Shown: positions 1 to 64,000 of the stretch, piece by piece
Layout: each line of letters starts with the position of its first letter
How positions within the stretch are numbered: the stretch's first letter is position 1
Program-made: the position numbers and the translations under genes
Assembly: GCA_964291675.2 (NCBI GenBank)
Contig: OZ219866.1
Span: 1,216,001 to 1,280,000, forward strand
Direction: 5' to 3'
Length of the DNA stretch: 64,000 bases
Source of the DNA: Alphaproteobacteria bacterium
GTDB lineage: Bacteria > Pseudomonadota > Alphaproteobacteria > MPNO01
The notes under the pieces: generated by a model
The model's database searches: none
The model's input: the letters and a program-made list of their open reading frames with translations, nothing else
What the model was told of the DNA's origin: nothing

Positions 1-298
1 CATGCTCTACGCCCTTGGACGAGACGTTCTACCTGTGGATACCCATGTCTGGCGTGTCTCCCAGCGGCTCGGACTCGCTCCTGCGGGCGAGTGGAGCGAG
101 AGGCGGGGGCGCGCCCTGGAGGCCACGGTACCGAGAGAGCTGCGGGGATCGCTACACGTAACTATGGTTGCCCATGGCCGGCGCGTCTGCCGGGCGGCAG
201 TACCGGTCTGCAAGAGCTGCGTGCTTGCCGATCTCTGTCCAACGGCCGACCCTAACCCGCGAGCGGCTCGACTTCCTCCTCGATCACGGTCCGGATGA
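1..298 (+). CDS. Endonuclease III-like HhH-GPD DNA glycosylase, C-terminal part (5' end outside window)
   Basis: LPVDTHVWRVSQRLG motif and 4Fe-4S motif C-x6-C-x2-C-x5-C (CRAAVPVCKSCVLADLC). Confidence 0.85.
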   Translation, partial: MLYALGRDVLPVDTHVWRVSQRLGLAPAGEWSERRGRALEATVPRELRGSLHVTMVAHGRRVCRAAVPVCKSCVLADLCPTADPNPRAARLPPRSRSG

Positions 299-1196
299 GT
301 TCCTGCTCGCCGGCCTCGATTCCGTCCTTGAACCCTACCAAGCGAAGCCTATCCAGGACGACGGCACGGCCCTTCAACGTCAGGAACTCCATCGTGGGAC
401 GCTCGACGTGGTGGGGTACGGCGAGAAAGGAGGCCGGTGGAACCCAGGTGCCGGTAAAGAGCTTCCATTGGTCTGGGCTCGGTTCATTGATCTTGGTCGC
501 CCAACTGTCGCTACGACCTACCGTGACCTGCCCGATGAATCCCCAGGCGCCGGGCCGCAAGTCGTCCTCCCAACCCAAATGGCAAAGGACGTCCACTCCT
601 TCGTCGTGCGCTCTCACGCGTCTCGGCGCTGCATCTGGGTTCGCCTTAAGACCAACTTCGCCGCACGCGATCCGCAAGGCCTCCTCAAAAGAGCCGCCCT
701 CCCGACGGCGCACCGCTACCCCGGCAGACGCCAACCCACGGGCCTGCAACACCGCTAACACGATTTGCTCGAACATCTCATGTGGTCGATGCATCGAGTT
801 CACGCTGAATGCGTGCGCGATGGTCAGGGCGAGCACCGCCGTGTACGCGCTCGTCTCAAGATCGACGCCGCGGTCAAGTACGATTTCGTCATCCGTGATC
901 TCGAAAGGATAGCGCGCCGCAAGTACGTCGCGACGCTCGTCCATTTGTCGGAACACAACGGACGCGACTTCGTGGGCTTCGTCGAGCCGCTCCGACAAGA
1001 CGCTCGACTCACCGTCAACGCGTTCACTGTCCGATGATTGAATCAGCTCGAGGTTCCAGCCGTTGTCGGCCAAGAAGTCCGCAAGTGTTGCCCGCTTCAC
1101 AGGCTGCCCCTTGAGTGCTAGCAGCTCGACGTAGTCTGCAAGCAGAGAGGCTCGCGCGTACGGGCCATAGGTATCGGGTTCAGGCGCCCTGATCAT
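252..1196 (-). CDS. Hypothetical protein with possible PD-(D/E)xK-like nuclease motif
   Basis: About 314-aa ORF overlapping the 3' end of the upstream ParB-like gene; motif HDEGVDVL...FIGQVTVG resembles a D...QxK/T REase core. Confidence 0.6.
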   Translation of the reverse strand: MIRAPEPDTYGPYARASLLADYVELLALKGQPVKRATLADFLADNGWNLELIQSSDSERVDGESSVLSERLDEAHEVASVVFRQMDERRDVLAARYPFEITDDEIVLDRGVDLETSAYTAVLALTIAHAFSVNSMHRPHEMFEQIVLAVLQARGLASAGVAVRRREGGSFEEALRIACGEVGLKANPDAAPRRVRAHDEGVDVLCHLGWEDDLRPGAWGFIGQVTVGRSDSWATKINEPSPDQWKLFTGTWVPPASFLAVPHHVERPTMEFLTLKGRAVVLDRLRLVGFKDGIEAGEQELIRTVIEEEVEPLAG

Positions 1197-2295
1197 GTTC
1201 AACCATTCGGTCTTGAATTACTGCTCGCGCTGAACGGGCAAGCTGTGACAGACCTTCCACGGCGTCGAGCAGTCCGATCGACATTGCCGCCGTGTCCGCT
1301 CGGTGAAGGGTGTCCAGGAACAGCTCCAGGCTCTTCACAAGTCGTTGGGCGCGTGGCTCCAGATCCAGCTCCTCCACGACCTGTCTGGCCAGGCTTAGGT
1401 CACCTGTCTTGCGCAGCGCTGCGTGTGCTCGTTCGTCAGCAAGCGCTCGGCCGTAAATTGTGACGTCACGTGAATCGCCCAAGACGGCTCGACTTCGCCC
1501 TCCTTTGCTCTGGAGATCTCCAAGCACCTCTGCGAGCTTGTCTGGGTTGATCCCCATCAAGGCCTGCTCAATCTCTTGATGCGTTCGTGCGGGACCGAGC
1601 CCGACATAGCTCCTGATGTCAGCCGAGTTCATACAGCGCAGCCAAACCCCGAAGCGATGGTCTTGGACGTAGGTGACATTCAGCCCGTACTCGTCTCGTG
1701 CGTGGAGGAGGATGCGGATCGCGAGATAAGGGTTCCTGACCCCTTGGGCGTTGCTTCCAACCCGCCGGCCAAGCTCCCGAAAGGGGTCGGCGATGTCCCG
1801 CTCGACGAGCCGGTCGACCTCGGCAAGGAGGTAGCGGGCCTTCGCCTCCGGCGGCCAAGTCTTCAGCCCGCCGATGTGCCTGAACCCCACATAAGCGTGG
1901 ATCTGGTTGCGATCCGAAATAAGGACGCAAGGAATCTCACGGAGCGTCTCAAGTCGTTCGGGGGGTAGCGCGATGTCGGCGAAACCGATTTCGTCAGCCT
2001 CCGGGGATCCGTGCAGGATCTTGAGCGCCGCGAGCCGCCGATTTCCCTCTACGACCCTGTATGTGTCCTCTTGGCCCTCCCTGACGACCAACAGCGGCTC
2101 TTGCGGAAAGAACCCGTTGTCCCGGTAAGAGTGCGCAAGCTCCTCTAATGCGGCCTGCTCATAGAGATACCGTAGAATCTCAGACTGCGGCTGTTGGTAG
2201 AGACGCTCCGGAAGCCGTGGGTTCTCATCATCGAGAAGCAGCTCGTCGAAGGGGAGCCGCAATATGATTCCTTCTTGCGAGGCTGTGTCGTTCAT
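1180..2295 (-). CDS. ParB/Srx-like N-terminal domain protein (371 aa)
   Basis: LLLDDENPRL and VVEGNRRLAALK ParB/Srx motifs; AAGGAG RBS upstream of ATG at 2295. Confidence 0.8.
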   Translation of the reverse strand: MNDTASQEGIILRLPFDELLLDDENPRLPERLYQQPQSEILRYLYEQAALEELAHSYRDNGFFPQEPLLVVREGQEDTYRVVEGNRRLAALKILHGSPEADEIGFADIALPPERLETLREIPCVLISDRNQIHAYVGFRHIGGLKTWPPEAKARYLLAEVDRLVERDIADPFRELGRRVGSNAQGVRNPYLAIRILLHARDEYGLNVTYVQDHRFGVWLRCMNSADIRSYVGLGPARTHQEIEQALMGINPDKLAEVLGDLQSKGGRSRAVLGDSRDVTIYGRALADERAHAALRKTGDLSLARQVVEELDLEPRAQRLVKSLELFLDTLHRADTAAMSIGLLDAVEGLSQLARSARAVIQDRMVEHDQGA

Positions 2296-2738
2296 TGACG
2301 ATGCTCCTTCACGAGGCGAGCGGAGACGATGGGCCAATTCGAGGATCAGAGTCCACTGTATCCCCGACCCAAGGCGGAACAGACCGGAACCTTGAACTAC
2401 CGGCCAGAAGAAGCAAGCGGATGGCTGCGATTTGACGTGGCCGGCGCTCGGCGTGAGCCGCTCGGTCTTCGTCTTCGTGCGCGAAGCGGTGTCGACGTCC
2501 GTCATGCGGCCGGTCGGGCAACGCGCTGGGGGTCAGCCTCGTACGGTTCCGCGCCTCGCGCCGGCTCGGTTCTAGGTCAAGCGGACTCCCCCTAGCCCGC
2601 ATTCGGCACCACGGTGGGTGTGACCGCTTATTTTAGCCAGCGAGAGCGGTTGTCGGGGAGGGATGGGCTGAGCGGCGGCTTCAGCGGTCGGCATGAGGTG
2701 CCTGCGGCTGGCTGGCGGTGGGATGGGGCCGGAACATT

Positions 2739-3092
2739 TCACGAACAAGCTGCGTCGCCGGTCGCTGGGGTCGGGTTCGCGATGCGCGACGGGCGCAGCT
2801 TGCCGGTGGCGCCCCTGGGCGGCGCGGTGGCAACGGGCTGGGCGAGGGGACCGAACACGACATCCGCCGGTTCGACGCGGACCGCCAGCCGGTCGATTTC
2901 TCCGATGACCGTCTTCATGGCCTCGCGATACGGTGCCTGGCCGCGTCGCCCGGCAACAGCTTCGTACTCGGACTGGATGGGCTCCGACAGGACAATTTCG
3001 TGCTGCCGCACGACCCTGTCGACGACCGCACGACACGTACCGTCGATCCGCGCCGCCGACACGAGAACATTGCAGTCCAGGACGACCCTTAT
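2739..3092 (-). pseudogene. PIN-domain toxin pseudogene (start ATG to ATA; C-terminus apparently replaced)
   Basis: Reads IRVVLDCNVLVSAA... from an ATA at 3092 overlapping the antitoxin stop; the distal acidic PIN motif is absent after ...VFGP. Confidence 0.7.
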
Positions 3093-3382
3093 GCCTCGCG
3101 GAGACGGCGTTCACGGCGCGAGGCGGATATTTCGGCGATCGAGTCCCTCATGATCTGGTCCTCGGAACGCCCGAGATCTTCGGACGAGGTCCGAGCCGCC
3201 CCCAACTTGGCGGCAACGCGATTGGCGGCGGCATCCCGATCGACCACTTCCTTGGGCCTGAACAGGATACCGTCGCCGACGAGGGTCGCCTCCATGATGT
3301 CGCCTTCTCGAAGGTCGATGTCCCTGCGCAGCTTGGCTGGAATGGTGACCTGGAATTTCGGCTTCACGGTGACGAACGGCAT
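3089..3382 (-). CDS. AbrB/MazE-family antitoxin
   Basis: VKPKFQVTIPAKLRRDIDLREGD swapped-hairpin signature; directly upstream of the PIN gene. Confidence 0.9.
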   Translation of the reverse strand: MPFVTVKPKFQVTIPAKLRRDIDLREGDIMEATLVGDGILFRPKEVVDRDAAANRVAAKLGAARTSSEDLGRSEDQIMRDSIAEISASRRERRLREA

Positions 3383-3687
3383 GGCGGCCTCGCATGCGGC
3401 TTGTTGGAAAGTTGCACTTTCTTACTATTGGAGAGGTTGGAAAGGCAACCGCTTCCCGCCGACAGGCGGCCCGTTCGCGGCTCGACCGCCATATATCCGA
3501 AGCCCGTCGGACCACCGGCAGCTGTTGCGGACGCGGTGCTTGCGGGTGAGCCCCCTCTCGGGCCGCCGCTCGCGGCGCGACCGCACCCAACTCATCAACC
3601 CGGTCGGCGATGCGCTGTGCGGGTTCGCCGAGCTGCACGACGGTCCGATCCGCTGCGTAACCTTCGGTCACCGTCATCGCCGCCGAA

Positions 3688-3930
3688 TCAATCGAAGCGC
3701 GGCGGCTCGCGCATCGGCCCGCACGGGGGCAATTCGAGCTCTACGCCGCCATAGGGAGCAAAGCACTCCTGGATGAAGGCGGAAAGGTTCTTCGGCTCGG
3801 GTTCCCCACCGACCGCCTGGCGCAGAATCAACCGCGCCTCCTCCTCCATGGAGCGGCCATTGCCCGCCGCTCGCGTGCGAAGCCGGGTCTTCACCTCGTC
3901 GTCGAGATTGCGGATCGTGATGCTCGCCAT
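3688..3930 (-). CDS. FitA-like ribbon-helix-helix antitoxin (orphan)
   Basis: MASITIRNLDDEVKTRLRTRAAGNGRSMEEEAR signature; GGAGG RBS; no PIN toxin follows. Confidence 0.85.
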   Translation of the reverse strand: MASITIRNLDDEVKTRLRTRAAGNGRSMEEEARLILRQAVGGEPEPKNLSAFIQECFAPYGGVELELPPCGPMREPPRFD

Positions 3931-4110
3931 GCCTCTGTCCTCCGCCGCCGCATGGGAGCGAACCCTACGCAAGTGATTGCGACGCTATCAAGGGGCGGGC
4001 TATGCCTCACGTTCGTTTCGATCCGCGCCTCCGGCCCGTGCGTGTCGACCCGTCAACGCGCCCGGCGCCGGGCGGGCCCCGAAGTCGGCGTTGGCTGGAG
4101 GCACCGCCAG

Positions 4111-4866
4111 CTAATTGGGCTCTTTGGTTCCATAAAAGACCGAATTGAAGGTGCCGATGTCGATCTGTCCCAGGCTGGAACTGCTGGCAATGTCGCCGCT
4201 GACATACCCGGCGACCCCCTCGGCGTCGGTCCCGCCGAAAGCGCCCTCGCCCGCGAAGGTGCCGGTAAAGGTTATCGGTCCTATGGCGGACGGCACATCG
4301 ATCGTTTCCGTCGCGGTGGGTTGGAACCTGCCGCCGGACACGGGAGCGCGTTCCGACGCGATCTCGGCGAGGCCGAACTCGTCCAGCCCGGTGTCCATGT
4401 AGGTGAGCGTCGCCTCGACGCCGTTGTTCTCGAAATGTGCCGTGATGCGCGCGCTGCCGGACAGCGCGGCGAGATCCGCCGGAGTCAGGTCCACCAGACC
4501 CAAGCCCGCAGCGACCGCGGGGTCCGAACTCACCTCGATCGTGCCGGACCATTGGCCGTTCCAGGTGGCTGTCCCCATGCCCGCGGGCTGTGTCGGCGCG
4601 CTCGCCATGATGCGGCCGCCCGCCGTGTCGTAGTGCGCCCTCAACACGTCGTTCGTGTCGCGTATGTCGAGACTCCCGGCCGGCAGGGCATTCCACTCGC
4701 CCAACTCGGCCATCATCGTCGCCCCGTCGGGTTCGGTCGGGATCGGTGCTCCACCGCCGGACGTGCTGCCATCGCCGCCGCAAGCCGCGAGCAGCAGCCC
4801 CGCAACAAGAAGCGCCACGCCGCTCTCGCCCTTCATTTGCATGGTCTTCGTTCCTGTGGTCTTCAT
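4111..4866 (-). CDS. Lipoprotein with TbpB/fHbp-like beta-barrel features
   Basis: Lipobox LLAAC-GG; beta-strand-rich (ATWNGQWSG, GAFGG, C-terminal VFYGTK). Confidence 0.65.
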   Translation of the reverse strand: MKTTGTKTMQMKGESGVALLVAGLLLAACGGDGSTSGGGAPIPTEPDGATMMAELGEWNALPAGSLDIRDTNDVLRAHYDTAGGRIMASAPTQPAGMGTATWNGQWSGTIEVSSDPAVAAGLGLVDLTPADLAALSGSARITAHFENNGVEATLTYMDTGLDEFGLAEIASERAPVSGGRFQPTATETIDVPSAIGPITFTGTFAGEGAFGGTDAEGVAGYVSGDIASSSSLGQIDIGTFNSVFYGTKEPN

Positions 4867-5041
4867 TTCTGGTCAATCCTTCGCTTCTTCGCCTGTCGAG
4901 ACGAGTATTCACTTACTCCAGACAGCGGACAATGCAACGAAACACCGCTTCGGTCCGACCGCCGGTCCGTTTCAGGTTTTCGACCGGGTCGGCTTGCTCA
5001 ACCGGCCGCGGCAGTTTCGCAAGCCGGGTGGAGTTCGGCCG

Positions 5042-6331
5042 TCAACCGCCCGCGCCAGCGTCCCCTGGCCGGTCGTAGAGGTGCCTGAGCTCCGTCCGCC
5101 AGTCGACGCCGCTCTCGACCACCCGCTCGATCGCGCGGATCCGGTAATAGGTGGGCGCCACGCCCGGCGGGTCCTCGCCCGGCGGCGCGTGCTTGAGCCG
5201 GGCGAGCAGGATGCGCCGCGTGGCGATCACCGCGGCGTCGGTGGTGCCGAGATTCTCCCGCGACCGGTCGACGACCGGGCCCATGCTCTCCTGCACCGCA
5301 TGGTCCTGGTTGTTGATCCCGTCGATGCCGCTATAGGTCTCGCTCTTCTGCACCGCCCGGTCGATCAGCCAGTCGACGTCGCGGTTGCGCAGCTTGCGGT
5401 GCCCCGCGTCGACCTCGCCGGGCGCGCGCCCGCGGCTCCATTCGAGGACCTCGCGCTCGGACTCGCCCAGCGCGTCGTTGCCGTACTTGCCGATCCAGTT
5501 GTAGACCATGGTGTTCCGGTCATCCATCGGCACGAAGATGTGGCCGTTGACGATCGGCTGCAGGGTCTCGCCGTCGCCGCCGAGCTCGAACGGGAAGAAG
5601 GTGTGGCAGGGCATGACGTAGTGGTAGACCTTGACCCACTTGCGGCCGCCCGGCATCGGCCGAATCGAGGCATAGGCGTGGCCGTAATCGGTGATCTCGA
5701 CCTCGTCGCTGAGCGGCACCGGCACGGTCCAGAGGCCGCCGAGACCGGCGCGCGCGGTGTCGGGGGTCAGCGTGGTGTGCAGGGTCGAGGCATGCATGCT
5801 GTCGATCCCGCCCTCGAGCGCCTGCAGCCAGTTGCACTCCTGCCACGTGCGGGTGACGACGCGCTGGTCGTCCCTGAGCCCGGTCCACTCGAAGCGCGGC
5901 AAGGCGGGCTGCGCGCCGTCTCCGAGATAGGCCCAGACCACCCCGCCGAGCTCGACCGTCGGGTAGGCGGCGAGCCGGATGCGCGAGCGGAAATCGCTCT
6001 CCGGCGGCTCGGTCGGCATGTCGACGCAGCGCCCTTCGACGTCGTATTTCCAACCGTGATAGACGCAGCGCAGCCCGCGCTCCTCGTTGCGCCCGAGGAA
6101 CAGCGAGACCCGGCGATGCGCGCAGAACTCCTCAAGCAGGCCGATCTTTCCCGACGTGTCGCGGAAGGCCACCAGATCCTCGCCGAGCAGCCGGACGCGG
6201 ACCGGCGCGCAATCCGGCCCGGCGATCTCGCGCGCCAGCAGCGCCGGCAGCCAGTAGCGCCGCATCAGCCGGCCGAGCGGCGTCGCCTTCCCCACCCGGG
6301 TGACGAGCGCGTTGTCTTCCCTGGACAGCAT
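5042..6331 (-). CDS. Rieske oxygenase alpha subunit (phthalate 4,5-dioxygenase/LigX-like)
   Basis: MLSREDN...LMRRYW N-terminus, Rieske CAH...CVYH, mononuclear-Fe DSMH...H. Confidence 0.9.
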   Translation of the reverse strand: MLSREDNALVTRVGKATPLGRLMRRYWLPALLAREIAGPDCAPVRVRLLGEDLVAFRDTSGKIGLLEEFCAHRRVSLFLGRNEERGLRCVYHGWKYDVEGRCVDMPTEPPESDFRSRIRLAAYPTVELGGVVWAYLGDGAQPALPRFEWTGLRDDQRVVTRTWQECNWLQALEGGIDSMHASTLHTTLTPDTARAGLGGLWTVPVPLSDEVEITDYGHAYASIRPMPGGRKWVKVYHYVMPCHTFFPFELGGDGETLQPIVNGHIFVPMDDRNTMVYNWIGKYGNDALGESEREVLEWSRGRAPGEVDAGHRKLRNRDVDWLIDRAVQKSETYSGIDGINNQDHAVQESMGPVVDRSRENLGTTDAAVIATRRILLARLKHAPPGEDPPGVAPTYYRIRAIERVVESGVDWRTELRHLYDRPGDAGAGG

Positions 6332-6531
6332 GGTCCTCTCCGGCGAACGCGGGCGCGGCGATCCGCGATGGCGCGCGCCGCGACCGCTCGACCATATCAA
6401 CCGGCGGTCCCGTTGACACCACGGCAGGCGCGCGGGACGCCCCGCCGCATGGCCGGGTGGCCGCCGCATGGTCGGTCCGCGCCGTTCCCGGAGTTGTGGC
6501 CGGGCCGGCGCGGCGATAGAACGGCGATGCG

Positions 6532-7320
6532 ATGACGGGCAAGCGAAACGACGGCAAGCGCAGGCTCGGCGCCACGCGGCAGAACTCCTGGGGCGTCGGC
6601 AAGGGCCACGCCGATCTCGTGCGCCCGGTGAGCCCGCCGCGGCCGCTGTCCTTCGCGGCCGCCCCCCAGCGCGTGACTGTCGACCTCAACCGCACCGCCA
6701 TGATCGTCATCGACATGCAGAACGACTTCTGTTCCGAAGGCGGCTGGTTCGCCTCGCGCGGGATCGACATCTCGCCGGTCCGCGCGCCGATCGCCCCGCT
6801 CAACGCCTTCCTGCCGGTGCTGCGCAAGGCGCGGGTGCCCGTGGTCTGGCTCAACTGGGGCAATCGCGCGGATCTGATGAACCTCAACCCCACGACCCTG
6901 CACGCGGGCAATCCGGCGGGCGACGGCGCGGGCTACGGCGACACGCCGGCGGGCGGGCGCTCGCCGGTTCTGAAGAAGGGCGCCTGGGGGGCGCGCATCT
7001 GCGACGGGCTGAACGCCGCCCGCGTCGACATCCGCGTCGACAAGTACCGTCTCAGCGGCTTCTGGGACAACGAGTTCGACAGCGTTTTGAGAAATCTTGA
7101 CGCGAGGACCCTGCTCTTCGCCGGCGTCAACCTGGACCGATGCGTTCTCGCGACGATGCAGGACGCCGGCTTCCTGGGCTATGACTGCGTCCTGATCGAC
7201 GATTGCGCGGCAACGACGTCGCCCGCCTATGTCGCGCGGGCGGCAAGATTCCTGATCCGCGACATGTACGGCTTCATCGCCCGCTCGCGCGATGTCGTGC
7301 GCGCTCTGGAGGGCGGTTGA
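6532..7320 (+). CDS. Isochorismatase-family cysteine hydrolase (RutB-like)
   Basis: IDMQNDF, KYRLSGF and DRCV catalytic triad motifs. Confidence 0.9.
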   Translation: MTGKRNDGKRRLGATRQNSWGVGKGHADLVRPVSPPRPLSFAAAPQRVTVDLNRTAMIVIDMQNDFCSEGGWFASRGIDISPVRAPIAPLNAFLPVLRKARVPVVWLNWGNRADLMNLNPTTLHAGNPAGDGAGYGDTPAGGRSPVLKKGAWGARICDGLNAARVDIRVDKYRLSGFWDNEFDSVLRNLDARTLLFAGVNLDRCVLATMQDAGFLGYDCVLIDDCAATTSPAYVARAARFLIRDMYGFIARSRDVVRALEGG

Positions 7321-7596
7321 GCCGGCCCGCCTTGCGCGACGCCCGATCCGGGCCGGGTGGCGCGGAAGGGCGCGCGGAAGCCGCGCGCCGAGGCCGTGCC
7401 GGGGCCGCGGGCGGTCTCTGCAACGGCTTGAAAATCCCAGAGAAACCTGCCCCTGCCACGATGTCTTCGCGAATTCGCCGAAGTCGCTTGGTAGTCGGGA
7501 CGGTTCGCGCGGATAATGGCTGCGGCCGGCGTGGAACTGTCAGCGGTTGCGAGACCCCGCCGGACCGGCAACAACAAGACGAAAGGGAGACAGGCA

Positions 7597-8646
7597 ATGC
7601 CATCGGATTCCTCGCGACGCGCGAGCCTTGCGGTCGTCGGCCTCGCCGCGCTCGCCGCGCTCGGCGCCGGCATGGCGGGACAGGCGCAGGCGGCCGATCC
7701 GCTAAAAGTTCGCTTCATCCTGAACTGGAAATACCAGGGCCCCCAGGCCTGGTTCTTCCTGGCCGACGACAAGGGGTATTTTGGGCAGGCGGGCATCGAC
7801 ATCCAGCTCGACCAGGGGGCGGGCTCGGGTGCCGCGGTGCCCAAGGTGGCGAGCACCGCCTATGACGCGGGCTTCGGCGACATCAACGCGATCACGCGGT
7901 TTGCCTCCAAGAACAAGGGCAGGCAGCCGGTCGCGGTCTACATGATCTACAACCAGACGCCCTTCGTCATCGCGACCCCCAGGGCGGCCAAGATCGTGAA
8001 GCCCAAGCAGCTCGAGGGCATGACCCTCGGCGCGCCGGTCAATGACGGCGCGTTCAAGCTGTTCCCGGCCTTCGCCAATATCGCCGGCATCGACGCCGGG
8101 AAAGTCGCCTGGCAGCACATGAAGCCCAATCTGCGGGTCACCATGCTCAAGCAGGGCAAGGTAGAGGGCGTATCGGGCTACCACCTGACGGTGCTGTTCG
8201 ATGCTCTCCGCGTCGGCATGGACCCCGACCGCGACCTCGACTTCATGCGCTTCGCCGATTTCGGCATGGACCTCTATTCCAACGCCGTCATGGTGAGCCA
8301 GGAGCTGCTCCAGAAGCACCCGGACAAGGTCAAGGGCATGGTCGGCGCGATCAACAAGGCGTTCTGGGAGGTCGTGGCCAACCCGGAGGTCGGGCTCGAC
8401 GCGGTGATGCGCCGCGAGCCGCTGCTCAAGCGGGCTTCGGAGAAGGAACGGCTGCTGGCGACGCTGAAACATCTCATCCTGTCGCCCGAGATGAAGAAGA
8501 TCGGCATGGGCGATACCGATCCCGCGCGGCTCAAGCGGTCCATCGATATCGTCACCAGGGCCTTCAAGCTGGAGCGGACGCCCGACCCGGACGAGGTGTT
8601 CCAGGCGCGCTTCCTGCCGCCCCTGAAGGACCGCATGGGCCAATGA
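7597..8646 (+). CDS. NMT1/THI5-type ABC transporter substrate-binding protein
   Basis: Signal peptide; LNWKYQGPQAWFFLADDKGYF; upstream of ATPase and permease. Confidence 0.9.
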   Translation: MPSDSSRRASLAVVGLAALAALGAGMAGQAQAADPLKVRFILNWKYQGPQAWFFLADDKGYFGQAGIDIQLDQGAGSGAAVPKVASTAYDAGFGDINAITRFASKNKGRQPVAVYMIYNQTPFVIATPRAAKIVKPKQLEGMTLGAPVNDGAFKLFPAFANIAGIDAGKVAWQHMKPNLRVTMLKQGKVEGVSGYHLTVLFDALRVGMDPDRDLDFMRFADFGMDLYSNAVMVSQELLQKHPDKVKGMVGAINKAFWEVVANPEVGLDAVMRREPLLKRASEKERLLATLKHLILSPEMKKIGMGDTDPARLKRSIDIVTRAFKLERTPDPDEVFQARFLPPLKDRMGQ

Positions 8647-9524
8647 ACGAACTGGCCCCGGCCGGCCCCGCGGAGACCGACGATCCGCCGGGCGGGCCGG
8701 GCGCGTCGGCCGGCGCGGCGGTTGCGCTCGAACGGGTCGCGCTGCGCTACGGCGATCCCGAGACCGGCACGCTCGCCCTGAAGGACACCGAGCTCGCCGT
8801 CGGGGAAGGCGAGTTCGTCGCCATCGTCGGACCCAGCGGGTGCGGCAAGTCCACCCTGATGAAGCTCGTCTCCGGGCTGAACCCGGCGACCGAGGGTGTG
8901 GTGTCGGTCGCCGGCGAGGTCGTCACCCGGCCGATCAAGATCGTCGGCATGGCCTTCCAGAACCCGACCATGCTGCCGTGGCGGAGGACCATCGACAACG
9001 TCCTGCTGCCGCTCAGGATCGTCCGCCCCTACCGGGAGAGCTTCCGCCGCGACCGCGAGCGGAACACCGCCCGCGCGGAGGCGCTGCTGCGCCGCGTGGG
9101 ACTGCACGGCTTCAGCCGGAAATATCCCTGGCAGCTCTCCGGCGGGATGCTGCAGCGCGCCTCGCTGTGCCGCGCGCTGATCCACGAGCCGAGCCTGCTG
9201 CTGCTGGACGAGCCGTTCGGCGCGCTGGACGCCTTTACCCGCGAGGAGCTGTGGGGCGTGTTGCAGGCGCTGTGGATGGACCGGCGCCCGACGGTCCTGC
9301 TGGTCACCCACGATTTGCGCGAGGCGGTCTATCTCGCCGACCGCGTGGTGGTGATGAGCGCGCGGCCCGGGCGTATCATCTTCGACCGCCGGGTCGAGCT
9401 GGCGCGGCCGCGCGCGCTGGACGATCTGTTCCGCGACACCGCGGTGCAGCTGGTCCACGATTTGCGCGCCCGCATCGAGCACTTTCAGCTCGACGAGACG
9501 GTCGGGGACGGGTTGGAAGAATGA
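8643..9524 (+). CDS. ABC transporter ATP-binding protein (TauB/SsuB-type)
   Basis: GPSGCGKST, LSGGM, LLLDEPF. Confidence 0.95.
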   Translation: MNELAPAGPAETDDPPGGPGASAGAAVALERVALRYGDPETGTLALKDTELAVGEGEFVAIVGPSGCGKSTLMKLVSGLNPATEGVVSVAGEVVTRPIKIVGMAFQNPTMLPWRRTIDNVLLPLRIVRPYRESFRRDRERNTARAEALLRRVGLHGFSRKYPWQLSGGMLQRASLCRALIHEPSLLLLDEPFGALDAFTREELWGVLQALWMDRRPTVLLVTHDLREAVYLADRVVVMSARPGRIIFDRRVELARPRALDDLFRDTAVQLVHDLRARIEHFQLDETVGDGLEE

Positions 9525-10297
9525 AGAAGCTCAAGGAGCTGAACTGGTTCTGGTCGGCGCTGATCATCCTCGGCTTCTTTCTGATCTGGGAGCTGCTGTG
9601 CCTGGCCACCGCCATGCCGGATTTCATCCTGCCGCGGCCGAGCCAGTTCGCCGTCGTGCTGGTCGATCAGTTCCACGGCATCCAGCGGCACGGCCTGCAG
9701 ACCCTGATGACCACCACGACCGGCTTCGCCGGGGGGGTGCTGGTGGGCGTGATCATCGGCGCGATCATCGGGTCGTCGAAGGTGCTCTACAACGCCTGCT
9801 ACCCGATGCTGGTCGGCTTCTACTCGATACCCAAGGTCGCGCTGGTGCCGGTCTTCGTCGTCTGGTTCGGGATCGGCACCGTGCCGGCGATCCTCACCTC
9901 GCTGGTGATCTGCATCTTTCCGGTCGTCGTCAACGTCGCGACCGGCCTGGCGACGACCGAGCCCGAGCTCGAGGACGTGCTGCGGGCGCTCGGCGCGAGC
10001 AAGCTCGACATCTTGTGGCATGTCGGGCTGCCGCGATCGCTGCCGTACTTCTTCGCCTCGCTGAAGATCGCCATCACGCTGAGCTTCGTCGGCACCGTGG
10101 TCTCCGAGACGGTGGCCGCCAATCTCGGCATCGGCAGCATGATGGTGCTGGCGAGCTCCGACTTCAACATGCCGCTGGTGTTCGCCGGGCTGGTCCTGCT
10201 CGCCTCGATGGGGATCGGTCTCTACGCGTGCTTCGCCGTGCTGGAGCGCCGCATGACCGGATGGGCCCAGCGCAAGACCGAGTTCGTGTCCGGCTGA
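9521..10297 (+). CDS. ABC transporter permease (TauC/SsuC-type)
   Basis: Hydrophobic; EDVLRALGAS EAA-like motif; ATGA overlap with ATPase. Confidence 0.92.
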   Translation: MKKLKELNWFWSALIILGFFLIWELLCLATAMPDFILPRPSQFAVVLVDQFHGIQRHGLQTLMTTTTGFAGGVLVGVIIGAIIGSSKVLYNACYPMLVGFYSIPKVALVPVFVVWFGIGTVPAILTSLVICIFPVVVNVATGLATTEPELEDVLRALGASKLDILWHVGLPRSLPYFFASLKIAITLSFVGTVVSETVAANLGIGSMMVLASSDFNMPLVFAGLVLLASMGIGLYACFAVLERRMTGWAQRKTEFVSG

Positions 10298-10307
10298 AAC
10301 CGGGCCC

Positions 10308-11333
10308 CTACCCCGCCTCCGCCGCGCGCAGCCGGCCCATCAGGCGGCGCGCTTCGAGATGGGCGGCGTCGGCGTTGATGTCGATGCGCCCGGCATCGCG
10401 GCCGGACTCGTTCCGCCGCTGCTGGGCTTCGAGGAACGCGATGTCCTCGAGAAACGCCGTCCGCACCTGGTCGTGCATCCCCTCGGTGATGCCGGGCGCG
10501 GTCAGCGCCGCGCTGTGTGCCTGGGCCCAGAACTGGTGGAGGCTTGCCGCGGTCTCCGGCGTGATGGCGTTGAGATTGCGGTTCGACATGCCCTGGCTGC
10601 GGTCGCCCTCGGGGGCGCCGGTCCCGGTCGGCGCGCCGCCCACGTCGAGGATGACCGCCGAGGGCGCGATGAAGTCGACGATCTGCCAGCGGTCGATATT
10701 GCCGGTGAACCCGCCGAGCCTCGCCAGCATCGGCGGCGGCGGGCGGTCGACGATCCAGCGCACCGTGCGGACCCCGCGCTGCGTCCGCTCGGCGGTCGCG
10801 GGGGTCTCGGCCACGCCCATCTCGCCCAGCGTCGTCGGGTGGACGAAGGGAAGATGCGAGAGATCCAACAAATTGTCGATCAGCAGCTGGTGGTTGCACC
10901 TGATGTGCAGATAGGACGGCTTGGCGCGCCAGTCGGGGTGGTCGAGCCAGTGGAAATCGGGGATCTGGTCCGGATCCATGCGCGCTTCCTCGCCCATCCA
11001 GATCCAGACGAAGCGGTCGCGCTCGACCAGCGGGAAGCGCGCCACCCGCGCCCCGGGCGGGATGCGCCCCTGGCCCGGCACGCTGACGCATCGGCCGGTC
11101 GCGTCGAACTGGAGCCCGTGATAGCCGCATTCGATGCGCGCTCCCAGCACCCGGCCCATCGACAGCGGCAGCGCGCGGTGGCAGCAGCGGTCCTCCAGCG
11201 CCACCGGGGCGCCGTCGGCGGTGCGGAACAGCGCCACCGGCGTGCCGAGCAGGGTGCGCGCGAGGATCTCGCCGGCCGCGAGCTCGTGCTGCCAGGCCGC
11301 GACATACCAGGCGTTGCGGACGAAGCCGCTCAC
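10308..11333 (-). CDS. Rieske oxygenase alpha subunit (VanA/O-demethylase-like)
   Basis: RNAWYVAAW, CCHR...CGYHG, DNLLDLSHLPFVH. Confidence 0.9.
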   Translation of the reverse strand: MSGFVRNAWYVAAWQHELAAGEILARTLLGTPVALFRTADGAPVALEDRCCHRALPLSMGRVLGARIECGYHGLQFDATGRCVSVPGQGRIPPGARVARFPLVERDRFVWIWMGEEARMDPDQIPDFHWLDHPDWRAKPSYLHIRCNHQLLIDNLLDLSHLPFVHPTTLGEMGVAETPATAERTQRGVRTVRWIVDRPPPPMLARLGGFTGNIDRWQIVDFIAPSAVILDVGGAPTGTGAPEGDRSQGMSNRNLNAITPETAASLHQFWAQAHSAALTAPGITEGMHDQVRTAFLEDIAFLEAQQRRNESGRDAGRIDINADAAHLEARRLMGRLRAAEAG

Positions 11334-12121
11334 CGGTCCGCCTCGCCGGGCTTCTTCAGGGTGAGCTCGTGCAGCATCGCGTAGCGCAGCCAGTGATTGT
11401 AGGCCGTCGTCAGGCAGAACATGAAGCCATACGCCCCCGCCCGCCACCGGCCGCGCAGCACATAGTCCCGGAAGAAGAACCAGGGCAGGCCGAAATACAC
11501 TTTTAGCGCCACCGAGGCGCCACGCCGGCGGTCCAGGTGGCGGAAGCGGCGGAGCTCGTTGGCCGCCTGCTTGCGCGACAGGTGGGCGATGTCGTCGAAG
11601 GCATGATGCAGCAGCGGGCCGGCGAGCCGGCGCACCCTGAGCCCCTCGGGGATCTCGAACTGGTCCCAGGCGCCGTCGGCCGGGACGCGGATGCGGCGCC
11701 GGTCGTAGAGCTTGGCGCGCCTGGGCGCGCGGGCCCCGCGCCAGGCCCGGCCGGACGGGTCGACGAACAGCATCGGGAGCAGGCACACATCCGCAGCGGG
11801 CTCGCCGGCCGCGAAGAGCTCGCGGATCTCCCGCGCCAGCTCCTCCGTGACGACCTCGTCGGCATCGAGGTCGAGCAGCCAGTCGTGCCGGCAGGCGTCC
11901 TCGCCGACCCGCTTCTGGTGGCCGGAGCCCAGCCAGGGCTGCGCGACGACCCGCGCCCCGGCCCGCTCCGCCTCGGCGACCGTGGCGTCGGTCGATCCGG
12001 AATCGACCACCACCACCTCGCGCGCCACGAGAGCGGCGGCGGCGACGGTCGCGGCTATCTTCGCCGCCTCGTCGAGGGTGCGGATGTAGCAGGAGACCGG
12101 CGGGCGGGCGTCACGCGTCAT
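11330..12121 (-). CDS. Glycosyltransferase family 2 (WaaE/KdtX-like)
   Basis: VVDSGSTDAT and LDLDADE (DxD) motifs. Confidence 0.9.
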   Translation of the reverse strand: MTRDARPPVSCYIRTLDEAAKIAATVAAAALVAREVVVVDSGSTDATVAEAERAGARVVAQPWLGSGHQKRVGEDACRHDWLLDLDADEVVTEELAREIRELFAAGEPAADVCLLPMLFVDPSGRAWRGARAPRRAKLYDRRRIRVPADGAWDQFEIPEGLRVRRLAGPLLHHAFDDIAHLSRKQAANELRRFRHLDRRRGASVALKVYFGLPWFFFRDYVLRGRWRAGAYGFMFCLTTAYNHWLRYAMLHELTLKKPGEADR

Positions 12122-13847
12122 CGGCGAGTCGAGCGCGCAGCGCCGCCGTTGCCTCGGCGTCCACCGCGCGGCCGCCCGCGTCGGCCACCACGCCGTAGAC
12201 CTCGCGCATGGTCCGTTGCGAGACGATCCCGTCGCGCAGGTCGCGCAGCACGCTCGCCGGCGCGCGCTCGAGCGGGTCGCCCCAGCCGCCGCCGCCCGGC
12301 GATTGGGTGACGAAGCGCACCGGCCCGGTCGATTCCAGCCCGAACTTGGGCGCGCGCCGCGTCGTCCCGTCGGCGAAGCGCAGATGCATGTGGCCCGCCG
12401 CCCCGGCGCCGCCGCCGTTGACGCCATAGCCGGTCTCGTATTCCAGCCCCTCGCCGCGGAAGGAGTGCGTCGCGTCGGTCAGGATCTCGACCTCGTAATC
12501 GGCGCCGCTGCCGCCGCGCCAGCGTCCCGGCCCGGCGGCGTCGCAGCGGAACTCCTGGCGGTGGAACAGCACCGGGTAGAGCTGCTCGTAGACCTCGACA
12601 TTGGGCATGGTGAGCCCGCCGAGGGTGCAGACATGGCCGATCTGGTTGAACCCGTCGCGCCCGTCGACCGCGCCCGCGCCCGCCGCCGCCGCGCCGTGGT
12701 AGAACACGTAGCGGTCGCCGCTCGCCTCGCGTCCGACCGAGATGCCGAACACGTTCTTGGCCCAGCCGGCGCAGCCCCGCGCCGGGTCGGCCTTGGCCAG
12801 GGCCTTCCACACCGCGTGAATGATCTCGTGGGCGCAGAACACGGTGCACATGGTGGTCGGCGCGCCCTCCTCGGCGTTGACGATGGTCCCCTCCGGGGCG
12901 TGGATGTCGACGCAGCGGAAGGCGCCCTCGTTATGCGGCAAGGACGGGTCGAGGAAGGAGGCGAGCGCGGTGTAGACGGCCGAATGGGTGTTGCCGAGGG
13001 ACGAGTTCTTGAAGCCGCGGATCTGGTCGTCGCTGCCGGCGAAATCGATGGCGAGCGTGTCGCCCTCGATCGTCGCCCTGACCCGCACGGTCACGTCGCG
13101 CAGCTCGAAGCAGTCGTTGTCCGAGCGGTCCTCGGCCTCGTAGACCCCGTCCGGCATCTCGGCGATCTCGGCGCGGACGCAGCGGTCGGCATGGTCGAGC
13201 ACGCCGGTGAAATAGGCGAGCGCGGTCTCGCGGCCGAGCTCGTCGGCCAAGGAGGCCACGCGCTCCATGCCGATCCGGGTGGAGCCCAGCATGGCCCGCA
13301 GATCCCCGTCCAGCAGGTGCGGCGTCCGCGTATTCAGCATCAGCAGCTTCCACAAATCCTCGCGCATCCGGCCGGCCTCGACCAGGCGCAGCACCGGCAG
13401 GCGGATGCCCTCGTGGAACACTTCCGTGGCGGAGGGGTTGTAGGCCCCCGCCGCCCCGCCGCCGATGTCGGACTGGTGCGCCCGGTTGCAGGTGAGCCCG
13501 ACGAACGCGCCGCCGGCGAAGATCGGCCGCGCGATCACCCAGTCCGGCAGGTGGTTGCCGCCCGCCGCCCACGGGTCGTTGAGCAGGTAGACGTCGCCCG
13601 GCTCGATGGCGTCGCCGAAATCGCGCAGGATCGCGCGCACCCCGAACCCGCCGCTCCCGGTGTGGATTGGGATGCCGTCGGCCTGGCTGACGACCTCGCC
13701 GGTGGGCCCGGCGATGAAGCAGGAGAAGTCGTGCGCCTGGCTGAAGATCGGGCTGCGGGCGGTGCGGACCATCACCCAGCCCATCTGGTGCGAGATGTGG
13801 TCGAGCCGGTTCTGGGTCAGCGCCAGGATGACGGGGTCGAGGTCCAT
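12111..13847 (-). CDS. Hydantoinase B/oxoprolinase family protein
   Basis: RTARSP, LNDPWAAGGNHLPD, PGGGGWGDP. Confidence 0.93.
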   Translation of the reverse strand: MDLDPVILALTQNRLDHISHQMGWVMVRTARSPIFSQAHDFSCFIAGPTGEVVSQADGIPIHTGSGGFGVRAILRDFGDAIEPGDVYLLNDPWAAGGNHLPDWVIARPIFAGGAFVGLTCNRAHQSDIGGGAAGAYNPSATEVFHEGIRLPVLRLVEAGRMREDLWKLLMLNTRTPHLLDGDLRAMLGSTRIGMERVASLADELGRETALAYFTGVLDHADRCVRAEIAEMPDGVYEAEDRSDNDCFELRDVTVRVRATIEGDTLAIDFAGSDDQIRGFKNSSLGNTHSAVYTALASFLDPSLPHNEGAFRCVDIHAPEGTIVNAEEGAPTTMCTVFCAHEIIHAVWKALAKADPARGCAGWAKNVFGISVGREASGDRYVFYHGAAAAGAGAVDGRDGFNQIGHVCTLGGLTMPNVEVYEQLYPVLFHRQEFRCDAAGPGRWRGGSGADYEVEILTDATHSFRGEGLEYETGYGVNGGGAGAAGHMHLRFADGTTRRAPKFGLESTGPVRFVTQSPGGGGWGDPLERAPASVLRDLRDGIVSQRTMREVYGVVADAGGRAVDAEATAALRARLADDA

Positions 13848-15929
13848 CTACCCCTCCTCCCGGAAGGTTATCAGGTAGTTGTCGAGCCTATCCACCGCCG
13901 CGCGCTCGCCGGAGCCGACGACCACGGTGGTGGTCTCCTCCTCGATCACCGCCGGGCCGTCGACGAAATCGCCCGGGCGCATCGCCGCGCCGTCATGGAT
14001 CGCGGTCTCCAGGAAGCCGCCGGTCGCCTGGTCGTAGACCGGGCGGGTCGATGTCGGCGCGGCGCGGCGCTCGACCTCCTCGAAGACGACCTCGGCGAGC
14101 GGCGGCAGCTTGCCGATGCCCACCACCCGGAGGTTGGAGACGTTGATCCGCCCGCCCGGGTTGGTGTGGCCGTATTGCCGGTCGTACTCGGCCTCGAAGG
14201 CGGCGCGGATCTCGCCCGGCGAGGCGTCGGGGGAAAGCGCCACCCGCACGTCCCATTGCTGGCCCTCGTAATGCAGGTCGAGCTCGTGGCCGAAGCGTGT
14301 GTCCCCCGGCTCGAACCCCTCGCGCCGCAGCGCATCGGCCGCCTGCGCCTCCAGCGAAGCGTAGCCGTCCGCCAGCGCCGCGCCCACGCCGTCCGTGAGC
14401 TCGCGCATCGCCACCTGGACGAAGTCGCGCCTGACATCGGCGTGCTGCATGCCGATGGCGCAGAACGCGCCCGACTGGCGCGGCACGTAGACCGCGCGCG
14501 CGCCGAGCGCCCGGCCGACGCTCGCCCCGTGCATCGGCCCCGCCCCGCCGCAGGCCACGAGGGTGAAGCGCCCCGGGTTGTAGCCGCGCTGGATCGAGAT
14601 GCGCTCGACGGCGTGCAGCAGGTTCTGCTCGACGATGCGGATGATGCCGGCCGCGGCCTCGGCGAGCGGGATGCCGAGCGGCTCGGCGACCGCCGCCGCG
14701 ATCGCGCGCTCGGCGGCGTCGCGGTCGAGGGTGACCGAGCCCCCGGCATAGGGCCCGGGGCGCAGCCGGCCGAGCACCAGATGGGCGTCGGTGACGGTGG
14801 GCCTGATCCCGCCGAGCCCGTAGGCGGCGGGCCCCGGCCGCGCGCCGGCGCCCTCGGGCCCGGCATACATCATGCCGGCGCCGTCGATGCCGGCGATGGT
14901 GCCGCCGCCCGCGCCCACGGTGTGGATGTCGACCGAGGGCGTGACCAGGTCGTACTCGGCGACCGAGAGCGCATCCGTGATGGCGACCCGGCCCTCGTGC
15001 ATCAGCATCACGTCGCAGCTCGTGCCGCCGATCTCCATGCTGACCAGATTGCCCTCGCCGAGCCCGCTCGCCAGATGCTGGATCGCGCCGACGCCGGCCG
15101 ACGGGCCGGACAGCAGCAGATTCACCGGCTGCTCGATGAGCTGGTCGAGCGAGGCCGCGCCGCCGTTGCTCTGCAGCATCAGCAGCCGGGTCTTGAGCCC
15201 GAGCGCCGCCAGCCGGTCGGCGAGCGCCGCCAGGTAGTCGGCGACGCGCGGCATCACATAGGCGTTGACCGCGATGGTCGAGGCACGCTCGTACTCGCCC
15301 ATGATGGGGACGATGTCGGCCGAGACCGAGACCCAGCGGCAGAGCCCCGACCGGCGCACCACCTCGGCGGCGGCGTGCTCGTGCGCCGGGTTCTTGAAGC
15401 TGTTGATCAGGCAGATCGCGACCGAGTCCACGCCCTCGTCGCGGAAGGTCTCGATGGCGGCGCGCACATCGTCGAGCTCGACCGGCTCGATCTCGCCCCC
15501 GTCGGCGCCGATCCGCCCGCGCACCGGCAGGCGGAGGTAGCGCGGCACCAGCACCGGCGGGTAGGGGGTGCGGTGGTCCCACGGGTCCTTGCGCAGGCCC
15601 CTTCGGGCTTCGAGCGAGTCGCGGAAGCCGGCGGTGGTCAAGAGCCCGACCCGGCCGCCCTTGCCCTCCAGCAGCGTGTTGGTCGCCACCGTCGAGCCGT
15701 GCAGGAAGAACGCGCAGTCGCCGAGGAACCCGGCCAGGGTGAGGCCGAGTGCCGCGCACGCCTTCTCCAGCGCCGCGATCGCCCCCGCGCCCGGGTCGTC
15801 GGGCACGGACGGCACCTTGAACACCGCCGTCCGCCCGCCGGCATCGGCGACCACCAGGTCGGTGAACGTCCCCCCCACATCGACGCCCACGCGCCATGGC
15901 GGCGATTTCAGCCCGTGCGTGTCGTTCAT
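13848..15929 (-). CDS. Hydantoinase A/oxoprolinase family protein
   Basis: VDVGGTFTD, HGSTVATN, SGPSAG, GAGGG. Confidence 0.93.
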   Translation of the reverse strand: MNDTHGLKSPPWRVGVDVGGTFTDLVVADAGGRTAVFKVPSVPDDPGAGAIAALEKACAALGLTLAGFLGDCAFFLHGSTVATNTLLEGKGGRVGLLTTAGFRDSLEARRGLRKDPWDHRTPYPPVLVPRYLRLPVRGRIGADGGEIEPVELDDVRAAIETFRDEGVDSVAICLINSFKNPAHEHAAAEVVRRSGLCRWVSVSADIVPIMGEYERASTIAVNAYVMPRVADYLAALADRLAALGLKTRLLMLQSNGGAASLDQLIEQPVNLLLSGPSAGVGAIQHLASGLGEGNLVSMEIGGTSCDVMLMHEGRVAITDALSVAEYDLVTPSVDIHTVGAGGGTIAGIDGAGMMYAGPEGAGARPGPAAYGLGGIRPTVTDAHLVLGRLRPGPYAGGSVTLDRDAAERAIAAAVAEPLGIPLAEAAAGIIRIVEQNLLHAVERISIQRGYNPGRFTLVACGGAGPMHGASVGRALGARAVYVPRQSGAFCAIGMQHADVRRDFVQVAMRELTDGVGAALADGYASLEAQAADALRREGFEPGDTRFGHELDLHYEGQQWDVRVALSPDASPGEIRAAFEAEYDRQYGHTNPGGRINVSNLRVVGIGKLPPLAEVVFEEVERRAAPTSTRPVYDQATGGFLETAIHDGAAMRPGDFVDGPAVIEEETTTVVVGSGERAAVDRLDNYLITFREEG

Positions 15930-16256
15930 TGCGAAGCCCGTCAGTACACTGATTATCCGATTGGAAAGCCTAAACCGGACCCATCCGCGTCGCAAGCCAT
16001 GTGTGACTGAGACGGAAGAATGGAAAACATGAGGGGGCCATTCAACTGCCGTCTAGGCCTGAACAAATCCATTGACGGTCCCAGGACTTTCAAGGTACAG
16101 ACATCCTCACCGATCCATTTTCACCTAGTGAGGGGGAGCCTATAAAGCAACGCAAGATTGACCGAATTTACTTTTGTCTTCAAGCTAGAATTAGTGAAAG
16201 TCGTCTATCTCGTCTGGTGCAACAGTAAATGCACTAGCTTTTGTTGGTTTGTCAAA

Positions 16257-16286
16257 TTGAAGGGGCCTTCGCTGCCTGCGTATACT
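16257..16286 (+). promoter_or_regulatory. Putative sigma70 promoter of the AT-richer cassette
   Basis: TTGAAG-N18-TATACT about 30-40 bp upstream of the start codon. Confidence 0.4.
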
Positions 16287-17413
16287 TCAAGACTAAGGGT
16301 ACCGTCGTGATTGTGTGTGGCTGGACGTGAACATATCCTTCAGAACGCAACTTCTTGGTAGTGTTGCTGACCTATGTTCCGAATGCAACTTTGCTCTGGC
16401 AAGACCGGACATCTTAGTAGAGTTGCTCGTTAGACTTGCGCGTTACCGAGAAGAAGGCACGAAACTTGCGCCGCAGGTTTATTTGACTGACGATATAGAC
16501 TTTGTAATGAAACTGCTTCCCGGCGGTGAAAAAGTCCCTCTTTCGACTGCGGCATCAGACCCCAACGGAGTTGAAAAATTGCTTAAGTTGTGCGCTCCCT
16601 TAGCTGTCGGTGAATGGAGGATATTCGGCCAACAGATTGCCGACGAACTTACTTTCGGTGTTTTCCGTGGATCAAGCAATCCCATATCAGTTAGTGTGGA
16701 TGATACTTTGTTGTCAGAACAGACTGAAGCAACGGTTATCAAATTACATCAAGTTGCAGAAGAATGTGTGCAACTACGAAGTTCTAAAGGTCACTGTGAT
16801 CACGTGTTCTTTAATCATCGCAAAGTGGAAGATCCAACCCCTCTTCAGTATATTGATGAACTCATTAATAGCATTGTAAAGAAAGTAGAAGACGATGTCA
16901 GAGATGCCGCACACGGCTTTATTGCAAAGACTATACAATCTGCGTTGGTTCACTCTCATGGATGTCTTTTGGCTGTTACTAGTATGCCGAGACCCCCGCA
17001 AGTGCTAAGTCTTGACGCCGTGATATTGGATCGGCCGATCGATTTCCCTTCGTTGATCAGGCAATTGAAGAAAGATGATGATACTAGCACTTGGTTACAG
17101 CATATCGAAAGAGAGGCTCAGTTAGTTGAAGGAATGATCAATTGCGATGGAATTACATTGTTTGATCAGTATGGGAAGTTGCTTGCTTATCGTTGCTTCA
17201 TCCAATTGCCAAGACGAGTGGACGTAGGGGGAGGAGCCCGACGGCGGGCCTTTGAAACTCTAAAGGGGCGACTAGGCAAAGGTCTCTCAGCCGTAAGCGT
17301 TCGGGGTAGCCGCCCTTGTCAGGGGTAGGTTCGGGACCGCAGTCTCTGTTCCGGGATTTGGCGGCCGATAGTGTCCATTATCGGCTAATGGACACTATCG
17401 TTGGGGGGCTGCG

Positions 17414-17761
17414 GTGGCGCGTCGTGTACGCCGGTTCTGGTCGGACGATGAGAAGCGCCGGATTGTTGCGCAGAGCTACGCGCCCGGGGTTTCGGTGTCG
17501 GTTGTGGCGCGTCGCTACGACGTGAACTCCAACCTGATCTTCACTTGGCGGCGCGATCCCCGCTACAGGCCGGCGGCGGATGGCGAGGGTGCGCCGTCCT
17601 TCCTGGCGGTGGAGGTGGTGCCCGATGCGCCGCCGTCAGAGCCGTCTGCGGCATCGGAGGGTCGGATCGAGATTGCGTTGTCGAGCGGCCACCGGGTGAG
17701 CGCGATCGGGGCGTTCGACGTGGACGCGCTGTGTCGCGTGGTGCGGGCGCTGGGCGGATGA
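17414..17761 (+). CDS. tnpA: IS66 TnpA (HTH)
   Basis: [13 protein letters not shown]...[19 protein letters not shown]. Confidence 0.92.
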
Positions 17762-18105
17762 TCCCGGTCCCGTCCTCGACCCGGGTATGGCTGGCCTGCG
17801 GGGTGACCGACATGCGCAAGGGGTTCCCGGGGCTTGCGGCGCAGGCGGAGCGGGTGTTGAAGGCGGATCCGCATTGCGGCCATCTCTTCATCTACCGGGG
17901 CCGTCGGGGCGACCTGATCAAGATGATCTGGTGGGACGGCCAGGGAGCGTGCCTGTTCTCGAAGCGTCTTGAGCGCGGCCGTTTCGTGTGGCCGTCGGCG
18001 TCGGAGGGCAAGGTTTCGGTGACGCCGGCGCAGCTGTCGATGCTGTTGGAGGGGATCGACTGGCGGGCGCCGGTTCGCACCTGGCGGCCTTTGGCGGCGG
18101 GATGA
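17758..18105 (+). CDS. tnpB: IS66 accessory protein TnpB
   Basis: [28 protein letters not shown]. Confidence 0.95.
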
Positions 18106-19526
18106 TTCATCGTTTATATACAATAGGTTGACTCCTATCCGGGCTTCCCTTTGGCGGCCTTTTCCTGTAGGCTGCGGTCATGCTCGAAGAGGCGCATTCC
18201 CTGCCTGACGACATCGCCGCACTGAAGGCGATGGTGCTGTCCTCGCGGGCCGAGGTGGCGGCGCGGGACGCCGAGTTGCGCAACCGTGACCTTCTGATCG
18301 AGAAGCTCAAGCACCAGCTTGCGGGTCTGCGCCGCCAGCGCTTCGGCGCCACTTCGGAGGCCCTCGATCAGCTTGAGCTCGGGCTGGAGGACGAGGAGAT
18401 CGCGCGCTCGGCCGAGACGTTTGCCGAGCCAGCCCCGGCGGCAAAGAGACAGCCCAAGCGCCGTCCCTTGCCGGACCACCTGCCGCGCGAGGAGACGCAT
18501 CTCGCGCCTTCAGGCGATCGCTGCGCGGACTGCGGCGGTCGCCTCAAGCGTCTCGGCGAGGATGTGACCGAGGAGCTGGAGTACATCCCCGGCCGCTTCG
18601 TGGTGAAGCGCATCGTGCGCCCGCGCCTGGCCTGCGGCGGCTGTGAGACGTTCCACCAAGCGCCGCTGCCGTCGCGGCCGATCGAGCGCGGCCGTCCGGG
18701 CCCGGGCCTTCTGGCGCATGTGCTGGTCTCGAAGTACTGCGATCACCTGCCGCTCTACCGTCAGTCGCGTATCTTCGCCCGCGATGGCGTCGATCTCGAC
18801 CGCTCGACGCTGGCCGGCTGGGTGGGCAAGGCGACGGCGCTGCTGGAGCCCCTGGCCGATGCCGTCGGGCGCCATGTTCTGGGCGGCCAAGCCCTGTTCG
18901 CCGACGACACCCCGGTCAAGTTGCTGGCGCCGGGGACCGGCAAGACGGCGACGGGTCGGGCCTGGACCTATGTCCGCGACGAGCGTCCGTGGAAGGGCGA
19001 GGCATCGCCGGCGGCGTGGTATCGCTTCTCGGCCGACCGCAAGGCGGCGCATCCGAAGAGCCATCTCGCGGGCTACGCCGGCTGGATGCACTCGGACGGC
19101 TATGCCGGCTTCGGCGCACTGGCGCGCGCGGGGCCGGTCCGCGAGGTCGCCTGCCTGGCCCATGTGCGGCGCAAGTTCTTCGACGTCCACGCCGCTCAGG
19201 GCTCGGCGGTCGCCGCCGAGGCGCTGGAACGGATCGCCGCGCTCTACGCCATCGAGAAGGAGGTCCGCGGGCAGCCCCCAGAGCGCCGCGTCGCGATCCG
19301 CCGCGCCAAGGCCGCGCCGCACCTCGATGAGTTCGAGCGCTGGCTGCAAACGCAACTGCCGAAGCTCTCCGCCAAGACCCCGCTGGCGGCGGCGATCCGC
19401 CATGCGCTGACCCGGCTGAAGCGCCTGCGGCCCTATATCGAGCACGGCTTCCTCGAGATCGACAACAACCCGGCCGAGCGCGCGATGCGCCCGATCGCGA
19501 CGATGGAGTCATTCTGCACCCCTTCT

Positions 19527-21599
19527 TCAAGTGTCTGAAAACATTGACATCTGATCCCGACATGAAGCGCGACGCGGGTCTTTCCGCAGTGCCAGGGCGT
19601 TGGCGACCCGCTCGGAATGGAGGTCTTTGGCCCTGATTTGCCAGGGCGCTCCGGGAACGAGTTGCGTGGCAGGTAGCGTTCCATCCTCGATCAGGCGCCT
19701 GAGGGTATGGCTGGTCGTGCCCAACTCTTTCGCCGCCTCGGTCATGGTGCGCCAGTCGCCCTGCTTGTCCGCTGAGAGGTAGCCGTCGATCCCGTTCACA
19801 CGCCGGATCGATCCGACCCGGTGAGCGGTCCAACTCTTGTGCTGCCCGGTCCGCATACCCATCCGGTTGAGCGACGCGGCGATATGTTCGTCCGACCATC
19901 GCCCGGCCATGCTGCGTATCACTGCCAGAGCTTCCTCGGGCGTTCGGCAGCCATGTTCGCCGCTCTTGGGCTTGCGGACCCTGAGACGGGAATGACGGCC
20001 ACCCATCCAGTGGATCGTCAGCAGGACGTCACGCGCCTCTTCGTCGACATCGACGATTATGCCCATGATCAGGGTGCGCACGAGACGCTGGCGGGCGCGC
20101 ATGCTCACCCCGGGCGCGTTCCAGGCGGCCTTCAGGTCGTCGGCAAGTCCGGCCAGGTCGGGGACAGTGGGCCGCGGCGACGGCATCGCGCCCAGCCTTG
20201 CTTCGCACGCCTGGACGCGTCGAAGCGCTGCCTCCCAACTCTTCTCCAGCTCGGCGGCGATCAGCCGGTTGTCCGGATCGCAGGCGGCGTAGCGCCGCTC
20301 GGCGAGCGCCGCCTCGTAGCGGGCTTGCTGCAGATCCAGCTCGGCCACCCGTTGCTGTTCGGAAAGACCCTCCGCGTTCATCCGCTCGGCTTCCAACGAG
20401 GCTTCCACCGCCATGGGCTCCACGACGCGGAGGATCTCATCGGCAACGGCCGCATCCACACGCGCACCCCCGAACCCCAGACAGGGCTCTAGCTCGAGCT
20501 GGAGGTGTCGCCGATTGCAGCGGTAGACAGGATTGCCGGGCGTGCGACCGGAATAGGCAACGCTCATCGTGCGTCCGCAGCGTGCGCAACTGAGGAGGCC
20601 GCCAAGAAGCGCCCGCCCGCCGCGCCCCGACTTCGTGCCCCCCGCCTTGCCGAAGGCATTGGCGGCGAGCTGCGCCTGGTTGCGCTCGAACTCCGGCCAG
20701 TCGATGTAGCCCTCGTGATGGTCCTTCAGCACGACCTCCCATTCCGCCATCGGCTTGCGGTGTCCATAGCTCTTGCGCACGCGCCCGTCGACGATCTCGG
20801 TCCGCCGCTCGCTTTTGCCGTAAGCGTAGACCCCGGCGTAGAAAGGGTTCTTCAACACCGAAATTACGTTGCGATAGCGGATCGGCGTCCAGTCGAAGGA
20901 GACCATTGTCCTGCCATCCGACGGGCGTGGGAAGCAAAGCTTCTGCCCGCTCAGCGCCAGCAACACCTGCCGCGCGCTGCCAAGCTCGCGAAACCGGGCG
21001 AATACCTGACGGATCGCTTCCTGAACCCGAATGTCGGGGTCCAGCCCCAGCCCGGCCTCGGGATGCCAGACGTAGCCGATCGGGACGCTGATGCGAAGCT
21101 CGCCGCGGGCGGCCTTGGAGCGGGCGGCCTCGAACATCCGAGCGCGCAGAACGCCGAGTTCGAACTCGCTGATCTGGCCCTTCATGCCGAGCAGCAGACG
21201 ATCGTTGGGGTGGCGAGGATCGTAGATGCCATCCTGGTCGATGACGCGTGCCTCGACGAGACCGCAGAGCTCGAGAAGATGGTGCCAGTCCCGGCCGTTG
21301 CGAGAGACCCGCGAAGCCTCGAAACAAAGCACGGCTCCAACGTCCCCGGCGCACAGCCAGGCGACGAGGCGCTCGAAACCGGGCCGCGCAACGGCACCGT
21401 CCGCCGACAGGCCCTGATCGTCGTCGATGACTTCGACCCGGGCAAAGCCGTGCCCGCGCGCCACATCGACGAGATCGTATTGGCGGCGCTGGCTCTCCAG
21501 ATTGTTCCGCATCTGCTGGGGCGTGGACTGACGGACATAGACCACGGCCTTGCGCGTCAACACCGATCGCGGCAACGCTTCAGCGACGCCCATCGTCAT
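19527..21599 (-). CDS. Large serine recombinase (resolvase, recombinase, Zn-ribbon, coiled coil, C-terminal HTH); start 21599 or 21593
   Basis: YVRQST catalytic Ser motif, RPGF, SRVSRN, CARCG...YRC, C-terminal excisionase-like HTH (TMTEAAKELG). Confidence 0.95.
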   Translation of the reverse strand: MTMGVAEALPRSVLTRKAVVYVRQSTPQQMRNNLESQRRQYDLVDVARGHGFARVEVIDDDQGLSADGAVARPGFERLVAWLCAGDVGAVLCFEASRVSRNGRDWHHLLELCGLVEARVIDQDGIYDPRHPNDRLLLGMKGQISEFELGVLRARMFEAARSKAARGELRISVPIGYVWHPEAGLGLDPDIRVQEAIRQVFARFRELGSARQVLLALSGQKLCFPRPSDGRTMVSFDWTPIRYRNVISVLKNPFYAGVYAYGKSERRTEIVDGRVRKSYGHRKPMAEWEVVLKDHHEGYIDWPEFERNQAQLAANAFGKAGGTKSGRGGRALLGGLLSCARCGRTMSVAYSGRTPGNPVYRCNRRHLQLELEPCLGFGGARVDAAVADEILRVVEPMAVEASLEAERMNAEGLSEQQRVAELDLQQARYEAALAERRYAACDPDNRLIAAELEKSWEAALRRVQACEARLGAMPSPRPTVPDLAGLADDLKAAWNAPGVSMRARQRLVRTLIMGIIVDVDEEARDVLLTIHWMGGRHSRLRVRKPKSGEHGCRTPEEALAVIRSMAGRWSDEHIAASLNRMGMRTGQHKSWTAHRVGSIRRVNGIDGYLSADKQGDWRTMTEAAKELGTTSHTLRRLIEDGTLPATQLVPGAPWQIRAKDLHSERVANALALRKDPRRASCRDQMSMFSDT

Positions 21600-21765
21600 C
21601 CTCCTTCACCGGGGCGGTCGCCGCTTCCAGAAGCAACCCGGCCACTGCGCTCACCACCGCGTCTCGTTCCTCCGAGCTCAGACCGCGCAGCGTCGGTGCG
21701 TCGAGCGGCATGCCGAGCTGTCGGGGTTCTCTCGGCGGTCGCGCTGTTACAGGCAAAGACTTCAT
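21580..21765 (-). CDS. Small accessory protein of the recombinase element (61 aa)
   Basis: GGAGAGGAG RBS then ATG; ...LSSEERDAVVSAVAGLLLEAA helical peptide overlapping the LSR start. Confidence 0.65.
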   Translation of the reverse strand: MKSLPVTARPPREPRQLGMPLDAPTLRGLSSEERDAVVSAVAGLLLEAATAPVKEDDDGRR

Positions 21766-22075
21766 CGCGCTCCTCTCCGCTAACGGTTCCGTCATCGGGG
21801 GAGCTATGTCGAAAACCTTGGCCGACGAGAAGCTCGTGAAGTGCGGCGAGGGCGGCCGGGGAGGCACGCGGCGCGCCGATCTCCATGCCGGCGCATGACG
21901 CAGGATCAAGCATCCAGGCGGGTATCTTGATGATCAGCCCCGGCTCTACCTCGACGGAGGCCATGAGGCCGTCTGCACGCTGTTCGATAACTTCAGGGCG
22001 TACTCGCCGACCGAACAGTGCGTGCCAGCGGTAGTGGATGACGCAATCCTGCCCGATATGGGCAGAATGAATGCG
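21596..22075 (-). CDS. Accessory protein body whose 5' end (ATG at 19512) lies at the opposite end of the element; 166 aa in the circular form
   Basis: Open from the right att junction (RIHSAHIGQDCVIHYRWHALFG...IPAWMLD) to a TGA overlapping the LSR ATG; no start codon upstream of the junction in the integrated state. Confidence 0.7.
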   Translation of the reverse strand, partial: RIHSAHIGQDCVIHYRWHALFGRRVRPEVIEQRADGLMASVEVEPGLIIKIPAWMLDPASCAGMEIGAPRASPAALAALHELLVGQGFRHSSPDDGTVSGEERDEVFACNSATAERTPTARHAARRTDAARSELGGTRRGGERSGRVASGSGDRPGEGG

Positions 22076-22389
22076 CGATCGCCTTGGGCCGGAAGAACTA
22101 TCTCTTCATGGGCTCAGCCAGCGGCGGCCGGGCCGCCGCCATCGCCTACACCTTGATCGAGACCGCAAGGCTCAACCACGTCGACCCGCAGGCTTGGCTT
22201 GCCCAGGTTCTCGAGCGCATCCCCGACTACAAGATCAACCGCGTCGAAGAACTGCTGCCCTGGAACTGAACGCCGACCGCAGATCAGGGCCAAATCGCCT
22301 GAACGCCCAGGGCGGCTCCGCCCAACGCTTACTCTCAGCCGCCTATATTCGATCCGAAGATGGGTGGACAGACTTCGGGAGCACTGCCC

Positions 22390-23712
22390 GTGGCTAATAC
22401 AATGAAACTATGGCAGCCGGACAAGCAACAATTAGTGCCCAAGGATGCACGAACGGCAAAGTCCATTGCTAAGTGCGCTAGGCAACTTTCCCAGCGAGAC
22501 AAGGGACAGATCGTATCAGCATTCAAGTCCGGCCACTACGATATGGGGATCAATTTCCTCTGGCTTAGAACTATCGCAGCGCTGAAACGGGAATTGGCGA
22601 CCGTAGGGATAGGACTGTTAGGAGAAATGCTTGGGCGAGTTGGGGTAAATGAAGACGACGATATCGAGGATCTTCTAACGCCACGTGAAACGATTCGCTT
22701 GGCTGGGGAATTAGGCGCCATCTCTCAGACCGAAGCTATGCGATTGCGACAGACGCATGAATTGGTTGTCCATTTTAACCAACTCTCTTTTGAGGAGGAT
22801 CCACTCGAAGAAATCAACGAATCGGAAGCAATCACATCCCTTAGGGCATGTGTTTCAGCGGTGCTCGCGAAGCCAAAAATAGAGGTCGCTAAGACTTTTG
22901 TTGAATTCAGGGAATCTCTAGAGACCGAGGCATTTGGGTCGGATGAAGAAAAGATCAATTTGCTAGTGGGTTCTCCATACTTCTTTTGGAAGTTAACCAT
23001 CGACATCCTGATGAACTCCGCAAAGGATTCGTCCGGCGTTAAGTTGGAACATTGCTTGGCTAATTTAAACGTTATATTGCCTAAGTTGTGGCCAAATTTG
23101 AAAGATGCCGAGAAGTGGCGCGTCGGACGCACGTATGCTGAAGTGCATTCAGAAGGAAAGTCAACTTCATCGAGCGGCCTAAAGCAGGCTCTCATGAAGG
23201 TGCAGGGATTTGACTTTGTGCCTGAGAACCTTCGCAGTGATACCTTTGTCAAAGCCGCTGAGGCAGTGGTGCGTGCCCATGACGGAATGAATAATTTCTA
23301 TAATGAAGGCGCACCAGTTAGAAATCTTGCCCAACTCGGAACTTCAATTCCGCCGCCCGCTTTGCCAGCATGTATGACGGCGTTGTTGGCAGTATACGTC
23401 GGAAATCAATATGGTTATTCTTTCGAAGCAGCTCCCGTGGCAGAGAGGATGCTGTCTGGGATTAGTGATGATAGGTGGCGCTATTATTTGAACCAAGTGT
23501 TGCCCAACGATACTAGGATACTCAATAAACTAGCATTGCATTCCAAGCCGCGCGGGCGATGGATGGATTTAGTTGATCGGAATGCCCTTGGCGAATGCCG
23601 AGTTAATGACCGTCGGGTGGGTAAGATGCTCGATGCTGCAGGGCAAAAGAACGAGAACGAGATTGGTCAGACCGCGAAAAAACTCTTGGGACGATATTAC
23701 AAAAAAGCGTGA
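22390..23712 (+). CDS. Hypothetical helical protein, possibly HEPN/DUF4145-like N-terminus
   Basis: About 440-aa AT-richer ORF; GGGAG RBS then GTG overlapping the DAC-like stop; SAFKSGHYDMGINFLW...LKREL and RLRQTHELVVH motifs. Confidence 0.75.
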   Translation: MANTMKLWQPDKQQLVPKDARTAKSIAKCARQLSQRDKGQIVSAFKSGHYDMGINFLWLRTIAALKRELATVGIGLLGEMLGRVGVNEDDDIEDLLTPRETIRLAGELGAISQTEAMRLRQTHELVVHFNQLSFEEDPLEEINESEAITSLRACVSAVLAKPKIEVAKTFVEFRESLETEAFGSDEEKINLLVGSPYFFWKLTIDILMNSAKDSSGVKLEHCLANLNVILPKLWPNLKDAEKWRVGRTYAEVHSEGKSTSSSGLKQALMKVQGFDFVPENLRSDTFVKAAEAVVRAHDGMNNFYNEGAPVRNLAQLGTSIPPPALPACMTALLAVYVGNQYGYSFEAAPVAERMLSGISDDRWRYYLNQVLPNDTRILNKLALHSKPRGRWMDLVDRNALGECRVNDRRVGKMLDAAGQKNENEIGQTAKKLLGRYYKKA

Positions 23713-24096
23713 TTCCAATTGGCGGAGTGAGGCCCGAGATTGGCGTTCCGGACCGACTCCACTACCACCGGCTTCGCGTTGGTGGACACTTCAGGCACGG
23801 AACAGCGTTCGGCGAACACTTCGCAATCGAGGTTAACGCCGACCACTCATTGGCACTCAGCGAAGGGGCCTTTTTCTTCATCACGCTTCGCGCGACGTGG
23901 CAGGCGTATCTGAACGCCTTGACGCTGGTGCCGGGCGGACCGGCTACGATGTGGCGGCCCGCAGTTCAAGCGCAATGGAACAGGCGGCGCCGCCCCGGGC
24001 GCGGCATATCGCCGCGTGCGGCCGATTGCGCATTCCCGGGCTGTGCGAACGAGCCATTGTCACGGCGACCGACCGCCAACGGGAGCCGTAGCGACG

Positions 24097-24603
24097 ATGG
24101 AAGTCTTCACTGTTCTTGCCGGGGCAGGCGACTGCTTCATCCGCCACAGCGTGACGGCGTTCCGGCCGTCCGCCGCGCCGCCGCGCCGCGCCTGCCCGGC
24201 CGGGCGCGCCGGCGACACGATCCTGGGCCTGGCCTTCGTCGCCGGCGGCGGCGGGGTGCGGGTGGCGGGCCGCGAGATCCGCATCGCCGGGCTCGATGCG
24301 CCGGGAGGCGACCGGCTCGACCTCGGAAGGCGGGCGATCGGCGCGCTGATGCGCGAGATCGGCGGCAAGCCCGTCCGCGCCGCGGTCGAGGGCAGGGACC
24401 GGCACGGCCGCCTGCTCGCCAGCGTGAGCCGCGACGGCCGGGACATCGGCGAATGGCTGGTCCGGGAAGGCCACGCGCGCGCCGCCCGCGGCGGCCGCTA
24501 TGCGCGCGCCGAGCGGGAGGCGCGGGAAGCCGGGCGCGGCATGTGGGCGGACGCCCGCGATATCGACCCCGGGGACCGCTGCCGCCGCAAGGGGAGCGGC
24601 TGA
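24097..24603 (+). CDS. Thermonuclease (SNase)-like protein, degenerate active site
   Basis: IRIAGLDAP, DRHGRLLA, LVREGHA, RGMW; DGDT and DAPE acidic residues missing. Confidence 0.7.
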   Translation: MEVFTVLAGAGDCFIRHSVTAFRPSAAPPRRACPAGRAGDTILGLAFVAGGGGVRVAGREIRIAGLDAPGGDRLDLGRRAIGALMREIGGKPVRAAVEGRDRHGRLLASVSRDGRDIGEWLVREGHARAARGGRYARAEREAREAGRGMWADARDIDPGDRCRRKGSG

Positions 24604-24616
24604 GCCCGGCGTTGCC

Positions 24617-24901
24617 TCAAACCAGGTCGCCCGGCTCCACCTCCAGCGCCCGCGCGATCGCGGCGATGGTGCCGAGCGACCCCGCCCGCTTGCCGGTCTC
24701 GATCTGCGACAGGTAGACGAGGTTGATGCCGGCGGCCCCGGCCAGCCGCCTCTGGGTCATGCCGCGATAGAGGCGGTACGCCCGGATCGGGCTCTCGCCG
24801 GCCAACAGGCGGTCGGCGATCTCGGCCGGGAACAGCTCGCCGCCCTTGGCCCTGGCGCGGTCGTAGAGCGCCTCGTCGGGAATGACGTGTCCTGTCGTCA
24901 T
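24617..24901 (-). CDS. XRE-family HTH protein (HigA-like, orphan)
   Basis: [30 protein letters not shown]. Confidence 0.85.
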
Positions 24902-25320
24902 GGCGAACTCCTCGCTTGCCGCTCGCCCGCCCCTCCGTTTCGTCGCGGTCGGCCCCCGCCGGCCATGACGGGGAGGGCGACCTGTTCCAGCACTACCGCC
25001 GTGCCGCTGGCGCACACGATGAGCATGCTCCCCTGGCCCCCGAGCAACTCGTCGTCGAGGTCGACGCCGACGACGGCGTTGGCGCCGCGTGCGGTAGCCT
25101 CGTCGGTCATCTCGCGGAGTGCCGCGTCGCACGCCCTCCTGAACACTTTCTCGTAGGCACGCGACTGGCCGCCGACCAAGACACGCAGCCCGGCGGAGAA
25201 GTCGCGGAATACGTTGGCGCCCATCACCGCCTCGCCGGAGACGACGCCGACATAGGCGACGATGCGCTCACCCTCCAGGGTCGGCGTGGTGGAGACGATC
25301 ACGCGGCTGCCCCCTGCCAT
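24898..25320 (-). CDS. YbjQ/UPF0145 family protein
   Basis: VSTTPTLEG...[12 protein letters not shown]...GANAVVGV...SGTAV. Confidence 0.9.
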
Positions 25321-25408
25321 ATCCGAATGGATATATCAGTTGGAGGGCGTCCTTCGATAGGGGCTTATACCGAATACTTGACGGGCGGGACGCCAACGAC
25401 ACTTCTTC

Positions 25409-25519
25409 CGTCATGCCCGGACTTGATCCGGCCACCCACCGGCGCCGCCACGCCTCCCCACGGCCCGCCGTGCGCGCCGATAGGCCGCATGGGTGCCCGG
25501 ATCAAGTCCGGGCATGACG
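25409..25519. repeat. REPIN/MITE-like palindromic element (family 1)
   Basis: Inverted pair CGTCATGCCCGGACTTGATCCGG...CCGGATCAAGTCCGGGCATGACG; related copies at 41743-42090. Confidence 0.85.
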
Positions 25520-25709
25520 AGGGGGGTGCATGACGGGGGAAAGAGCATGGGACGCGTGGGGTGCGGTTGCGCATGACCGGGGGTGCATGACGAGGTGGGG
25601 AAGCATGGCGAGCGTTCCGACGTTCGGGCGCGACGCCGGGGATCGCCGGCGGGCGCGCCGCCCCCCGTGACGCCCGGCCCCCACTCCGTCAAGTCATCTG
25701 GATAAGCCC

Positions 25710-25915
25710 CCTTCGATACGCCCCGAATGGAGTCCGCGGCCGCTCAGGAGGAGGGTGCGGATTGCGATCCACGACAAGCCTCCTCACGGGCAGCCCCCGA
25801 AGCGCCTGCCCTGAGCCTGTCGACGGGGGGTCGCCTCGCCCAGCGCCCTAGCAATGGCGCCGCGCGCGGGGAGCCGGTCCTTCGACAGGCGGCTTCGCCG
25901 CTACTCAGGATGAGG
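25710..25915. repeat. Intergenic repeat family 2 (CCTTCGA...CTCAGGATGAGG), two copies
   Basis: Related copies near 42125-42167 and 56760-56795. Confidence 0.65.
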
Positions 25916-26047
25916 CTGTGGGGTGCGCGCGGGCCGGGAAATTACCCTCTGGGTTGCCCGCCGGAGGCGGGCGCATCTGAGGACGCCCTTGTTCGCGTCC
26001 CCGCCCGTCGCCATGTTGGGCGCACCCCCGTTGAGGAGGCGCGAGCC

Positions 26048-27031
26048 ATGCTGCCCGACCTCGCGGCGATCGAAGCGGCGGCGGAGATCGTCCATGCCGC
26101 GATGCCGCCGACGCCGGCGCATTGCTGGCCGCTGCTGTCCGCGCGGACCGGGGCGGAGGTCTGGGTCAAGCACGAGAACCACACCCCGATCGGCGCCTTC
26201 AAGATCCGCGGCGGGCTGGTCTACATGGACCGGCTGTGCCGCGAGAAGCCGGACGCCGCCGGCGCGATCGCCGCGACCAGGGGCAATTTCGGCCAGAGCG
26301 TCGCGGTGGCCGCCCGCCTCAAGGGGCTGAAGGCGGTGGTCGTGGTGCCGCGCGGCAACAGCCGCGAGAAGAACGCCGCGATGGCGGCGCAGGGGGCGGA
26401 GCTCGTGGTCCACGGCGCGGACTTCCAGGACTCGCTCGAACACGCGCAATCCCTCGCCGCGGCGCGCGCGCTGCACATGGTCCCCTCCTTCGACGCGACC
26501 CTGGTGCAGGGGACGGCGACCTACGCGCTGGAGCTGTTCCGCGCCGTCGCCGACCTCGATGCGGTCTACGTGCCGATCGGGCTGGGCTCGGGCATCTGCG
26601 GGGTGATCGCGGCGCGGGACGCGCTCGGGCTCGGGACCGAGATCGTCGGCGTCTGCGCCCAGCGCGCGGCGGCCTACGCGCTCTCCTTCGAGGCCGGGCG
26701 CCCGGTCGCCACCAACGCCGCCGACACCATGGCCGACGGCATGGCCTGCCGGGTGCCGGACGCCGATGCGGTCGCCATCGTCAACGCCGGCGCGGCGCGG
26801 GTGGTCGCGGTCGGCGAGGACGAGATCGAGGCGGCGATGCGCGCTTACTACTCCGACACCCACAACATCGCCGAGGGCGCCGGCGCCGCCCCGCTCGCCG
26901 CGCTGATGCGGGAGCGCGAGGCGATGCAAGGCCGCAAGGTGGCGCTGATCCTCACCGGCGGCAATATCGACCGCGAGGTGTATCTCCGGGTGCTGGGCGG
27001 GGAGGCGGGCTTGCAGAGCGGTCCCGATTGA
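26048..27031 (+). CDS. PLP-dependent threonine/serine dehydratase family protein
   Basis: KHENHTPIGAFKIRGG, ATRGN, PIGLGSG, TGGNID. Confidence 0.92.
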   Translation: MLPDLAAIEAAAEIVHAAMPPTPAHCWPLLSARTGAEVWVKHENHTPIGAFKIRGGLVYMDRLCREKPDAAGAIAATRGNFGQSVAVAARLKGLKAVVVVPRGNSREKNAAMAAQGAELVVHGADFQDSLEHAQSLAAARALHMVPSFDATLVQGTATYALELFRAVADLDAVYVPIGLGSGICGVIAARDALGLGTEIVGVCAQRAAAYALSFEAGRPVATNAADTMADGMACRVPDADAVAIVNAGAARVVAVGEDEIEAAMRAYYSDTHNIAEGAGAAPLAALMREREAMQGRKVALILTGGNIDREVYLRVLGGEAGLQSGPD

Positions 27032-27078
27032 CTTAGTTTATACGCCTTAGTCCAACTCCGCGAAAAGAGCACGGTCCC

Positions 27079-27318
27079 ATGCGCACCGTCAACATGCACG
27101 AAGCCAAGACCCACCTGTCGCGCCTCGTCGAGGCGGCGGCAAGGGGCGAGCCCTTCATCATCGCGCGCGCGGGCAAGCCGCTCGTCAAGGTCGTCGCGCT
27201 GGATGCGCCGGAGGCGCGGCACCGGATCGGCTTCCTGGCGGGGCAGGTCTCCGTACCGGACGATTTCGACAGCATGGGCGCGGACGAGATCCGGACCATG
27301 TTCTCGGGCGACGCGTGA
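27079..27318 (+). CDS. Phd/YefM-family antitoxin
   Basis: VNMHEAKTHLSRLVE...IIARAGKP. Confidence 0.93.
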   Translation: MRTVNMHEAKTHLSRLVEAAARGEPFIIARAGKPLVKVVALDAPEARHRIGFLAGQVSVPDDFDSMGADEIRTMFSGDA

Positions 27319-27701
27319 AGCTGCTGCTCGACACCCATCTGCTGCTCTGGGCGGCGGGCGGGTCGGCGAAGCTTCCCGGCGAGGCGCGCGACCTGATCCT
27401 GGAGCCGGGAACCGAGCCGGTGGCGAGCGCGGCGTCGCTCTGGGAGGTCGCGATCAAGAACAAGCTGGGGCGCGCCGATTTCCGGTTCGACCCGCATCTC
27501 CTGCGCCGCGGCCTCGCGGACAACGGTTATACCGAGCTGCCGGTGACCGGGGCGCATGCGGTCGAAGCGGGCCTGCTGCCGCCGCTTCACCGCGATCCCT
27601 TCGACCGCATGCTGATCGCCCAGGCACGAATCGAGAGCATTCTGCTGTTGACCGCCGACAGGACGCTGGCGCGCTATTCCGGGCCGATCCGCGTACTGTG
27701 A
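27315..27701 (+). CDS. vapC: VapC PIN-domain toxin
   Basis: LLLDTH, SLWEVAIK, HRDPFDRMLIAQA, TAD; GTGA overlap with antitoxin. Confidence 0.93.
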   Translation: MKLLLDTHLLLWAAGGSAKLPGEARDLILEPGTEPVASAASLWEVAIKNKLGRADFRFDPHLLRRGLADNGYTELPVTGAHAVEAGLLPPLHRDPFDRMLIAQARIESILLLTADRTLARYSGPIRVL

Positions 27702-27715
27702 GCGGCCCCGCCCGC

Positions 27716-28216
27716 TCACAGCGGGATGACGATCAGCGTGTCGATCACCTCGGCGTCGCAGACCACGATGCGCTCGGCGTAGCGCAGCTCGGCGGCGGCC
27801 TCGACCACGACGTCGAGATAGCGCCCGGTGCAGAACAGCGCCGTCGCCTGCATCTGCATGGTGCGGTAGACCGCGAAATTGGTTCGCACGGTCCAGCTTC
27901 CGGGGCGGGCGAGGGTGACGGTCGGCGGGTCGACCAGATGGCGGTAACGGTGCGGCTCGAACACGTTGGCCTCGCGCAGCGCCTTGATCCGGTCCGCCAT
28001 CATGCCGTGCCCCTCGCACAGCATCAGCCCGACCGGCATTCCGGCTGCGTGGTTGGCGCGCGTGGTGATGCGATAGACCCCGGTCTCGGCGAAGAAGCCC
28101 GGCCACTCCTCCAGCGCGTCCTCGTCGATCGCATGCGCGTAGGCGCGGTTGAGCGCGTCGATCCGGCGGAGCAGCGCGGGATCGGCATCGGTCATGGCGG
28201 GGAGTGGCGGGGTCAC
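27716..28216 (-). CDS. Aromatic ring-hydroxylating dioxygenase beta subunit (orphan)
   Basis: YAHAIDEDALEEWPGFF, GRYLD, C-terminal LIVIPL. Confidence 0.85.
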   Translation of the reverse strand: MTPPLPAMTDADPALLRRIDALNRAYAHAIDEDALEEWPGFFAETGVYRITTRANHAAGMPVGLMLCEGHGMMADRIKALREANVFEPHRYRHLVDPPTVTLARPGSWTVRTNFAVYRTMQMQATALFCTGRYLDVVVEAAAELRYAERIVVCDAEVIDTLIVIPL

Positions 28217-28358
28217 GCGGTCCCTCCGTTGCGGACCGGCGCACTAAACCACCTGAGCCGCGCCGCCGGAAGGGGCGGGAGACAGGCGGCCGGCCGTCGC
28301 CTAGGCTGGCGCGAGAGGCCCGGAACAAGTCCGGGCGGGACGACCGAAGGAGGCCGGG

Positions 28359-28655
28359 ATGAGCGCCGTCGTTTTACTCGTCGAGCTGAAGATCGCCGAG
28401 GGTCAGTGGGATGCCTTCATCGCCCGCGTCAGACAGCATCGCGCGCTGGTGCTGGAGAACGAGCCCGGCTGCCGCTGCTTCGACATCGCGGTCCCGGACG
28501 ACAGCGAGGGCGTGGTGCGCCTGCACGAGGTCTATGACGACCGGGCGGCGGTCGACCACCACATGCAGACCGAATACATGGCCGCGTTCCGCGCGGACAC
28601 CGCGCCGATGGTGGCGGACCGGAATATCGTCACCGCGGCGCTGGCCAACGAGTGA
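28359..28655 (+). CDS. Antibiotic biosynthesis monooxygenase (LsrG-like)
   Basis: EPGCRCFD, LHEVY...HMQT. Confidence 0.85.
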   Translation: MSAVVLLVELKIAEGQWDAFIARVRQHRALVLENEPGCRCFDIAVPDDSEGVVRLHEVYDDRAAVDHHMQTEYMAAFRADTAPMVADRNIVTAALANE

Positions 28656-28667
28656 GGCCCGGAGCGG

Positions 28668-29648
28668 CTAGCGCGCGGCGCGGCGGATGTCCCGCGGCGT
28701 CGCGCCGAACCGCGCCCTGAAGCTGCGGTTGAACCAGGAGAGGTCGGAGAAGCCGCTGCGGAAGGCGATCTCGGCGATCGGCGTCCGCGCCCGCTCGGGC
28801 GCCGCAAGCTCGGCCGCGACCCGCTCCAGCCGGCGCTTGAGCACGTGGCGGGAGAAGCTCTCGCCGGTCGGCTCGAACAGCTTGTGCAAATAGCGCTTGG
28901 AGATGGCGAACCGCGCCGCGACCGAGCCGACCGAGAGCCCGGGATCGTCGAGCCGGCTCTCGACATGCTCCAGCACGGCGGCGAGCAGCGCCGGGCGCGC
29001 GCTGCCGGGATCGACGCCGCCGCGCCGCGCCGAGGCGCCGGCCGCGAGCCGCACCAGGCTGTCGAGCAGCAGCCCGCCCTCCCCGTCGTCGAGCGCCCGC
29101 GCGCCCCGGTTCAGCGTCCGCGCGGCCGCCCCGATCAGCGGCCCGAGGAAGGGATGGTCCGACACCCGGCAGATCGGCGGCGCCGCGCCGCCGGGCAGCG
29201 CCTGCTCGACCAGGCCGCGCGGCAGCCAGAACGAGGCGACGCTCATGTCCGCGTCCGGCGGGTGGAAGATGCGGAACGCCACGTCGCTCGCGAACAGCGC
29301 GACCTGGCCCGGCGCGAGGCGCACCGAGCGTCCGCGCTGCTCGATGACGCATTCGGATGCGAGCTGGAGGTTGAGGAAGTAGCACTGCTCGGAGGACCGG
29401 CCGATCTGCGCCCGCGTGCGGCGCACGTGATGCGGCGTGCCCGAGACGCGGTTGACCGCGCCGTCTACGAGAGGGATCGATTCCACGACGGCGTCGAACG
29501 GGCCGGGGCGGTCGTGCTCGGGCGAGAGGTCCATGAAGGCCTCGCACACCGCCTCGCGGAAATAGGCGTAGCGCTCGGGCTCGGCGACATCGGCGGTGCG
29601 CCAGACGCCGTATCGCCGCCCGCCCGGGCGGGGTGTCTCGCCGGCCAT
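28668..29648 (-). CDS. AraC-family regulator (FeaR-like)
   Basis: ISKRYLHKLF, IAEIAFRSGFSDLSWFNRSFRARFGATP. Confidence 0.93.
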   Translation of the reverse strand: MAGETPRPGGRRYGVWRTADVAEPERYAYFREAVCEAFMDLSPEHDRPGPFDAVVESIPLVDGAVNRVSGTPHHVRRTRAQIGRSSEQCYFLNLQLASECVIEQRGRSVRLAPGQVALFASDVAFRIFHPPDADMSVASFWLPRGLVEQALPGGAAPPICRVSDHPFLGPLIGAAARTLNRGARALDDGEGGLLLDSLVRLAAGASARRGGVDPGSARPALLAAVLEHVESRLDDPGLSVGSVAARFAISKRYLHKLFEPTGESFSRHVLKRRLERVAAELAAPERARTPIAEIAFRSGFSDLSWFNRSFRARFGATPRDIRRAAR

Positions 29649-29776
29649 GGCCGTTCCCTAGAATCCCGTTCCGGTTCGCTATGGACCGAGAAAGCGGCAC
29701 CGCCGCCACGATAGAACGATCCGGGAAGCGGCGGCAATTCCCGCGTCCCGCCGCGATCCGGACGAAGGAGGCGGAG

Positions 29777-30514
29777 ATGACGACATTCGTGCTGATCCAC
29801 GGCGCCTGGCATCACGGCGCGCTGTGGGAGGAGGTGGCGGGGCCGCTGCGCGCGGCGGGCCACGAGGTCCACACGCCGACGCTCGCCGGCAACGGGCCGG
29901 GCGAGGACGTCGACCGGACGGTGGGCCATGCCGACGCGGTGGCATCCGCCGTCGACTACGTGCTGGGCGCGGATCTGGGCGATTTCGTGCTGCTCGGCCA
30001 TTCCTATGGCGGGACGGTGATCTCGCGCATGGCCGAGGAGCTGCCCGACCGGATCCGGCGGCTGGTCTACTGGAACGCCTTCGTGCTGGAGGACGGCGAG
30101 TCGATCGAGGGCGTAAGCCCGCCGCACTACAAGGGGCTGATGGACGGAATCGCGGCGTCCGGCGCCTACGGGCCGGGCGCGGTCAAGCTCCCCTTCCCGG
30201 TGTGGCGCGAGGCGTTCATGAACGACGCCGACCTCGCGCTCGCCGAGAGGACCTACGAGATGACCACGCCGCATCCGCTCGCGACGCTGACCGATCCCGT
30301 CCCGCTCAAGAGCTTCGCGGCGCTGCAGATCCCCAGATCCTATCTCAACTGCACCGAGGACATCGCGATGCCGCCCGGCGATTTCGCCTGGTGCCCGCGC
30401 TTCCCGGCCAGGCTCGGCCTGTGCCGTCTGGTGCAGATGCCGGGCGGGCACGAGGCGTGCTTCACCAGCCCCGGCCTGCTGGCGCAAAAGATCGTCGAGG
30501 CGGGGCGCGACTGA
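29777..30514 (+). CDS. Alpha/beta hydrolase (salicylate esterase-like)
   Basis: LIHGAWH, GHSYGG, D...GGHE; divergent from the AraC gene. Confidence 0.92.
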   Translation: MTTFVLIHGAWHHGALWEEVAGPLRAAGHEVHTPTLAGNGPGEDVDRTVGHADAVASAVDYVLGADLGDFVLLGHSYGGTVISRMAEELPDRIRRLVYWNAFVLEDGESIEGVSPPHYKGLMDGIAASGAYGPGAVKLPFPVWREAFMNDADLALAERTYEMTTPHPLATLTDPVPLKSFAALQIPRSYLNCTEDIAMPPGDFAWCPRFPARLGLCRLVQMPGGHEACFTSPGLLAQKIVEAGRD

Positions 30515-30580
30515 GCAGGGTCTTGCGGCGGCGGCACCGGGCGGCTAGTCAACGCGGCGACCCACCGCGGAGGATCTGCC

Positions 30581-31048
30581 ATGACCGGCGCCATCGACGC
30601 CCGCCTCGCCGAGCTCGGCATCGCGCTGCCGGACGCGCCCGCGCCCGCGGCCAACTACGTGCCCTTCGTGGTTGCCGGCAGCCTGGTATTCGTCTCCGGC
30701 CAGGTACCCTTCCGCGACGGCCGGCTCAGCCATGTCGGCAAGCTGGGCGATGCGTATTCGGTCGAGGACGGCCAAGAATGCGCGCGCGTCTGCGCGATCA
30801 ACATCCTGGCCCAGCTGAGGGCGGCCTGCGGCGGCGACCTCGACCGGGTCGCGCGCTGCGTCAAGCTCGGCGGCTTCGTCAACTCGATGCCGGACTTCAC
30901 CGACCAGCCCAAGGTGATCAACGGCGCGAGCGACCTGATCGTGGAAGTCTTCGGCGAGCGCGGCCGGCACGCCCGCTTCGCGGTCGGCGCGCCGTCCCTG
31001 CCGTTCGACGCGGCGGTGGAGATCGACGCGGTGTTCGAGATCGCGTGA
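30581..31048 (+). CDS. RidA/YjgF-family protein
   Basis: PAPAANYVP, SGQ, NGASDL, GRHARFAVG. Confidence 0.92.
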   Translation: MTGAIDARLAELGIALPDAPAPAANYVPFVVAGSLVFVSGQVPFRDGRLSHVGKLGDAYSVEDGQECARVCAINILAQLRAACGGDLDRVARCVKLGGFVNSMPDFTDQPKVINGASDLIVEVFGERGRHARFAVGAPSLPFDAAVEIDAVFEIA

Positions 31049-31054
31049 GCGGCG

Positions 31055-31516
31055 CTACTCGGCGGGGACGGTCTCCCTCGCCCGGGCTTCCCGCTCCTCC
31101 TTCTCCTTGCGCAGCCGGCCGACCGGCTCGGTGGCCCAGCCGTGCTCGGAGATGTCGAAGACGACGCCGTTGATGTCCTTGTACTTCTCCTCCGCCTGGA
31201 GCCCCTCGTAGTCGCCCTCCAGCGTGTAGTGGTAGGACCCGCCTTCCTCCTCGATCTTCTTCGCCGTCGCCTCGGCGTCGTCGACCACGAAGCCGACATG
31301 GTGCATGCCGGCCCAGTCGGGGCCGTTGATCATCCCCTTGGTGCCCTCGGGGAATTGCAGCAAGGTGAGGTTCATCACCCCGTCCGACAGCATCAGCGCG
31401 TTGCCGAACGGCGTTTCGCCGCGGCACACCCGCTCCATGTCGAACACGGTCTCGTAGAACCTTCCGGCCTTCTCGAGGTCGGGCACCTGGATCGCGACGT
31501 GGCGCAGCTTCGCCAT
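31055..31516 (-). CDS. VOC/glyoxalase family protein
   Basis: LRHVAIQVPDLEK, GMHHVGFVVDD, DINGVVFDIS. Confidence 0.88.
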   Translation of the reverse strand: MAKLRHVAIQVPDLEKAGRFYETVFDMERVCRGETPFGNALMLSDGVMNLTLLQFPEGTKGMINGPDWAGMHHVGFVVDDAEATAKKIEEEGGSYHYTLEGDYEGLQAEEKYKDINGVVFDISEHGWATEPVGRLRKEKEEREARARETVPAE

Positions 31517-31677
31517 TGCTCCACTCCGTGGCTGGTTGCGTGGGACGATATTGGCGCAAGCGCGGCGGCGCCGCAACGCAAACGGAGGGGCCGCCGTTGA
31601 CAGCCCCCGGGCGGCGCGATATGGCAAGCGGGGACGGGAATCGCCGGCTCGACAACGGCGAGGCAGGGGGGTGAGAG

Positions 31678-32073
31678 ATGCCACGCGAGATCATTCAGCC
31701 CGAGGGCGTCTTCGTCACGCGGGGGACATACCCCTACGAACAGGTGTGCCGGCACGGCAAGCATGTCTACGTGGCCGGCCAGTTGGCGCTCGACGCCGAC
31801 GGCAGGCTGGTCGGGCGCGGCGATTTCGCGGCCCAGACGCGGCAGGTCTTCCGGAACATCGAAAGATGCCTCGCTTCGGTCGGGGCGACCTTCGACAACG
31901 TGGTGAAGCTGTCGATTTTCTCTACCGATATGGACAGCCACGTTCCGATCTACGCGCCGATCCGCTCGGAGTTCTTCGACCACAGGAACGTGCCCAGCAC
32001 CTACGTGCAGGTGGCGCGGCTGGTCGACCCGGACTGCCTGATCGAGATCGACGCGGTGGCGATTCTCGACTGA
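31678..32073 (+). CDS. RidA/YjgF-family protein
   Basis: YVAGQ, AQTRQVFRNI, PST, LIEIDAVA. Confidence 0.92.
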   Translation: MPREIIQPEGVFVTRGTYPYEQVCRHGKHVYVAGQLALDADGRLVGRGDFAAQTRQVFRNIERCLASVGATFDNVVKLSIFSTDMDSHVPIYAPIRSEFFDHRNVPSTYVQVARLVDPDCLIEIDAVAILD

Positions 32074-32091
32074 ACGAATGGGAGGAAACGG

Positions 32092-33102
32092 ATGAAAGCG
32101 CTGGTGAGGCTGTCGGTCGTTCTGGGCGCGCTGGTCGCCACGGCGAGCGCTGCGTTTGCCGCCGGGAAGGCGGCCTATATCCCCTGCGGCCAGGTCAATG
32201 ACGGGTCGTGGAGCCAGGCCGGCTACGAGGCGATGCTGGTGGCGCAGAAGAGGATCGGGCTGAAGTTCGACCATGTCGAGAGCCCGGCGCCGGCGGATGT
32301 CGAGAACATCGGCCGCGATTTCGCGCGCAAGGGATACAACCCCATCGTGTTCCACTGCGCCACCTTCGTGAAGGCGGCGCGCAAGATCGCCGCCGCCTTT
32401 CCCAAGACCAGCATCCTCCTGTCCACCGGGACCGAGCCGGTGCCCGCCAATCTGGCGATCTACATGCCGCAGCACGAATACGCCTTCATGGGCGGGGTTC
32501 TGGCCGGGCTGATGACCAGGAGCAACGTCGTCGGCGCCGTCAACAGCTTCAAGTTTCCCGAGCTGAACCGCGAAATCGAGGGCTACAAGCTCGGCGTCCG
32601 CTTCGTGAACCCGAAGGCGAAGATCCTTTCGACGTTTATCAATTCATGGACCGACGTGGGCAAGGCGAAGACCGCGGCGGTCGCGCAGCTCGATCTCGGC
32701 GCGGACGTGATCGCCGGCATCACCGACCGGGCGGCCATCGGCGCGATCAAGGCGGCGCAGGAACGCGGCGCCTATTCGATCGGCTTCTACGCCGATCTCA
32801 ACCATGTCGCTCCCGACTCGGTGCTGACCAGCATCATCCTCTACTACACCAAGATGCTGGCCGACCTCGTGGTGACGGCCGCCGAGGGCAAGATGGAGGG
32901 CAAGGTCTATCACTACACCGCGGCGGACGGCTATGTGGGGATGGCCGGATATGGCGGCACCGCGGCCAAGGTGCCGGCGGACGTGAAGGCCAGGGTCAAG
33001 GAGATCAACGACATGATCCTGGCCGGCAAGATCGAGCTGCCCTTCATGCCGGGGGAGGACGACGCCTACAAGGTCGATCTCAAGTCGATCGTCAAGCAGT
33101 AG
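32092..33102 (+). CDS. BMP-family ABC substrate-binding protein
   Basis: NDGSWSQAGY, GYKLGVRFVNP, SWTD. Confidence 0.9.
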   Translation: MKALVRLSVVLGALVATASAAFAAGKAAYIPCGQVNDGSWSQAGYEAMLVAQKRIGLKFDHVESPAPADVENIGRDFARKGYNPIVFHCATFVKAARKIAAAFPKTSILLSTGTEPVPANLAIYMPQHEYAFMGGVLAGLMTRSNVVGAVNSFKFPELNREIEGYKLGVRFVNPKAKILSTFINSWTDVGKAKTAAVAQLDLGADVIAGITDRAAIGAIKAAQERGAYSIGFYADLNHVAPDSVLTSIILYYTKMLADLVVTAAEGKMEGKVYHYTAADGYVGMAGYGGTAAKVPADVKARVKEINDMILAGKIELPFMPGEDDAYKVDLKSIVKQ

Positions 33103-33171
33103 CAAGACGGGCGGAAGCGGGGTTTCCCGGCCTCGTTTCCGCCGCCTGCCGGGCGGGCGTGGAATTTTTCC

Positions 33172-34703
<1,532 letters not shown>

Positions 34704-34707
<4 letters not shown>

Positions 34708-35759
34708 GCCTGGGGGCCGCCGCGAGAGAGAGACTCGTGGAGCTGCGCCCGGCCCTGGGCGCCGTCGCCGGGCCCGCGATAGCGGTCGTCGCCGCCCTCG
34801 CCGTGACCGGCCTGATCCTGCTGGCGCTCGGCGTGGACCCGGTCGCGGCCTACGGCCACGCAATTCGCGGCGCTTTCGGCGACACCATCGGGTTGACGGA
34901 AACGCTGGTAAAGACGGTCCCGCTGCTGCTCACCGGCCTTGCCGTGGCGCTCGCCTTCCGCTGCGGGTTCTGGAACATCGGCGCGGAAGGACAGCTCTTC
35001 GTGGGCGCGCTGGCGGCGGTCGGCGTGGGCATGAACGATCTTCAACTGGCACCGGCATTGCTCCTGCCCGCGGTCGTCGCGGCCGGGTTCCTGGCCGGCG
35101 GCCTGTGGGGGTCGATCGCCGGCGCCCTAAAGGTTCGTTTCGGCGCAAACGAAGTCCTCGTCACGCTGATGATGAACTACATCGCGATCTTCGGCGCGAG
35201 CTACATGATCAACGGGCCCTGGGCCGTCGGGCTCATACCGCAAAGCCGCGATATCGATCCCGCGGCCGCGCTGCCGATATTGTGGGCCGGCACCAGGCTT
35301 CACGCCGGCATTCTGATCGCCGTGGTCGGCGCCCTCCTGCTCTACGTTCTGGTCTTCCATACGCGCCTCGGGTTCGAACTGCGCGCCATCGGCTACAATC
35401 CCGACGCAAGCCGGGCCGCGGGCATGCCGGTCGGACGGAATGTCGTACTGGCGCTGTTCGTCGCCGGCGGGCTGGCCGGGCTCGCCGGCGTCGGCGAGGT
35501 GGCGGGCGTCCATCACGCCATGATGGAGAGCATTTCCCCCGGCTACGGCTATATCGGCATCGTCGTTGCCCTCATCGGCGGCCTCCATCCGCTCTGGACG
35601 ATCGTTTCCGCCTTCATGTTCTCCGCCCTGTTCATCGGAGTGGACGCCATGCAGAGGGCGGTGGGGCTGTCGACGGCGATGGTATGGCTGATCCAGGGGT
35701 CGGTCGTTCTGGCGCTGCTGGCCAGCCGCGCCTTCAACCGCTATGCCGCGAGAGGGTGA
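34704..35759 (+). CDS. ABC transporter permease
   Basis: [19 protein letters not shown]. Confidence 0.92.
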
Positions 35760-35771
35760 CGGGGCGTAGCG

Positions 35772-36719
35772 ATGGAGCTCTTTCTCCAGGTCTTCTTCTG
35801 GGTGCTTCTGCTTCAGGCATCGATTTCGATCGCCGCGCCGATCCTGTTCGCCGCGCTCGGCGAGTGCGTGGCCGAACGGGCGGGGTTCATGAATATCGGG
35901 ATCGAAGGGATGATGACGGTGGGGGCCTGGGCCGCCTTCCTGGCCGCCGTGTTCACCGGCAGCTCATGGGCGGGGATCGGGGTCGGCACGCTGGGCGGCG
36001 GCCTGATCGCGCTGCTGGCCGCCTGGATCTGCGTGAGCCGGGGCGCCGACCAGATCGTGACCGGCATCATGCTCAACCTGTTCTGTCTCGGGCTGACCAG
36101 CGTTTCGTTCAGCGCGATCTTCGTCGCGCCGAGGCCGGTTCCGACGCTGGACCCCATGGCGGTCTACCGGATCCCGTTTCTGTCCGACCTGCCCTATGTC
36201 GGCAAGATACTGTTCAGCCACAGCCCGCCGGTATATGTCGCGTTCGCCCTGGTCGTGCTGCTCTTCGTCCTGCTCAACAGGACGACGCTCGGTCTCCAGA
36301 TCCGCGCGGTCGGCGAGAAACCGGAGGCGGCGGAGGCCGCGGGAGTCGACGTGTTCCGAGTCCGCTATTTCGCGATCGTGGTCGGCGGCGCTCTGGCCGG
36401 GCTCGGCGGCGCCGTGCTGTCGGTCGGCCAGCTCGGCCTGTTCTCCGACTTCATGACCGGCGGGCGCGGGTTCATCGCGCTCGCGGTCGTCGTCTTCGCG
36501 CGCTGGGATCCGGTCAAGATACTCGGCGCCAGCATCCTGTTCGGGCTGGCGGAGGCCTTGCAGGCGCGCCTGCAGGCGGTCGGCGCACCGGTGCCGCACG
36601 AGTTCCTGCTCATGCTGCCCTACGCGCTGACCATCGTCGTCCTGCTGGGCGTGGCCGGAAAATCGTCCTACCCGAGCGCCGTGGGGCTGCCCTTCGTCAG
36701 GGGCACGCGGAGAGACTGA
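35772..36719 (+). CDS. ABC transporter permease
   Basis: ERAGFMNIGIEG, GRGFIALA, LPY. Confidence 0.92.
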   Translation: MELFLQVFFWVLLLQASISIAAPILFAALGECVAERAGFMNIGIEGMMTVGAWAAFLAAVFTGSSWAGIGVGTLGGGLIALLAAWICVSRGADQIVTGIMLNLFCLGLTSVSFSAIFVAPRPVPTLDPMAVYRIPFLSDLPYVGKILFSHSPPVYVAFALVVLLFVLLNRTTLGLQIRAVGEKPEAAEAAGVDVFRVRYFAIVVGGALAGLGGAVLSVGQLGLFSDFMTGGRGFIALAVVVFARWDPVKILGASILFGLAEALQARLQAVGAPVPHEFLLMLPYALTIVVLLGVAGKSSYPSAVGLPFVRGTRRD

Positions 36720-36807
36720 TGTTCGGGCGGGTCGGGAACGCGCCGGGTTGCGCCCGGGGTGCCGCAGAAGCTATGCAGGCCGGGCAGTCTGCGATCCGGG
36801 AGGCATC

Positions 36808-37848
36808 ATGAAGATCGGCGTGACCATCGGCTATTCGGGCGCGAGCTTCTCGGTGCCGCCCGACGAGCTCAGGGAGATCGAGAGCCTGGGCTACGACTCG
36901 GTCTGGACGTCGGAAGCCTACGGCTCGGATGCGCTGACGCCGGCCGCCTGGGCGCTCGCCCACACCTCGCGGATCACCGTCGGCACGGCGATCGTCCAGA
37001 TGGGGGCGCGCACGCCGACTGCCGCGGCGATGGCGGCGATGACCCTGCAGGCGCTGTCGGGCGACCGCTTCGTGCTCGGTATCGGCCCGTCGGGGCCGCA
37101 GGTGATCGAGGGCTGGTACGGCGTCCCCTACGGCAAGCCGCTGACCCGGACCCGCGAGTACATCGCGATCGTGCGCAAGATCCTCGCCCGCGAGGCGCCG
37201 CTGACGCATGAGGGCGAGCACTACGCCATCCCCGCCGCCGGCCCCGGCACCACCGGGCTCGGGCGGCCACTGAAGAGCATCCTGCACGCGAAGCCGGGGC
37301 TAAAAATCTTCACCGGCGCCTTCACCCCGGCCGGGGTGCGGATTGCGGCCGAGCTCGCCGACGGGTTCTTTCCGGTATTCATGAACCCCGAACGCTTCGA
37401 CCTGTTCGAGGTGCCGCTCGCCGATGGTTTCGCCGCTTCGGGCGGCGGCAAGAGCCTCGCCGATTTCGAGATCGCGCCCTTCGTCCCGGTCCATGTCGGC
37501 GACGATTTGGAGGCCTGCCGCATGGAGGTCAAGCACCACCTCGCCCTCTATGTCGGCGGGATGGGCGCGCGGTCGAAGAACTTTTACAACGACTACGCCA
37601 TCCGGCTCGGCTACCCGGACGCGGCGGCCGAGGTGCAGGACCTGTTCCTCGGCGGCAAGCGCAAGGAGGCGGCCGCCGCGATCCCCGATTCCTTCGTCGA
37701 CGACATCGCCCTGGTCGGCCCGCGCGAGCGCATCCGCGACCGGCTCTCGGTGTGGAAGGAGGCAGCCGCCAGGGGCCACGTGTCGACCCTGATCGCCAAC
37801 CGCTCGGACGCACAGGCGCTCCGCGTGCTCGCCGAAGAGGCGCTGTAA
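36808..37848 (+). CDS. LLM-class (luciferase-like/F420-type) oxidoreductase
   Basis: WTSEAYGSDA, GPSGPQVIEGWYG, YVGGMG...NFYN. Confidence 0.9.
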   Translation: MKIGVTIGYSGASFSVPPDELREIESLGYDSVWTSEAYGSDALTPAAWALAHTSRITVGTAIVQMGARTPTAAAMAAMTLQALSGDRFVLGIGPSGPQVIEGWYGVPYGKPLTRTREYIAIVRKILAREAPLTHEGEHYAIPAAGPGTTGLGRPLKSILHAKPGLKIFTGAFTPAGVRIAAELADGFFPVFMNPERFDLFEVPLADGFAASGGGKSLADFEIAPFVPVHVGDDLEACRMEVKHHLALYVGGMGARSKNFYNDYAIRLGYPDAAAEVQDLFLGGKRKEAAAAIPDSFVDDIALVGPRERIRDRLSVWKEAAARGHVSTLIANRSDAQALRVLAEEAL

Positions 37849-37858
37849 GGGCGCAGCG

Positions 37859-38311
37859 ATGGAGCTGACCGACGAGGACGTGCGCGAGATCCTCGAGCTG
37901 ATCGACAAGTCCGGCTTCGACTATTTCGAGATCGACTATCGCGGCCTCAGGCTCACGGTCAGCAAGAGCCCCCTCGCCGCGCCCGCGCCCGCCGCTTCGC
38001 CCGCACCCGCAGAGGGGCCGGAGCCCGCGCCCGGCAAGCGGTCCGGGCGCGACATCCCGGACGGGCTCGTGGCCGTCCCGGCGCCGATGGTCGGCACCTT
38101 CTACCCCGCGCCGCGCCCGGGCGCCCAGCCCTTCGTCAGCCCGGGCGACCGGGTCGAGCCCGACACCACGGTCGGGCTGATCGAGGTGATGAAGGTGTTC
38201 GCGGCCGTCGCCGCCGGGGTGAGCGGCATCGTCGAGGAGGCGCTGGCCGGCGAGGCCGAGGGCGTGGAATACGGCCAGCCCCTGTTCCTGGTCCGCCCCG
38301 ACGCTTCCTAG
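37859..38311 (+). CDS. accB: Biotin carboxyl carrier protein
   Basis: APMVGTFY, IEVMK biotinylation motif, VEYGQPLF. Confidence 0.88.
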   Translation: MELTDEDVREILELIDKSGFDYFEIDYRGLRLTVSKSPLAAPAPAASPAPAEGPEPAPGKRSGRDIPDGLVAVPAPMVGTFYPAPRPGAQPFVSPGDRVEPDTTVGLIEVMKVFAAVAAGVSGIVEEALAGEAEGVEYGQPLFLVRPDAS

Positions 38312-38313
38312 CC

Positions 38314-39771
38314 ATGGCCAAGATCCGCTTCGTCGACACCACGATCCGCGACGGGCATCTGAGCCTGTGGGCGTCGGGGATGACGACGGGCATGATGCTG
38401 CCGGTCATCCAGCGGCTGGACGATGCCGGGTTCGAGGCGATCGAGATCCTGTCCGACGGCCAGATGGGGAAGGCCGTCCGCGAGCTGAAGGACGATCCGT
38501 TCGAGCGCATGCGGCTCGCCGCCGAGCGGGCGAAAAACACGCCGCTTCGCCTGATCGCGGGCCGCATCGCCACCTTCGAGTACGAGCCGCCCGAGGCGTT
38601 CGCCCTGTTCCTCCTTCTCGCGGCGCGGAACGGCGTCTCCGAGGTCAGGATTTCCGACCCGTGGAACGAATACGCCGGCTGGAAGCGCCGGGTCGAGGCC
38701 GCGCACGCCGCAGGGCTCAGGGTGATCCTCAACCTGGTCTACTCGATCTCGCCCGTCCATACCGACGCCTACTATGCCGAGCGCTGCCGCGAGGCCGCCT
38801 CGCTCGGCGTCTGGCGGCTCTGCTTCAAGGACCCGGGCGGGCTGCTGACGCCGGAACGCACCAGGGCGCTGGTCCCGGTCATGCTGGAAAATGCCGGTTC
38901 CACCCCGGTCGAGTTCCACACCCACTGCACCACCGGGGTCGGCCCGCTGTGCTGCCTGGAGGCCATCGCGGGCGGCATGACCATCGTCAACACCGCCTTG
39001 CCGCCGCTCGCCGACGGCTCGTCCAACCCGTCCGCCTTCGATGTCGCGGCGAATGCGCAAGCGCTCGGCCACGAGCCCGCTCTCGATCTCGATGCGCTCC
39101 GCCCCGTCTCGGCGCATTTCGAGACCGTGGCCCGGCGCGAGGGCTTCCCGGTCGGCCGGCCGGTCGCCTTCGACGCCGCCCAGCACCGCCACCAGGTGCC
39201 GGGCGGGATGATCTCCAATCTCGCCTTCCAGCTCCGCAAGGTGGGGATGGAGGACCGGCTGGCCGACGTGCTGGAGGAGACGGTGCGGGTGCGCGCCGAG
39301 CTCGGCTACCCGGTCATGGTCACGCCGCTCTCGCAATTCGTCGGCAGCCAGGCGGCGATCAACGTGATCGCGGGCGAGCGCTACCGCGAGGTCACCGACC
39401 AGGCGATCGAGTACGCGCTCGGCCGTTACGGCGAGACCGCGATCCGGGCGATGGACCCCGACATCCGCGCCCGCATCCTGGAACGCAAGCGCGCCGACGA
39501 GGTCAGGCGCCGCGACGAGCCCTCGCTCGACGACCTCCGCGAGCGCTTCGGCGGGGCTGGCGTTGCGGAGGAGGAGATGATGCTGCGCTGGCTGTTCGGC
39601 ATCGACGCGGTCGCGGCGCAGCGCAGCGCCGGCCCGCCCACCCCCTATGCGAGCGGCCGCCACCCCGTGGTCGCGCTGGTCGACCGCCTCTGCCGGCGCG
39701 ACGACAGGGCGCTGATCGCAATCGATCGGCCCGGGCTCTCGCTCAGGCTGGAGCGGCGCTGCGCGAGTTGA
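38314..39771 (+). CDS. Pyruvate carboxylase B/oxaloacetate decarboxylase alpha-like carboxyltransferase
   Basis: DTTIRDGH, FKD, HTH, HQVPGGMISN, GYPVMVTPLSQ. Confidence 0.88.
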   Translation: MAKIRFVDTTIRDGHLSLWASGMTTGMMLPVIQRLDDAGFEAIEILSDGQMGKAVRELKDDPFERMRLAAERAKNTPLRLIAGRIATFEYEPPEAFALFLLLAARNGVSEVRISDPWNEYAGWKRRVEAAHAAGLRVILNLVYSISPVHTDAYYAERCREAASLGVWRLCFKDPGGLLTPERTRALVPVMLENAGSTPVEFHTHCTTGVGPLCCLEAIAGGMTIVNTALPPLADGSSNPSAFDVAANAQALGHEPALDLDALRPVSAHFETVARREGFPVGRPVAFDAAQHRHQVPGGMISNLAFQLRKVGMEDRLADVLEETVRVRAELGYPVMVTPLSQFVGSQAAINVIAGERYREVTDQAIEYALGRYGETAIRAMDPDIRARILERKRADEVRRRDEPSLDDLRERFGGAGVAEEEMMLRWLFGIDAVAAQRSAGPPTPYASGRHPVVALVDRLCRRDDRALIAIDRPGLSLRLERRCAS

Positions 39772-39813
39772 CATCGCCGCGGCGGTGACGCACCTCTGCC
39801 GGCGGAGGTGTCC

Positions 39814-41190
39814 ATGGCTGGCTACGACTACGATCTGTTCGTCATCGGCGCGGGCTCCGGCGGGGTCCGGGCGGCGCGGATGTCGGCATCCTACGGGGCG
39901 CGGGTGGGCATCGCCGAGGAGCGCTTCCTGGGCGGGACCTGCGTCAATGTCGGCTGCATCCCCAAGAAGCTCTTCGCCTACGGCGCGCATTACCGCGAGG
40001 ACGCCGACGACGCGGCGGCGTTCGGCTGGACCTTCGCGGAGCCGGCCCTGCACTGGCCGACCCTGATCGCCAACAAGAACCGGGAGATCGAGCGCCTCAA
40101 CGGCATCTACCGGCGCATTCTGGAGAGCAACGACGTCCGCATCCACGAGAGCCGCGCGCGGCTGGTCGACGCCCACACGCTCGATGTCGGCGGCGAGCGT
40201 GTGACCGCGGAGACCGTGCTGATCGCGGTCGGCGGGCGGCCGCAGCGCCCGGCGATCCCGGGCGGCGAGCACGCGATCACCTCGGAGGAGGCGTTCTATC
40301 TCGAACGGCGGCCCGACCGGGTGCTGATCGTCGGCGGCGGCTATATCGCGGTCGAGTTCGCCGGCATCTTCAACGGCTACGGCGCGGAGGTCGTCCAGGC
40401 CTATCGCGGCCCGCTGTTCATGCGCGGCTTCGACATGGACATCCGCACCCACCTCGCCGAGGAGATGGCGAAGAAGGGCGTCGACCTCCGCTGGCGCACC
40501 ACGGTGGAGCGCATCGACCGCGCGGACGGACGGCTCGCCTGCGCGCTGTCTTCGGGCGAGACGGTCACGGTCGACCGGGCGATGTACGCGATCGGCCGGG
40601 TGCCCAACGTCGCCGATCTCGGGCTGGAGGCGGTGGGCGTCGAGACGCGGGAGAACGGCGCGATCCGGGTCGACGACCGGTTCCGCACCAGCGTCGACAA
40701 CATCTACGCGCTGGGCGACGTGACCGACCGGCTGCAGCTCACCCCGGTCGCCATCGCCGAGGCCATGGTGCTCGCCGCCAACCTCTATGACGGCGGGGAC
40801 CTGGCCATGGACTATGCCGACGTCGCGACCGCGGTGTTCTCCAACCCCAATGTCGGCACCGTCGGGCTGACCGAGGAGCAGGCGCGCGAGCGCTACGGCG
40901 CGATCGACGTCTATCGCGAGGCGTTTCGCCCGCTCAAGCACACGCTGACGGAGGCCCAGGACCGCACCATGATGAAGCTCGTCGTCGATCGCGCCTCGGA
41001 CCGGGTCCTCGGCTGCCACATGGTGGGGCCGGACGCCGCCGAGATCACCCAGGGGCTCGGCATCGCGCTCAAATGCGGCGCCACCAAGGCGCAGTTCGAC
41101 GCCACCGTCGGCATCCACCCGACCGCGGCCGAGGAGTTCGTCACCATGCGCAGCCCGGCCCCCGAGCCCGAGGCGCAGGCGGCGGAGTAG
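39814..41190 (+). CDS. gor: Glutathione-disulfide reductase
   Basis: GAGSGG, GGTCVNVGCIPKK, GIHPTAAEE. Confidence 0.95.
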   Translation: MAGYDYDLFVIGAGSGGVRAARMSASYGARVGIAEERFLGGTCVNVGCIPKKLFAYGAHYREDADDAAAFGWTFAEPALHWPTLIANKNREIERLNGIYRRILESNDVRIHESRARLVDAHTLDVGGERVTAETVLIAVGGRPQRPAIPGGEHAITSEEAFYLERRPDRVLIVGGGYIAVEFAGIFNGYGAEVVQAYRGPLFMRGFDMDIRTHLAEEMAKKGVDLRWRTTVERIDRADGRLACALSSGETVTVDRAMYAIGRVPNVADLGLEAVGVETRENGAIRVDDRFRTSVDNIYALGDVTDRLQLTPVAIAEAMVLAANLYDGGDLAMDYADVATAVFSNPNVGTVGLTEEQARERYGAIDVYREAFRPLKHTLTEAQDRTMMKLVVDRASDRVLGCHMVGPDAAEITQGLGIALKCGATKAQFDATVGIHPTAAEEFVTMRSPAPEPEAQAAE

Positions 41191-41199
41191 GGGGCCGCC

Positions 41200-41427
41200 T
41201 CAGCCGTTCCCGGCGTGGTGGCGGTCGAGCGCGTCGAGCAGCGCGAGCCCCCGCGCGGCGTCGCCCCGGGCCGCCCGCGCCCGGAAGCGCAGCTCGGTGT
41301 CGTGCTCGGCGAGCGCGCGCGCCGACAGCTCCTGCATCAGCTTGTTGAGGCTCACCCCGCGCCGCGCTGCCAGCGCCGCCAGGCGGTCGCGCTGGGCGTC
41401 GGGTAGCCGGATCGTCATCGTCGCCAT
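41200..41427 (-). CDS. Ribbon-helix-helix (HicB-like) antitoxin
   Basis: TMTIRLPD...RGVSLNKLMQEL; directly downstream of the PIN fragment. Confidence 0.82.
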   Translation of the reverse strand: MATMTIRLPDAQRDRLAALAARRGVSLNKLMQELSARALAEHDTELRFRARAARGDAARGLALLDALDRHHAGNG

Positions 41428-41428
41428 G

Positions 41429-41665
41429 TCAGCCGCTCTCCTTCAGCCAGTCGCCGGGGGCGAGCACCCGCAAGCCCGGGAAGCGCAGCTCGCCGGCCGC
41501 GACGTCCCGCGCATTGCCGGTCACGATGCAGCCCGCGTTGCCGGCGACCGCAAGCTCGACGACGTGGTTGTCCGACTCGTCGGGCAGGTTCGGGCGCCAC
41601 AGGAACGCGATCTCGACCCACTCGCAGGCGGCGAGAAAGGCGTCCAGCAGAGCCGCCCGGTCGGA
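41429..41665 (-). pseudogene. PIN-family toxin, 5'-truncated
   Basis: Only the C-terminal half remains (WRPNLPDESDNHVVELAVAG...TGNARD); no DTN N-terminus; repeat cluster upstream. Confidence 0.75.
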
Positions 41666-41742
41666 GTGACAGCATATACGCTGGCTTTGGACGGGCAAAA
41701 GGCGAACGCGAGCGCCCTGCCCCGGGCTCTCGATGCACTACC

Positions 41743-42167
41743 CATGGATGCCCGGATCAAGTCCGGGCATGACGGGAGGGAGGCATGGCGATGGGTCGGG
41801 CCTCATCCGGCTCTCCCTGCTCCTCCACCGCCACCACCACCCCGTCATGGCCGGACTTGATCCGGCCACCCATGCGCGGACTCGATCCGCGCAACCACTG
41901 GCGCCACCGGTACAACGCCCCGTCGGGAGAGGCGGCGGCGCCAGTGGATGCCCGGATCACCCCCGGACTTGATCCGGGGGCCGGGGCATGACGATGGGGG
42001 GAGGCATGGCGCTGGGCGGGGAACGCCGGGCGCGACCCGCGTCGAAGGCTAAACCGGACAGCAGTGGACTCGATCCGGCCATCCATGCCGTCCGTCGCCG
42101 GAAAGGCGACCGGGGAGGGCGCGTCCTTCGATACGCGCGCCTGCGGCGGGCTGCTCGGGATGAGGGA
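41743..42167. repeat. Cluster of palindromic repeats (family 1, plus one family 2 copy)
   Basis: Several GGACTTGATCCGG/CCGGATCAAGTCC units; 41843-41960 is an inverted relative of 25409-25519. Confidence 0.85.
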
Positions 42168-42261
42168 TTTGAACGCGCCACGATTTGCTGGCAATTTCGG
42201 CGGGACTGGCGTATAGGGCGGCCCTTCCGGAAAACCGGACCGAGACAGGGAGAGAGGCGCG

Positions 42262-43653
42262 ATGAGCGGGGAGTGGACCCCCGGTACCTGGCGGTCGAAG
42301 CCGATCCGCCAGGTGCCCGAATATCCCGACCGGGCGGCGCTCGCCGAGGCGGAGGAGCGCTTGCGCGGCTACCCGCCGCTGGTCTTCGCCGGCGAGGCGA
42401 GACGCCTCAAGGCGCAGCTCGCCCAGGTGGCGAAGGGCAAGGCCTTCCTGCTGCAGGGCGGCGACTGCGCGGAGAGCTTCGCCGAGTTCCACCCCGACAA
42501 CATCCGCGACACCTTCCGCGTGATCCTGCAGATGGCGGTGGTGCTGACCTTCGGCGGCGGATGCCCGGTGGTCAAGGTGGGGCGCCTCGCCGGCCAGTTC
42601 GCCAAGCCGCGCTCGGCCGATTTCGAGACCGTCGACGGGGTCGAGCTGCCGAGCTATCGCGGCGACATGATCAACGACATGCCGTTCGACGGCGCCGCCC
42701 GCGCCCCCGACCCGGCGCGCATGGTGCGCGCCTACAACCAGTCGGCGGCGACGCTGAACCTGCTGCGCGCCTTCGCCCAGGGCGGCTATGCCGACCTCCA
42801 CCAGGTGCACAAGTGGAACCTCGACTTCGTCTCCGCCGGGCCGGAGGCGGCGCGCTACGCCGACCTCGCCGACCGGATCGACGAGACGCTGCGCTTCATG
42901 GAAGCCTGCGGGCTGACCTCGGAGACGGTTTCCCAGATCCGCGAGACCGACCTTTACACCTCGCACGAGGCGCTGCTGCTGGGCTACGAGGAGGCGATGA
43001 CCCGGGTCGATTCGACCACCGGCGACTGGTACGACACCTCGGCCCATCTGCTGTGGATCGGCGACCGCACGCGCCAGCTCGACGGCGCCCATGTCGAGTT
43101 CCTGCGCGGCGTCGCCAACCCGGTGGGGCTCAAGCTGGGGCCGAGCTCGGAGACCGACGACCTGCTGCGCCTGATCGACCGGCTCAACCCGGACGATACG
43201 CCCGGCCGGATCACCCTCTATGCGCGCATGGGGGCGGGCAGGGTCGCCGAGCTGCTGCCGCCGCTGCTGCGCGCGGTGAAGGCGGAGGGGCGAAGCGTGG
43301 TCTGGGCCTGCGATCCCATGCACGGCAACACGATCAAGGCGCAGAACGGCTACAAGACGCGGCGCTGCGAGGCGATCCTGTCGGAGGTGCGCGACTTCTT
43401 CGACATCCACCGCGCCGAGGGCACGCATGCCGGCGGCATCCATGTCGAGCTGACCGGCCAGAACGTCACCGAATGCATCGGCGGCGCGCGGGCGGTGACC
43501 GAGGCCAATTTGGCCGACCGCTACCACACCCATTGCGACCCCAGGCTGAACGCGAGCCAGTCGCTCGAGCTCGCCTTCCAGGTCGCCGAGGCGCTGAAGG
43601 CCGAGCGCGACCGGATCAACGGCAGCACCCGATCCGCCGCCGCGGCCGAATAG
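42262..43653 (+). CDS. Class II DAHP synthase
   Basis: [39 protein letters not shown]. Confidence 0.96.
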
Positions 43654-43683
43654 GCCCGACGCCGTAGCGCCGGCGGATTCGAG

Positions 43684-45345
43684 ATGACCGACGTTCTCCG
43701 CATCGCCCTCGCGCAGCTCAACCCGACCGTCGGCGACGTTCTCGGCAACGCCGCCAGGCTGCGCGGCGCCCATGGGGAGGCGGCCAGGCTCGGCGCCGAT
43801 CTGATGGTCGCCTCGGAGCTCGCGCTCTCGGGCTACCCGCCGGAGGACCTCGTGGTCCGGCCGTCCTTCCAGGAGACCGTGCGCCGCGAGCTCGACGGGC
43901 TCGCGGCTGCGACCGCGCAAGGCGGGCCCGGCATCCTGGTGGGCGCGCCCTGGGTCGAGGACGGGATCGTCTACAACGCGGCCGTGCTGCTCGACGGCGG
44001 GCGGGTCGCCGATATCCGGCGCAAATACGACCTGCCGAATTACGGCGTGTTCGACGAGAAGCGCGTCTTTTCCGCCGGCCCGCTGCCCGGGCCGGTCAAT
44101 TTCCGCGGCGTGCGGCTCGGGGTGATGATCTGCGAGGACATGTGGACCGACGAGGTCACCGAATGCCTGGAGGAGTCCGGCGCCGAGATCCTGGTGGTGA
44201 TCAACGGCTCGCCCTTCGAGGTCGACAAGGCGGATGAGCGCCTCAACCTGGCGGTCGCCCGGGTCACCGAGTCGCGCCTGCCGATCGTCTATGTCAACCA
44301 GGTCGGCGGGCAGGACGAGCTGGTGTTCGACGGCAGCTCCTTCGTGCTGGATTCCGACGCCGCGCTCAGGGGCCAGGCGCCGAGCTGGCGGGAGGACATG
44401 CTGGCCACCTCGTGGCGGCGCGAGAACGGCGCCTGGCAGTGCGCGACCGCCGACCGCCATCCGCCGCCGGAAGGGCTCGCGGCGATCTACGAGGCGATGA
44501 CGCTGGGCCTGCGCGACTACGTGACCAAGAACGGCTTCCCCGGGGTCATCATCGGGCTCTCGGGCGGCATCGATTCCGCGCTCACCGCCGCGGTCGCGGT
44601 CGACGCGCTGGGCGCGGCGCGGGTGCGCTGCGTGATGATGCCCTCGCCCTACACCTCGCCCGAGAGCCTGGAGGACGCGGCAGGGACCGCGCGGCTCCTG
44701 GGCATCGCCCTCGACGAGGTCTCGATCGAGCCCGCCATGGACGCCTTCGATACCATGCTGCGCCCGCTCTTCGGCAATGCCGAGGCCGACACCACGGAAG
44801 AGAACATCCAGGCGCGCTCGCGCGGCATGACCCTGATGGCGCTCTCCAACAAGACCGGCAGCATGGTGCTGTCGACCGGCAACAAGTCCGAGATGTCGGT
44901 CGGCTATGCGACGCTCTATGGCGACATGTGCGGCGGCTATTCGGTGCTCAAGGACGTGTACAAGACGACCGTGTTCGCGCTGGCGCGCTGGCGCAACGCC
45001 AACCTGCCGCCCGGCATGCTGGGCCCCGAGGGCCGGGCGATCCCCGAGCGCATCATCGTCAAGCCGCCCTCGGCCGAGCTCAAGCCCGACCAGCGGGACG
45101 AGGACACGCTGCCGCCCTACGAGGTGCTCGACCGCATCCTCGACGGGCTGGTCGAGCGCGACATGGGCGTCGATGCGGTGGTCGCCGAAGGCTTCGACCG
45201 GGCGCTGGTGCTCCGGGTCTGGCGCATGCTGCTCGGCGCCGAGTACAAGCGCCGCCAGGCGCCGCCGGGCGTCAAGATCACGCGCCGGGCGTTCGGCCGC
45301 GACCGCCGCTACCCGATCGTCAACGCCTTCCGGGGCCGGGACTGA
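43684..45345 (+). CDS. nadE: Glutamine-dependent NAD+ synthetase
   Basis: Nitrilase domain (ICEDMW), SGGIDS, TGNKSE, AEYKRRQ. Confidence 0.96.
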   Translation: MTDVLRIALAQLNPTVGDVLGNAARLRGAHGEAARLGADLMVASELALSGYPPEDLVVRPSFQETVRRELDGLAAATAQGGPGILVGAPWVEDGIVYNAAVLLDGGRVADIRRKYDLPNYGVFDEKRVFSAGPLPGPVNFRGVRLGVMICEDMWTDEVTECLEESGAEILVVINGSPFEVDKADERLNLAVARVTESRLPIVYVNQVGGQDELVFDGSSFVLDSDAALRGQAPSWREDMLATSWRRENGAWQCATADRHPPPEGLAAIYEAMTLGLRDYVTKNGFPGVIIGLSGGIDSALTAAVAVDALGAARVRCVMMPSPYTSPESLEDAAGTARLLGIALDEVSIEPAMDAFDTMLRPLFGNAEADTTEENIQARSRGMTLMALSNKTGSMVLSTGNKSEMSVGYATLYGDMCGGYSVLKDVYKTTVFALARWRNANLPPGMLGPEGRAIPERIIVKPPSAELKPDQRDEDTLPPYEVLDRILDGLVERDMGVDAVVAEGFDRALVLRVWRMLLGAEYKRRQAPPGVKITRRAFGRDRRYPIVNAFRGRD

Positions 45346-45355
45346 GCCCGGGAAA

Positions 45356-46828
45356 ATGGCGCTCGCCCTCTACGACACGCTGAGCCGCGGCAAGCAGCCT
45401 TTCGAGCCCATCGATCCGGGCAATGTCAGGCTCTATGTCTGCGGGCCCACGGTCTACGACTTCGCCCATATCGGCAACGCGCGGCCGGTGGTCGTGTTCG
45501 ACGTGCTGTACCGGCTGCTGCGCCACCTCTACGGCGCGGGCGCGGTGAGATATGTGCGCAACATCACCGACGTGGACGACAAGATCATCGAGGCCGCGCG
45601 CAGCTCGGGCGAGCCGATCGAGGCGGTCACCGGGCGCTTCACCGCGGCGTTTCACGACGACATGGCGGCGCTCGGCGCGCTTGAGCCCGATGTCGAGCCC
45701 AGGGCGACCGGGCATATCGCCGAGATGATCGCGATGATCGAACGGCTGGTCGAGAGGGGCCATGCCTACGCGGCCGAGGGGCATGTGCTGTTCGCGGTCG
45801 CGACGATGGCCGATTACGGCCGGCTCTCGCGCCACAGCCGGGACGAGCTGGTCGCCGGCGCGCGCGTCGAGATCGCGCCCTACAAGCGCGACCCGGCCGA
45901 TTTCGTGCTGTGGAAGCCCTCGGACGCCGACCAGCCCGGCTGGTCGAGCCCGTGGGGGCGCGGCCGGCCCGGCTGGCATCTCGAATGCTCGGCGATGTCG
46001 AAGAAGCATCTCGGCGAGACCTTCGACATCCATGGCGGCGGGCAGGACCTGATCTTCCCGCACCACGAGAACGAGATCGCCCAGTCGACCTGCGCGCACG
46101 GCAAGAAGTTCGTCGGGCTCTGGATGCATAACGGCTACGTCACCGTCGGCGGCGAGAAGATGTCGAAGTCGCTCGGCAACTTCCACACCGTGCACGATTT
46201 GCTGGACCGCGCCCCGGGCGAGGCGATCCGGCTCTCGCTGCTCACGGCGCAGTACCGCCAGCCGCTCGACTTCTCGCTCGACGGGCTGGATCGGGCGAAG
46301 AGCGCGCTCGACCGGCTCTACACCGCGCTCGCCGGCGCAAGCGACGTCGCGCCGGCCGACGACATCGCCGGCGCGGACCCGGTGATCGAGGCGCTGTCCG
46401 ACGACCTCAACACGCCGAGGGCGCTGGCCGAGATGCACGCCCTCGCCGGCATCCTCAACCGGAGCGGCGATGCCGGCGAACGCGCCCGCGCCAAGGCCGG
46501 GCTGATCTTCGCCGGCGGGCTGACGGGCCTGCTCGCCCAGGAACCCGAAAGCTGGCTCAAGGGAAGGCCGCGCCACTTTCGCATCGATGCCGATGGTGTC
46601 TCCCATAACTGGACGGTCTCCGAACCCACTGTGTCCATGTCCCGTGCAACGAAGGACCGGCCAGACCCGGAAGAGTCGGCGATCGAAATCCTGGTCGACA
46701 AGCGGTCGCGGGCCCGCAGGGCGAAAAACTTCGCCGAAGCCGACCGGATCCGCGACGCGCTGATGAGCGAGTACAACGTGGTCGTCGAGGATGGACCCGA
46801 CGGCAGCAGCGAATGGCGGCGGGCATGA
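45356..46828 (+). CDS. cysS: Cysteine--tRNA ligase
   Basis: CGPTVY, HIGN, PGWHLEC, KMSKS. Confidence 0.97.
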   Translation: MALALYDTLSRGKQPFEPIDPGNVRLYVCGPTVYDFAHIGNARPVVVFDVLYRLLRHLYGAGAVRYVRNITDVDDKIIEAARSSGEPIEAVTGRFTAAFHDDMAALGALEPDVEPRATGHIAEMIAMIERLVERGHAYAAEGHVLFAVATMADYGRLSRHSRDELVAGARVEIAPYKRDPADFVLWKPSDADQPGWSSPWGRGRPGWHLECSAMSKKHLGETFDIHGGGQDLIFPHHENEIAQSTCAHGKKFVGLWMHNGYVTVGGEKMSKSLGNFHTVHDLLDRAPGEAIRLSLLTAQYRQPLDFSLDGLDRAKSALDRLYTALAGASDVAPADDIAGADPVIEALSDDLNTPRALAEMHALAGILNRSGDAGERARAKAGLIFAGGLTGLLAQEPESWLKGRPRHFRIDADGVSHNWTVSEPTVSMSRATKDRPDPEESAIEILVDKRSRARRAKNFAEADRIRDALMSEYNVVVEDGPDGSSEWRRA

Positions 46829-48417
46829 GCGAGCGCATCTGGCTCTTCGACTCCACGCTGCGCGACGGCGCGCAGACGCAGGGCGTCGATTTCGGGGTCG
46901 CCGACAAGGCCGCGGTGGCGCGCGCGCTCGACCGGCTCGGCATCGACTATGTCGAGGGCGGCTGGCCCGGCGCCAACCCGACCGACGATGCGTTCTTCGC
47001 CGAGCCGCCGGCGCTCAAGCGGGCCCGCTTCACCGCCTTCGGGATGACGCGCAGGCAGGGGCGGAGCGCCGAGAACGATCCGGGGCTCGCCGCGCTGGTC
47101 GACGCCCGCGCACCGGTCGTCTGCATCGTCGGCAAGACCTGGGACTTCCACGTCCGCACCGCGCTCGGCGTGGAGCTGGACGAGAACGTGGCCATGATCG
47201 CCGACTCGATCGCCCATCTCGCGCGGACCAAGGACGAGGCGATGTTCGACGCCGAGCATTTCTTCGACGGCTACAAGGCGAATCCCGGGTTCGCGCTCGA
47301 CTGCGTGAAGGCGGCGCACGGGGCGGGCGCGCGCTGGGTGGTGCTGTGCGACACCAACGGCGGCACGCTCCCCCACGAGGTCGAGCGCATCACGGGCGAG
47401 GTCGCCCGGCACGTCCCCGGAGCCGCGCTCGGCATCCACTGCCACAACGACACCGAGAACGCGGTCGCCAACTCGCTCGCCGCGGTGCGCGCCGGCGCGC
47501 GCCAGGTGCAGGGCACGCTCAACGGGCTCGGCGAGCGCTGCGGCAACGCCAATTTGATCTCGCTGATCCCGAGCCTGGTGCTCAAGATGGGCTACGAGAC
47601 CGGCATCGACGAGGCGGGGCTGGCGGAGCTCACGCCCACCTCGCGGCTGCTCGACGAGCGGCTCAACCGGGCGCCCTTGCGCAACGCCGCCTATGTCGGC
47701 GCCTCCGCCTTCGCCCACAAGGGCGGGCTGCACGTCTCGGCGATCGAGAAGGACCCCCGCACCTACGAGCACATCGACCCGGCGCTGGTCGGCAACGAGC
47801 GTCAGATCGTCGTCTCCGACCAGGCCGGGCGGTCCAACATCCTTGCCAGATTTCGCAAGATCGGGCTCGACATCGACCCGAAGAACCCGAAGCTTCCGCG
47901 CCTGCTGGAAGAGGTGAAGCGGCGCGAGTTCGAGGGCTACGCCTATGACGGGGCGGGCGCCAGCTTCGAGCTCCTGGCGCGGCGCACCCTGGGCTCGGTG
48001 CCGGAGTTCTTCCGCCTGCACAGCTTCCGGGTGTTCGACGAGCGGCGCTGGAACGCGCGCGGCGAGCTGATCACGCTCTCGGAGGCCACCGTCAAGGTCG
48101 ACATGGGCAACGACCGCCACATGGCGGTGGCCGAGGGCAACGGGCCGGTCAACGCGCTCGACGGGGCGCTGCGCAAGGTGCTGATCCCGTTCTATCCCGG
48201 GCTCGGCGCGCTCCGGCTGGTCGACTACAAGGTGCGCATCCTCACCCCCGGCGACGGCACCGCCGCGGTCACCCGGGTGATGATCGAGAGCGGCGACGGC
48301 GAGAGCGAGAGCTGGAGCGCGGTCGGCGTGTCGACCAACGTGATCGACGCCTCGTTCAACGCGCTCTACGACTCGATCACCTACAAGCTGATGCGCGACG
48401 GCGTCGGCCCCGCCTGA
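46825..48417 (+). CDS. cimA: Citramalate synthase
   Basis: DSTLRDGAQ, DAEHFFDG, HCHND, FAHKGG, GNGPV. Confidence 0.92.
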   Translation: MSERIWLFDSTLRDGAQTQGVDFGVADKAAVARALDRLGIDYVEGGWPGANPTDDAFFAEPPALKRARFTAFGMTRRQGRSAENDPGLAALVDARAPVVCIVGKTWDFHVRTALGVELDENVAMIADSIAHLARTKDEAMFDAEHFFDGYKANPGFALDCVKAAHGAGARWVVLCDTNGGTLPHEVERITGEVARHVPGAALGIHCHNDTENAVANSLAAVRAGARQVQGTLNGLGERCGNANLISLIPSLVLKMGYETGIDEAGLAELTPTSRLLDERLNRAPLRNAAYVGASAFAHKGGLHVSAIEKDPRTYEHIDPALVGNERQIVVSDQAGRSNILARFRKIGLDIDPKNPKLPRLLEEVKRREFEGYAYDGAGASFELLARRTLGSVPEFFRLHSFRVFDERRWNARGELITLSEATVKVDMGNDRHMAVAEGNGPVNALDGALRKVLIPFYPGLGALRLVDYKVRILTPGDGTAAVTRVMIESGDGESESWSAVGVSTNVIDASFNALYDSITYKLMRDGVGPA

Positions 48418-49211
48418 TGGCGGGCACCGACCGCAGCCGCCGCGCGGTCGCCGCCGCCGACCCGCACGCCCCGGTTGTCGTCCTGGTCGAGCCGCAGCTC
48501 GGCGAGAATATCGGCGCGGCGGCCCGCGCGATGCTCAATTTCGGCCTGACCGACCTGCGCCTGGTGGCGCCGCGCGGCGACTGGCCCAGCCGGAAGGCGA
48601 TCGCCACCGCCTCGGGGGCGGAGGCGGTGCTGGACCGGGCGAGGCTGTTCCCGACCGCCGAGGCGGCTGTCGGCGACATCCGCCACGTCTTCGCCACCAC
48701 CGCGCGGGTGCGCGACATGGTGAAGCCGGTGCTGACTCCGCGCGCGGCGGCCCGCCGGCTGCGCGACTGCCACGCCGCGGGGGAGCGTTCGGCCCTCCTG
48801 TTCGGGCGCGAGAAGAGCGGGCTCCACAACGACGACGCCGCGCGCGCCGAGGCGCTGGTGATCGTGCCGGCCAACCCGGCCTATTCGTCGATCAACCTCG
48901 CCCAGGCGGTGCTGCTGATCGGCTATGAATGGTTCCAGGCCGACCCGTCCCTCGCGGACGGCGCCGACCGGCTGACGCGGAAGGGCGCGCAGGCCGCGAC
49001 CCAGCGGGAGATCCAGGACCTGTTCGACCATCTCGAAGCCGAGCTCGATGCCTGCGGCTTCCTCTACCCGCCCGACAAGCGGCCCAGGATGGTGCGCAAC
49101 ATCCGCAACATCTTCACCCGCGCCGACCTCACCGACCAGGAGGTGCGCACGCTCCGGGGCATCATAGTCGGGCTGACCGGCAGGCGCGCCGGCGAGGCCG
49201 GCGATGAGTGA
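48417..49211 (+). CDS. trmJ: TrmJ-family SPOUT RNA methyltransferase
   Basis: GENIGAAARAMLNFG, FGREKSGL, SINLAQAV. Confidence 0.9.
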   Translation: MAGTDRSRRAVAAADPHAPVVVLVEPQLGENIGAAARAMLNFGLTDLRLVAPRGDWPSRKAIATASGAEAVLDRARLFPTAEAAVGDIRHVFATTARVRDMVKPVLTPRAAARRLRDCHAAGERSALLFGREKSGLHNDDAARAEALVIVPANPAYSSINLAQAVLLIGYEWFQADPSLADGADRLTRKGAQAATQREIQDLFDHLEAELDACGFLYPPDKRPRMVRNIRNIFTRADLTDQEVRTLRGIIVGLTGRRAGEAGDE

Positions 49212-49377
49212 GCTCGCGCCCGGCATGCGGGTGCGCCACCCGGCGCTCCCCGATTGGGGGCTGGGCCAGGTGCAGTCGGTCGACGGCGCGCGCGTGACCG
49301 TCAATTTCGAGCACGCCGGCAAGCAGCTCATCAACACCGAGGCGGTCGCGCTGGAGGCGGTGGACTTGCCGCCCTGA
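49204..49377 (+). CDS. DUF3553-like small protein (57 aa)
   Basis: PGMRVRHPALPDWGLGQVQS...TVNFEHAGK; not in the ORF track (under 60 aa). Confidence 0.85.
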   Translation: MSELAPGMRVRHPALPDWGLGQVQSVDGARVTVNFEHAGKQLINTEAVALEAVDLPP

Positions 49378-49457
49378 ACGACGGCCTTCGGCCGCGGCTT
49401 GCTTTACCGGGGCACCGCTCTGGCGTAGCATCGCCGCCCGGGCTGGAGGACCGCGCG

Positions 49458-50126
49458 ATGGCGAAGGGCGAGGAGGCCCGCGTTGCCCTGACCTTGAAAC
49501 TCGGGCCTGACAAAGTGCCGGCCCAGGTGTTTCTCAAGGCGGTTCGCACCTTTGCCGACATGCTGGCCGATCTCGCGCGCGAGGCGAGGACGGACGCACG
49601 GACCGTGGGGTGGGAGATTTCCGTCGAGCAGGGCAGCCAGATCCTGAGAGCCGAAATAGGTCGGGACGCCGCAATCGATGTCGCGCGAAGCGTTCTCGCC
49701 ACCATCGAGCGTCCACCTGCCCGGGTGAAGCGACGGTTCCGGGAATTGTCCAGGCTTCCCATCGAAGACACGAAGCTGTGGGCAGGAGAAAACCGCAACG
49801 ACCTGTTGCAGGAGGTCGACGCGGAACCGCCCGAGCCCTTCCACGAATACGGAACCGTCGAAGGCGAGCTTTCCACCCTGAGCAACAGGGGAGGGCCGCA
49901 CTTCACGATCTACGAGCCGATCTGGGATACCGGCGTGCGCTGCACCGTTCCCGATGAGCTCGTCGCCTCGATGCAGGAAATGTGGACCAGGCGCGTGGCG
50001 GCGCACGGCCTGATCCACTACGACGCCGAAGGCCACCCACTCAGCATCAGGGCCGAACGGGTCGAGGCCTATCCGTGCGACGAGACACCCTTGGAAGAAT
50101 ATCGCGGGCTGCTCTCCACGGATTGA
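49458..50126 (+). CDS. Hypothetical protein (possible C-terminal OB fold), partner of a PIN gene
   Basis: GGAGG RBS; 222 aa; YGTVEGEL...VAAHG pattern; TGATG coupling to the PIN remnant. Confidence 0.7.
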   Translation: MAKGEEARVALTLKLGPDKVPAQVFLKAVRTFADMLADLAREARTDARTVGWEISVEQGSQILRAEIGRDAAIDVARSVLATIERPPARVKRRFRELSRLPIEDTKLWAGENRNDLLQEVDAEPPEPFHEYGTVEGELSTLSNRGGPHFTIYEPIWDTGVRCTVPDELVASMQEMWTRRVAAHGLIHYDAEGHPLSIRAERVEAYPCDETPLEEYRGLLSTD

Positions 50127-50305
50127 TGGTCGAGCGCAGGTATTGGGACTCCGACTGTTTCCTCGGCTGGCTGCAGGACGAGCCGGGGAAGGCCGATGTT
50201 CTCAATACCTTCGACAAGGCGCTGATAGGCAAGAGCAGACGGACGGGCGACTCGCTGGCGATCGCGGAGCCGAGCGTGCCGGAACCGGAGCTCGACCTTG
50301 AATGA
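50126..50305 (+). pseudogene. PIN-domain toxin remnant with in-frame internal deletion (59 aa)
   Basis: N-terminal RRYWDSDCFLGWL joined directly to C-terminal LNTFDKAL; central acidic motifs missing. Confidence 0.65.
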
Positions 50306-50464
50306 CTGCCCGCAATGCTGGCATGGACACCTGCGAGAAGGAGTTCGGTCGCGTGATCGGCGCGCGCGTGACCGTCAATTTCGAGCACGCCGGCAAGCTG
50401 CTCATCAACACCGAGGCGGTCGCGCTGGAGGCGGTGGACTTGCCGCCCTGAACCGGAGCCTTGG

Positions 50465-50493
50465 TTGACAATCGTCATAGTGCTTATTACAGT
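50465..50493 (+). promoter_or_regulatory. Sigma70 promoter of higBA (likely leaderless mRNA)
   Basis: TTGACA-N17-TACAGT, with ATG 6 nt downstream and no RBS. Confidence 0.6.
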
Positions 50494-50498
50494 CTGCC

Positions 50499-50777
50499 AT
50501 GATACGAGGCTTCCGAAGCAGGGCGCTCAGGCGGTTCATGGAACGCGGCGAAGGGCGGCGGATCCTGCCCGAGCACCGCGAGGCCGTGGCTGACATTCTG
50601 GCGCGGCTGAATGCGTCGAGCGGTCCGGCCGACATGGATCTGCCCGGCTTTCGGCTTCACCGGCTCAAGGGAGACCTCGCCGGGCTATGGGCCGTGACGG
50701 TGCGCGCCAACTGGCGCATCGTCTTTCGCTTCGAAGACGGCCATGCGGTCGATGTGGACTATCTCGACTATCACTGA
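50499..50777 (+). CDS. higB: HigB/RelE-family toxin
   Basis: PGFRLHRLKG...WAVTVRANWRIVFRF...DYLDYH. Confidence 0.93.
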   Translation: MIRGFRSRALRRFMERGEGRRILPEHREAVADILARLNASSGPADMDLPGFRLHRLKGDLAGLWAVTVRANWRIVFRFEDGHAVDVDYLDYH

Positions 50778-50789
50778 AGGGGGGCCTCG

Positions 50790-51098
50790 ATGCTCATGCA
50801 CAACCCGCCCCATCCCGGCGGCGTTATCCGGCGCCAGTGCCTGGAGCCCCTGGGACTGACGGTCACCGAGGCGGCGAAGGGCCTCGGGGTCTCGCGCAAC
50901 ACGCTCTCGATGCTGCTCAACGGCAGGCTCGGCATCTCGCCCGAGATGGCGATCCGGCTCTCCGAGGCATTCGGCGGCAGCCCGGAGAGCTGGCTGCAGC
51001 AGCAGATGCAGTACGATCTGTGGCACGCGCAGCAGAACCGCGAGGGCGTCCCGGTCCGCAGATTCGCCGCCGCGGAACGCATCGCTCCTACGTTCTGA
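50790..51098 (+). CDS. higA: HigA-family antitoxin
   Basis: HNPPHPG...[13 protein letters not shown]...ISPEMAIRL...WLQQQ. Confidence 0.93.
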
Positions 51099-51185
51099 GC
51101 CCGGACAATATTTTGACGGCGGCCCGTGCGAACCGCTAGGTTCGCGGCGGGACGAGTTTCGAGGCTGCGGCAGCCGGGAGAGGTC

Positions 51186-52895
51186 ATGGCGGAAGGCGCG
51201 CGCGTGGTTCGCGCATACGGGCATCCCGGCTCGGCCCGCACCAGGGCGCGGCCCCTGACCAAGGGCCGCCAGCTCGACCCGGCGGCGGTCGAGCGCGTGC
51301 GCGCGCTGCTCGGCGACCGGCCGCGCCGGCGCGACCTGCTGATCGAGCATCTGCACCTGATCCAGGACTCGCAAGGCTGCCTCGCGCCCGACGACATGGC
51401 GGCGCTCGCCGACGAGATGAAGCTCGCGCTCACCGAAATCTACGAGACGGCGACGTTCTACGCCCATTTCGACGTGCTCGACGACGGGGAGGCGCGCCCG
51501 CCGCCGCTGACCGTCCGGGTCTGCGACTCGCTCACCTGCGAGATGATGGGCGCGGACGCGCTGATCGCGGCTCTGGAGGGGAGCGCGGGCGAGGGCGTGC
51601 GCATCGTTCGCGCGCCCTGCATCGGCGCCTGCGACCGCGCGCCGGCGGCGGAAGTCGGCCACAACCAGATGTCGAACGCGACCGCAGACCGGGTCGTCGC
51701 CGCGCTCTCGGACGGCAGGACCGAGCCGGAAATTCCCGACTATGTCGGGTTCGACGACTATGTCGCGGGCGGCGGCTATGCGGTGCTCCGCGAGTGCCGC
51801 GACGGGTCCCGGCCGGTCGAGGGGGTGATCGAGGCGCTGGAGAGCTCCAGCCTGCGCGGGCTCGGCGGCGCCGGCTTCCCGACCGGGCGCAAATGGACCT
51901 TCGTCCGCGCCGAGCCGGGCCCCCGCTATCTCGCGGTCAACGCCGACGAGGGCGAGCCCGGCACCTTCAAGGACCGCTATTTCCTCGAGACCGACCCGCA
52001 CCGCTTCCTCGAAGGCATGCTGATCGCCGACTGGGCGGTCGAGGCGGAAGAGACCTATGTCTATCTGCGCGACGAGTACCCGGTCGTCCGAGAAATCCTG
52101 ATCGAGGAGATCGCCCGGCTGGAGCGGGAAGGCCTGGCTGCGCCCGGCTCCATCGTGCTCCGGCGCGGCGCCGGCGCCTATATCTGCGGCGAGGAATCGG
52201 CGATGCTCGAAAGCATCGAGGGCAAGCGCGGCCTGCCGCGCCACAAGCCGCCCTTCCCGGCCCAGGTCGGGCTGTTCGGCCAGCCGACGCTGATCAACAA
52301 CGTCGAGACGCTGTACTGGGTGCCCGACATCCTGGCCAACGGGCCGGACTGGTTCGCCGGCAAGGGCCGCAACGGGCGCAAGGGCCTGCGCACCTTCTCG
52401 GTCTCCGGCCGGGTGAAGGAGCCCGGCGTCAAGATCGCCGAGGCCGGAATCACCGCGCGCGAGCTGATCGACGAGTATTGCGGCGGCATGGCGGACGGCC
52501 ACGTCTTCAAGGGCTATTTGCCGGGCGGCGCCTCGGGCGGCATCCTGCCGGCCCACATGGCGGACATCCCGCTCGATTTCGGCACGCTGGAAGAGCATGG
52601 CTGCCTGATCGGCTCGGCCGCGGTGATCGTGCTGTCGGACCGCGACTCGGCGGCCGATGCGGCGCTCAACCTGATGCGCTTCTTCGAGGACGAGAGCTGC
52701 GGCCAGTGCACGCCGTGCCGCGCCGGCTGCGAGAAATCGGTCGGGCTGATGCGCCGGCCGAGATGGGACGAGCCGTTGCTGCGCGAGCTCAGCCGGGCGA
52801 TGATCGACGCCTCGATCTGCGGCCTGGGCCAGGCGGCGCCCAACGGGCTGTTATCGGCGCTCAAACACTTCCCCCAGGACATACCGGACGGTTAG
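51186..52895 (+). CDS. NAD-dependent formate dehydrogenase beta subunit (NuoE-NuoF-like fusion)
   Basis: VCDSLTC/CIGAC 2Fe-2S, GLGGAGFPTG, NADEGEPG, ESCGQCTPC. Confidence 0.93.
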   Translation: MAEGARVVRAYGHPGSARTRARPLTKGRQLDPAAVERVRALLGDRPRRRDLLIEHLHLIQDSQGCLAPDDMAALADEMKLALTEIYETATFYAHFDVLDDGEARPPPLTVRVCDSLTCEMMGADALIAALEGSAGEGVRIVRAPCIGACDRAPAAEVGHNQMSNATADRVVAALSDGRTEPEIPDYVGFDDYVAGGGYAVLRECRDGSRPVEGVIEALESSSLRGLGGAGFPTGRKWTFVRAEPGPRYLAVNADEGEPGTFKDRYFLETDPHRFLEGMLIADWAVEAEETYVYLRDEYPVVREILIEEIARLEREGLAAPGSIVLRRGAGAYICGEESAMLESIEGKRGLPRHKPPFPAQVGLFGQPTLINNVETLYWVPDILANGPDWFAGKGRNGRKGLRTFSVSGRVKEPGVKIAEAGITARELIDEYCGGMADGHVFKGYLPGGASGGILPAHMADIPLDFGTLEEHGCLIGSAAVIVLSDRDSAADAALNLMRFFEDESCGQCTPCRAGCEKSVGLMRRPRWDEPLLRELSRAMIDASICGLGQAAPNGLLSALKHFPQDIPDG

Positions 52896-52898
52896 GCC

Positions 52899-55682
52899 AT
52901 GCCAAAAGACCAGGAAGCCGCGGTCGCCTTCACCCTCAACGGCGAGACCGTCGCCGCCCAGCCGGGCGAGACCATCTGGCAGGTCGCCGAGCGCCAGGGC
53001 GTCGAGATCCCGCATCTCTGCTATTCGCCGGAGCCGGGCTACCGCGCCGACGGCAATTGCCGCGCCTGCATGGTCGAGATCGAGGGCGAGCGGGTGCTCG
53101 CCGCCTCCTGCATCCGCACTCCGAGCGAGGGGATGGTGGTGGACACCGCGAGCGAGCGCGCGGCCTCGGCGCGGCGCATGGTGTTCGAGCTGCTGATCGC
53201 CGACCAGCCGGGGCGCGCCGACGCGCATGACGCCGATTCGAAGCTGTGGCGCTGGGCCGACCGGATCGGCATCGCCGACAGCCGCTTCGACGCCAAATCC
53301 ATGCCCGCCGCCGATCCCAGCCACCCGGCGATGGCGGTCAATCTCGATGCCTGCATCAACTGCACGCTCTGCGTCCGCGCCTGCCGCGAGGTCCAGGTCA
53401 ACGACGTGATCGGCATGGCGCATCGCGGGTCGCACGCGAAGATCGTCTTCGACTTCGACGATCCGATGGGCGAGTCCACCTGCGTCGCCTGCGGCGAATG
53501 CGTCCAGGCCTGTCCCACCGGCGCGCTGATGCCGGCGGCGATGATGCAGGCGGACCGGCCGGGCGCCGTCACCCCCGACCGCACGGTCGACAGCCTCTGC
53601 CCCTATTGCGGCGTCGGCTGCCAGCTCACCTACCACATCAAGGACGACAAGCTGGTCAAGGTCGAGGGCCGGGACGGCCCGGCCAATCACGGCAGGCTCT
53701 GCGTCAAGGGACGGTTCGGCTTCGACTACGTGCACCACAAGCAGCGCATCGTCACGCCGATGATCCGCCGCGACGGGGTCGGCAAGGACGACCTCGCGAG
53801 CCTGGACGCGGCCAACCCGCTCGCGCTGTTCCGCGAGGCGAGCTGGGAGGAGGCGCTGGACGTTGCCGCCGCCGGGCTCGCCCGCATCCGCGACGCCGAT
53901 GGCGGCAAGGCGCTCGCCGGGTTCGGCTCGGCCAAGGGCTCCAACGAGGAGGCCTATCTGTTCCAGAAGCTGGTGCGGGCGGGCTTCGGCACCAACAACG
54001 TCGATCACTGCACCAGGCTGTGCCACGCGTCCTCCGTCGCGGCGCTGATGGAGACCATCAACTCCGGCGCGGTGACCGCGCCGTTCTTCGAATGCGCCAA
54101 CTCGGACACGATCGTCGTCATCGGCGCCAACCCGGCGGTGAACCACCCGGTCGCGGCGACCTTCTTCAAGAACGCCGCCAAGGCCGGCAAGACCCTGATC
54201 GTCATGGACCCGCGCGGCCAGGCGCTCAGCCGCCACGCGACCCACATGCTCCAGTTCAAGTCGGGCACCGACGTGGCGCTGCTGAACGCGATGATGAACA
54301 CCATCGTCGCCGAGGGGCTGCACGACCCGGCCTATATCGAGCGCCACACCGAGGGGTTCGAGGCGCTGAAGGCGCATGTCGCGCCGTTCACGCCGGAGGA
54401 GATGGCGCCGATCTGCGGCATCGACGCCGAGACCATCCGCACCGTCGCGCGCAAATACGCCACCGCGCCGGCCTCGATCATCTTCTGGGGCATGGGCATC
54501 TCGCAGCACATCCACGGCACCGACAACGCGCGCTGCCTGATCTCGCTCGCCCTGATGACCGGCCAGGTCGGAAGGCCGGGCACCGGGCTGCACCCGCTGC
54601 GCGGGCAGAACAACGTGCAGGGCGCCTCGGATGTCGGGCTGATCCCGATGTTCTACCCCGACTACCGCTCGGTGGCGGGGGCCGACATCCGCGAGACCTT
54701 CGAGGCGGCCTGGAAGACCTCGCTCGACCCCGAGCGCGGGCTCACCGTGGTCGAGATCATGAACGCGGTCCACGCCGGCGAGATCCGCGGCATGTACATC
54801 ATGGGCGAGAACCCGGCGATGTCGGACCCCGATGTGGGCCATGCCCGCGAGGCGCTCGCCATGCTCGACCATCTCGTCGTGCAGGAGCTGTTCCTCACCG
54901 AGACCGCCTATTTCGCCGACGTGCTGCTGCCGGCCTCGGCGTTCCCCGAGAAGGACGGCTCCTACACCAACACCAACCGCCAGGTGCAGATCGGCCGCGC
55001 CGCGCTGCCCCTGCCGGGCGAGGCGCGCCAGGATCTGTGGATCGTCCAGGAGATCGCGCGCCGCCTCGGCCTCGACTGGTCCTATGACGGTCCGGCCGAC
55101 GTGTTCGCCGAGATGCAGCAACTCATGCCCTCGCTCAACGGCATATCCTGGGAGCGGCTGGAGCGCGAGGACTCGGTGACCTACCCCACCGCGTCGTTCG
55201 ACGTGCCGGGCGACGACGTGATCTTCGGCGACGGCTTCCCCACCGCGAGCGGGCGCGGCAAGTTCGTGCCCGCCTCGATCGCCCCGCCGGACGAGGTGCC
55301 GGATGCCGACTTCCCGATGATCCTGACCACCGGCCGCGTGCTGGAGCACTGGCACACCGGCGCGATGACCCGCCGCGCCGGCGTGCTCGACGCCATCGAG
55401 CCCGAGGCGATCGCCCATCTCGCGCCGGCCGATCTCGACCGCATGGGGCTCGCCCCCGGGGCGAAGATCCGGGTCGAGACCAGGCGCGGGGCGATCGAGC
55501 TGATCGGCCGGGTCGACCGGGACGTGCCCGCGGGCGTGGTGTTCATCCCGTTCTGCTTCGCCGAGGCGGCGGCCAATCTGCTGACCAACGACGCCCTCGA
55601 CCCGTTCGGCAAGATCCCCGAGTTCAAGTTCTGCGCCGCGAAGGTGGAGGCGGCGCCGTCGAACGAGCCCGCCGCGGCCTGA
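52899..55682 (+). CDS. fdhF: Formate dehydrogenase alpha subunit (Mo/W-bisPGD, Cys ligand)
   Basis: N-terminal Fe-S clusters, CPYCGVGC, TRLCHASS, RGQNNVQG, PEFK. Confidence 0.94.
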   Translation: MPKDQEAAVAFTLNGETVAAQPGETIWQVAERQGVEIPHLCYSPEPGYRADGNCRACMVEIEGERVLAASCIRTPSEGMVVDTASERAASARRMVFELLIADQPGRADAHDADSKLWRWADRIGIADSRFDAKSMPAADPSHPAMAVNLDACINCTLCVRACREVQVNDVIGMAHRGSHAKIVFDFDDPMGESTCVACGECVQACPTGALMPAAMMQADRPGAVTPDRTVDSLCPYCGVGCQLTYHIKDDKLVKVEGRDGPANHGRLCVKGRFGFDYVHHKQRIVTPMIRRDGVGKDDLASLDAANPLALFREASWEEALDVAAAGLARIRDADGGKALAGFGSAKGSNEEAYLFQKLVRAGFGTNNVDHCTRLCHASSVAALMETINSGAVTAPFFECANSDTIVVIGANPAVNHPVAATFFKNAAKAGKTLIVMDPRGQALSRHATHMLQFKSGTDVALLNAMMNTIVAEGLHDPAYIERHTEGFEALKAHVAPFTPEEMAPICGIDAETIRTVARKYATAPASIIFWGMGISQHIHGTDNARCLISLALMTGQVGRPGTGLHPLRGQNNVQGASDVGLIPMFYPDYRSVAGADIRETFEAAWKTSLDPERGLTVVEIMNAVHAGEIRGMYIMGENPAMSDPDVGHAREALAMLDHLVVQELFLTETAYFADVLLPASAFPEKDGSYTNTNRQVQIGRAALPLPGEARQDLWIVQEIARRLGLDWSYDGPADVFAEMQQLMPSLNGISWERLEREDSVTYPTASFDVPGDDVIFGDGFPTASGRGKFVPASIAPPDEVPDADFPMILTTGRVLEHWHTGAMTRRAGVLDAIEPEAIAHLAPADLDRMGLAPGAKIRVETRRGAIELIGRVDRDVPAGVVFIPFCFAEAAANLLTNDALDPFGKIPEFKFCAAKVEAAPSNEPAAA

Positions 55683-56716
55683 TGGCGAACGCCATGTATC
55701 TGCGCGATTGCTGGTACGTCGCCGCCTGGGACCGCGAGGTGGGGCGCGAGCCCATGTCCCGGACCCTGCTCGGCGAGGCGGTGATGCTCTACCGCCGCGC
55801 GGACGGCACCCCGGTCGCGCTGGAGGACCGCTGCTGCCACCGCAACCTGCCGCTCTCGATGGGCCGCGTGCGGGGCGACGACATCCAGTGCGGCTATCAC
55901 GGTCTCACCTTCGATCCGAGCGGCGCCTGCATCTCGATTCCCGGCCAGTCGACGATCCCGCCGGGCGCCCGGGTGCGGCGCTATCCGGTCGTCGAACGGC
56001 ACCGCTGGATCTGGATCTGGATGGGCGACCCGGCCCGCGCCGACGACGCCCTGATCCCGGATCTGTCCTGGAACGACGGTGCGGCGTGGCGGACCACGGG
56101 CGACTACCACCCGGTCGCGGCCGAGTACCGGCTGCTGACCGACATCCAGCTCGACGCGACGCATGTCACCTTCGTCCATCCCGACACGCTGGGCAGCGAC
56201 GCCGTCCAGGACACCCCGCCCAGGGTCGAGCGCAAGGACGGGCGGATCGCGATCTCGCGCTGGCTGCTGGGCGTCGAGGCGCCGCCGATCTGGAAGGTCG
56301 CGGGCGGCTTCGCCGGGCCGGTCGACCGCTGGATCCTCGCCACCTTCGTGCCGCCGACGGGGTGCATCTTCGACATCGGCGCGGCCGAGGCCGGGACCGG
56401 CGCGCCGGAGGGCGACCGGAGCCGGGGCATCACCAACCGGACCTCGCATTTCTCGACCCCGGAGGGCGAGTCGTCCTGCCACTATTTCTGGCTGTTCGCG
56501 CGCAACTACCGGCTCGACGACGAGGACCTCGATTCCCGCCTGCATCCCGGCGTCCACCAGACCTTCCGGGAGGATGTCGACGCGGTGGAGGCGCAGCAGC
56601 GCGGCATCGACGCCCGCCCCGGCGCGCCGCAGATCGACGTCAACGCCGACCGCCCCACCATCCAGGTCCGCCGCCTGCTCGCCAGCCTGATCGCGGCGGA
56701 CGCGGCCGCCGCATAG
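55682..56716 (+). CDS. Rieske oxygenase alpha subunit (VanA/O-demethylase-like)
   Basis: WYVAAW, CCHR...CGYHG, DATHVTFVH; paralogue of 10308-11333. Confidence 0.9.
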   Translation: MANAMYLRDCWYVAAWDREVGREPMSRTLLGEAVMLYRRADGTPVALEDRCCHRNLPLSMGRVRGDDIQCGYHGLTFDPSGACISIPGQSTIPPGARVRRYPVVERHRWIWIWMGDPARADDALIPDLSWNDGAAWRTTGDYHPVAAEYRLLTDIQLDATHVTFVHPDTLGSDAVQDTPPRVERKDGRIAISRWLLGVEAPPIWKVAGGFAGPVDRWILATFVPPTGCIFDIGAAEAGTGAPEGDRSRGITNRTSHFSTPEGESSCHYFWLFARNYRLDDEDLDSRLHPGVHQTFREDVDAVEAQQRGIDARPGAPQIDVNADRPTIQVRRLLASLIAADAAAA

Positions 56717-56766
56717 CTGTCCCCGGCGGCCGCGGAAAGGCGACGCCCCCGGCCCGTATTTCGATA

Positions 56767-56970
56767 CGCGGCTCCGCCGCTACTCAGGACGAGGTTGGGG
56801 CGCGGCTCCGCCGCTACCCGGGTCGAAGGTAAAGCGTGGCTACGCCGCTACCCCGTACAAATGTGAAGCGTGGCTACGCTGCTACCCGGGACAAGGGTGA
56901 AGCGTGGCTCCGCCGCCGGCCGGGGCGAGGGCGGGGCGCGGCTCCGCCGCTACCGGGGATGAGGCGTGGG
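56767..56970. repeat. Six-unit tandem repeat with exact 34-bp period
   Basis: CGYGGCTMCGCYGCTAC-like unit at 56767, 56801, 56835, 56869, 56903, 56937. Confidence 0.85.
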
Positions 56971-56981
56971 CGAGGGACGCC

Positions 56982-57563
56982 TCACAGCACGATCGACGGG
57001 TTCCTGAGGTTCTGGTCGTAGTCGATCAGGTTGACCTGCTTGACCAGGATGCGCCAATGCGTGGTCGCATCGCGCAGCCGGTGGCCCGCCCAGCCGGCCC
57101 AGATCCGGGTCTCGCCGGCGCGGAACTCGACGGTGAGGAAGTTGGAGCGCGTCATCACGATGCCGGGGTCGGCGGTCGAGAACAGCTCGATGTTGGAGAC
57201 CATGCGCGTGGTCCGCGAGCCCGGGCGCTGCGACCAGGCCTCGCCGGTCTTGAGGCGGAAGATGCGGTCCTCCAGCCGGCGGCGGTCGTCGAAGGCGATG
57301 GCGATCTCGCGCCTGGGATCGCCGTCGCGCGTGCCCGGCACCCAGTAGATGCATTCGGGGGCGAACAAAGCGAGCCAGTCGTCGAAGCGGTCCCGGTCGA
57401 GGAGCCGCGCCTCCTCGGCCAGGAAGCGGGCGCAGGACTCGCGCAGCGCCGCGTCCGAGATCGCGCGCTCCGGGGTCTGCCAGTCGGCGAATTCCTCGAC
57501 CAGCGCGGCGTAATAGTCGTCGCTGACGTAGTACGAGCTGGTCGACGGGTCGGGCGCGTCCAC
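56982..57563 (-). CDS. Ring-hydroxylating dioxygenase beta subunit
   Basis: FLAEEARLLD...WLALF...YWVP, SRTTRMVSN, VNLI. Confidence 0.9.
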   Translation of the reverse strand: MDAPDPSTSSYYVSDDYYAALVEEFADWQTPERAISDAALRESCARFLAEEARLLDRDRFDDWLALFAPECIYWVPGTRDGDPRREIAIAFDDRRRLEDRIFRLKTGEAWSQRPGSRTTRMVSNIELFSTADPGIVMTRSNFLTVEFRAGETRIWAGWAGHRLRDATTHWRILVKQVNLIDYDQNLRNPSIVL

Positions 57564-57572
57564 CTGGGCCCC

Positions 57573-58928
57573 TCAGACCGCCCGGGCGATCGCGATGCGG
57601 GGTTCCGCCGTCATCAGGCGCTTCCACACCTTCATGTGCTCGCGCATGAACACCTCGTCGGTCGGCGGCCCGGTGATGACGCCGTCCTCGTCCACCTGCA
57701 AGCGGCCCGGGATTCCGAGCCCGCGATGCATGTAGACCCATTCGTCCTCCTCGGCCAGGAAGCCCAGCTGGATCTGCTCGAAATTGGCGAGGTCGTCGAC
57801 CTCGCCGAAATTGGGGAAGGACTCCTGGGTGCGCATGCGCAGCGCGTTGATCGCATCGACCGTCCCTTCCAGCTCGCCGTCGTCGTCGACCACGGCGGTG
57901 CCGTACCAGGTCGTGTCGGTCTCGTCGACGGCGACCGGCGTCGAGACCTGCACGTGGTTGCCAAGGATGTGGAGGTTGGGGAAGACGTTGATGTTCACCG
58001 GCTCCGACGAGGCGAGGTCGAGCGCCCGGTCGGCCCGGTCGCCGAGGCGCTGGCGCAGCGAGGCCTCGAAATGCTCCATGCCCGGGTGCGGGCCCTCGAT
58101 CTCCCACAGCGCGCCCGGCCGGTCCTCGACATTGGGGCGCTTGTCCTTGAAGTGGTGGCCGTTGCCGAAGCAGCGGACATACATCGGCGCCGAGTCGGGG
58201 CTCGTGCGGTAGAACGCCATCCCCTTGTCGGCGTCCGCATCGAAGCGGTTCTCCATGGCGAGCAGCGAGCGATGCGAGAACACGACGTGGTAGCCGTCGG
58301 CCGAGTTGTCGTAGAGCAGCTTCCAGTTGCCCTTGAACTTGAGCCGGTTGGCCTCGCACAGCGCGACCTTGCCGCCGGGGTGGCGGTCGAGCCATTCGTC
58401 GAGCGGGCCGGCGACGCCGCCGAGATAGTCGATCAGCGAAGGCGCATCGAGGTTGAGCGTGCCGAAGACGAAGCCGCGATAGCTCTCGACCCGGGGCACC
58501 TGGGCGAGGTTGAACTTCTCGTCCGCGAAATTGTCCGCGTAGCCGTCCGGCCAGGGCACGCCGTTGAGCTTGCCCGAGTTCAGGAAGGTCCAGCCGTGAT
58601 AGCCGCACTGGAAGGACTTCGCCGAGCCGCGCGCCTCGCGGCAGACGGTCGAGCCGCGATGGGTGCAGCGATTGTAGAGCGCGCGCAGCACGCCCCGGGA
58701 ATCGCGCACCAGGATGATCGGCCGGCGCCCGAGCCTGGCGGTCACGAAATCGTCGGGTTGCGGGATCTGGCTCTCGTGGCCGAGATAGACCCAGACCGCG
58801 CCGAAGATCCTGGTCATCTCCTGGTCGAAGATCCGGGGATCGGTGTAGAGCACGCGGTGCACCCGATCCTCGAACACCAGCCGGTCGTAATCGTAGGCCG
58901 CGCCGTCGATCGATGGCCGCTCGGTCAT
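57573..58928 (-). CDS. Ring-hydroxylating dioxygenase alpha subunit
   Basis: NRCTHRG...CGYHGW, GNWK...DGYH, FPN, DDLANFE. Confidence 0.93.
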   Translation of the reverse strand: MTERPSIDGAAYDYDRLVFEDRVHRVLYTDPRIFDQEMTRIFGAVWVYLGHESQIPQPDDFVTARLGRRPIILVRDSRGVLRALYNRCTHRGSTVCREARGSAKSFQCGYHGWTFLNSGKLNGVPWPDGYADNFADEKFNLAQVPRVESYRGFVFGTLNLDAPSLIDYLGGVAGPLDEWLDRHPGGKVALCEANRLKFKGNWKLLYDNSADGYHVVFSHRSLLAMENRFDADADKGMAFYRTSPDSAPMYVRCFGNGHHFKDKRPNVEDRPGALWEIEGPHPGMEHFEASLRQRLGDRADRALDLASSEPVNINVFPNLHILGNHVQVSTPVAVDETDTTWYGTAVVDDDGELEGTVDAINALRMRTQESFPNFGEVDDLANFEQIQLGFLAEEDEWVYMHRGLGIPGRLQVDEDGVITGPPTDEVFMREHMKVWKRLMTAEPRIAIARAV

Positions 58929-58952
58929 CGCCTCTCTCCCGCCTGCGGGCGT

Positions 58953-60455
58953 TCAGAAGAAGTCAAAATACTCGTTCTGTTCCCACTCGGTCACCTGGTT
59001 GGTCTCGCGGTGGCCGCCCCGGTCGATACCGTATTGCCGGAACCGGCCGAGCTCGGCGCGCTTCAGCGCGAGGAAGTAGTCGACGAACGGATCGCCGAAC
59101 TCGCGGCGGAACAGGGCGGAGGCGTCGAGCGCCCCGAGCGCGGCGTCGAGATCGGCGGGCAGCCTCTCGCGCTCGGCCTCGTAGGGGGCGAGGTCCTCGG
59201 CGGGCGCGGCGAGGTTGCGGTCGATGCCGTCGAGCGCGGCGGCGATCTGCGAGGCGGCATAGAGATAGGGGTTGGCGGCGGGCTCGCCGGCGCGGTTCTC
59301 CAGCCGCGTGGCGGCATCGCCGGCGCCGCCGATCACCCGGATCATCGCGCCCCTCTGGTCGACCCCCCAGCCCGCCCGGTCGGGCGCGAGCGAGTTGGGG
59401 CGGAAGCGGCGATAGCCGTTGATCGTCGGCGTGACGAAGGCCGAGGCGGCGCCGGCGTGCCCGATCAGCCCGGCGAGGGCCGAAAGCCCCAGCGGCGACA
59501 GCGCGTGGTCGCCGTCCGCCGGCATGAACAGGTTCTCGCCCGTCGCTTCATCCACGAACGACTGGTGGAGGTGCCAGCCGCTCGCGAAATGGCCCTCGAA
59601 GGCGGGCCGGCAGATGAAGCTCGCCGCGTAGCCGAGGCGGCGGCAGACCTGCCGCGCCGCCGTGCGGAACAGCGCGGCATCGTCCGCCGCGCGCCCCGCA
59701 TCGTCGGCCGCGAAGGTGCATTCGACCTGTCCCGGGCCGAACTCGTTCTCCAGCGAGCGCAGCTTTAGCCCGAGCCCGGCAAACGCATCGGCCAGCGCAT
59801 CGAAGACCGGCTGCATGATGTCGAGATTGGTTTCGGAGTGGTAGGAGAAGCCGGGCTCGACGGCGCTGGTCGCCAGCGGGCGGCCGCGCCGCCCCTGATG
59901 CGCGACCTCCGCATCGCCCAGCCGGTCCCCGTCGATGCGCCGCAGATACCACTCGATCTCGATGCCGACCAGCATGCGCCAGCCGCGCCCGGCGAGCCGC
60001 GCGCGCTGGCCGGCCAGGACCCCGCGGGTCGAGAAGGTAAAGGGCTTGCCGTTGCGGAAATACGGATCGCCCAGCATCCAGCCCACCCCCGGCGCCCAGG
60101 GGAGCGTGCGGAAGGTCCCCGGATCCGGGACCAGGACCAGGTTGGGCGAGCCGGTCATCTCGTCGATGCCCATGCCGCCGCCCGGGGTGAAGGAGGCGAA
60201 GACCCGCCCGCCCGACGCATCGAGGGTCGAGGTGGCGACGTTGATGTTGTAGCCGTCGAGAAGCGCGGAGCGGAGCGCCGGCGGGGTGACCGCCTTGGCC
60301 CTGACGGCGCCGTGGCTGTCGACCCAGGCGAGCCGGATCAGCCGCAGCCCGTCGGCCTCGACGCGGCGCAGGATCTCGGCCGCGGCCTCTTCCTGCCCGT
60401 CGCCCCACAGACCGTGGCGGGCGATGAACCCCTCAGATGAAGCTCGACCCGCCAT
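58953..60455 (-). CDS. Glutamine synthetase-like gamma-glutamyl ligase
   Basis: GIEIE, EFGPGQVE, SGWHLHQS, WGVDQRG, RLENR, ANPY. Confidence 0.9.
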   Translation of the reverse strand: MAGRASSEGFIARHGLWGDGQEEAAAEILRRVEADGLRLIRLAWVDSHGAVRAKAVTPPALRSALLDGYNINVATSTLDASGGRVFASFTPGGGMGIDEMTGSPNLVLVPDPGTFRTLPWAPGVGWMLGDPYFRNGKPFTFSTRGVLAGQRARLAGRGWRMLVGIEIEWYLRRIDGDRLGDAEVAHQGRRGRPLATSAVEPGFSYHSETNLDIMQPVFDALADAFAGLGLKLRSLENEFGPGQVECTFAADDAGRAADDAALFRTAARQVCRRLGYAASFICRPAFEGHFASGWHLHQSFVDEATGENLFMPADGDHALSPLGLSALAGLIGHAGAASAFVTPTINGYRRFRPNSLAPDRAGWGVDQRGAMIRVIGGAGDAATRLENRAGEPAANPYLYAASQIAAALDGIDRNLAAPAEDLAPYEAERERLPADLDAALGALDASALFRREFGDPFVDYFLALKRAELGRFRQYGIDRGGHRETNQVTEWEQNEYFDFF

Positions 60456-61254
60456 CGACGACGAGGTTCTGACCGGTGATGTAGCCCGCCTCGTCGGAGC
60501 AGATGAACAGCATCGCCTTGGCGAGGTCGTGGATCGTCCCCTGGCGGGGCAGCGCCTGCGCCCGGGTCATGGTCTTGAACATGTGCCGGGGCACCGACGG
60601 GCGCTCGATCTCGGTCTGCATCACCCCGGGCCAGAAGGTGTTGACGGTGATCCCGTGCGGCCCGAGCTCGCGCGCCATCGAGCGCGACATGCCGACCATC
60701 GCCGACTTGGAGGTGATGTAGTGGAGGTAGTTGGGCCGCCCCTTCACATGGGTGCCCGACGAGACGTTGACGATCCGCCCCCAGCCCGCCTCCATCATCG
60801 CCGGCGCCACGGCACCGGCGCACAGCATCGAGCCGGTGATGTTGACCCGCATCGCCGCCTTCCACTCCTCGACCGGGAGCTCCCAGAACGGCGCCATGGT
60901 GATCTTCGAGAACACGGCGGCGTTGTTGATCAGGATGTCGATCCGCCCGAAGGCCTCCAGCGTCCGCGCCGCCATCGCCGCCACCGAGTCCTCGTCGCCG
61001 ACATCGGTGGCGAGCGCGAGCGCCCGGCCGTGGTCCCGCTCGATTTCGGCGGCGACGCGGCTTGCGTTCTCGCCGTCGATCTCGGCGATGACGGGGACCG
61101 CACCCTGGGCGGCGAAGTAATGCGCGTAGCCGCGCCCGATCCCCTGCCCGCCGCCGGTGACGACGACGACCCGGCCGGCGAGGCTCGCATAGCTCGCCGT
61201 CCTGTCGACGTCGATGCGGGCATAATCGATATGGCCGATCCCGGCGTCCGTCAT
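60433..61254 (-). CDS. SDR-family oxidoreductase
   Basis: TGGGQGIG, NNAA, YITSK. Confidence 0.93.
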   Translation of the reverse strand: MTDAGIGHIDYARIDVDRTASYASLAGRVVVVTGGGQGIGRGYAHYFAAQGAVPVIAEIDGENASRVAAEIERDHGRALALATDVGDEDSVAAMAARTLEAFGRIDILINNAAVFSKITMAPFWELPVEEWKAAMRVNITGSMLCAGAVAPAMMEAGWGRIVNVSSGTHVKGRPNYLHYITSKSAMVGMSRSMARELGPHGITVNTFWPGVMQTEIERPSVPRHMFKTMTRAQALPRQGTIHDLAKAMLFICSDEAGYITGQNLVVDGGSSFI

Positions 61255-61883
61255 GCGTCGTTTTCCGCGCGCCGCCGGGCGCCGATCTCGGTCAGGAATT
61301 TGTCCAGCGTCTCGTAGGGCTGCGCGCCGACCACGCCGTACCCGCCGGCGACGAAGGTGGGAACGCCGCTCACCCCGATCTTGCGCGAGCGCGCCCAGTC
61401 GGCATCGACCGCGTCCCTGAAGCGCCGCTCGTCCAGCACCGCGCGCGCCTCGTCCGCCGGCAGCCCCGCCTCCCCGACGATGCCGAGCAGCGCGTCGGGG
61501 TCGCCGATATTCCTGCCGTCCACGAAATAGGCCCGGTACAGCGCATCGTGCAGCGCCGCGCCGCCGTCGACCGTGTCGGCCCAGGCGCCGAGCTCCTGCG
61601 CGAGCCGGCTGTTATAGGTGTGGGTGCGCCGGGCGTAGTCGAGCCCTTCCCCGTCCATCAGGCCCTTCATGCGCGCATAGGACGCCTCGAGGTCGTAGTC
61701 CCGCCCGGCGAACAGCGCCTCCAGCGTCAGCCCCTCCGCCGGGGTCTCGGGGTGCAGCGGGAAGTGCACCCATTTGATCTCGATGTCGAACTTCCGCCTG
61801 AGCTTCTCGATACGCACGGTACTGAGATAGCACCAGGGTCAGACGTAGTCGGTGAACACCTCAAGCACGATCGGCTCGCTCAT
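61251..61883 (-). CDS. DsbA/FrnE-like selenoprotein (UPWC; in-frame TGA at 61839-61841; 210 aa)
   Basis: GGAGG RBS, ATG at 61883, MSEPIVLEVFTDYV-TGA-PWCY in frame with the ORF-track 61251..61817; GVPTF, GAQP. Confidence 0.88.
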
Positions 61884-62063
61884 CGGAGGCCTCCTTCGGG
61901 TTGGGCGGGCATTGTAGCTGGGGGCGTTGACGGAAGCGATCAGGTATCCGCACGAGCCGGGCCGGCCCCTTGACCGATTCGACAAGGTGCTGTATCTTAA
62001 CCGAAGTGGTTGATTCTATTTTCTTTGGGATATAGTGAATGAACAGAAGGAGGAGAAACAGGC

Positions 62064-62420
62064 ATGACCACGGCTATCGGCAAGGAGCTTCGCAAGCTGC
62101 GCATCGATCGCGAGGAGCGTCTTTTGGACATGGCGGCACAACTGAACAAATCGGCCGCGTTCGTCTCCGCCGTGGAGACCGGGAAGAAATCGCCTCCGGT
62201 CGAGTTCGAAGAACTCGTAATTGACCGTTACGGTTTGAAGCAGGAAGCCGCGAATGCCATGCGCCAAGCAGCGGATCAGTCCCGCGACAGTTTTGTTCTC
62301 CGGCCCTACACGGCCTCGGCACGCGATACCGCGGGCCTGCTTGCGAGAAAGATGAACAAGCTTTCAGAGGCAGAACTTGAGCAAATCCGAACAATACTGA
62401 CCGATGGTGGAAAAACATGA
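62064..62420 (+). CDS. XRE-family HTH regulator
   Basis: GKELRKLRID...LLDMAAQL...AFVSAVETGKKSPP; AGGAGGAG RBS. Confidence 0.9.
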   Translation: MTTAIGKELRKLRIDREERLLDMAAQLNKSAAFVSAVETGKKSPPVEFEELVIDRYGLKQEAANAMRQAADQSRDSFVLRPYTASARDTAGLLARKMNKLSEAELEQIRTILTDGGKT

Positions 62421-62947
62421 ACGGTACGGATTACATGGTTCCTCCCCTGTCGTGGGGAAGAATAGGCGAGATCACTGAGAAAGTGCGGTCGGTGCTGGGG
62501 TTGACCGAGGAGCCGTATTTCCCGGTCATGCACGTTACTGAGCTTGTATTGGACCAAGAATTAGACTTGGTCCGCCTTGAAATCGGCTCACGTGACGAGA
62601 TGGACGACGCGGAGGGCCTTACCTGCCCGGACGGCAAATTCATACGGCTGCGGGAGGACGTCTACGAGAAGGGCTGGGCTGGGGAGGGAAGGGCGCGGTT
62701 TACGGCGGCGCACGAGCTTGGACATTTCGTTTTGCACGCCGGGCTACCACTTGCTCGAATCGAGCGACAAGAAAAGTTGCCTCCGTTTCGGCGAGCGGAG
62801 GCCCAAGCGAATCGCTTCGCCGCCGAGATCTTGATGCCGTTGCGTTTCATCGGACGAACCGACAGCGTCCGCGCGATCATGAAGCGTCACGGTGTCTCCC
62901 GCGTCGCCGCGCAAACTCGGCTTGATGGCATGGGAGCGAATGAATGA
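62417..62947 (+). CDS. ImmA/IrrE-family metallopeptidase
   Basis: RFTAAHELGH (HExxH), EAQANRFAAEILMP; ATGA overlap. Confidence 0.92.
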   Translation: MNGTDYMVPPLSWGRIGEITEKVRSVLGLTEEPYFPVMHVTELVLDQELDLVRLEIGSRDEMDDAEGLTCPDGKFIRLREDVYEKGWAGEGRARFTAAHELGHFVLHAGLPLARIERQEKLPPFRRAEAQANRFAAEILMPLRFIGRTDSVRAIMKRHGVSRVAAQTRLDGMGANE

Positions 62948-62985
62948 AGGACCCGAGCGTCCACTCGGGTCCTTCTGTCTTTTCT
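62946..62985 (+). terminator. Intrinsic terminator-like hairpin
   Basis: 12-bp stem GAAGGACCCGAG/CTCGGGTCCTTC followed by TGTCTTTTCT. Confidence 0.65.
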
Positions 62986-63116
62986 GCGTTGGGCACTAGG
63001 GGCTTGCCGATGCAGAGCCTTGCTAACGATCCAACCACAGCTTGCGACAACTGGTTGTGGCCAACATACGGGTTGAATGTCAAGGAAAACCGCGCCCCAG
63101 AGAAGGGCCTTTCAAT

Positions 63117-63248
63117 ATGAACAGGCAAAGTAAGCGAGACCGGTATCGGCTCATATTCCGCGCATGGCGTAGGTGTCCGAAAACCGGCAAGAAGCTCTAC
63201 GCTAAAACGTACGGTTTCAAAGCATGGCCCATTTGGGTTCGCGTCTAG
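63117..63248 (+). CDS. Small basic protein (43 aa)
   Basis: GAAGGG RBS; MNRQSKRDRYRLIFRAWRRCPKTGKKLYAKTYGFKAWPIWVRV; followed by a hairpin. Confidence 0.7.
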   Translation: MNRQSKRDRYRLIFRAWRRCPKTGKKLYAKTYGFKAWPIWVRV

Positions 63249-63253
63249 GGTGG

Positions 63254-63285
63254 GGAGGGGCAGCGCAAGCGTTGCCCCTCCTTGT
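63254..63285 (+). terminator. Terminator-like hairpin after the small protein gene
   Basis: GGAGGGGCAGCGC-AA-GCGTTGCCCCTCC then TTGT. Confidence 0.55.
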
Positions 63286-63476
63286 CATGGGATCAGAGCC
63301 GTCATGGCCGGGTCGTTGTGTTTGCTCCATCTACTGTGGAGACAAGGGTACCGGCAACTCCGCTATACGTCACCAAGTGTCGCGTGAGGCCGGCATCGTA
63401 AAGCTGCAAGTTCGCCCGTTGGCGGCCCGGGCCACGCGGGTACAATCGGCCAGCCCACGCCGCACCGGGAGGAGCC

Positions 63477-64000
63477 ATGTCCGGGACCGACTACGACGCC
63501 CCATACCGCGTCCGCGAATCGCTGGTCGCGGCGCAACGCTTGGCCTGGCGCCGCATCGCCGAGCCGGGCGCCTGGCTCGACGGGGAGCGGCGCGTGGCGG
63601 TGGCGGGCGAGGTTCGCGCGGCTGGCGACTGCCCGCTCTGCCGCGCGCGCAAGCAGGCGCTCGCGCCCTTCGCGGTCGCCGGCGAGCACGAGGCGAGCGG
63701 GCCTCTGAGCGCGGCGGAGGTCGAGCTGATCCACCGCCTGACCACCGACCCGGGCCGGCTCCGCCGGTCCTGGGCCGAGGAAATACTCGCCGCCGGGGTG
63801 AGCGAGGAGGTCTATGTCGAGATCGTAAGCGTCGTCTGCATGGTCATGATCGTCGACACCTTCCGCCGCGCGCTCGGCCTGGCGCGGCTCGACCTGCCCG
63901 CGCCGGCGGCGGGGACGCAATCGGGCTACCGCGCCCCGGGCGCCCGGCGCCACGACGCGTGGATCAGCCTGGTGCAGCCGGACGACGTGGTGGAGAGCGA
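63477..64000 (+). CDS. AhpD-like alkylhydroperoxidase-related protein (3' end outside window)
   Basis: GGAGGAG RBS; AEPGAWLDGERRVAVA, CPLC, YVEIVSVV...DTFRRALG; open to the window end. Confidence 0.75.
   Translation, partial: MSGTDYDAPYRVRESLVAAQRLAWRRIAEPGAWLDGERRVAVAGEVRAAGDCPLCRARKQALAPFAVAGEHEASGPLSAAEVELIHRLTTDPGRLRRSWAEEILAAGVSEEVYVEIVSVVCMVMIVDTFRRALGLARLDLPAPAAGTQSGYRAPGARRHDAWISLVQPDDVVES

What the first reader, a model, noticed from the sequence alone, without database searches (positions are those of the whole stretch)
16020..23712. Candidate nucleotide-signalling defence pair: DAC/DisA_N-like cyclase plus HEPN-like protein
Seen: two visibly AT-richer genes that overlap by 8 bp once IS66 is removed. 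Gene 1 (about 344 aa restored) has an unknown N-terminal region and a C-terminal domain with HGCLLAV, DGI, GARRRA and SEDG. Gene 2 (about 440 aa) is helical with a HEPN/DUF4145-like start. Established: DisA_N domains make c-di-AMP via DGA and RHR motifs, and cyclic-nucleotide/effector pairs underlie CBASS and Pycsar. Inference: a horizontally acquired two-gene antiphage or conflict module built on a divergent DAC fold (RRR instead of RHR may mean a different product or a sensor role). The split hides it from automatic annotation.
Basis: partly seen in the sequence, partly recalled or inferred. Interest (0 to 1): 0.8.

Follow-up and report, generated by a model that had tools for sequence, protein, structure and literature searches.

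The report
IS66-broken DAC-like cyclase defence pair
An insertion sequence has broken one copy of a widespread, unnamed two-gene cassette that pairs an enzyme resembling the makers of the bacterial signal c-di-AMP with a helical partner protein, and the cassette looks like an undescribed kind of anti-phage defence.

Summary
A 2.4-kb AT-rich cassette (GC 0.475 against 0.694 for the rest of the window) carries two overlapping genes. An IS66 element with an 8-bp target duplication splits gene 1 eighteen codons before its stop.

Gene 1's C-terminal half has a diadenylate-cyclase (DAC) fold. All 41 listed PDB fold matches are DisA, CdaA or CdaM. Its DG, R-x-R and S-x-DG motifs are the most conserved residues in the family. 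It falls below every Pfam, NCBIfam and PADLOC threshold.

Gene 2 is all-helical with no specific fold match. It is homologous (hhalign 99.6%) to a very large solitary family that has a canonical HEPN-type R-N-x5-H motif. Gene 2 itself has lost that motif.

The pair is adjacent in 36 of 38 genomes from many phyla and usually overlaps by 1-11 nt. No third gene is conserved. The pair is AT-richer than its flanks in 35 of 36 loci. A known defence gene lies within two ORFs in 13 of 38 loci.

My best reading is a mobile nucleotide-signalling defence module, dead in this window. It is a new variant beside the DAC-based systems published in 2026 (PanDA/Panoptoo, CBASS-DAC). Enzyme activity, product and phage phenotype are untested.

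The parts
16257..16286 (+). Promoter-like site (TTGAAG, 18-nt spacer, TATACT) about 30 nt upstream of gene 1, inside the AT-rich leader 15996-16314
   Evidence: Consensus scan: 1 site found against 0.3 expected in shuffles. This is a consensus match only.
16315..16869 (+). Gene 1, N-terminal domain (about aa 1-185). Mixed alpha/beta with an unknown fold. Invariant E-E (Y-R-E-E-G), K, W and G. Possibly DACNH-like.
   Evidence: Model of relative P0002, pLDDT 90. E42/E43 129 of 129, K87 128, W97 128, G111 129. No Pfam hit. hhalign finds no similarity to the C-terminal half. The DACNH idea rests only on ESM Atlas neighbours.
16870..17292 (+). Gene 1, DAC-like domain, 5' part. H-G at codons 215-216, D-G-I at 278-280 (17146-17154), G-G-A-R-R-R at 306-311 (17230-17247).
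   Evidence: Foldseek against PDB: all 41 listed matches are DAC proteins. The profile aligns these motifs to DAC structure 2fb5. Conservation. Coordinates read.
17285..17292 (.). Left copy of the 8-bp target-site duplication TCTCAGCC
17293..22332 (+). IS66-family element: tnpA 17414-17761, tnpB 17758-18105, tnpC 18180 to about 19499 and 22084-22269. It disrupts gene 1.
   Evidence: Terminal inverted repeats (pair I1). Pfam families.
19500..22083 (-). Nested insert inside IS66 tnpC (boundaries approximate). Large serine recombinase at 19527-21599 and a 122-aa ORF at 21596-21964, both on the minus strand.
   Evidence: Resolvase, Recombinase, Zn_ribbon_recom and HTH_17. The tnpC frame breaks after ..RPIA and resumes at LGRKNYLF.
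22333..22340 (.). Right copy of the target-site duplication TCTCAGCC
22341..22397 (+). Gene 1, last 18 codons plus stop. Carries the S-E-D-G motif (S331 at 22353-22355, D333 at 22359-22361), which the IS cuts off from the rest of the DAC-like domain.
   Evidence: S327 127 of 129, D329 126, G330 128 in P0002 numbering.
22390..23712 (+). Gene 2, intact, 440 aa, all-helical. N-terminal HEPN-derived region with invariant R118 (22741-22743) and H128 (22771-22773) but no canonical Rx4-6H. C-terminal motifs A-H-D-G-M-N-N-F-Y-N-E (23275-23307) and G-N-x-Y-G (23401-23415) are shared with the solitary sister family.

Best explanation
The window holds an IS66-inactivated copy of a widespread, horizontally mobile two-gene module that has no family name.

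Gene 1 (344 aa when read through) has an unknown, probably sensory N-terminal domain and a strongly divergent diadenylate-cyclase-fold domain. Gene 2 (440 aa) is a soluble helical protein descended from a HEPN-type abortive-infection family. It has lost the canonical HEPN catalytic R and H but keeps a highly conserved C-terminal pocket-like motif set.

Most likely mechanism, by analogy with CBASS:
1. On infection, gene 1 is activated through its N-terminal domain.
2. Its DAC-like domain condenses NTPs into a cyclic or linear (di)nucleotide signal.
3. Gene 2 receives that signal and stops phage growth, probably by abortive infection.

Shown here: the fold, the conserved catalytic-type residues, the strict pairing and co-inheritance, and the compositional and neighbourhood signs of a mobile defence gene. 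Inferred: enzymatic activity, the product, which protein senses the phage, and what gene 2 does.

In this window the module cannot work. The IS cuts the S-x-D-G strand off gene 1 and separates gene 2 from its promoter.
For: DAC fold:
- The model of the closest intact relative (P0002, 70% identical) has pLDDT 90.2 and pTM 0.83.
- All 41 listed Foldseek PDB matches are DisA, CdaA, CdaM/DacM, DacA or 2fb5. Probabilities are 0.87-1.00 and target-normalised TM reaches 0.60.
- A 129-sequence profile hits DAC structure 2fb5 and aligns H-G-x-L-I-A-V, D-G-I and G-G-A-R-x-R-A to its H-G-A-L-I-V-V, D-G-A and G-T-R-H-R-A.
- Pfam DAC is the only family hit by more than 2 members: 10 of 129, best E 0.0023. 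In L026 the hit covers profile positions 3-104 of 119.
- ESM Atlas neighbours carry DAC and DACNH.

A live active site is plausible:
- D274 129 of 129, G275 128, R305 129, R307 123, S327 127, D329 126, G330 128.
- The active defence cyclase PanS uses DGF and GGR rather than DGA and RHR (preprint 10.64898/2026.08.10.743927, section 8 read).

Pairing:
- Gene 2 lies directly downstream in 36 of 38 loci.
- No other ORF cluster occurs in more than 2 loci.
- Stop and start overlap by 1-11 nt in 29 of 36 loci.
- The distance matrices of the two proteins correlate at r = 0.948; 0 of 2000 permutations reach this (32 loci).

Mobile or defence context:
- The pair is AT-richer than its flanks in 35 of 36 loci, by 8.7 points on average.
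- A strong PADLOC neighbour lies within two ORFs in 13 of 38 loci: Hma, AbiJ, DRT-SLATT, type I RM (two loci), PD-Lambda-2, PDC-S04, HEC-01/PDC-S14, DrmD, Lamassu, PDC-M30, Dsr2, CBASS phospholipase/PD-T4-4.
- The pair sits beside a CBASS cyclase and phospholipase on an Agrobacterium plasmid and beside type II RM on a Vibrio plasmid.

Effector swap: in L037 a gene 1 relative (hhalign 99.9%) follows a CapV-like patatin effector instead of gene 2.
Against: - Nothing here is experimental.
- Gene 1 reaches no curated threshold in Pfam, NCBIfam or PADLOC.
- Only 1 Foldseek match has E <= 0.001, and query-normalised TM is 0.24-0.29 because only half the protein aligns.
- The His of RHR is not conserved, and the Ala of DGA is Ile or Val.
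- Gene 2 has no recognisable nucleotide-binding or effector domain. Foldseek gives only generic ARM-type repeats with E >= 0.015, and the viral library gives nothing.
- Gene 2 lacks the HEPN catalytic residues.
- The conserved C-terminal motifs of gene 2 are also present in solitary relatives that have no cyclase. They therefore need not be the receptor for a gene 1 product.
- 25 of 38 loci have no strong PADLOC neighbour within two ORFs. No background rate was measured. Some loci abut housekeeping genes such as gyrA, pnp and a tRNA synthetase.
- The Mantel correlation would also arise from shared vertical descent.
Confidence: 0.5

Rival explanations
1. Guard or decoy logic, as in Panoptes and PanDA/Panoptoo. 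Gene 1 constitutively makes a nucleotide that keeps a toxic gene 2 switched off. Phage sponges or nucleases that remove the nucleotide release gene 2.
For: The only two-gene DAC defence systems characterised so far work this way (abstracts and sections 5, 6 and 8 of 10.64898/2026.08.10.743927; section 5 and passages of 10.64898/2026.08.10.743972). The pair lies next to a CBASS operon on the Agrobacterium plasmid. The genes are tightly coupled in translation.
Against: Gene 1 has a large, conserved N-terminal domain with invariant residues, whereas the guard cyclases are minimal proteins of about 150 aa. CBASS adjacency was seen at 1 plasmid locus, plus a CBASS-type patatin at 1 of 38 genome loci, not the roughly 50% reported for PanDA. 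Gene 2 is not a 2TM beta-barrel. The IS-broken gene 1 beside an intact gene 2 is uninformative, because the IS is also polar on gene 2.
Confidence: 0.15
2. Roles reversed, or a complex-based system. Gene 2 (the C-terminal domain it shares with solitary relatives) is the infection sensor. Gene 1 is the output, for example by consuming ATP or making a nucleotide that is toxic in itself. Alternatively, the DAC-like domain only binds a nucleotide as a regulatory switch within a stable two-protein, toxin-antitoxin-like complex.
For: Solitary relatives of gene 2 keep the same C-terminal motifs together with an intact HEPN-type R-N-x5-H (18 of 18). The paired form has lost R and H (0 of 23) exactly where a cyclase partner appears. 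There is no third gene that could be an effector. The genes overlap.
Against: DAC enzymes are not known as bulk ATP-depleting effectors (my own knowledge). In L037 a gene 1 relative pairs with a classical signal-activated patatin effector, which fits a signal maker better.
Confidence: 0.15
3. Not an immune system. The pair could be a mobile-element maintenance or addiction module, or an accessory nucleotide-signalling pair for stress physiology, that merely travels in variable genome regions.
For: 25 of 38 loci have no strong defence neighbour within two ORFs. Several loci sit beside metabolic or housekeeping genes. There is no match in 50,697 phage records. Neither protein matches a PADLOC model.
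Against: The compositional signature, patchy spread across many phyla, embedding between hsdS and hsdM in two loci, and neighbours such as Lamassu, Dsr2, DrmD, AbiJ and CBASS are typical of defence genes.
Confidence: 0.12

Closest known systems
PanDA / Panoptoo (PanS minimal DAC plus PanE 2TM-beta effector)
   Same: A two-gene, DAC-fold-based module found in defence contexts and AT-richer than its host. The active-site motifs depart from DGA/RHR (PanS uses DGF and GGR; here DG[IV] and GGAR-x-R).
   Different: PanS is about 150 aa with no extra domain. Gene 1 is about 340 aa with a conserved N-terminal domain of about 185 aa. PanE is a membrane beta-barrel, whereas gene 2 is a soluble all-helical HEPN-derived protein. 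Gene 1 does not reach the Pfam DAC threshold. The guard logic is unproven here.
CBASS-DAC / DS-2 (DS-2C or CdaG: DACNG-DACNH-DAC, with cGAS and a patatin phospholipase)
   Same: A DAC-fold protein with N-terminal non-catalytic domain(s) in an abortive-infection signalling system (PMC13092281 and PMC13069673, passages read). One gene 1 relative sits directly after a CapV-like patatin (L037). One pair sits beside a CBASS cyclase and patatin (L044).
   Different: DS-2C is about 550-575 aa and is detected by Pfam/InterPro DAC, DACNG and DACNH models. Gene 1 is about 340 aa and is detected by none. The usual partner here is gene 2, not cGAS and patatin (36 of 38 loci).
Housekeeping diadenylate cyclases DisA, CdaA, CdaS, CdaM
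   Same: The fold of the catalytic domain and the positions of D-G, R-x-R and S-x-[DE]-G.
   Different: 10-16% identity in the structural alignments. The His of RHR is variable. The N-terminal domain is different. The pair is sporadic and horizontally spread, and always coupled to gene 2.
Abi-type HEPN proteins (Pfam Abi_C, DUF4145; AbiJ; ApeA)
   Same: Gene 2's sister family has an invariant R-N-x5-H motif and weak Abi_C (7 of 43) and DUF4145 (3 of 43) matches. It occurs singly on plasmids and in defence-like contexts. Gene 2 is homologous to it over 374 columns.
   Different: Gene 2 itself has no HEPN-clan hit, no HEPN structure among the listed fold matches, and no R or H at the motif columns. 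Both families carry a large extra C-terminal domain with no known relative.

Membership tests
DAC / DisA_N (Pfam PF02457) | Three-dimensional fold of the DAC catalytic domain | tested here: met
   All 41 listed Foldseek PDB matches of the P0002 model are DAC proteins. Best E is 7.4e-4 and target-normalised TM reaches 0.60. The model is of a 70%-identical intact relative, not of the broken window protein.
DAC / DisA_N (Pfam PF02457) | Match to the family HMM at the curated (gathering) score | tested here: not met
   The window protein has no hit at E <= 10. 10 of 129 relatives give sub-threshold hits, best E 0.0023. L026 scores 13.7 bits against a cut-off of 27.
DAC / DisA_N (Pfam PF02457) | DGA motif | tested here: inconclusive
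   D is 129 of 129 and G 128 of 129, but the third residue is I (107) or V (16), and A only once. It aligns to the DGA of 2fb5. The active PanS has DGF.
DAC / DisA_N (Pfam PF02457) | RHR motif | tested here: not met
   The first R is 129 of 129 and the last R 123 of 129. The middle residue is R61, S20, K16, T14, L6; His is not among the five commonest residues listed. The preceding T is replaced by A (116 of 129).
DAC / DisA_N (Pfam PF02457) | Synthesis of c-di-AMP by a head-to-head dimer | not testable with these tools
   Needs enzyme assays and a structure. No homodimer prediction was run.
HEPN superfamily (gene 2) | Conserved Rx4-6H motif | tested here: not met
   R118-x4-H123 exists in the window protein, but H123 is H in only 32 of 54 sequences and Y in 20. 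At the columns aligned to the sister family's R-N-x5-H, 0 of 23 paired sequences have R or H, against 18 of 18 solitary ones. hhalign gives the same register.
HEPN superfamily (gene 2) | Match to a HEPN-clan HMM or to a solved HEPN structure | tested here: not met
   No Pfam hit for gene 2 or for 54 relatives. No HEPN entry among the 50 ranks listed by Foldseek against PDB. Only the sister family gives weak Abi_C or DUF4145 hits, and its commonest weak hit was Mur_ligase_M (10 of 43).
HEPN superfamily (gene 2) | Descent from a HEPN-bearing family | tested here: inconclusive
   hhalign of A2 against A5 gives 99.6%, E 6e-25, over 374 columns including the motif helix. The HEPN identity of the sister family itself rests on a motif and on sub-threshold hits.
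PanDA / Panoptoo | Minimal DAC of about 150 aa with no other domain | tested here: not met
   Gene 1 is 340-344 aa with a conserved N-terminal domain of about 185 aa.
PanDA / Panoptoo | 2TM beta-barrel (S2TM-beta) effector partner | tested here: not met
   The gene 2 model has 24 helices and no strand of 3 or more residues.
CBASS, including CBASS-DAC / DS-2 | CD-NTase in the operon. For DS-2: a DACNG-DACNH-DAC protein of about 550 aa. | tested here: not met
   Only two genes are conserved. CBASS cyclase and patatin were seen beside the pair at one plasmid locus, and a patatin at L037. No member gave a DACNG or DACNH hit among the families listed, but the list showed only 25 of 47 families.
IS66 family insertion sequence | tnpA-tnpB-tnpC genes, terminal inverted repeats starting GTAAGCG, 8-bp target duplication | tested here: met
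   tnpC is interrupted by a nested insert.

The most novel reading that the evidence does not exclude
This may be a third, undescribed class of DAC-based immune signalling. A sensor-fused, highly divergent DAC-fold enzyme would make a nucleotide, possibly not c-di-AMP. A helical protein that evolved from an Abi-type HEPN RNase would read that nucleotide, having given up its RNase residues when it acquired the cyclase partner. As a corollary, the solitary sister family would be a very large unrecognised family of single-protein HEPN abortive-infection systems sharing the same unknown C-terminal sensor domain. That family has at least 1654 clusters at 90% identity, in bacteria and archaea, with no Pfam model.
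Probability: 0.3. Interest if true: 0.8.

Novelty: new variant of a known kind. Interest (0 to 1): 0.62.

Why it matters
DAC domains were shown to act in phage defence only in 2025-2026, in two forms: minimal PanS, and DS-2C/CdaG inside CBASS.

This cassette would add a third architecture that current family models cannot see. It has about 750 representative clusters at 50% identity and occurs in many phyla. Its partner protein would link DAC signalling to the HEPN/Abi world.

The work gives a concrete, testable pair for three questions:
- What a DAC fold with DG[IV] and GGAR-x-R makes.
- What the invariant E-E N-terminal domain senses.
- How a HEPN-derived protein works without its catalytic dyad.

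It also flags a very large unannotated solitary family. For this particular genome the finding is modest, because the copy is dead.

Tried and rejected
Family and sequence searches that found nothing:
- Pfam, NCBIfam and PADLOC on both window proteins gave no hits.
- phmmer and profile searches of PDB sequences with the close-relative alignments A1 and A2 gave nothing relevant.
- Only the wider profile A3 reached a DAC structure, at E 0.095, next to a spurious hit at E 0.08.

Internal duplication in gene 1 (N-terminal domain as a degenerate DAC or DACNH):
- hhalign of the two halves gave probability below 1%. The idea rests only on the order of secondary-structure elements and on ESM Atlas neighbours.

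Gene 2:
- Foldseek against PDB and against BFVD gave only generic helical repeats.
- Extra regions on longer gene 1 relatives (P0241, P0318 and others) had no Pfam domain.
- The protein upstream of a solitary gene 2-like gene in Streptomyces is not a gene 1 relative.
- The AF_1680 (PF27235) lead from the ESM Atlas led to no relevant literature.

Other dead ends:
- A search for the IS66 in plasmids gave only distant IS66 copies.
- Complex prediction of P0002 with P0084 returned 'no answer' (score 0.00) after many queue-full replies. It says nothing either way.
- The inverted repeat I14 flanking the cassette (20 nt, 80% complementary) was judged a chance match among 51 such pairs.

Not checked:
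- Supplementary files and extended-data figures of the two DAC preprints could not be seen. One preprint says they show DAC domain organisations 'yet to be described', and these may include this family.
- Galperin 2023 (22 DAC families) is not held.
- The reverse association could not be tested. 

Full report
**1. What is in the window**

Between a hydantoinase/oxoprolinase operon (12111-15995, minus strand) and a GC-rich region that starts near 23750 lies a short AT-rich island. Its GC is 0.44-0.48 in 500-nt windows, against 0.70-0.77 around it.

An IS66-family element interrupts the island. It has 24-nt terminal inverted repeats at 17293-17316 and 22309-22332. It has a perfect 8-bp target duplication, TCTCAGCC, at 17285-17292 and 22333-22340. 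Its ORFs carry the tnpA, tnpB and tnpC domains.

The IS is itself broken. tnpC stops matching its family near 19499 and resumes at 22084. In between lies a 690-aa large serine recombinase on the opposite strand.

**2. Gene 1**

No Pfam, NCBIfam or PADLOC model and no PDB sequence matches it.

It has many relatives of 335-345 aa, none carrying a precomputed Pfam domain and all named 'hypothetical' where named (83 hits). A profile search of 1.84 billion representatives finds 750 with E <= 1e-3 and 413 with E <= 1e-30.

The window protein is broken, so I modelled the closest intact relative, P0002 (70% identical), with a 61-row alignment. The model has pLDDT 90.2 and pTM 0.83.

Evidence that the C-terminal half is a DAC fold:
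- Foldseek against PDB returns only diadenylate cyclases among the 41 rows listed: DisA, CdaA, CdaM/DacM, DacA and 2fb5. They align over 144-185 columns for the domain-sized matches, with probability mostly 1.00 and TM up to 0.60 relative to the target.
- The E-values are modest. Only one match is at or below 1e-3.
- A wider 129-sequence profile reaches DAC structure 2fb5 (E 0.095). It aligns the family's H-G-x-L-I-A-V, D-G-I and G-G-A-R-x-R-A to the H-G-A-L-I-V-V, D-G-A and G-T-R-H-R-A of that enzyme.
- Pfam DAC is the only family hit by more than two of the 129 members. It is hit by 10, all below threshold.
- ESM Atlas neighbours carry DAC and DACNH. This is a lead only.

These motif positions are the most conserved in the whole family: D 129 of 129, G 128, R 129, second R 123, S 127, D 126, G 128. 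The residue at the His position of RHR varies, and the Ala of DGA is Ile or Val.

Departures of this kind do not exclude activity. The active defence cyclase PanS uses DGF and GGR (section 8 of 10.64898/2026.08.10.743927).

The N-terminal domain of about 185 aa has invariant E-E, K, W and G residues and no detectable relative. hhalign finds no similarity to the C-terminal half.

The IS66 insertion separates the S-E-D-G strand from the rest of the domain, so this copy is inactive.

**3. Gene 2**

Gene 2 is intact. Its relatives are highly conserved, at 54-83% identity over the full length (492 hits, of which 120 are listed, none with a precomputed Pfam domain and all named 'hypothetical' where named).

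The model is all-helical, with pLDDT 82.6 and pTM 0.60. Its fold matches are only generic ARM or importin-like repeats with TM 0.2-0.3. The viral library gives nothing. No Pfam family recurs among 54 relatives.

A tblastn search of plasmids found two close hits and 28 distant ones. The eleven distant hits covering at least 83% of the query are 21-24% identical. The distant ones I inspected stand without a gene 1.

The family of one of them, from a Clostridium perfringens plasmid, is very large. It has 1654 clusters among the candidates scored, in bacteria and archaea, all 'hypothetical'. It is clearly homologous to gene 2: hhalign 99.6%, E 6e-25, 374 columns.

That sister family has an invariant R-N-x5-H segment. 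It also gives weak Abi_C (7 of 43) and DUF4145 (3 of 43) hits. Its commonest weak hit, however, is Mur_ligase_M (10 of 43), which I take as spurious.

In a joint alignment, all 18 solitary sequences have the R and the H. None of the 23 cyclase-paired sequences has either. hhalign gives the same register.

Gene 2 instead has its own invariant R118 and H128. The Rx4H spacing seen in the window copy is not conserved, since H123 is H in only 32 of 54 sequences.

Both families share C-terminal motifs: A-H-x-G-x-N-N-F-Y-N-E, G-N-x-Y-G and R-W. So gene 2 is HEPN-derived at best, and not a canonical HEPN.

**4. The pair as a unit**

A scan of one genome per species found 38 loci with a gene 1 relative. 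They come from Pseudomonadota, Clostridia, Acidobacteriota, Bacteroidota, Planctomycetota, Armatimonadota, Verrucomicrobiota, Binatia and others.
- In 36 loci a gene 2 relative follows directly. One exception ends at a contig edge. The other is L037.
- No other ORF cluster is shared by more than two loci.
- The stop and the nearest plausible start overlap by 1-11 nt in 29 of 36 loci. The rest are at most 13 nt apart.
- Pairwise distances of the two proteins correlate at r = 0.948; 0 of 2000 permutations reach this (32 loci). Shared descent alone would also produce this correlation.
- The pair is AT-richer than its flanks in 35 of 36 loci, by 8.7 points on average, and by 22 points in the window.

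**5. Context**

I scanned 110 flanking ORFs, taking up to two ORFs of at least 100 aa on each side. PADLOC gives strong defence hits in 13 of the 38 loci:
- HmaB
- AbiJ
- DRT-associated SLATT
- type I RM in two loci, where the pair lies between hsdS and hsdM
- PD-Lambda-2
- PDC-S04
- HEC-01 and PDC-S14
- DrmD
- LmuB and LmuC
- PDC-M30
- Dsr2
- CBASS-type phospholipase with PD-T4-4

Pfam adds HipA, Fic, PIN, BrnA, Schlafen/AlbA_2, integrases and an IS200-like gene.

The other 25 loci show no strong hit within that distance, and some abut housekeeping genes. I measured no background rate, so this is suggestive rather than a test.

On plasmids, the pair lies beside a type II RM system and an IS3 in Vibrio. 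In Agrobacterium it lies beside a CBASS cyclase and patatin effector.

In L037 a clear gene 1 relative follows a CapV-like patatin effector with no gene 2. It scores hhalign 99.9% and keeps D-G, R-x-R and S-x-D-G but lacks the E-E. An effector swap of this kind is what a signal-making cyclase would show.

**6. Mechanism**

The best-supported reading is a CBASS-like two-component signalling defence. The N-terminal domain of gene 1 senses infection, the DAC-like domain makes a nucleotide signal, and gene 2 receives it and halts the infection. I put about 0.5 on this overall picture.

Within it, the fold, the pairing and the mobility are shown. The activity, the product, the sensor and the effector chemistry are inferred.

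Rivals:
- A Panoptes/PanDA-style guard, in which gene 1 constitutively represses a toxic gene 2.
- A reversed or complex-based scheme, in which gene 2 senses and gene 1 is the output. The loss of the HEPN dyad exactly where a cyclase partner appears makes this attractive.
- A non-immune mobile module.

The IS-broken state of this copy does not discriminate between them, because the IS is also polar on gene 2.

**7. Comparison with what is known, and novelty**

DAC domains in defence are recent.
- DS-2/CBASS-DAC is a 550-575-aa DACNG-DACNH-DAC protein found with cGAS and a phospholipase (PMC13092281 and PMC13069673, passages read).
- PanDA/Panoptoo is a 150-aa PanS with a 2TM-beta PanE (both preprints: abstracts, named sections and passages read).

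The present pair fails the defining features of both in size, domain content and partner. It also fails the curated DAC and HEPN models. I therefore do not file it under any of them.

It works most like a cyclase-effector pair and is best called a new variant of DAC-based nucleotide-signalling defence.

I found no paper that names it. Searches for DACNH and related terms, for HEPN with DisA and diadenylate cyclase, and for six accession numbers or locus tags of relatives gave nothing relevant.

This claim is limited in three ways. Supplements and extended-data figures could not be seen. Galperin 2023 is not held.

**8. Verdict**

The copy in this genome is dead, but the family it reveals is large, unannotated and timely.

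Noticed in passing
window 19500-22083 (approximate), inside IS66 tnpC: The IS66 transposase gene is split by a nested insert of about 2.6 kb. The insert carries a 690-aa large serine recombinase (19527-21599, minus strand; Resolvase, Recombinase, Zn_ribbon_recom, HTH_17) and a 122-aa ORF with no Pfam hit. Similar short sequences (ATGCGC..GATCGC) lie at both junctions.
   Followed up: partly
L041 4899-6317 (C. perfringens plasmid); also L040, L042, L043; proteins P0352-P0471: This is a very large solitary family of about 470 aa, with at least 1654 clusters in bacteria and archaea, all named 'hypothetical' and with no Pfam domain. It is homologous to gene 2, has an invariant HEPN-type R-N-x5-H motif, and shares gene 2's C-terminal motifs. 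It looks like an unrecognised single-protein Abi-type family.
   Followed up: partly
L037 6937-8915: A gene 1 relative directly follows, and its open frame overlaps, a CapV-like patatin phospholipase, with no gene 2. The two are inserted after truB-pnp and next to a PD-T4-4_A-like ATPase. This is a possible patatin + DAC-like two-gene system.
   Followed up: partly
L014 3606-12185 and L017 6556-10859: The pair is embedded inside a type I restriction-modification operon, between the specificity subunit gene and an HsdM N-terminal fragment. In L014 a Schlafen/AlbA_2 protein also lies downstream.
   Followed up: partly
L044 1740-6326 (Agrobacterium tumefaciens plasmid pAtCG920): The pair lies divergently next to a complete-looking type I CBASS (cyclase E 8.6e-120, phospholipase E 1e-154). 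Genes for a pre-toxin TG domain protein and an ankyrin protein lie on the other side.
   Followed up: partly
L039 483-3839 (Vibrio sp. dhg plasmid): Here the pair is preceded by an HTH_3 regulator gene and followed by a 204-aa ORF that overlaps the gene 2 stop by 1 nt and has no Pfam or PADLOC hit. These may be locus-specific accessory genes.
   Followed up: no
L020, L030, L038: The pair also looks decayed in other genomes. Gene 2 is split into ORFs of 147 and 113 aa in L020. Gene 1 is split into 86 and 265 aa in L030. Gene 1 is shortened to 254 aa in L038.
   Followed up: no
window 23709-25320: Just downstream of the cassette lie GC-rich overlapping ORFs. They include a staphylococcal-nuclease-like ORF (24016-24603, plus strand), an HTH_3 ORF (24617-25132, minus strand) and a YbjQ-like ORF (24898-25320, minus strand). 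I did not resolve which of these are real genes.
   Followed up: no

Follow-up and report, generated by a model that had tools for sequence, protein, structure and literature searches.

A serine-recombinase mini-element that parasitises IS66 transposase genes and may complete one of its own genes only on excision

The 64,000-nucleotide stretch of alphaproteobacterial DNA analysed here (the window) contains a 2,584-bp element with genes for a large serine recombinase (LSR) and for two small proteins, inserted so as to split the transposase gene tnpC of an IS66-family insertion sequence (Table 1). Because insertion goes into one conserved tnpC codon, the element lives as a parasite on IS66, itself mobile, and it is widespread. 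We are confident that it is an autonomous site-specific integrative mini-element whose attB lies in a conserved stretch of IS66 tnpC and one of whose genes, ORF-A, is complete only in the circle. That an element gene should be whole solely after excision, as its layout predicts, is new here, and full-text literature searching found no earlier description.

Table 1 Features of the LSR element and its host IS66 in the window
Feature	Position	Strand	Remarks
IS66 target duplication (8 bp), left copy, TCTCAGCC	17285-17292		right copy 22333-22340
IS66-family insertion sequence hosting the LSR element	17293-22332	+	terminal inverted repeats 17293-17316 and 22309-22332
IS66 tnpA	17414-17761	+	HTH_Tnp_1 match
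IS66 tnpB	17758-18105	+	TnpB_IS66 match
tnpC 5' part, 440 codons (attB left half)	18180-19498	+	ends ..NNPAERAMRPI + GC of Ala codon
attL crossover dinucleotide GC	19497-19498
LSR element, 2,584 bp with one GC counted	19499-22082	-	genes on minus strand
Left (LSR-distal) 9-bp arm TCATTCTGC	19509-19517		GCAGAATGA on gene strand; contains ATG 19512-19510, predicted ORF-A start in the circle
Purine-rich, ribosome-binding-like tract	19515-19527	-	between LSR stop codon and arm ATG
LSR, 690 aa	19527-21599	-	Resolvase, Recombinase, Zn_ribbon_recom, C-terminal HTH_17/MerR-type helix-turn-helix
ORF-B, 61 aa	21580-21765	-	own conserved GGAGAGGAG + ATG; +1 frame within ORF-A tail
ORF-A body, 161 codons + stop	21596-22081	-	stop overlaps LSR ATG; no start codon in integrated state
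Right 9-bp arm GCAGAATGA	22062-22070		gene strand codes His-Ser-Ala of ORF-A
attR crossover dinucleotide GC	22081-22082
tnpC 3' part, ..LGRKNYLFMGS.. (attB right half)	22083-22269	+	DDE_Tnp_IS66_C

The host insertion sequence carries the hallmarks of the IS66 family, namely GTAAGCG-type ends (the opening letters of its terminal inverted repeats), an 8-bp target duplication and tnpA-tnpB-tnpC, with Pfam matches to LZ_Tnp_IS66, zf-IS66 and DDE_Tnp_IS66 in tnpC. As an earlier note on this DNA had described, the insert lies between ..NNPAERAMRPI and A-LGRKN, and its precise removal gives a TnpC of 501 amino acids (1319 + 187 = 1506 nt, or 501 codons and a stop); reading of tnpC breaks off at 19498 after ..CCG ATC GC and resumes past the insert at 22081/22083 (GC C TTG GGC CGG AAG..). 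In every tnpC left flank listed, a Glu, the putative catalytic one, stands seven residues before the split codon. The perfect 9-bp inverted arms symmetric about a central GC, also claimed in that note, are found at both ends of the insert, each 10 bp from the GC core. The description of the element as minimal has to be qualified: it is not LSR-only, with two conserved small ORFs beside the LSR. The element is almost wholly coding, and attP lies inside a gene.

In other genomes, 42 distinct left ends keep a left arm that reads TCATTNTRC, and the right arm is near-invariant over 51 distinct right ends, at 1.6-2.0 bits per position at 8 of 9 positions; the arms are therefore not due to chance. 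Since attL and attR of the window copy share 7 bp (CGATCGC), the crossover cannot be placed from this copy alone. A third copy in the same genome has just GC in common between attL and attR, which fixes the crossover at GC, where it had been predicted. The window copy and most loci have a GC core, and agreement between attL and attR is also found in GT (five loci), AC (two), AA, TG and CT (one each) forms, which track the target codon (Ala/Val/Thr/Lys/Cys) and are scattered over the LSR tree. This co-variation bears out the serine-integrase site architecture that had been proposed. The cores of attL and attR mismatch in six loci (L027, L037, L040 and L068, all AC/GC; L088; and L015, arm doubtful), and the flanks of L037 are not tnpC. 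In characterised serine integrases such as phiC31 and Bxb1, a non-palindromic core sets orientation. The GC core here is palindromic and so, by serine-integrase rules, should be unable to do so, which probably limits the usefulness of the att pair as a tool. Relatives with GT, AC, AA, TG and CT cores occur naturally. Although a palindromic core would permit both orientations, the LSR is antisense to tnpC in nearly all insertions; full inversion is seen at L033 alone, with L025, L061 and L088 mixed.

The LSR has an N-terminal catalytic domain with a serine nucleophile (Resolvase, PF00239, E 2e-20, residues 18-167), followed by Recombinase (PF07508, E 1e-17) and zinc-ribbon (PF13408, E 2.5e-7) domains and by a helix-turn-helix at residues 618-661; Pfam gave no DUF4368 match. 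An alignment of 28 sequences, one of them a 36%-identical paralogue, shows no variation at Y21, R23, Q24 and S25, and a sequence search for relatives of solved structure gave SprA/YokA entries only (E 1.7e-7). A 2-bp crossover that is the same in attL and attR and symmetric attP half-sites are further features of integrative LSR elements. The LSR is the predicted catalyst of attP x attB recombination.

Three copies of the element are present in the genome of the window, two of them 100% identical and the third one base shorter. One copy occupies a different IS66 (41% TnpC identity) at the same codon. The 1-nt deletion in the third copy joins ORF-A to the ORF-B frame, so the reading of these as two genes may not be the whole story. 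Two identical IS66::element composites also occupy separate places, and a distinct 8-bp target duplication flanks each of them. The composites do no more than suggest that the element hitch-hikes on IS66; independent invasion of two IS66 copies explains them equally well. Mapping the insertion sites of LSR homologues, as the earlier note had advised, places most readable junctions at the same tnpC position. Among 80 loci from other genomes (64-89% LSR identity), the N-part of tnpC in forward orientation adjoins the left junction in 46 of 56 readable cases and the C-part, likewise forward, adjoins the right junction in 54 of 63, while flanks are not recognisable as tnpC in 7/56 and 8/63, respectively. 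In one metagenome-assembled genome (L010-L014), the same element is found in three or more IS66 variants and at one non-IS66 site. Shared use of one codon by two unrelated IS66s and the homologue junctions both support the proposal that a conserved coding segment of IS66 tnpC serves as attB.

Precise empty sites occur naturally. In a congener, an 88%-identical IS66 reads ..GATC GC GCTC.. unbroken in 23 of the 24 copies retrieved, and contigs of sequencing runs X1, X2 and X3 join 19491(+7) to 22076(+7), omitting exactly 2,584 bp. For the genome of the window, neither recombination, excision nor a circle was seen: contigs of four sequencing runs had no end-to-end joint, and an attP junction was not found in the genome. 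A natural attP junction does occur in L134, a contig from a metagenome: to one side of it lies the LSR C-terminus, to the other ORF-A, and an intact ORF-A led by GAAGGTGGAG and ATG reads through it. This contig also holds an IS3-family insertion, and its joined ends could reflect a tandem or other stable arrangement instead of a free circle. The element may switch off the IS66 transposase reversibly.

ORF-A is conserved and extends from the crossover up to the LSR start; its N-terminal 95 amino acids form a conserved SH3-like domain, and it is open for 144-174 codons in 57 distinct copies. It has no fixed start codon when integrated. As its start (ribosome-binding tract and ATG) lies at the LSR-distal end and its body at the other, ORF-A is predicted to be complete only in the excised circle. 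The arm ATG is present in 39 of 40 distinct left ends, the ribosome-binding tract of the window copy is weak, and no sigma-70-like promoter was found. Evidence on whether ORF-A belongs to DUF5372 (PF17342) is divided. Against it, the Pfam model hit 2 of 36 members, with a best E of 0.034, and none of 40 library relatives at E <= 0.01; in favour, all 30 matches in the ESM Atlas carry DUF5372 (best score 0.93). Aligned by hhalign to a true DUF5372 protein from the same genome, ORF-A scored a probability of 20.7% (E 1.1e-3) with a common motif, HP[FW]HPL[HY]GR; also in favour, 9 of 10 loci with paralogous LSRs have a true DUF5372 gene upstream of the LSR. ORF-B is nested in ORF-A, its stop overlaps the LSR start region, and it is a candidate directionality or excision factor; ORF-A is another candidate for the directionality role.

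An obvious alternative is that the recombinase is cargo of IS66, or an accessory resolvase or invertase, which spreads only as part of the insertion sequence. That it always travels within IS66, together with the two identical composites and their separate 8-bp target duplications, would fit, but we give this reading almost no credence. It is already largely refuted by the empty sites, that is, by the precise absence of the insert from all but one of the congener copies; moreover, the same unit, one base different, sits in another IS66 with TnpC identity of only 41%, the insert breaks the transposase reading frame, and it has symmetric ends and a co-varying 2-bp core of its own. The element could instead be a fossil, inserted long ago into an ancestral IS66 and multiplied since only by IS66 transposition or homologous exchange, its recombinase inactive. 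Some copies are clearly dead, with an AC core in attL against GC in attR in L027, L040 and L068 (also L037); the LSR of the congener's sole copy is disrupted by an IS66 insertion; remnants lie at G000 C2:2698-3381 and C2:3252668-3252849; and near-uniform orientation is what a few founding events would leave. We nevertheless hold this to be very unlikely, given that copies one base apart occupy IS66s with 41% TnpC identity, that one metagenome-assembled genome has the element in several IS66 variants and at a non-IS66 site, that LSR, ORF-A and ORF-B are intact under codon-level constraint across the 57 distinct copies, and that an attP junction exists.

More weight attaches to the possibility that ORF-A is not specific to the circle. 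The conservation upstream of its body might reflect recombinase-binding DNA, or integrated copies might make ORF-A from starts that lie in the IS66 flank or internally, the arm ATG being incidental to the arm sequence. The ATG does fall within an inverted-repeat arm that recombinase binding would conserve anyway, a Shine-Dalgarno match of at least 5 nt is found in only 22 of 40 distinct left ends (the window copy not among these), and no circle was seen in sequencing runs of the window's genome. Furthermore, 17 of the best 150 ORF-A relatives in a protein library start at an ATG formed by the antisense of the IS66 K-S-W codons; IS66s with a TCA Ser codon provide an in-frame ATG six codons outside the junction, so that ORF-A could also be made when integrated. 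Against this, 5 of the same best 150 relatives have the circle-type N-terminus; third-position periodicity extends from the arm inward for about 260 nt, far past a 25-bp half-site; the integrated upstream frame is open for just 0-30 codons in most loci, many without any start; rebuilt junctions supply an in-frame ATG and an open frame in 58 of 59 cases even though the 22 nt between the arms vary; the purine-rich tract between LSR stop and arm lies outside the symmetric site; and the natural junction in L134 places GAAGGTGGAG and ATG before an intact ORF-A. On balance, we regard a circle-independent ORF-A as unlikely, though distinctly less so than either of the other alternatives.

For the autonomous mini-element that we favour, what is known of the LSR family suggests a cycle, in which we infer the catalysis, how direction is controlled, what ORF-A and ORF-B do and how IS66 activity is affected. 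The LSR would pair the symmetric attP of the circular copy (two 9-bp arms, each 10 bp from the 2-bp core) with an attB in the conserved tnpC stretch that codes for ..N-x-x-E-R/N-x-x-R-x-[IVF], then A, then L-G-R-K.., and strands would be exchanged at the 2-bp core, here the GC that opens the Ala codon. The integrated element deprives TnpC of its last 61 residues, and therefore IS66 should be disabled until precise excision restores tnpC. In the circle, ORF-A would begin at the LSR-distal end, cross the core and continue to an ATGA overlap with the LSR start. Its synthesis, and with it coupled translation of the LSR, may be specific to the excised state and hence may favour re-integration. ORF-B, with its own start and intact when integrated, would be the candidate excision factor.

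The element resembles phage-type integrases (phiC31, Bxb1, A118 and SPbeta SprA) in the domain order Resolvase, Recombinase, zinc ribbon and in its attP, with inverted arms around a 2-bp crossover that is the same in attL and attR. It differs from them in being 2.6 kb in all, free of phage or other cargo, in the extra C-terminal HTH_17/MerR-type domain of its LSR, and in having a palindromic GC core in most members and an attP within a coding frame. IS607-family elements are likewise small and moved by a serine recombinase, TnpA, a small protein with an N-terminal MerR-type helix-turn-helix, a C-terminal catalytic domain and little target choice. Membership of this family was rejected for the element on account of the features of its LSR, namely the N-terminal catalytic domain (18-167), the helix-turn-helix at 618-661, the length of 690 amino acids and the large-recombinase domains. 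Site-specific parasites of mobile elements include IS5075/IS4321 in Tn21-family inverted repeats and the Tn5053/Tn402 'res hunters'. They too exploit a conserved sequence on another mobile element, but use DEDD or DDE transposases and non-coding targets, whereas the present element uses a serine recombinase and a coding motif whose codon its core tracks. Excisable gene interrupters with serine recombinases, for which precise excision restores the frame, include skin (SpoIVCA) in sigK and the cyanobacterial fdxN element (XisF). SPbeta is reported likewise to split the coding gene spsM, with the frame restored by precise excision (PMC5499854). Like skin, SPbeta and fdxN elements, our insert splits a gene whose frame is restorable. 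Those elements, however, lie in host developmental genes and excise in terminal cells, whereas our insert, present in numerous copies and taxa, breaks a transposase that belongs to a second mobile element.

In Tn4451/Tn4453 (TnpX) and Tn5397 (TndX), an LSR excises a non-replicating circle that re-inserts; these transposons carry resistance cargo, have a GA core and choose targets loosely. The joint of the Tn4451 circle reportedly forms a promoter for tnpX (Lyras and Rood 2000, cited in PMC13023037). State-dependent expression follows the same logic in our proposal, but here the joint would complete an ORF (start codon and ribosome-binding tract) instead of, or besides, forming a promoter. Assignment to the Tn4451/Tn5397-type LSR transposons was likewise rejected, given a GC core, a single tnpC codon as target and no Pfam match in the LSR to DUF4368, a domain that PMC10083194 links to multi-targeting LSRs. 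Integrase expression depends on circularisation in ICEclc (Pcir) and ICEKp1 (P3'end): according to PMC13023037, excision joins the two ends, and a 3'-end signal then drives the gene located at the 5' end. Activation of a gene by end joining in the excised state would be common to both, except that in those elements a promoter is brought to an intact int, whereas here a translation start is parted from the gene body.

More tentatively, and with rather less assurance than for the element itself, we suggest that it represents a very widespread and so far undescribed family of hyperparasitic mini-elements, which have IS66 transposase genes as their sole home and can sense their own physical state: a DUF5372-like recombinase partner, ORF-A, would be made only from the circle and ATGA-coupled to the recombinase, ORF-B would be intact when integrated, and the core would have been re-tuned repeatedly. 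If so, ORF-A and ORF-B together would constitute a two-state switch that controls direction without a separate regulator. The re-tuning of the core (GC, GT, AC, AA, TG, CT) after the codons of IS66 lineages would then suggest that insertion sequence and parasite are engaged in an arms race, and the spread of IS66 may be naturally curbed by the element.

The tnpC gene of an IS66-family insertion sequence is split by a unit that encodes a large serine recombinase (LSR), as an earlier note had predicted from the sequence alone: both ends of the insert read exactly as predicted, and its removal in silico leaves 1,506 nt, that is, the anticipated 501 codons of TnpC plus a stop. The host IS66 is flanked on both sides by the 8-bp target duplication TCTCAGCC, and its tnpA, tnpB and tnpC are all matched by Pfam. 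GC content is 44–48% in the IS66 island and 70–77% in the genome. The low-GC island extends beyond the insertion sequence (window 16000-17292 and 22333-23800) and contains two further ORFs without a Pfam match, the first of which is interrupted near its 3′ end by IS66.

Features of the interrupted IS66 copy and its surroundings (window coordinates)
Feature	Position	Strand or frame	Description
IS66-family insertion sequence	17293-22332		terminal inverted repeats beginning GTAAGCG
tnpC, 5′ piece	ends at 19498		440 codons, last ..NNPAERAMRPI + GC
Insert between tnpC pieces	19499-22082	genes on minus strand	2,584 bp, one GC counted
Left end of insert			GC, 10 nt, TCATTCTGC
Right end of insert			GCAGAATGA, 10 nt, GC
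tnpC, frame resumed	22081/22083 through 22269		(A)LGRKNYLFMGS..
ORF-A	22081-21599	minus	161 codons, open from the crossover
ORF-B	21765-21580	minus, +1 frame	61 aa
Low-GC island ORF	16315-17328		no Pfam match
Low-GC island ORF	22360-23712		no Pfam match

The recombinase, encoded on the minus strand, has 690 residues comprising the Pfam domains Resolvase, Recombinase and Zn_ribbon_recom and a C-terminal HTH_17/MerR-type motif, and its nucleophile serine and neighbouring residues do not vary among 28 aligned sequences. Its sole solved relatives by sequence are SprA/YokA of SPbeta (E 1.7e-7). A scan of window positions 19400-22400 for sigma-70 promoters and terminators found none.

Three full copies of the element are present in the window genome (two contigs, C1 and C2, 4.8 Mb). 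Copies 1 and 2 occupy identical IS66 hosts at different sites, where the 8-bp target duplications are TCTCAGCC and GTTTCGAA. The second composite (C1:896399-900809) carries an additional insertion of ~4.4 kb at the tnpA/tnpB boundary, which has a CCGGT duplication on either side and ends TGAGC...GCTCA and is probably another insertion sequence. The third copy (C2:3465944-3468526) splits the same codon of a different IS66, with 41% TnpC identity (..TNNAAERALRGI-A-LGRKSWLFAG..). In the window copy the crossover is ambiguous because the left and right junctions, attL and attR, have 7 bp in common. In the third copy they share GC alone, with mismatches on either side, which fixes the crossover as the GC in the symmetry centre of the arms, the 9-bp inverted repeats 10 bp from it, where the earlier note had placed it. 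Remnants of related elements on C2 comprise a stretch (C2:2698-3381) that is 80% identical over ORF-A, ORF-B and the right end, has no adjacent LSR gene and is joined to the tnpC C-part via TG rather than GC, and a 180-bp fragment that is 90% identical (C2:3252668-3252849). A C-terminal piece of tnpC (C2:3472360-3472520) follows a GC-rich inverted repeat of hairpin-like form and starts a few bases before the codon at which the element usually crosses over (..GIALGRRSWLFAG).

Empty IS66 copies are abundant in a congener (G017; loci L093, L098, L100-L121; L016/L122) that carries one IS66, 88% identical to that of the window, in 30 copies or more. Among the 24 copies fetched, 23 are uninterrupted, reading ..GGCCGATC GC GCTCGGCCGC.., and one is occupied, at exactly the GC point. 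In the occupied copy the LSR gene and ORF-B are broken by further insertions, with an IS66-type end inside the LSR gene. Two further relatives have uninterrupted IS66 copies, one of them coding for a 509-aa TnpC with ..NNPAERAIRPIALGRKNYLFMGS... Occupancy of IS66 copies with the IALGRK motif is three of three in the window genome, versus 1 of the 24 fetched in the congener.

The empty form also accompanies the element in sequenced samples. Contigs of four public sequencing runs that contain the stretch (X1–X4) were aligned to it at a matching limit of 90%, which admits relatives, and in three of the four runs a contig joins 19491 to 22076, skipping precisely 2,584 bp, with 7 letters at the joint that fit either side and match the 7 bp shared by attL and attR. 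Depths at the empty joint and in the element interior of these three runs are 28.3 versus 12.9, 238.9 versus 56.4 and 8.63 versus 7.46; a second joint, 19499 to 22084, occurs in two runs. These contigs show that the unoccupied form of tnpC co-occurs with the element in the same samples, for which excision and never-occupied copies both fit.

The form with the element ends joined as attP was sought with a degenerate pattern of the predicted arrangement. One metagenome contig matched (L134, a 2,389-bp record), in which GCAGAATGA, 10 nt, GT, 10 nt and TCATTGTGC are flanked on one side by an LSR C-terminus (residues 577-672, 55% identity) and on the other by ORF-A (41% identity). The sequence of this junction matches the attP predicted for a relative with a GT core. 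Since an IS3-family insertion follows the ORF-A domain on this contig, the junction may instead come from a tandem or other stable arrangement. The pattern had no match in viral contigs or in the window genome, nor was an end-to-end joint present in the contigs of runs X1–X4, a result of little weight because contigs drop rare forms.

The LSR family is very large: 7,973 of the 8,000 candidates scored in a protein collection search fell at E <= 0.001, and metagenome proteins number in the thousands. The best 120 relatives are 71–96% identical and nearly all 689–692 aa long, and many lie on contigs of 2.5–2.9 kb, the length of the element itself. A relative is also present in 264 plasmid records, well-studied rhizobial and Burkholderia-group replicons included, where public annotation gives a bare 'recombinase family protein' beside a truncated 'IS66 family transposase'. 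A genome scan with one genome per species yielded 351 relatives, of which 80 loci with 64–89% LSR identity were kept for a junction survey; these are mainly from Alpha- and Betaproteobacteria, among them Mesorhizobium, Rhizobium, Sphingobium, Burkholderia, Paraburkholderia, Cupriavidus and Methylocystis. Element ends were located by arm motifs and the flanks tested with six TnpC queries. Of 56 readable left junctions, 46 have the tnpC N-part forward, 3 an inverted C-part and 7 other sequence; the 63 readable right junctions comprise 54 with the C-part forward, 1 with an inverted N-part and 8 others, among which L017 and L051 resemble decayed C-parts by eye and L033 is an inverted N-part by motif test. 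Insertion of homologues at unrelated sites, the outcome that the earlier note had named as refuting its reading, is thus not what these junctions show. About one junction in eight lacks recognisable tnpC. The host TnpCs span about 30% to 91% identity to that of the window. One element copy, on MAG contig CBDBGH010000003.1, lies outside recognisable tnpC; its flanks are loosely site-like, with the right flank (CTCGGCC..) displaced one base from the usual site, and a secondary site or a decayed IS66 are both possible readings.

In nearly all insertions the LSR gene is antisense to tnpC, whereas a palindromic core should impose no orientation on integration. One locus is a complete inverted insertion (L033) and three have a single inverted junction each (L025, L061 and L088). 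Homologous recombination between inverted copies was considered as the source of the inverted C-part junctions and ruled out, as the products, when worked through, cannot give them; antiparallel site-specific exchange is therefore needed. Inverted junctions are the kind of product expected of antiparallel exchange at a palindromic core, yet they are rare. The near-uniform orientation may reflect either selection against inverted insertions or another determinant of polarity.

The core dinucleotide co-varies between the two junctions, being GC/GC in most elements, GT/GT in five, AC/AC in two and AA/AA, TG/TG and CT/CT in one each, and in every case it supplies bases 1–2 of the split codon, for Ala, Val, Thr, Lys or Cys. 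The motif at the site of the AA-core element, ..RPI-K-LTKKN.., also occurs, unoccupied, in one IS66 of the window genome. Non-GC cores fall on separate branches of a quick, midpoint-rooted maximum-likelihood tree built from 65 recombinases, a scatter which suggests that the core has been re-tuned repeatedly. Four loci have AC at attL versus GC at attR (L027, L037, L040 and L068). In L040 the AC looks like a point mutation, because the rest of the flank equals that of L038, and such a mutation would immobilise that copy.

Between the LSR start and the right end, third-position periodicity in an alignment of 62 distinct copies runs from the arm in one frame for ~260 nt, then in the +1 frame for ~110 nt, and then in the LSR frame. 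The first of these frames, ORF-A, stays open between the crossover and a stop overlapping the LSR ATG (144–174 codons in 57 distinct copies) and has no start codon of its own. Its residues 1–95 are well conserved, with the pattern HSAH[IV]GQEVEVHYRWHPLYGRRV...AAWMLDP..C... and a mean column identity of 64%. An AlphaFold2 model predicts a small barrel plus helices, with pLDDT about 90 over residues 10–90; Foldseek returned no match to this fold at E <= 0.001, and VIA-align gave generic small-barrel matches alone (KOW, Tudor and BAH, Z <= 6.3), from which no function is drawn. Pfam searches of ORF-A and ORF-B gave nothing credible, with only sub-threshold matches to Raffinose_syn.

A candidate start codon lies at the opposite end of the element. 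On the gene strand, the left end consists of the LSR stop codon, a purine-rich tract and the arm itself, GCAGA-ATG-A. Joining the ends in silico puts the ATG of the arm in frame with ORF-A, with the 9 codons between them open, in 58 of 59 rebuilt junctions (45 of them distinct, and two of the 59 with doubtful arms). Among 40 distinct left ends, the ATG is kept in 39 and a match of at least 5 nt to AAGGAGGTGA is found in 22; the remaining left ends, that of the window included, are G-rich with a weaker match. The natural junction in L134 likewise reads GAAGGTGGAG, 5 nt, ATG and then MKPSSQAPFHSAHVG... In the integrated state the ORF-A frame extends 0–30 codons into antisense tnpC in most loci, and a start is absent in many, including the window. 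A profile search with the ORF-A domain recovered 2,555 cluster representatives (E <= 0.001). Among the best 150 of these, the called N-terminus lies 2 to 83 residues from the HSAH motif, as expected of a gene without a fixed start; 5 have a circle-type N-terminus and come from contigs of 660–1,836 bp, and 17 start at an ATG from the antisense of the IS66 K-S-W codons. ORF-A is thus most likely translated from joined ends, though some integrated contexts could also permit it. In the integrated window copy, the ATG of the arm (19512 downwards, minus strand) and the purine-rich tract open a 199-codon antisense-tnpC frame (ORF 18916..19899).

ORF-B has its own conserved GGAGAGGAG and ATG and a conserved core, P.QL.M.LD...L.G[LM]...ER; its counterpart in Rhizobium johnstonii pRL12 is a 59-aa RefSeq hypothetical protein. 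The sole difference between the third copy and the window copy is a single-base deletion at 21818/21819 (CCTTGG to CCTGG), which fuses the N-terminal domain of ORF-A in frame to ORF-B in a 165-codon frame from the crossover. This fusion may stem from a mutation or an assembly error, or may be a sign that a fused product matters. It prompted us to consider a programmed +1 frameshift from ORF-A into ORF-B, which was set aside as less probable given the family-wide conservation of the ribosome-binding site and ATG of ORF-B.

ORF-A may be distantly related to DUF5372. In a language-model search all 30 matches were to DUF5372, with a best score of 0.93, and profile comparison gave a weak match with an HP[FW]HPL[HY]GR motif in both; direct Pfam matching of ORF-A to DUF5372 fails. 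Synteny points the same way: a paralogous module in the window genome encodes a DUF5372 protein (108 aa), an HTH_32 protein (152 aa) and an LSR (718 aa) that is 37% identical to the window LSR and shares its architecture, including the C-terminal MerR-type HTH. The module occurs twice with 100% identity near contig ends (C2:3649413-3652735 and C1:1134484-1137801), and such an LSR lies within about 1 kb of 9 of the 10 DUF5372 loci in 201 sampled genomes of the class. DUF5372, which goes unmentioned in the literature searched, thereby gains a context as small proteins coded directly upstream of this LSR clade.

To the observed anatomy, target, core, empty and joined forms and split frame we add a proposed cycle, whose recombination steps follow the known behaviour of large serine recombinases. 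In these steps a circular copy would pair attP with the tnpC site, and strands would be exchanged at the 2-bp core; integration would deprive TnpC of its C-terminal 61 residues, which the reverse reaction would give back. In the circle, translation of ORF-A would end at the ATGA overlap and so feed translation of the LSR, favouring re-integration. After integration the start of ORF-A would be lost, leaving the intact ORF-B as a candidate excision factor. A similar logic is found in Tn4451, ICEclc and ICEKp1, where promoters are reported to be assembled or repositioned at circle joints (PMC13023037); in the present element, by contrast, it is the translation start, not a promoter, that is parted from its gene.

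Serine-recombinase integrative elements as such are a known kind. What is new is a target that is a transposase codon of another mobile element, a minimal all-coding circle, a gene split across attP and natural core variants. The full-text literature searched, which excludes ISfinder/TnPedia and subscription journals, holds no description of IS66 with a serine or large serine recombinase or of an interrupted tnpC, and IS66 goes unmentioned in the text and six supplementary files of a large survey of serine recombinases and the sites they target (PMC10083194); a prior description of the element is possible.

With this element, parasitism among bacterial mobile elements gains a further layer, one LSR family being specialised for a conserved coding motif in the IS66 transposase. 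Its natural attP/attB pairs of ~40 bp, with six core variants, could serve as starting points for orthogonal recombination sites, though the commonest core, GC, is palindromic. A start codon and a gene body united only on excision would constitute a compact means for the element to sense whether it is in or out. Finally, the sharp difference in occupancy between related genomes opens a way to test how the element affects IS66 proliferation.

Follow-up and report, generated by a model that had tools for sequence, protein, structure and literature searches.

Does a mobile element disable one of its own genes by integrating, and rebuild that gene when it leaves? The question is raised by a locus in the window analyzed here (the whole stretch of 64,000 nucleotides from the alphaproteobacterial contig OZ219866.1), where a minus-strand element of 2584 bp (window positions 19497-22080) with a large serine recombinase (LSR) sits within the tnpC gene of an IS66 insertion sequence. 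A preliminary description had placed the ribosome-binding site and start codon of an accessory gene, ORF1, at one end of this element and its coding body at the other. We consider it probable that ORF1 is a split gene straddling attP that is rebuilt on excision and acts as a recombination-state-specific cofactor of the LSR. Sequence comparison shows how the element is built and that this layout is conserved, that ORF1 is coding as far as the element end, and that joined forms occur among public contigs and proteins. From this we infer that translation starts at the junction ATG and is coupled to that of the LSR, that ORF1 binds the LSR, and in which direction it acts.

The element and its target

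The element separates the two parts of a single plus-strand tnpC gene, namely, an N-terminal part cut after ...AERAMRPI(A) (18180..19496; Pfam DDE_Tnp_IS66, 2.8e-89, along with zf-IS66 and LZ_Tnp_IS66) and a C-terminal part starting with LGRKNYLF... (22083..22269; DDE_Tnp_IS66_C, 5.2e-19). The tnpA (17414-17761, plus strand; HTH_Tnp_1, 2.2e-11) and tnpB (17758-18105, plus strand; TnpB_IS66, 4.1e-38) genes of the host insertion sequence precede it. Both tnpC halves flank the element in 18 of the 78 related loci, and the insertion orientation varies, the sense N part of tnpC being joined at 5 of 58 right ends. The genome contains a second copy (C2:3465975-3468540) in a different IS66 tnpC only 41% identical to the first; it differs from the copy in the window by a 1-nt deletion only. 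In three of four runs (X1, X2, and X4), contigs leave out exactly 2584 bases, the same size, and have tnpC whole. The identical copies and the empty sites demonstrate mobility, and the element is a minimal integrative element driven by the LSR that homes into the conserved coding motif ..R-x-(I/V)-A|L-G-R-K.. of IS66-family tnpC. Among the relatives, cp3 is a remnant that has lost the LSR, and L080 and L086 contain premature stops.

The LSR (19527..21599, minus strand) is 690 or 688 aa long, depending on whether it starts at the ATG at 21599 or at the one at 21593, and matches Resolvase (2e-20), Recombinase (1e-17), Zn_ribbon_recom (2.5e-7), and HTH_17 (5.5e-6); its C-terminal excisionase-like HTH also matches TIGR01764 (30.1 bits; cut-off 28.8). 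Relatives are 66-89% identical.

A gene probably divided between the element ends

Beyond the LSR stop codon (TGA, 19527-19529), the minus strand carries a Shine-Dalgarno-like purine-rich tract, AAGGGGTG (19517..19524), 4 nt 5' of an ATG at 19510-19512. At the opposite end, a minus-strand frame, RIHSAHIGQDC..., is open from 22105 to a TGA at 21596-21598. Joining the ends in silico yields an open frame of 166 codons, the stop of which overlaps the first LSR ATG (21597-21599). The coordinates of both parts and the fused frame of the preliminary description are borne out by the sequence. The ORF1 body, from codon 6 onward (21596..22080, minus strand), shows a codon-phase signal, has 898 relatives at E<=1e-3, and consists of a modelled SH3-like domain of ~100 aa (pLDDT 82.4) and an unconstrained tail that remains open to the LSR start. 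The tail lacks amino-acid selection in its own frame; about 330 nt past the CAT codon discussed below, selection shifts to the frame of ORF2 (21580..21765, minus strand), which encodes 61 aa in the +1 frame within the ORF1 tail and has its own GGAGAGGAG. The ORF2 start, Shine-Dalgarno tract, and motif ..PRQLS..FDS..LRGM...ER....LA.LL.EAAG are kept in relatives.

The start region is retained among related elements. Among 44 LSR 3' ends listed without requiring an ATG, inspection by eye found one in 43 (ATGA at the expected place in 42, and L027 after end correction), the sole exception, L029, having ATA. Of 27 distinct elements, 24 have a GAGG, GGAG, AGGA, or AAGG 4-mer 6-12 nt 5' of the ATG. 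The ORF1 TGA and the LSR start share one base in 21 of 25 elements (17 ATG, 3 GTG, and 1 TTG), and one further element has TAATG there; six loci of the Acidobacteria type have an LSR stop that overlaps the ORF1 ATG (ATGA or TAATG). No sigma-70-like promoter was found.

In the mechanism that we propose, integration would behead ORF1, because the start region (the Shine-Dalgarno tract, ATG, and codons 2-5, just past the LSR stop) and the body (codon 6 onward) come to lie at opposite element ends, and excision as a ring, or a head-to-tail tandem, would restore the gene. Ribosomes starting at the rebuilt ATG would terminate on the LSR start codon (ATGA), so that the excised form would yield ORF1 along with additional LSR. 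An overlap of the LSR stop with the ORF1 ATG, seen in one clade, would close a ring of coupled genes. ORF1 would be a cofactor present in only one recombination state, setting how the LSR acts on the free ring.

The putative start codon within a palindromic attP

The crossover is not the CGATCGC core proposed earlier, because the two junctions of the second copy have only GC in common; the 7-nt identity is partly a coincidence of this target. The GC dinucleotide lies at 19497..19498 at the LSR end and at 22081..22082 at the ORF1 end, the latter placed by the second-copy junctions and by the contigs skipping the element, and 46 of the 58 distinct right junctions carry GC. Around it, attP is an imperfect palindrome of ~42 bp, with an 11-bp inverted repeat, GGGCA(C/G)AATGA, at -21..-11 and +11..+21 in both halves of the 27 distinct elements. 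The half-site at the LSR end (-1..-21; 19499..19519, minus strand) includes the ATG and ORF1 codons 2-5, and the mirroring half-site at the ORF1 end (+1..+21; 22060..22080, minus strand) encodes ..SRIHSAH, with the CAT in 27 of 27. Within the repeat, the junction ATG mirrors this CAT (His) codon of ORF1, and the pair is 100% conserved.

This geometry qualifies the conservation described above. Because the ATG is part of a palindromic attP half-site, recombinase binding alone would conserve it, and likewise the GGG of the purine tract, which also falls inside the repeat. The ATG and CAT are in frame because the 27-nt distance between them is set by the site, and the in-frame spacing is either a one-in-three coincidence or a selected feature. 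The ATG and the frame of ORF1 are tied to the att site.

It is conceivable, if in our judgment unlikely, that the ATG and purine tract are only a recombinase binding site and its flank, that the in-frame join is accidental, and that ORF1 is made from the integrated copy through internal or non-canonical starts (M21964, or GTG or TTG near HYRWH), HSAH being a translated half-site. The invariant mirror pair in both halves would be explained in this way, as would the lack of a codon-phase signal in codons 2-9, the many called proteins that start just before HYRWH, and the start of a canonical DUF5372 protein (see below) 6 residues before the shared motif. Such an account does not explain, however, why the purine tract 5' of the repeat (-31..-22), which has no mirror on the other half, is retained in both LSR-coding and non-coding contexts, or why the coding signal begins at codon 15, 5' of every internal start in most elements: the first downstream start ranges from codon 8 to codon 52, and 52 of 61 have none before codon 22. 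Outside the closest clade M21964 is not kept, gene callers place ORF starts at the junction ATG on real contigs, and the link of the ORF1 stop to the LSR start argues that the frame is translated.

Coding constraint up to the element end

By codon-position statistics, ORF1 is under protein-coding constraint from the first codons past the att repeat. Over codons 14-49 of the 27 distinct elements, the entropy by codon position is 27.3, 24.5, and 50.1. Differences between cp3 and the element upstream of 21964 are mostly synonymous, and GCT replaces the ATG at 21964. Stop codons across the junction codons occur in 0 of 27 elements in the ORF1 frame compared with 2 of 27 in another frame, which is a weak test. 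In the structure model, residues 11-20 lie within the SH3-like barrel at pLDDT 94, and a start at M21964 would delete the first 37 residues of the confidently modelled beta-barrel. The 122-aa product of such a start would retain the predicted contact helices (residues 63-89); this Met is kept in the closest relatives, L010-L015, and may be usable in that clade.

Strong purifying selection on ORF1 across the 27 distinct elements, which span three phyla, makes it most improbable that integrated copies are dead ends and ORF1 a decaying gene fragment at the element end. Decay does occur, as illustrated by remnants such as cp3, the premature stops of L080 and L086, and the 1-nt deletion in copy 2, but two copies otherwise identical occupy different IS66 genes of one genome, empty sites are present in the same samples, and the family counts 898 relatives at E<=1e-3.

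Starts available in the integrated state

As previously stated for this copy, no ATG, GTG, or TTG occurs in the ORF1 frame before the ATG at 21964. Across distinct integrated right ends, 37 of 61 have no in-frame ATG, GTG, or TTG upstream before a stop, consistent with the claim that the full-length protein is made only from the excised form; the remaining 24 of 61 have some in-frame flank start, so that not all relatives depend on the junction and "only" is too strong.

The flank starts suggest another reading, distinctly unlikely in our view, under which ORF1 is expressed when integrated from starts supplied by the target, for instance, an ATG antisense to TCA-TGG (Ser-Trp) in some IS66 tnpC genes, and depends on the IS66 variant hit rather than on excision. 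Such an ATG, in frame and 10 codons upstream in the flank, is found in copy 2 of this genome and in L016. Of the 198 called proteins containing the HSAH motif, 45 begin at this place (10 codons ahead of the His) with M(I/T/P)(F/S).. from the flank, and 32 others start 3 or 5 codons upstream, inside the element end. The protein sample is biased, however, because gene callers need a start. On genome contigs, the ATG 10 codons upstream is present in only 2 of 61 distinct integrated ends, and a Shine-Dalgarno-like 4-mer precedes a start in only 5 of 61. The flank also depends on the orientation of the insertion (5 of 58 right ends on the sense N part).

The joined form in public data

The rebuilt gene favored here is represented in public sequences. 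A search with the attP pattern matched one JGI metagenome contig, L088, in which the LSR C-terminus, stop, GGTGGAG, ATG, and ORF1 follow each other uninterrupted; an IS3-family insertion in its ORF1 suggests that this joined form may be a stable replicon or tandem rather than a free ring. In addition, eight distinct proteins in the databases, encoded on contigs of 660-2712 bp from ENA, Logan, and JGI, begin with M-(T/N/S/I/D)-... and have the His exactly 9 residues further on; their first residues are ones encoded by the far end. Their first 9 residues share 5-8 identities with rebuilt ORFs (best for P0015 with L041 and P0215 with L077, 8/9 each), compared with 4/9 for five flank-start controls. 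No ring junction was seen for the element in this organism.

ORF1 as a predicted LSR partner

Known directionality factors are expressed from the integrated state and trigger excision. ORF1, by contrast, is incomplete when integrated. There would be little point in producing an excision factor of the canonical kind once excision is over, so the role of ORF1 needs rethinking; binding at the directionality site combined with production after excision does not match the usual model of an excision trigger. The predicted ORF1-LSR complex scores 0.69 (runs 0.69, 0.72, and 0.69; best control 0.01). Of 80 solved complexes, 58 attained this value, as did 2 of 110 mismatched pairs; having been obtained with our own alignments, these counts are rough. 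Agreement between the runs is at least 84% of contacts, with partner pLDDT of at least 71, and the LSR contacts (335-342, 386-403, 474-508, and 526-536) fall at the zinc-ribbon/coiled-coil junction. ORF1 is thus predicted to dock where, according to passages of PMC12286644, known directionality factors bind. Our guess is that ORF1 favors re-integration or feeds back positively on excision instead of serving as a classical excision trigger.

By fold, ORF1 is a distant DUF5372-like SH3-fold protein. In a language-model search, DUF5372 (PF17342) clusters were nearest to ORF1 (score 0.93), and P0177, a bona fide DUF5372 protein of the same genome (1.2e-18), shares with ORF1 a position upstream of an LSR and the motif order (V/F)xV(H/T)(Y/H)(R/P)(W/F)HPL(Y/H)GR, then ..DP.., then a Leu-rich helix. 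ORF1 itself is below the Pfam threshold, only 2 of 66 family members match (best E 0.043), and hhalign gives a probability of 16% (E 0.0016, 72 columns). Just 6 residues precede the shared motif in P0177, so the ORF1 extension lies outside the conserved domain. No mention of DUF5372 was found in the literature searched.

Comparison with known systems

A literature search found no prior description of a split accessory gene for this element type, and the principle of an attP inside a gene is already known from other systems. Copy-out insertion sequences have circle-junction promoters. Junction- or state-dependent promoters are also reported for TnpX elements Tn4451/Tn4453, ICEclc (Pcirc), and ICEKp1 (P3'end) in excerpts of PMC13023037, including a cited title (Lyras and Rood 2000). 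There, as here, the ring puts an expression signal of one end before a gene of the other, and Tn4451 is likewise an LSR element; those systems, judging from the excerpts, join or reposition promoters, whereas here the ribosome-binding site, start codon, and first codons are parted from the body.

In cluster G/N/P mycobacteriophages, as outlined in part of PMC9262239, attP lies inside the coding sequence of the repressor gene, which is co-transcribed with the integrase, and the recombination state decides the protein product, as proposed for the LSR element. The phages lose the repressor 3' end on integration, the prophage form being active, whereas the LSR element loses the ORF1 5' end (ribosome site, ATG, and five codons); their tyrosine integrase, tRNA-gene attB, and repressor contrast with a serine recombinase, an IS66 transposase target, and a predicted recombinase cofactor. 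In the SSV-type "suicidal" integrases of archaeal viruses and plasmids, a recombination site in an element gene leads to its splitting by integration, and an excerpt of the review PMC8371274 states that these recombinases are confined to archaea; what is split there is the tyrosine integrase itself, whereas here, in Bacteria, it is an accessory gene, the recombinase remaining intact. As portrayed in part of PMC12286644, the directionality factors of large serine integrases resemble ORF1 in being small, fold-diverse, and encoded beside the integrase, and ORF1 is predicted at the corresponding DBD2/coiled-coil junction. The gin element in Bacillus cereus gerE (GirC/GirX; abstract of PMC5595907), with three recombinase genes, developmental regulation, a host-gene site, and no split element gene in that abstract, is similarly a small non-phage gene-intervening element with a site-specific recombinase and a small factor, and the interrupted host gene is restored upon its excision.

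Anatomy and mobility of the element

The element (window positions 19497-22080, minus strand) is flanked by the two halves of a single IS66 tnpC, cut between ...RPIA and LGRKNYLF, with tnpA and tnpB upstream. Its large serine recombinase (LSR; 19527-21599, minus strand, 690 aa) carries the domain set of LSR elements, with Pfam matches to Resolvase (2e-20), Recombinase (1e-17), and Zn_ribbon_recom (2.5e-7), followed by a C-terminal HTH_17/excisionase-like domain. This fused domain (LSR residues 618-661; 19545-19745) matches the excisionase-family model TIGR01764 with 30.1 bits against a cutoff of 28.8; it is kept across the family and is unusual among phage integrases. The frame denoted ORF1, on the same strand, is open from 22105 down to a TGA at 21596-21598 and contains no ATG, GTG, or TTG ahead of the internal ATG at 21964 (M21964). 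ORF2 (21580-21765, minus strand, 61 aa) lies in the +1 frame and is preceded by its own GGAGAGGAG.

A second copy in the same genome (contig C2, 3465975-3468540) is the element minus 1 nt, otherwise identical, and is inserted at the same motif in a tnpC showing only 41% identity to that of the window. Among the four junctions compared, GC are the sole bases common to both junctions of copy 2; the crossover is therefore assigned to this dinucleotide and the element measures 2584 bp. The CGATCGC core of the preliminary description had to be abandoned, the 7-nt identity at the window junctions arising from a chance match between the element and the adjoining bases of this target. The attachment site is that of an LSR element, with an imperfect dyad, a 2-bp core, and exact insertion that duplicates no target bases outside the core. 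The Logan contigs of three of the four sequencing runs searched (X1, X2, and X4) leave out exactly 2584 bases between 19491 and 22076 and represent intact IS66 copies co-occurring in the same samples; loose ends among these contigs attach more IS66 variants to the element end. Identical copies in different IS66 genes, together with the empty sites, suggest that the element is mobile, with catalysis by the LSR predicted. No "go back" joint was present in the Logan contigs of X1-X4 over 19300-22300, such contigs losing rare variants and hence being silent on rings.

A third copy (C2, 2699-3182) is an 80%-identical remnant in a third IS66 that has kept ORF1 and ORF2 and lost the LSR; homology stops exactly at the LSR start, and IstB-like (IS21) coding sequence comes next. 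Positions 902345-905345 of the contig C1 are 100% identical over at least 3 kb to C2:1235300-1238300 (window 19300-22300), and a second LSR locus is likewise repeated in C1, so that the assembly (contamination estimate 6.67%) probably carries a redundant segment. The IS66 is flanked by two long plus-strand ORFs (16315-17328 and 22360-23712) of visibly lower G+C and without a Pfam match, and apparently lies within an AT-richer island of foreign origin.

Geometry of the rebuilt junction

In the window, a purine tract, an ATG (19510-19512), and codons 2-5 of ORF1 lie past the LSR stop, and codon 6 onward is found at the other end of the element; we compared this arrangement across 35 complete elements, comprising 27 distinct end pairs. 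In the rebuilt ring junction (attP), an 11-bp inverted repeat, GGGCA(C/G)AATGA, occupies -21 to -11 and +11 to +21 from the core, one repeat per end. The ORF1-side (near, or right) half contains a CAT, which encodes the His of the HSAH motif in ORF1, and the LSR-side (far) half contains the mirror image of this CAT, ATG, both invariant in 27/27 distinct elements. The distance from ATG to CAT is 14 + 2 + 11 = 27 nt, and the ATG is therefore in frame with ORF1 in every element; the crossover separates codon 5 from codon 6 of the rebuilt gene. The joining of the ends in frame with an ATG, claimed in the preliminary description, is thus borne out across elements, with one main caveat that stems from the same geometry: binding of the recombinase alone would conserve the ATG, and the reading frame would then be a one-in-three outcome.

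Ahead of the ATG, a GAGG, GGAG, AGGA, or AAGG sits at a distance of 6-12 nt in 24/27 distinct elements. The purine tract at -31 to -22 is without a mirror on the other half and is kept whether it is non-coding or encodes the LSR C-terminus, as in the Acidobacteria-type clade, where the LSR stop and the ATG overlap as ATGA or TAATG in six loci. When the 75 nt after each LSR stop were listed without requiring an ATG, a far-end ATGA was in place in 42/44 cases; one of the other two showed an ATG once a mis-set end was corrected, and L029, a related locus, reads ATA and is the sole exception. The ribosome-binding-site-like tract and the ATG (43/44 far ends) are accordingly conserved, as the preliminary description had supposed. 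The far-end counts rest on the LSR-stop-anchored list because a strict regular expression miscounted ends; placement by the 11-mer repeat alone was dropped, chance matches of 8-9/11 being common in a control stretch. Stops within the nine junction codons number 0/27 in the ORF1 frame versus 2/27 in another frame, a difference too weak to decide, and codons 2-9 are without coding periodicity (position entropy, 27 distinct elements). Despite the repeat caveat, we think, from these sequence comparisons, that the ATG is the start of ORF1.

In IS66 targets that encode Ser-Trp as TCA-TGG (copy 2, the locus L016, and 45 database proteins), a CATGA lies 3 bases farther from the core than the AATGA of the element, which places an in-frame ATG 10 codons ahead of the His. 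This offset may reflect the reading of attB versus attP by the zinc-ribbon domain.

Coding status of ORF1 and starts in the integrated state

Codons 14-49 of ORF1 have position entropies of 27.3, 24.5, and 50.1, that is, the frame is coding right up to the repeat, and upstream of 21964 most differences between the third copy and the window are at third positions, with GCT replacing the ATG in the third copy. The residues upstream of M21964 are thus conserved, a point on which the preliminary description could have failed; M21964 itself is not conserved in the alignments and is kept in the closest clade. The crossover lies within the coding sequence of ORF1, the coding signal reaching the element end. 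An AlphaFold model of ORF1 (mean pLDDT 82.4, pTM 0.58) contains an SH3-like barrel from residue ~11 on. A start at 21964 would cost the first 37 residues, and the truncated product would still hold the helices predicted to contact the LSR.

At 61 distinct right ends, an in-frame ATG, GTG, or TTG between the upstream stop and the CAT is absent in 37; some flank start is available in 24 integrated copies, an ATG in 10, and a start with a Shine-Dalgarno-like 4-mer in only 5, and the first downstream start ranges from codon 8 to codon 52. Among 198 called proteins with the HSAH motif, 45 begin 10 codons upstream and 32 begin 3 or 5 codons upstream. That the integrated gene has no start is correct for the window copy and most right ends; what does not survive is the "only", given the 24 flank starts.

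The joined form in public data

The two-half-site attP pattern had no match in 87 related loci, 401 genomes of the class (that of the window included), and viral contigs, which is expected of genomes and loci with single integrated copies. It matched one JGI metagenome contig, L088, which reads, in unbroken order, LSR C-terminus, TGA, GAAGGTGGAGCACA, ATG, and an ORF1 relative. This contig may represent a stable tandem rather than a ring. It is the only attP-form contig found, and an IS3-family element (OrfA/OrfB; L088:200-1750) interrupts its ORF1 near codon 90.

Ten of the 198 database proteins with the HSAH motif begin exactly 9 residues ahead of the His. Far-end-type N-termini occur in 8 distinct proteins (P0015, P0035, P0054, P0089, P0138, P0181, P0204, and P0215), which are encoded on contigs of 660-2712 bp in ENA, Logan, and JGI, known here from the protein sequences. 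These proteins have 5-8 of their first 9 residues in common with ORFs rebuilt from integrated elements, the best agreements being those of P0015 with the locus L041 and of P0215 with L077 (8/9 each), against 4/9, the near-end-encoded residues, for five flank-start controls. The joined form thus exists in public data. The preliminary claim that the accessory protein is made only from the excised form gains from the start-less right ends (37/61) and from the joined contig and proteins; it loses from the flank starts (24/61) and from the presence of M21964 in the closest clade.

Putative coupling to the recombinase gene, and ORF2

In 25 elements with a placeable LSR start, the ORF1 TGA shares a single base with an LSR start codon in 21 (17 ATG, 3 GTG, 1 TTG); the other four have one TAATG, one 14-nt overlap, and two premature stops. 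The codon-phase signal moves to the ORF2 frame from ~330 nt past the CAT, so that the ORF1 tail is not under selection as protein; its being open up to the LSR start is what termination-reinitiation coupling would need. A scan of 19300-22400 for promoters (sigma-70 consensus only) and terminators found nothing.

ORF2, which is whole in the integrated state, is in most elements a genuine gene of 54-77 aa that has its own start and a conserved motif. It is nested in the +1 frame inside the unconstrained ORF1 tail and overlaps the LSR start by ~20 nt. Of the two small genes, the record of a Sinorhizobium plasmid lists ORF2 and not ORF1, its gene table being incomplete. The deletion in copy 2 (near window 21819) puts the ORF1 domain into the ORF2 frame, yielding one fused frame of 171 codons; P0024, a database protein, is fused in the same way, whereas in P0006 the two frames meet at a later point. 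Such fusions may simply be natural variants or may hint at frameshifting between ORF1 and ORF2.

Predicted relationships and partner of ORF1

Neither ORF1 nor ORF2 has a match in Pfam, NCBIfam, or PHROGs. A language-model search placed ORF1 next to clusters of DUF5372 (PF17342; score 0.93), the gathering threshold of which (25 bits) is not reached: ORF1 has no match at E ≤ 0.01, and 2/66 relatives match with a best E of 0.043. P0177, a bona fide DUF5372 protein (1.2e-18) of the same genome, is encoded ahead of an HTH gene and an LSR of 37% identity; hhalign aligned it with the ORF1 profile over 72 columns with an E of 0.0016 and a probability of only 16%. From these comparisons, a distant relation between ORF1 and DUF5372 is likely. 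At C2:3649410-3652840 (loci L091 and L006), the genes ahead of the second, 37%-identical LSR encode an HTH_28/HTH_23 protein and a DUF5372 protein with its own ATG, possibly the ancestral arrangement of the ORF1-LSR pair. A Raffinose_syn identity was rejected, the Pfam matches in 17/66 relatives all being below the cutoff; the JGI record P0192 bears this name, probably a spurious annotation spreading in databases.

Foldseek returned nothing from the PDB for the ORF1 model at E ≤ 0.001, and a PDB sequence search with the ORF1 profile returned nothing at E ≤ 1. VIA-align (wide) aligned the model with KOW/Tudor/SH3-like barrels at Z 5-6, a common fold from which no function follows. With alignments of 23 for the LSR and of 66 for ORF1 residues 1-105, complex prediction for the pair gave scores of 0.69, 0.72, and 0.69, against 0.01 for the best control, with contact agreement between runs of at least 84% and partner pLDDT of at least 71. 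The 0.69 mark was reached by 58/80 solved complexes and 2/110 mismatched pairs, a rough yardstick because our own alignments were used. Memory of a solved complex is unlikely to explain the score because ORF1 has no sequence relative in the PDB; on the LSR side, such memory may play a part. The predicted LSR contacts (335-342, 386-403, 474-508, and 526-536) fall at the junction of the zinc ribbon (DBD2) and the coiled coil, where known directionality factors are reported to bind LSRs despite unrelated folds (PMC12286644).

Comparison with known systems and a possible mechanism

In the circle-junction systems of copy-out insertion sequences, a DDE or DEDD transposase acts and each end contributes one half, -35 or -10, of a promoter; here, in contrast, the enzyme is a serine recombinase, a reading frame is split, and 19300-22400 contains no sigma-70-like promoter. 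As in systems with an attP inside a gene, the crossover in ORF1 falls within a coding sequence of the element and integration changes the product. Those systems use a tyrosine integrase and split a repressor, which loses its 3' end, or the integrase itself, whereas here the serine recombinase is whole and an accessory gene loses its 5' end. Those systems include the integration-dependent immunity of mycobacteriophages (PMC9262239) and the SSV-type integrases, whose own gene is split and which are said in a review to be exclusive to archaea (PMC8371274). Ring-dependent promoters are described for the LSR transposon Tn4451 and for ICEclc and ICEKp1 (PMC13023037). Our search of the main texts of openly accessible literature found no report of an LSR element splitting the 5' end of a cofactor gene, no paper connecting IS66 with LSR insertion or describing LSR elements homing to IS66 tnpC, and no paper naming DUF5372. 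The principle of an attP within a gene is accordingly already known, and the splitting of a cofactor gene at its 5' end by an LSR element appears to be without a published report.

LSR directionality is normally set by a separately regulated factor, which stimulates attL x attR and inhibits attP x attB recombination. In the mechanism that we propose here, and hold to be fairly probable, excision or tandem formation would rebuild the ribosome site, the ATG, and ORF1; translation of the rebuilt ORF1 would then reach the LSR start, and a cofactor on the directionality surface of the LSR would be made only in the excised or tandem state, until integration beheads ORF1 again. A factor that triggers excision in the classical manner would be pointless if it were made only once excision had taken place, which favors a role on the free ring: ORF1 might aid attP x attB recombination or might act in trans on sister copies, giving positive feedback. 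The factor that starts excision might be ORF2 or the excisionase-like domain fused to the LSR. We consider it possible, if rather doubtful, that recombination state is stored in the cofactor gene, with an RDF-like, DUF5372-related protein made only from the ring, in a closed LSR-ORF1-LSR stop-start loop, and the usual directionality logic inverted or fed back on; this protein would either drive the ring into a new IS66 or set off the excision of sister copies in trans, and the integration that it promotes would switch it off. If true, this would be a self-limiting, regulator-free integrase switch, in which a parasite reversibly silences another transposon.

In this element the product of the reaction seems to decide the existence of the cofactor gene, which would be a minimal, self-resetting circuit in 2.6 kb. 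It would also provide a first testable role for a DUF5372-like protein, and the compact set of LSR, att sites, and cofactor would be a potential genome-engineering tool. For annotation, a gene that lacks a start at the end of an element may be complete in the excised form.

Distribution, target, and orientation

The family is widespread: searches of cluster representatives yielded 898 ORF1 relatives at E ≤ 1e-3, and 168 plasmid records matched ORF1, Sinorhizobium and Rhizobium among them. A scan of species-representative genomes recovered 78 related loci from Alphaproteobacteria, Betaproteobacteria, and Acidobacteria, and in 18 of these, tblastn gave the order antisense tnpC C part, ORF1, (ORF2), LSR, antisense tnpC N part. 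Complete elements are mainly 2.56-2.62 kb long, with a few deletion or insertion variants of 2374, 2466, and 2981 bp. Since the motif that it targets is conserved in IS66 transposases, the element would act on another mobile element as a natural switch that can be reversed.

Among 58 distinct insertions, the core at the right junction reads GC in 46 and AC in 5, and in 5/58 the ORF1 end adjoins the sense N part of tnpC, so that both insertion orientations are present, which fits the palindromic GC core. The loci L020 and L034 have a tnpC C part on either side of the element, in opposite orientations, and L010 has a back-to-back pair of copies; with a palindromic GC core, IS66 copies may be able to undergo inversion with one another. 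The locus L029, a 2907-bp contig from a record titled Mycobacterium sp. KBS0706 (actinobacterial), holds an element typical of Proteobacteria.
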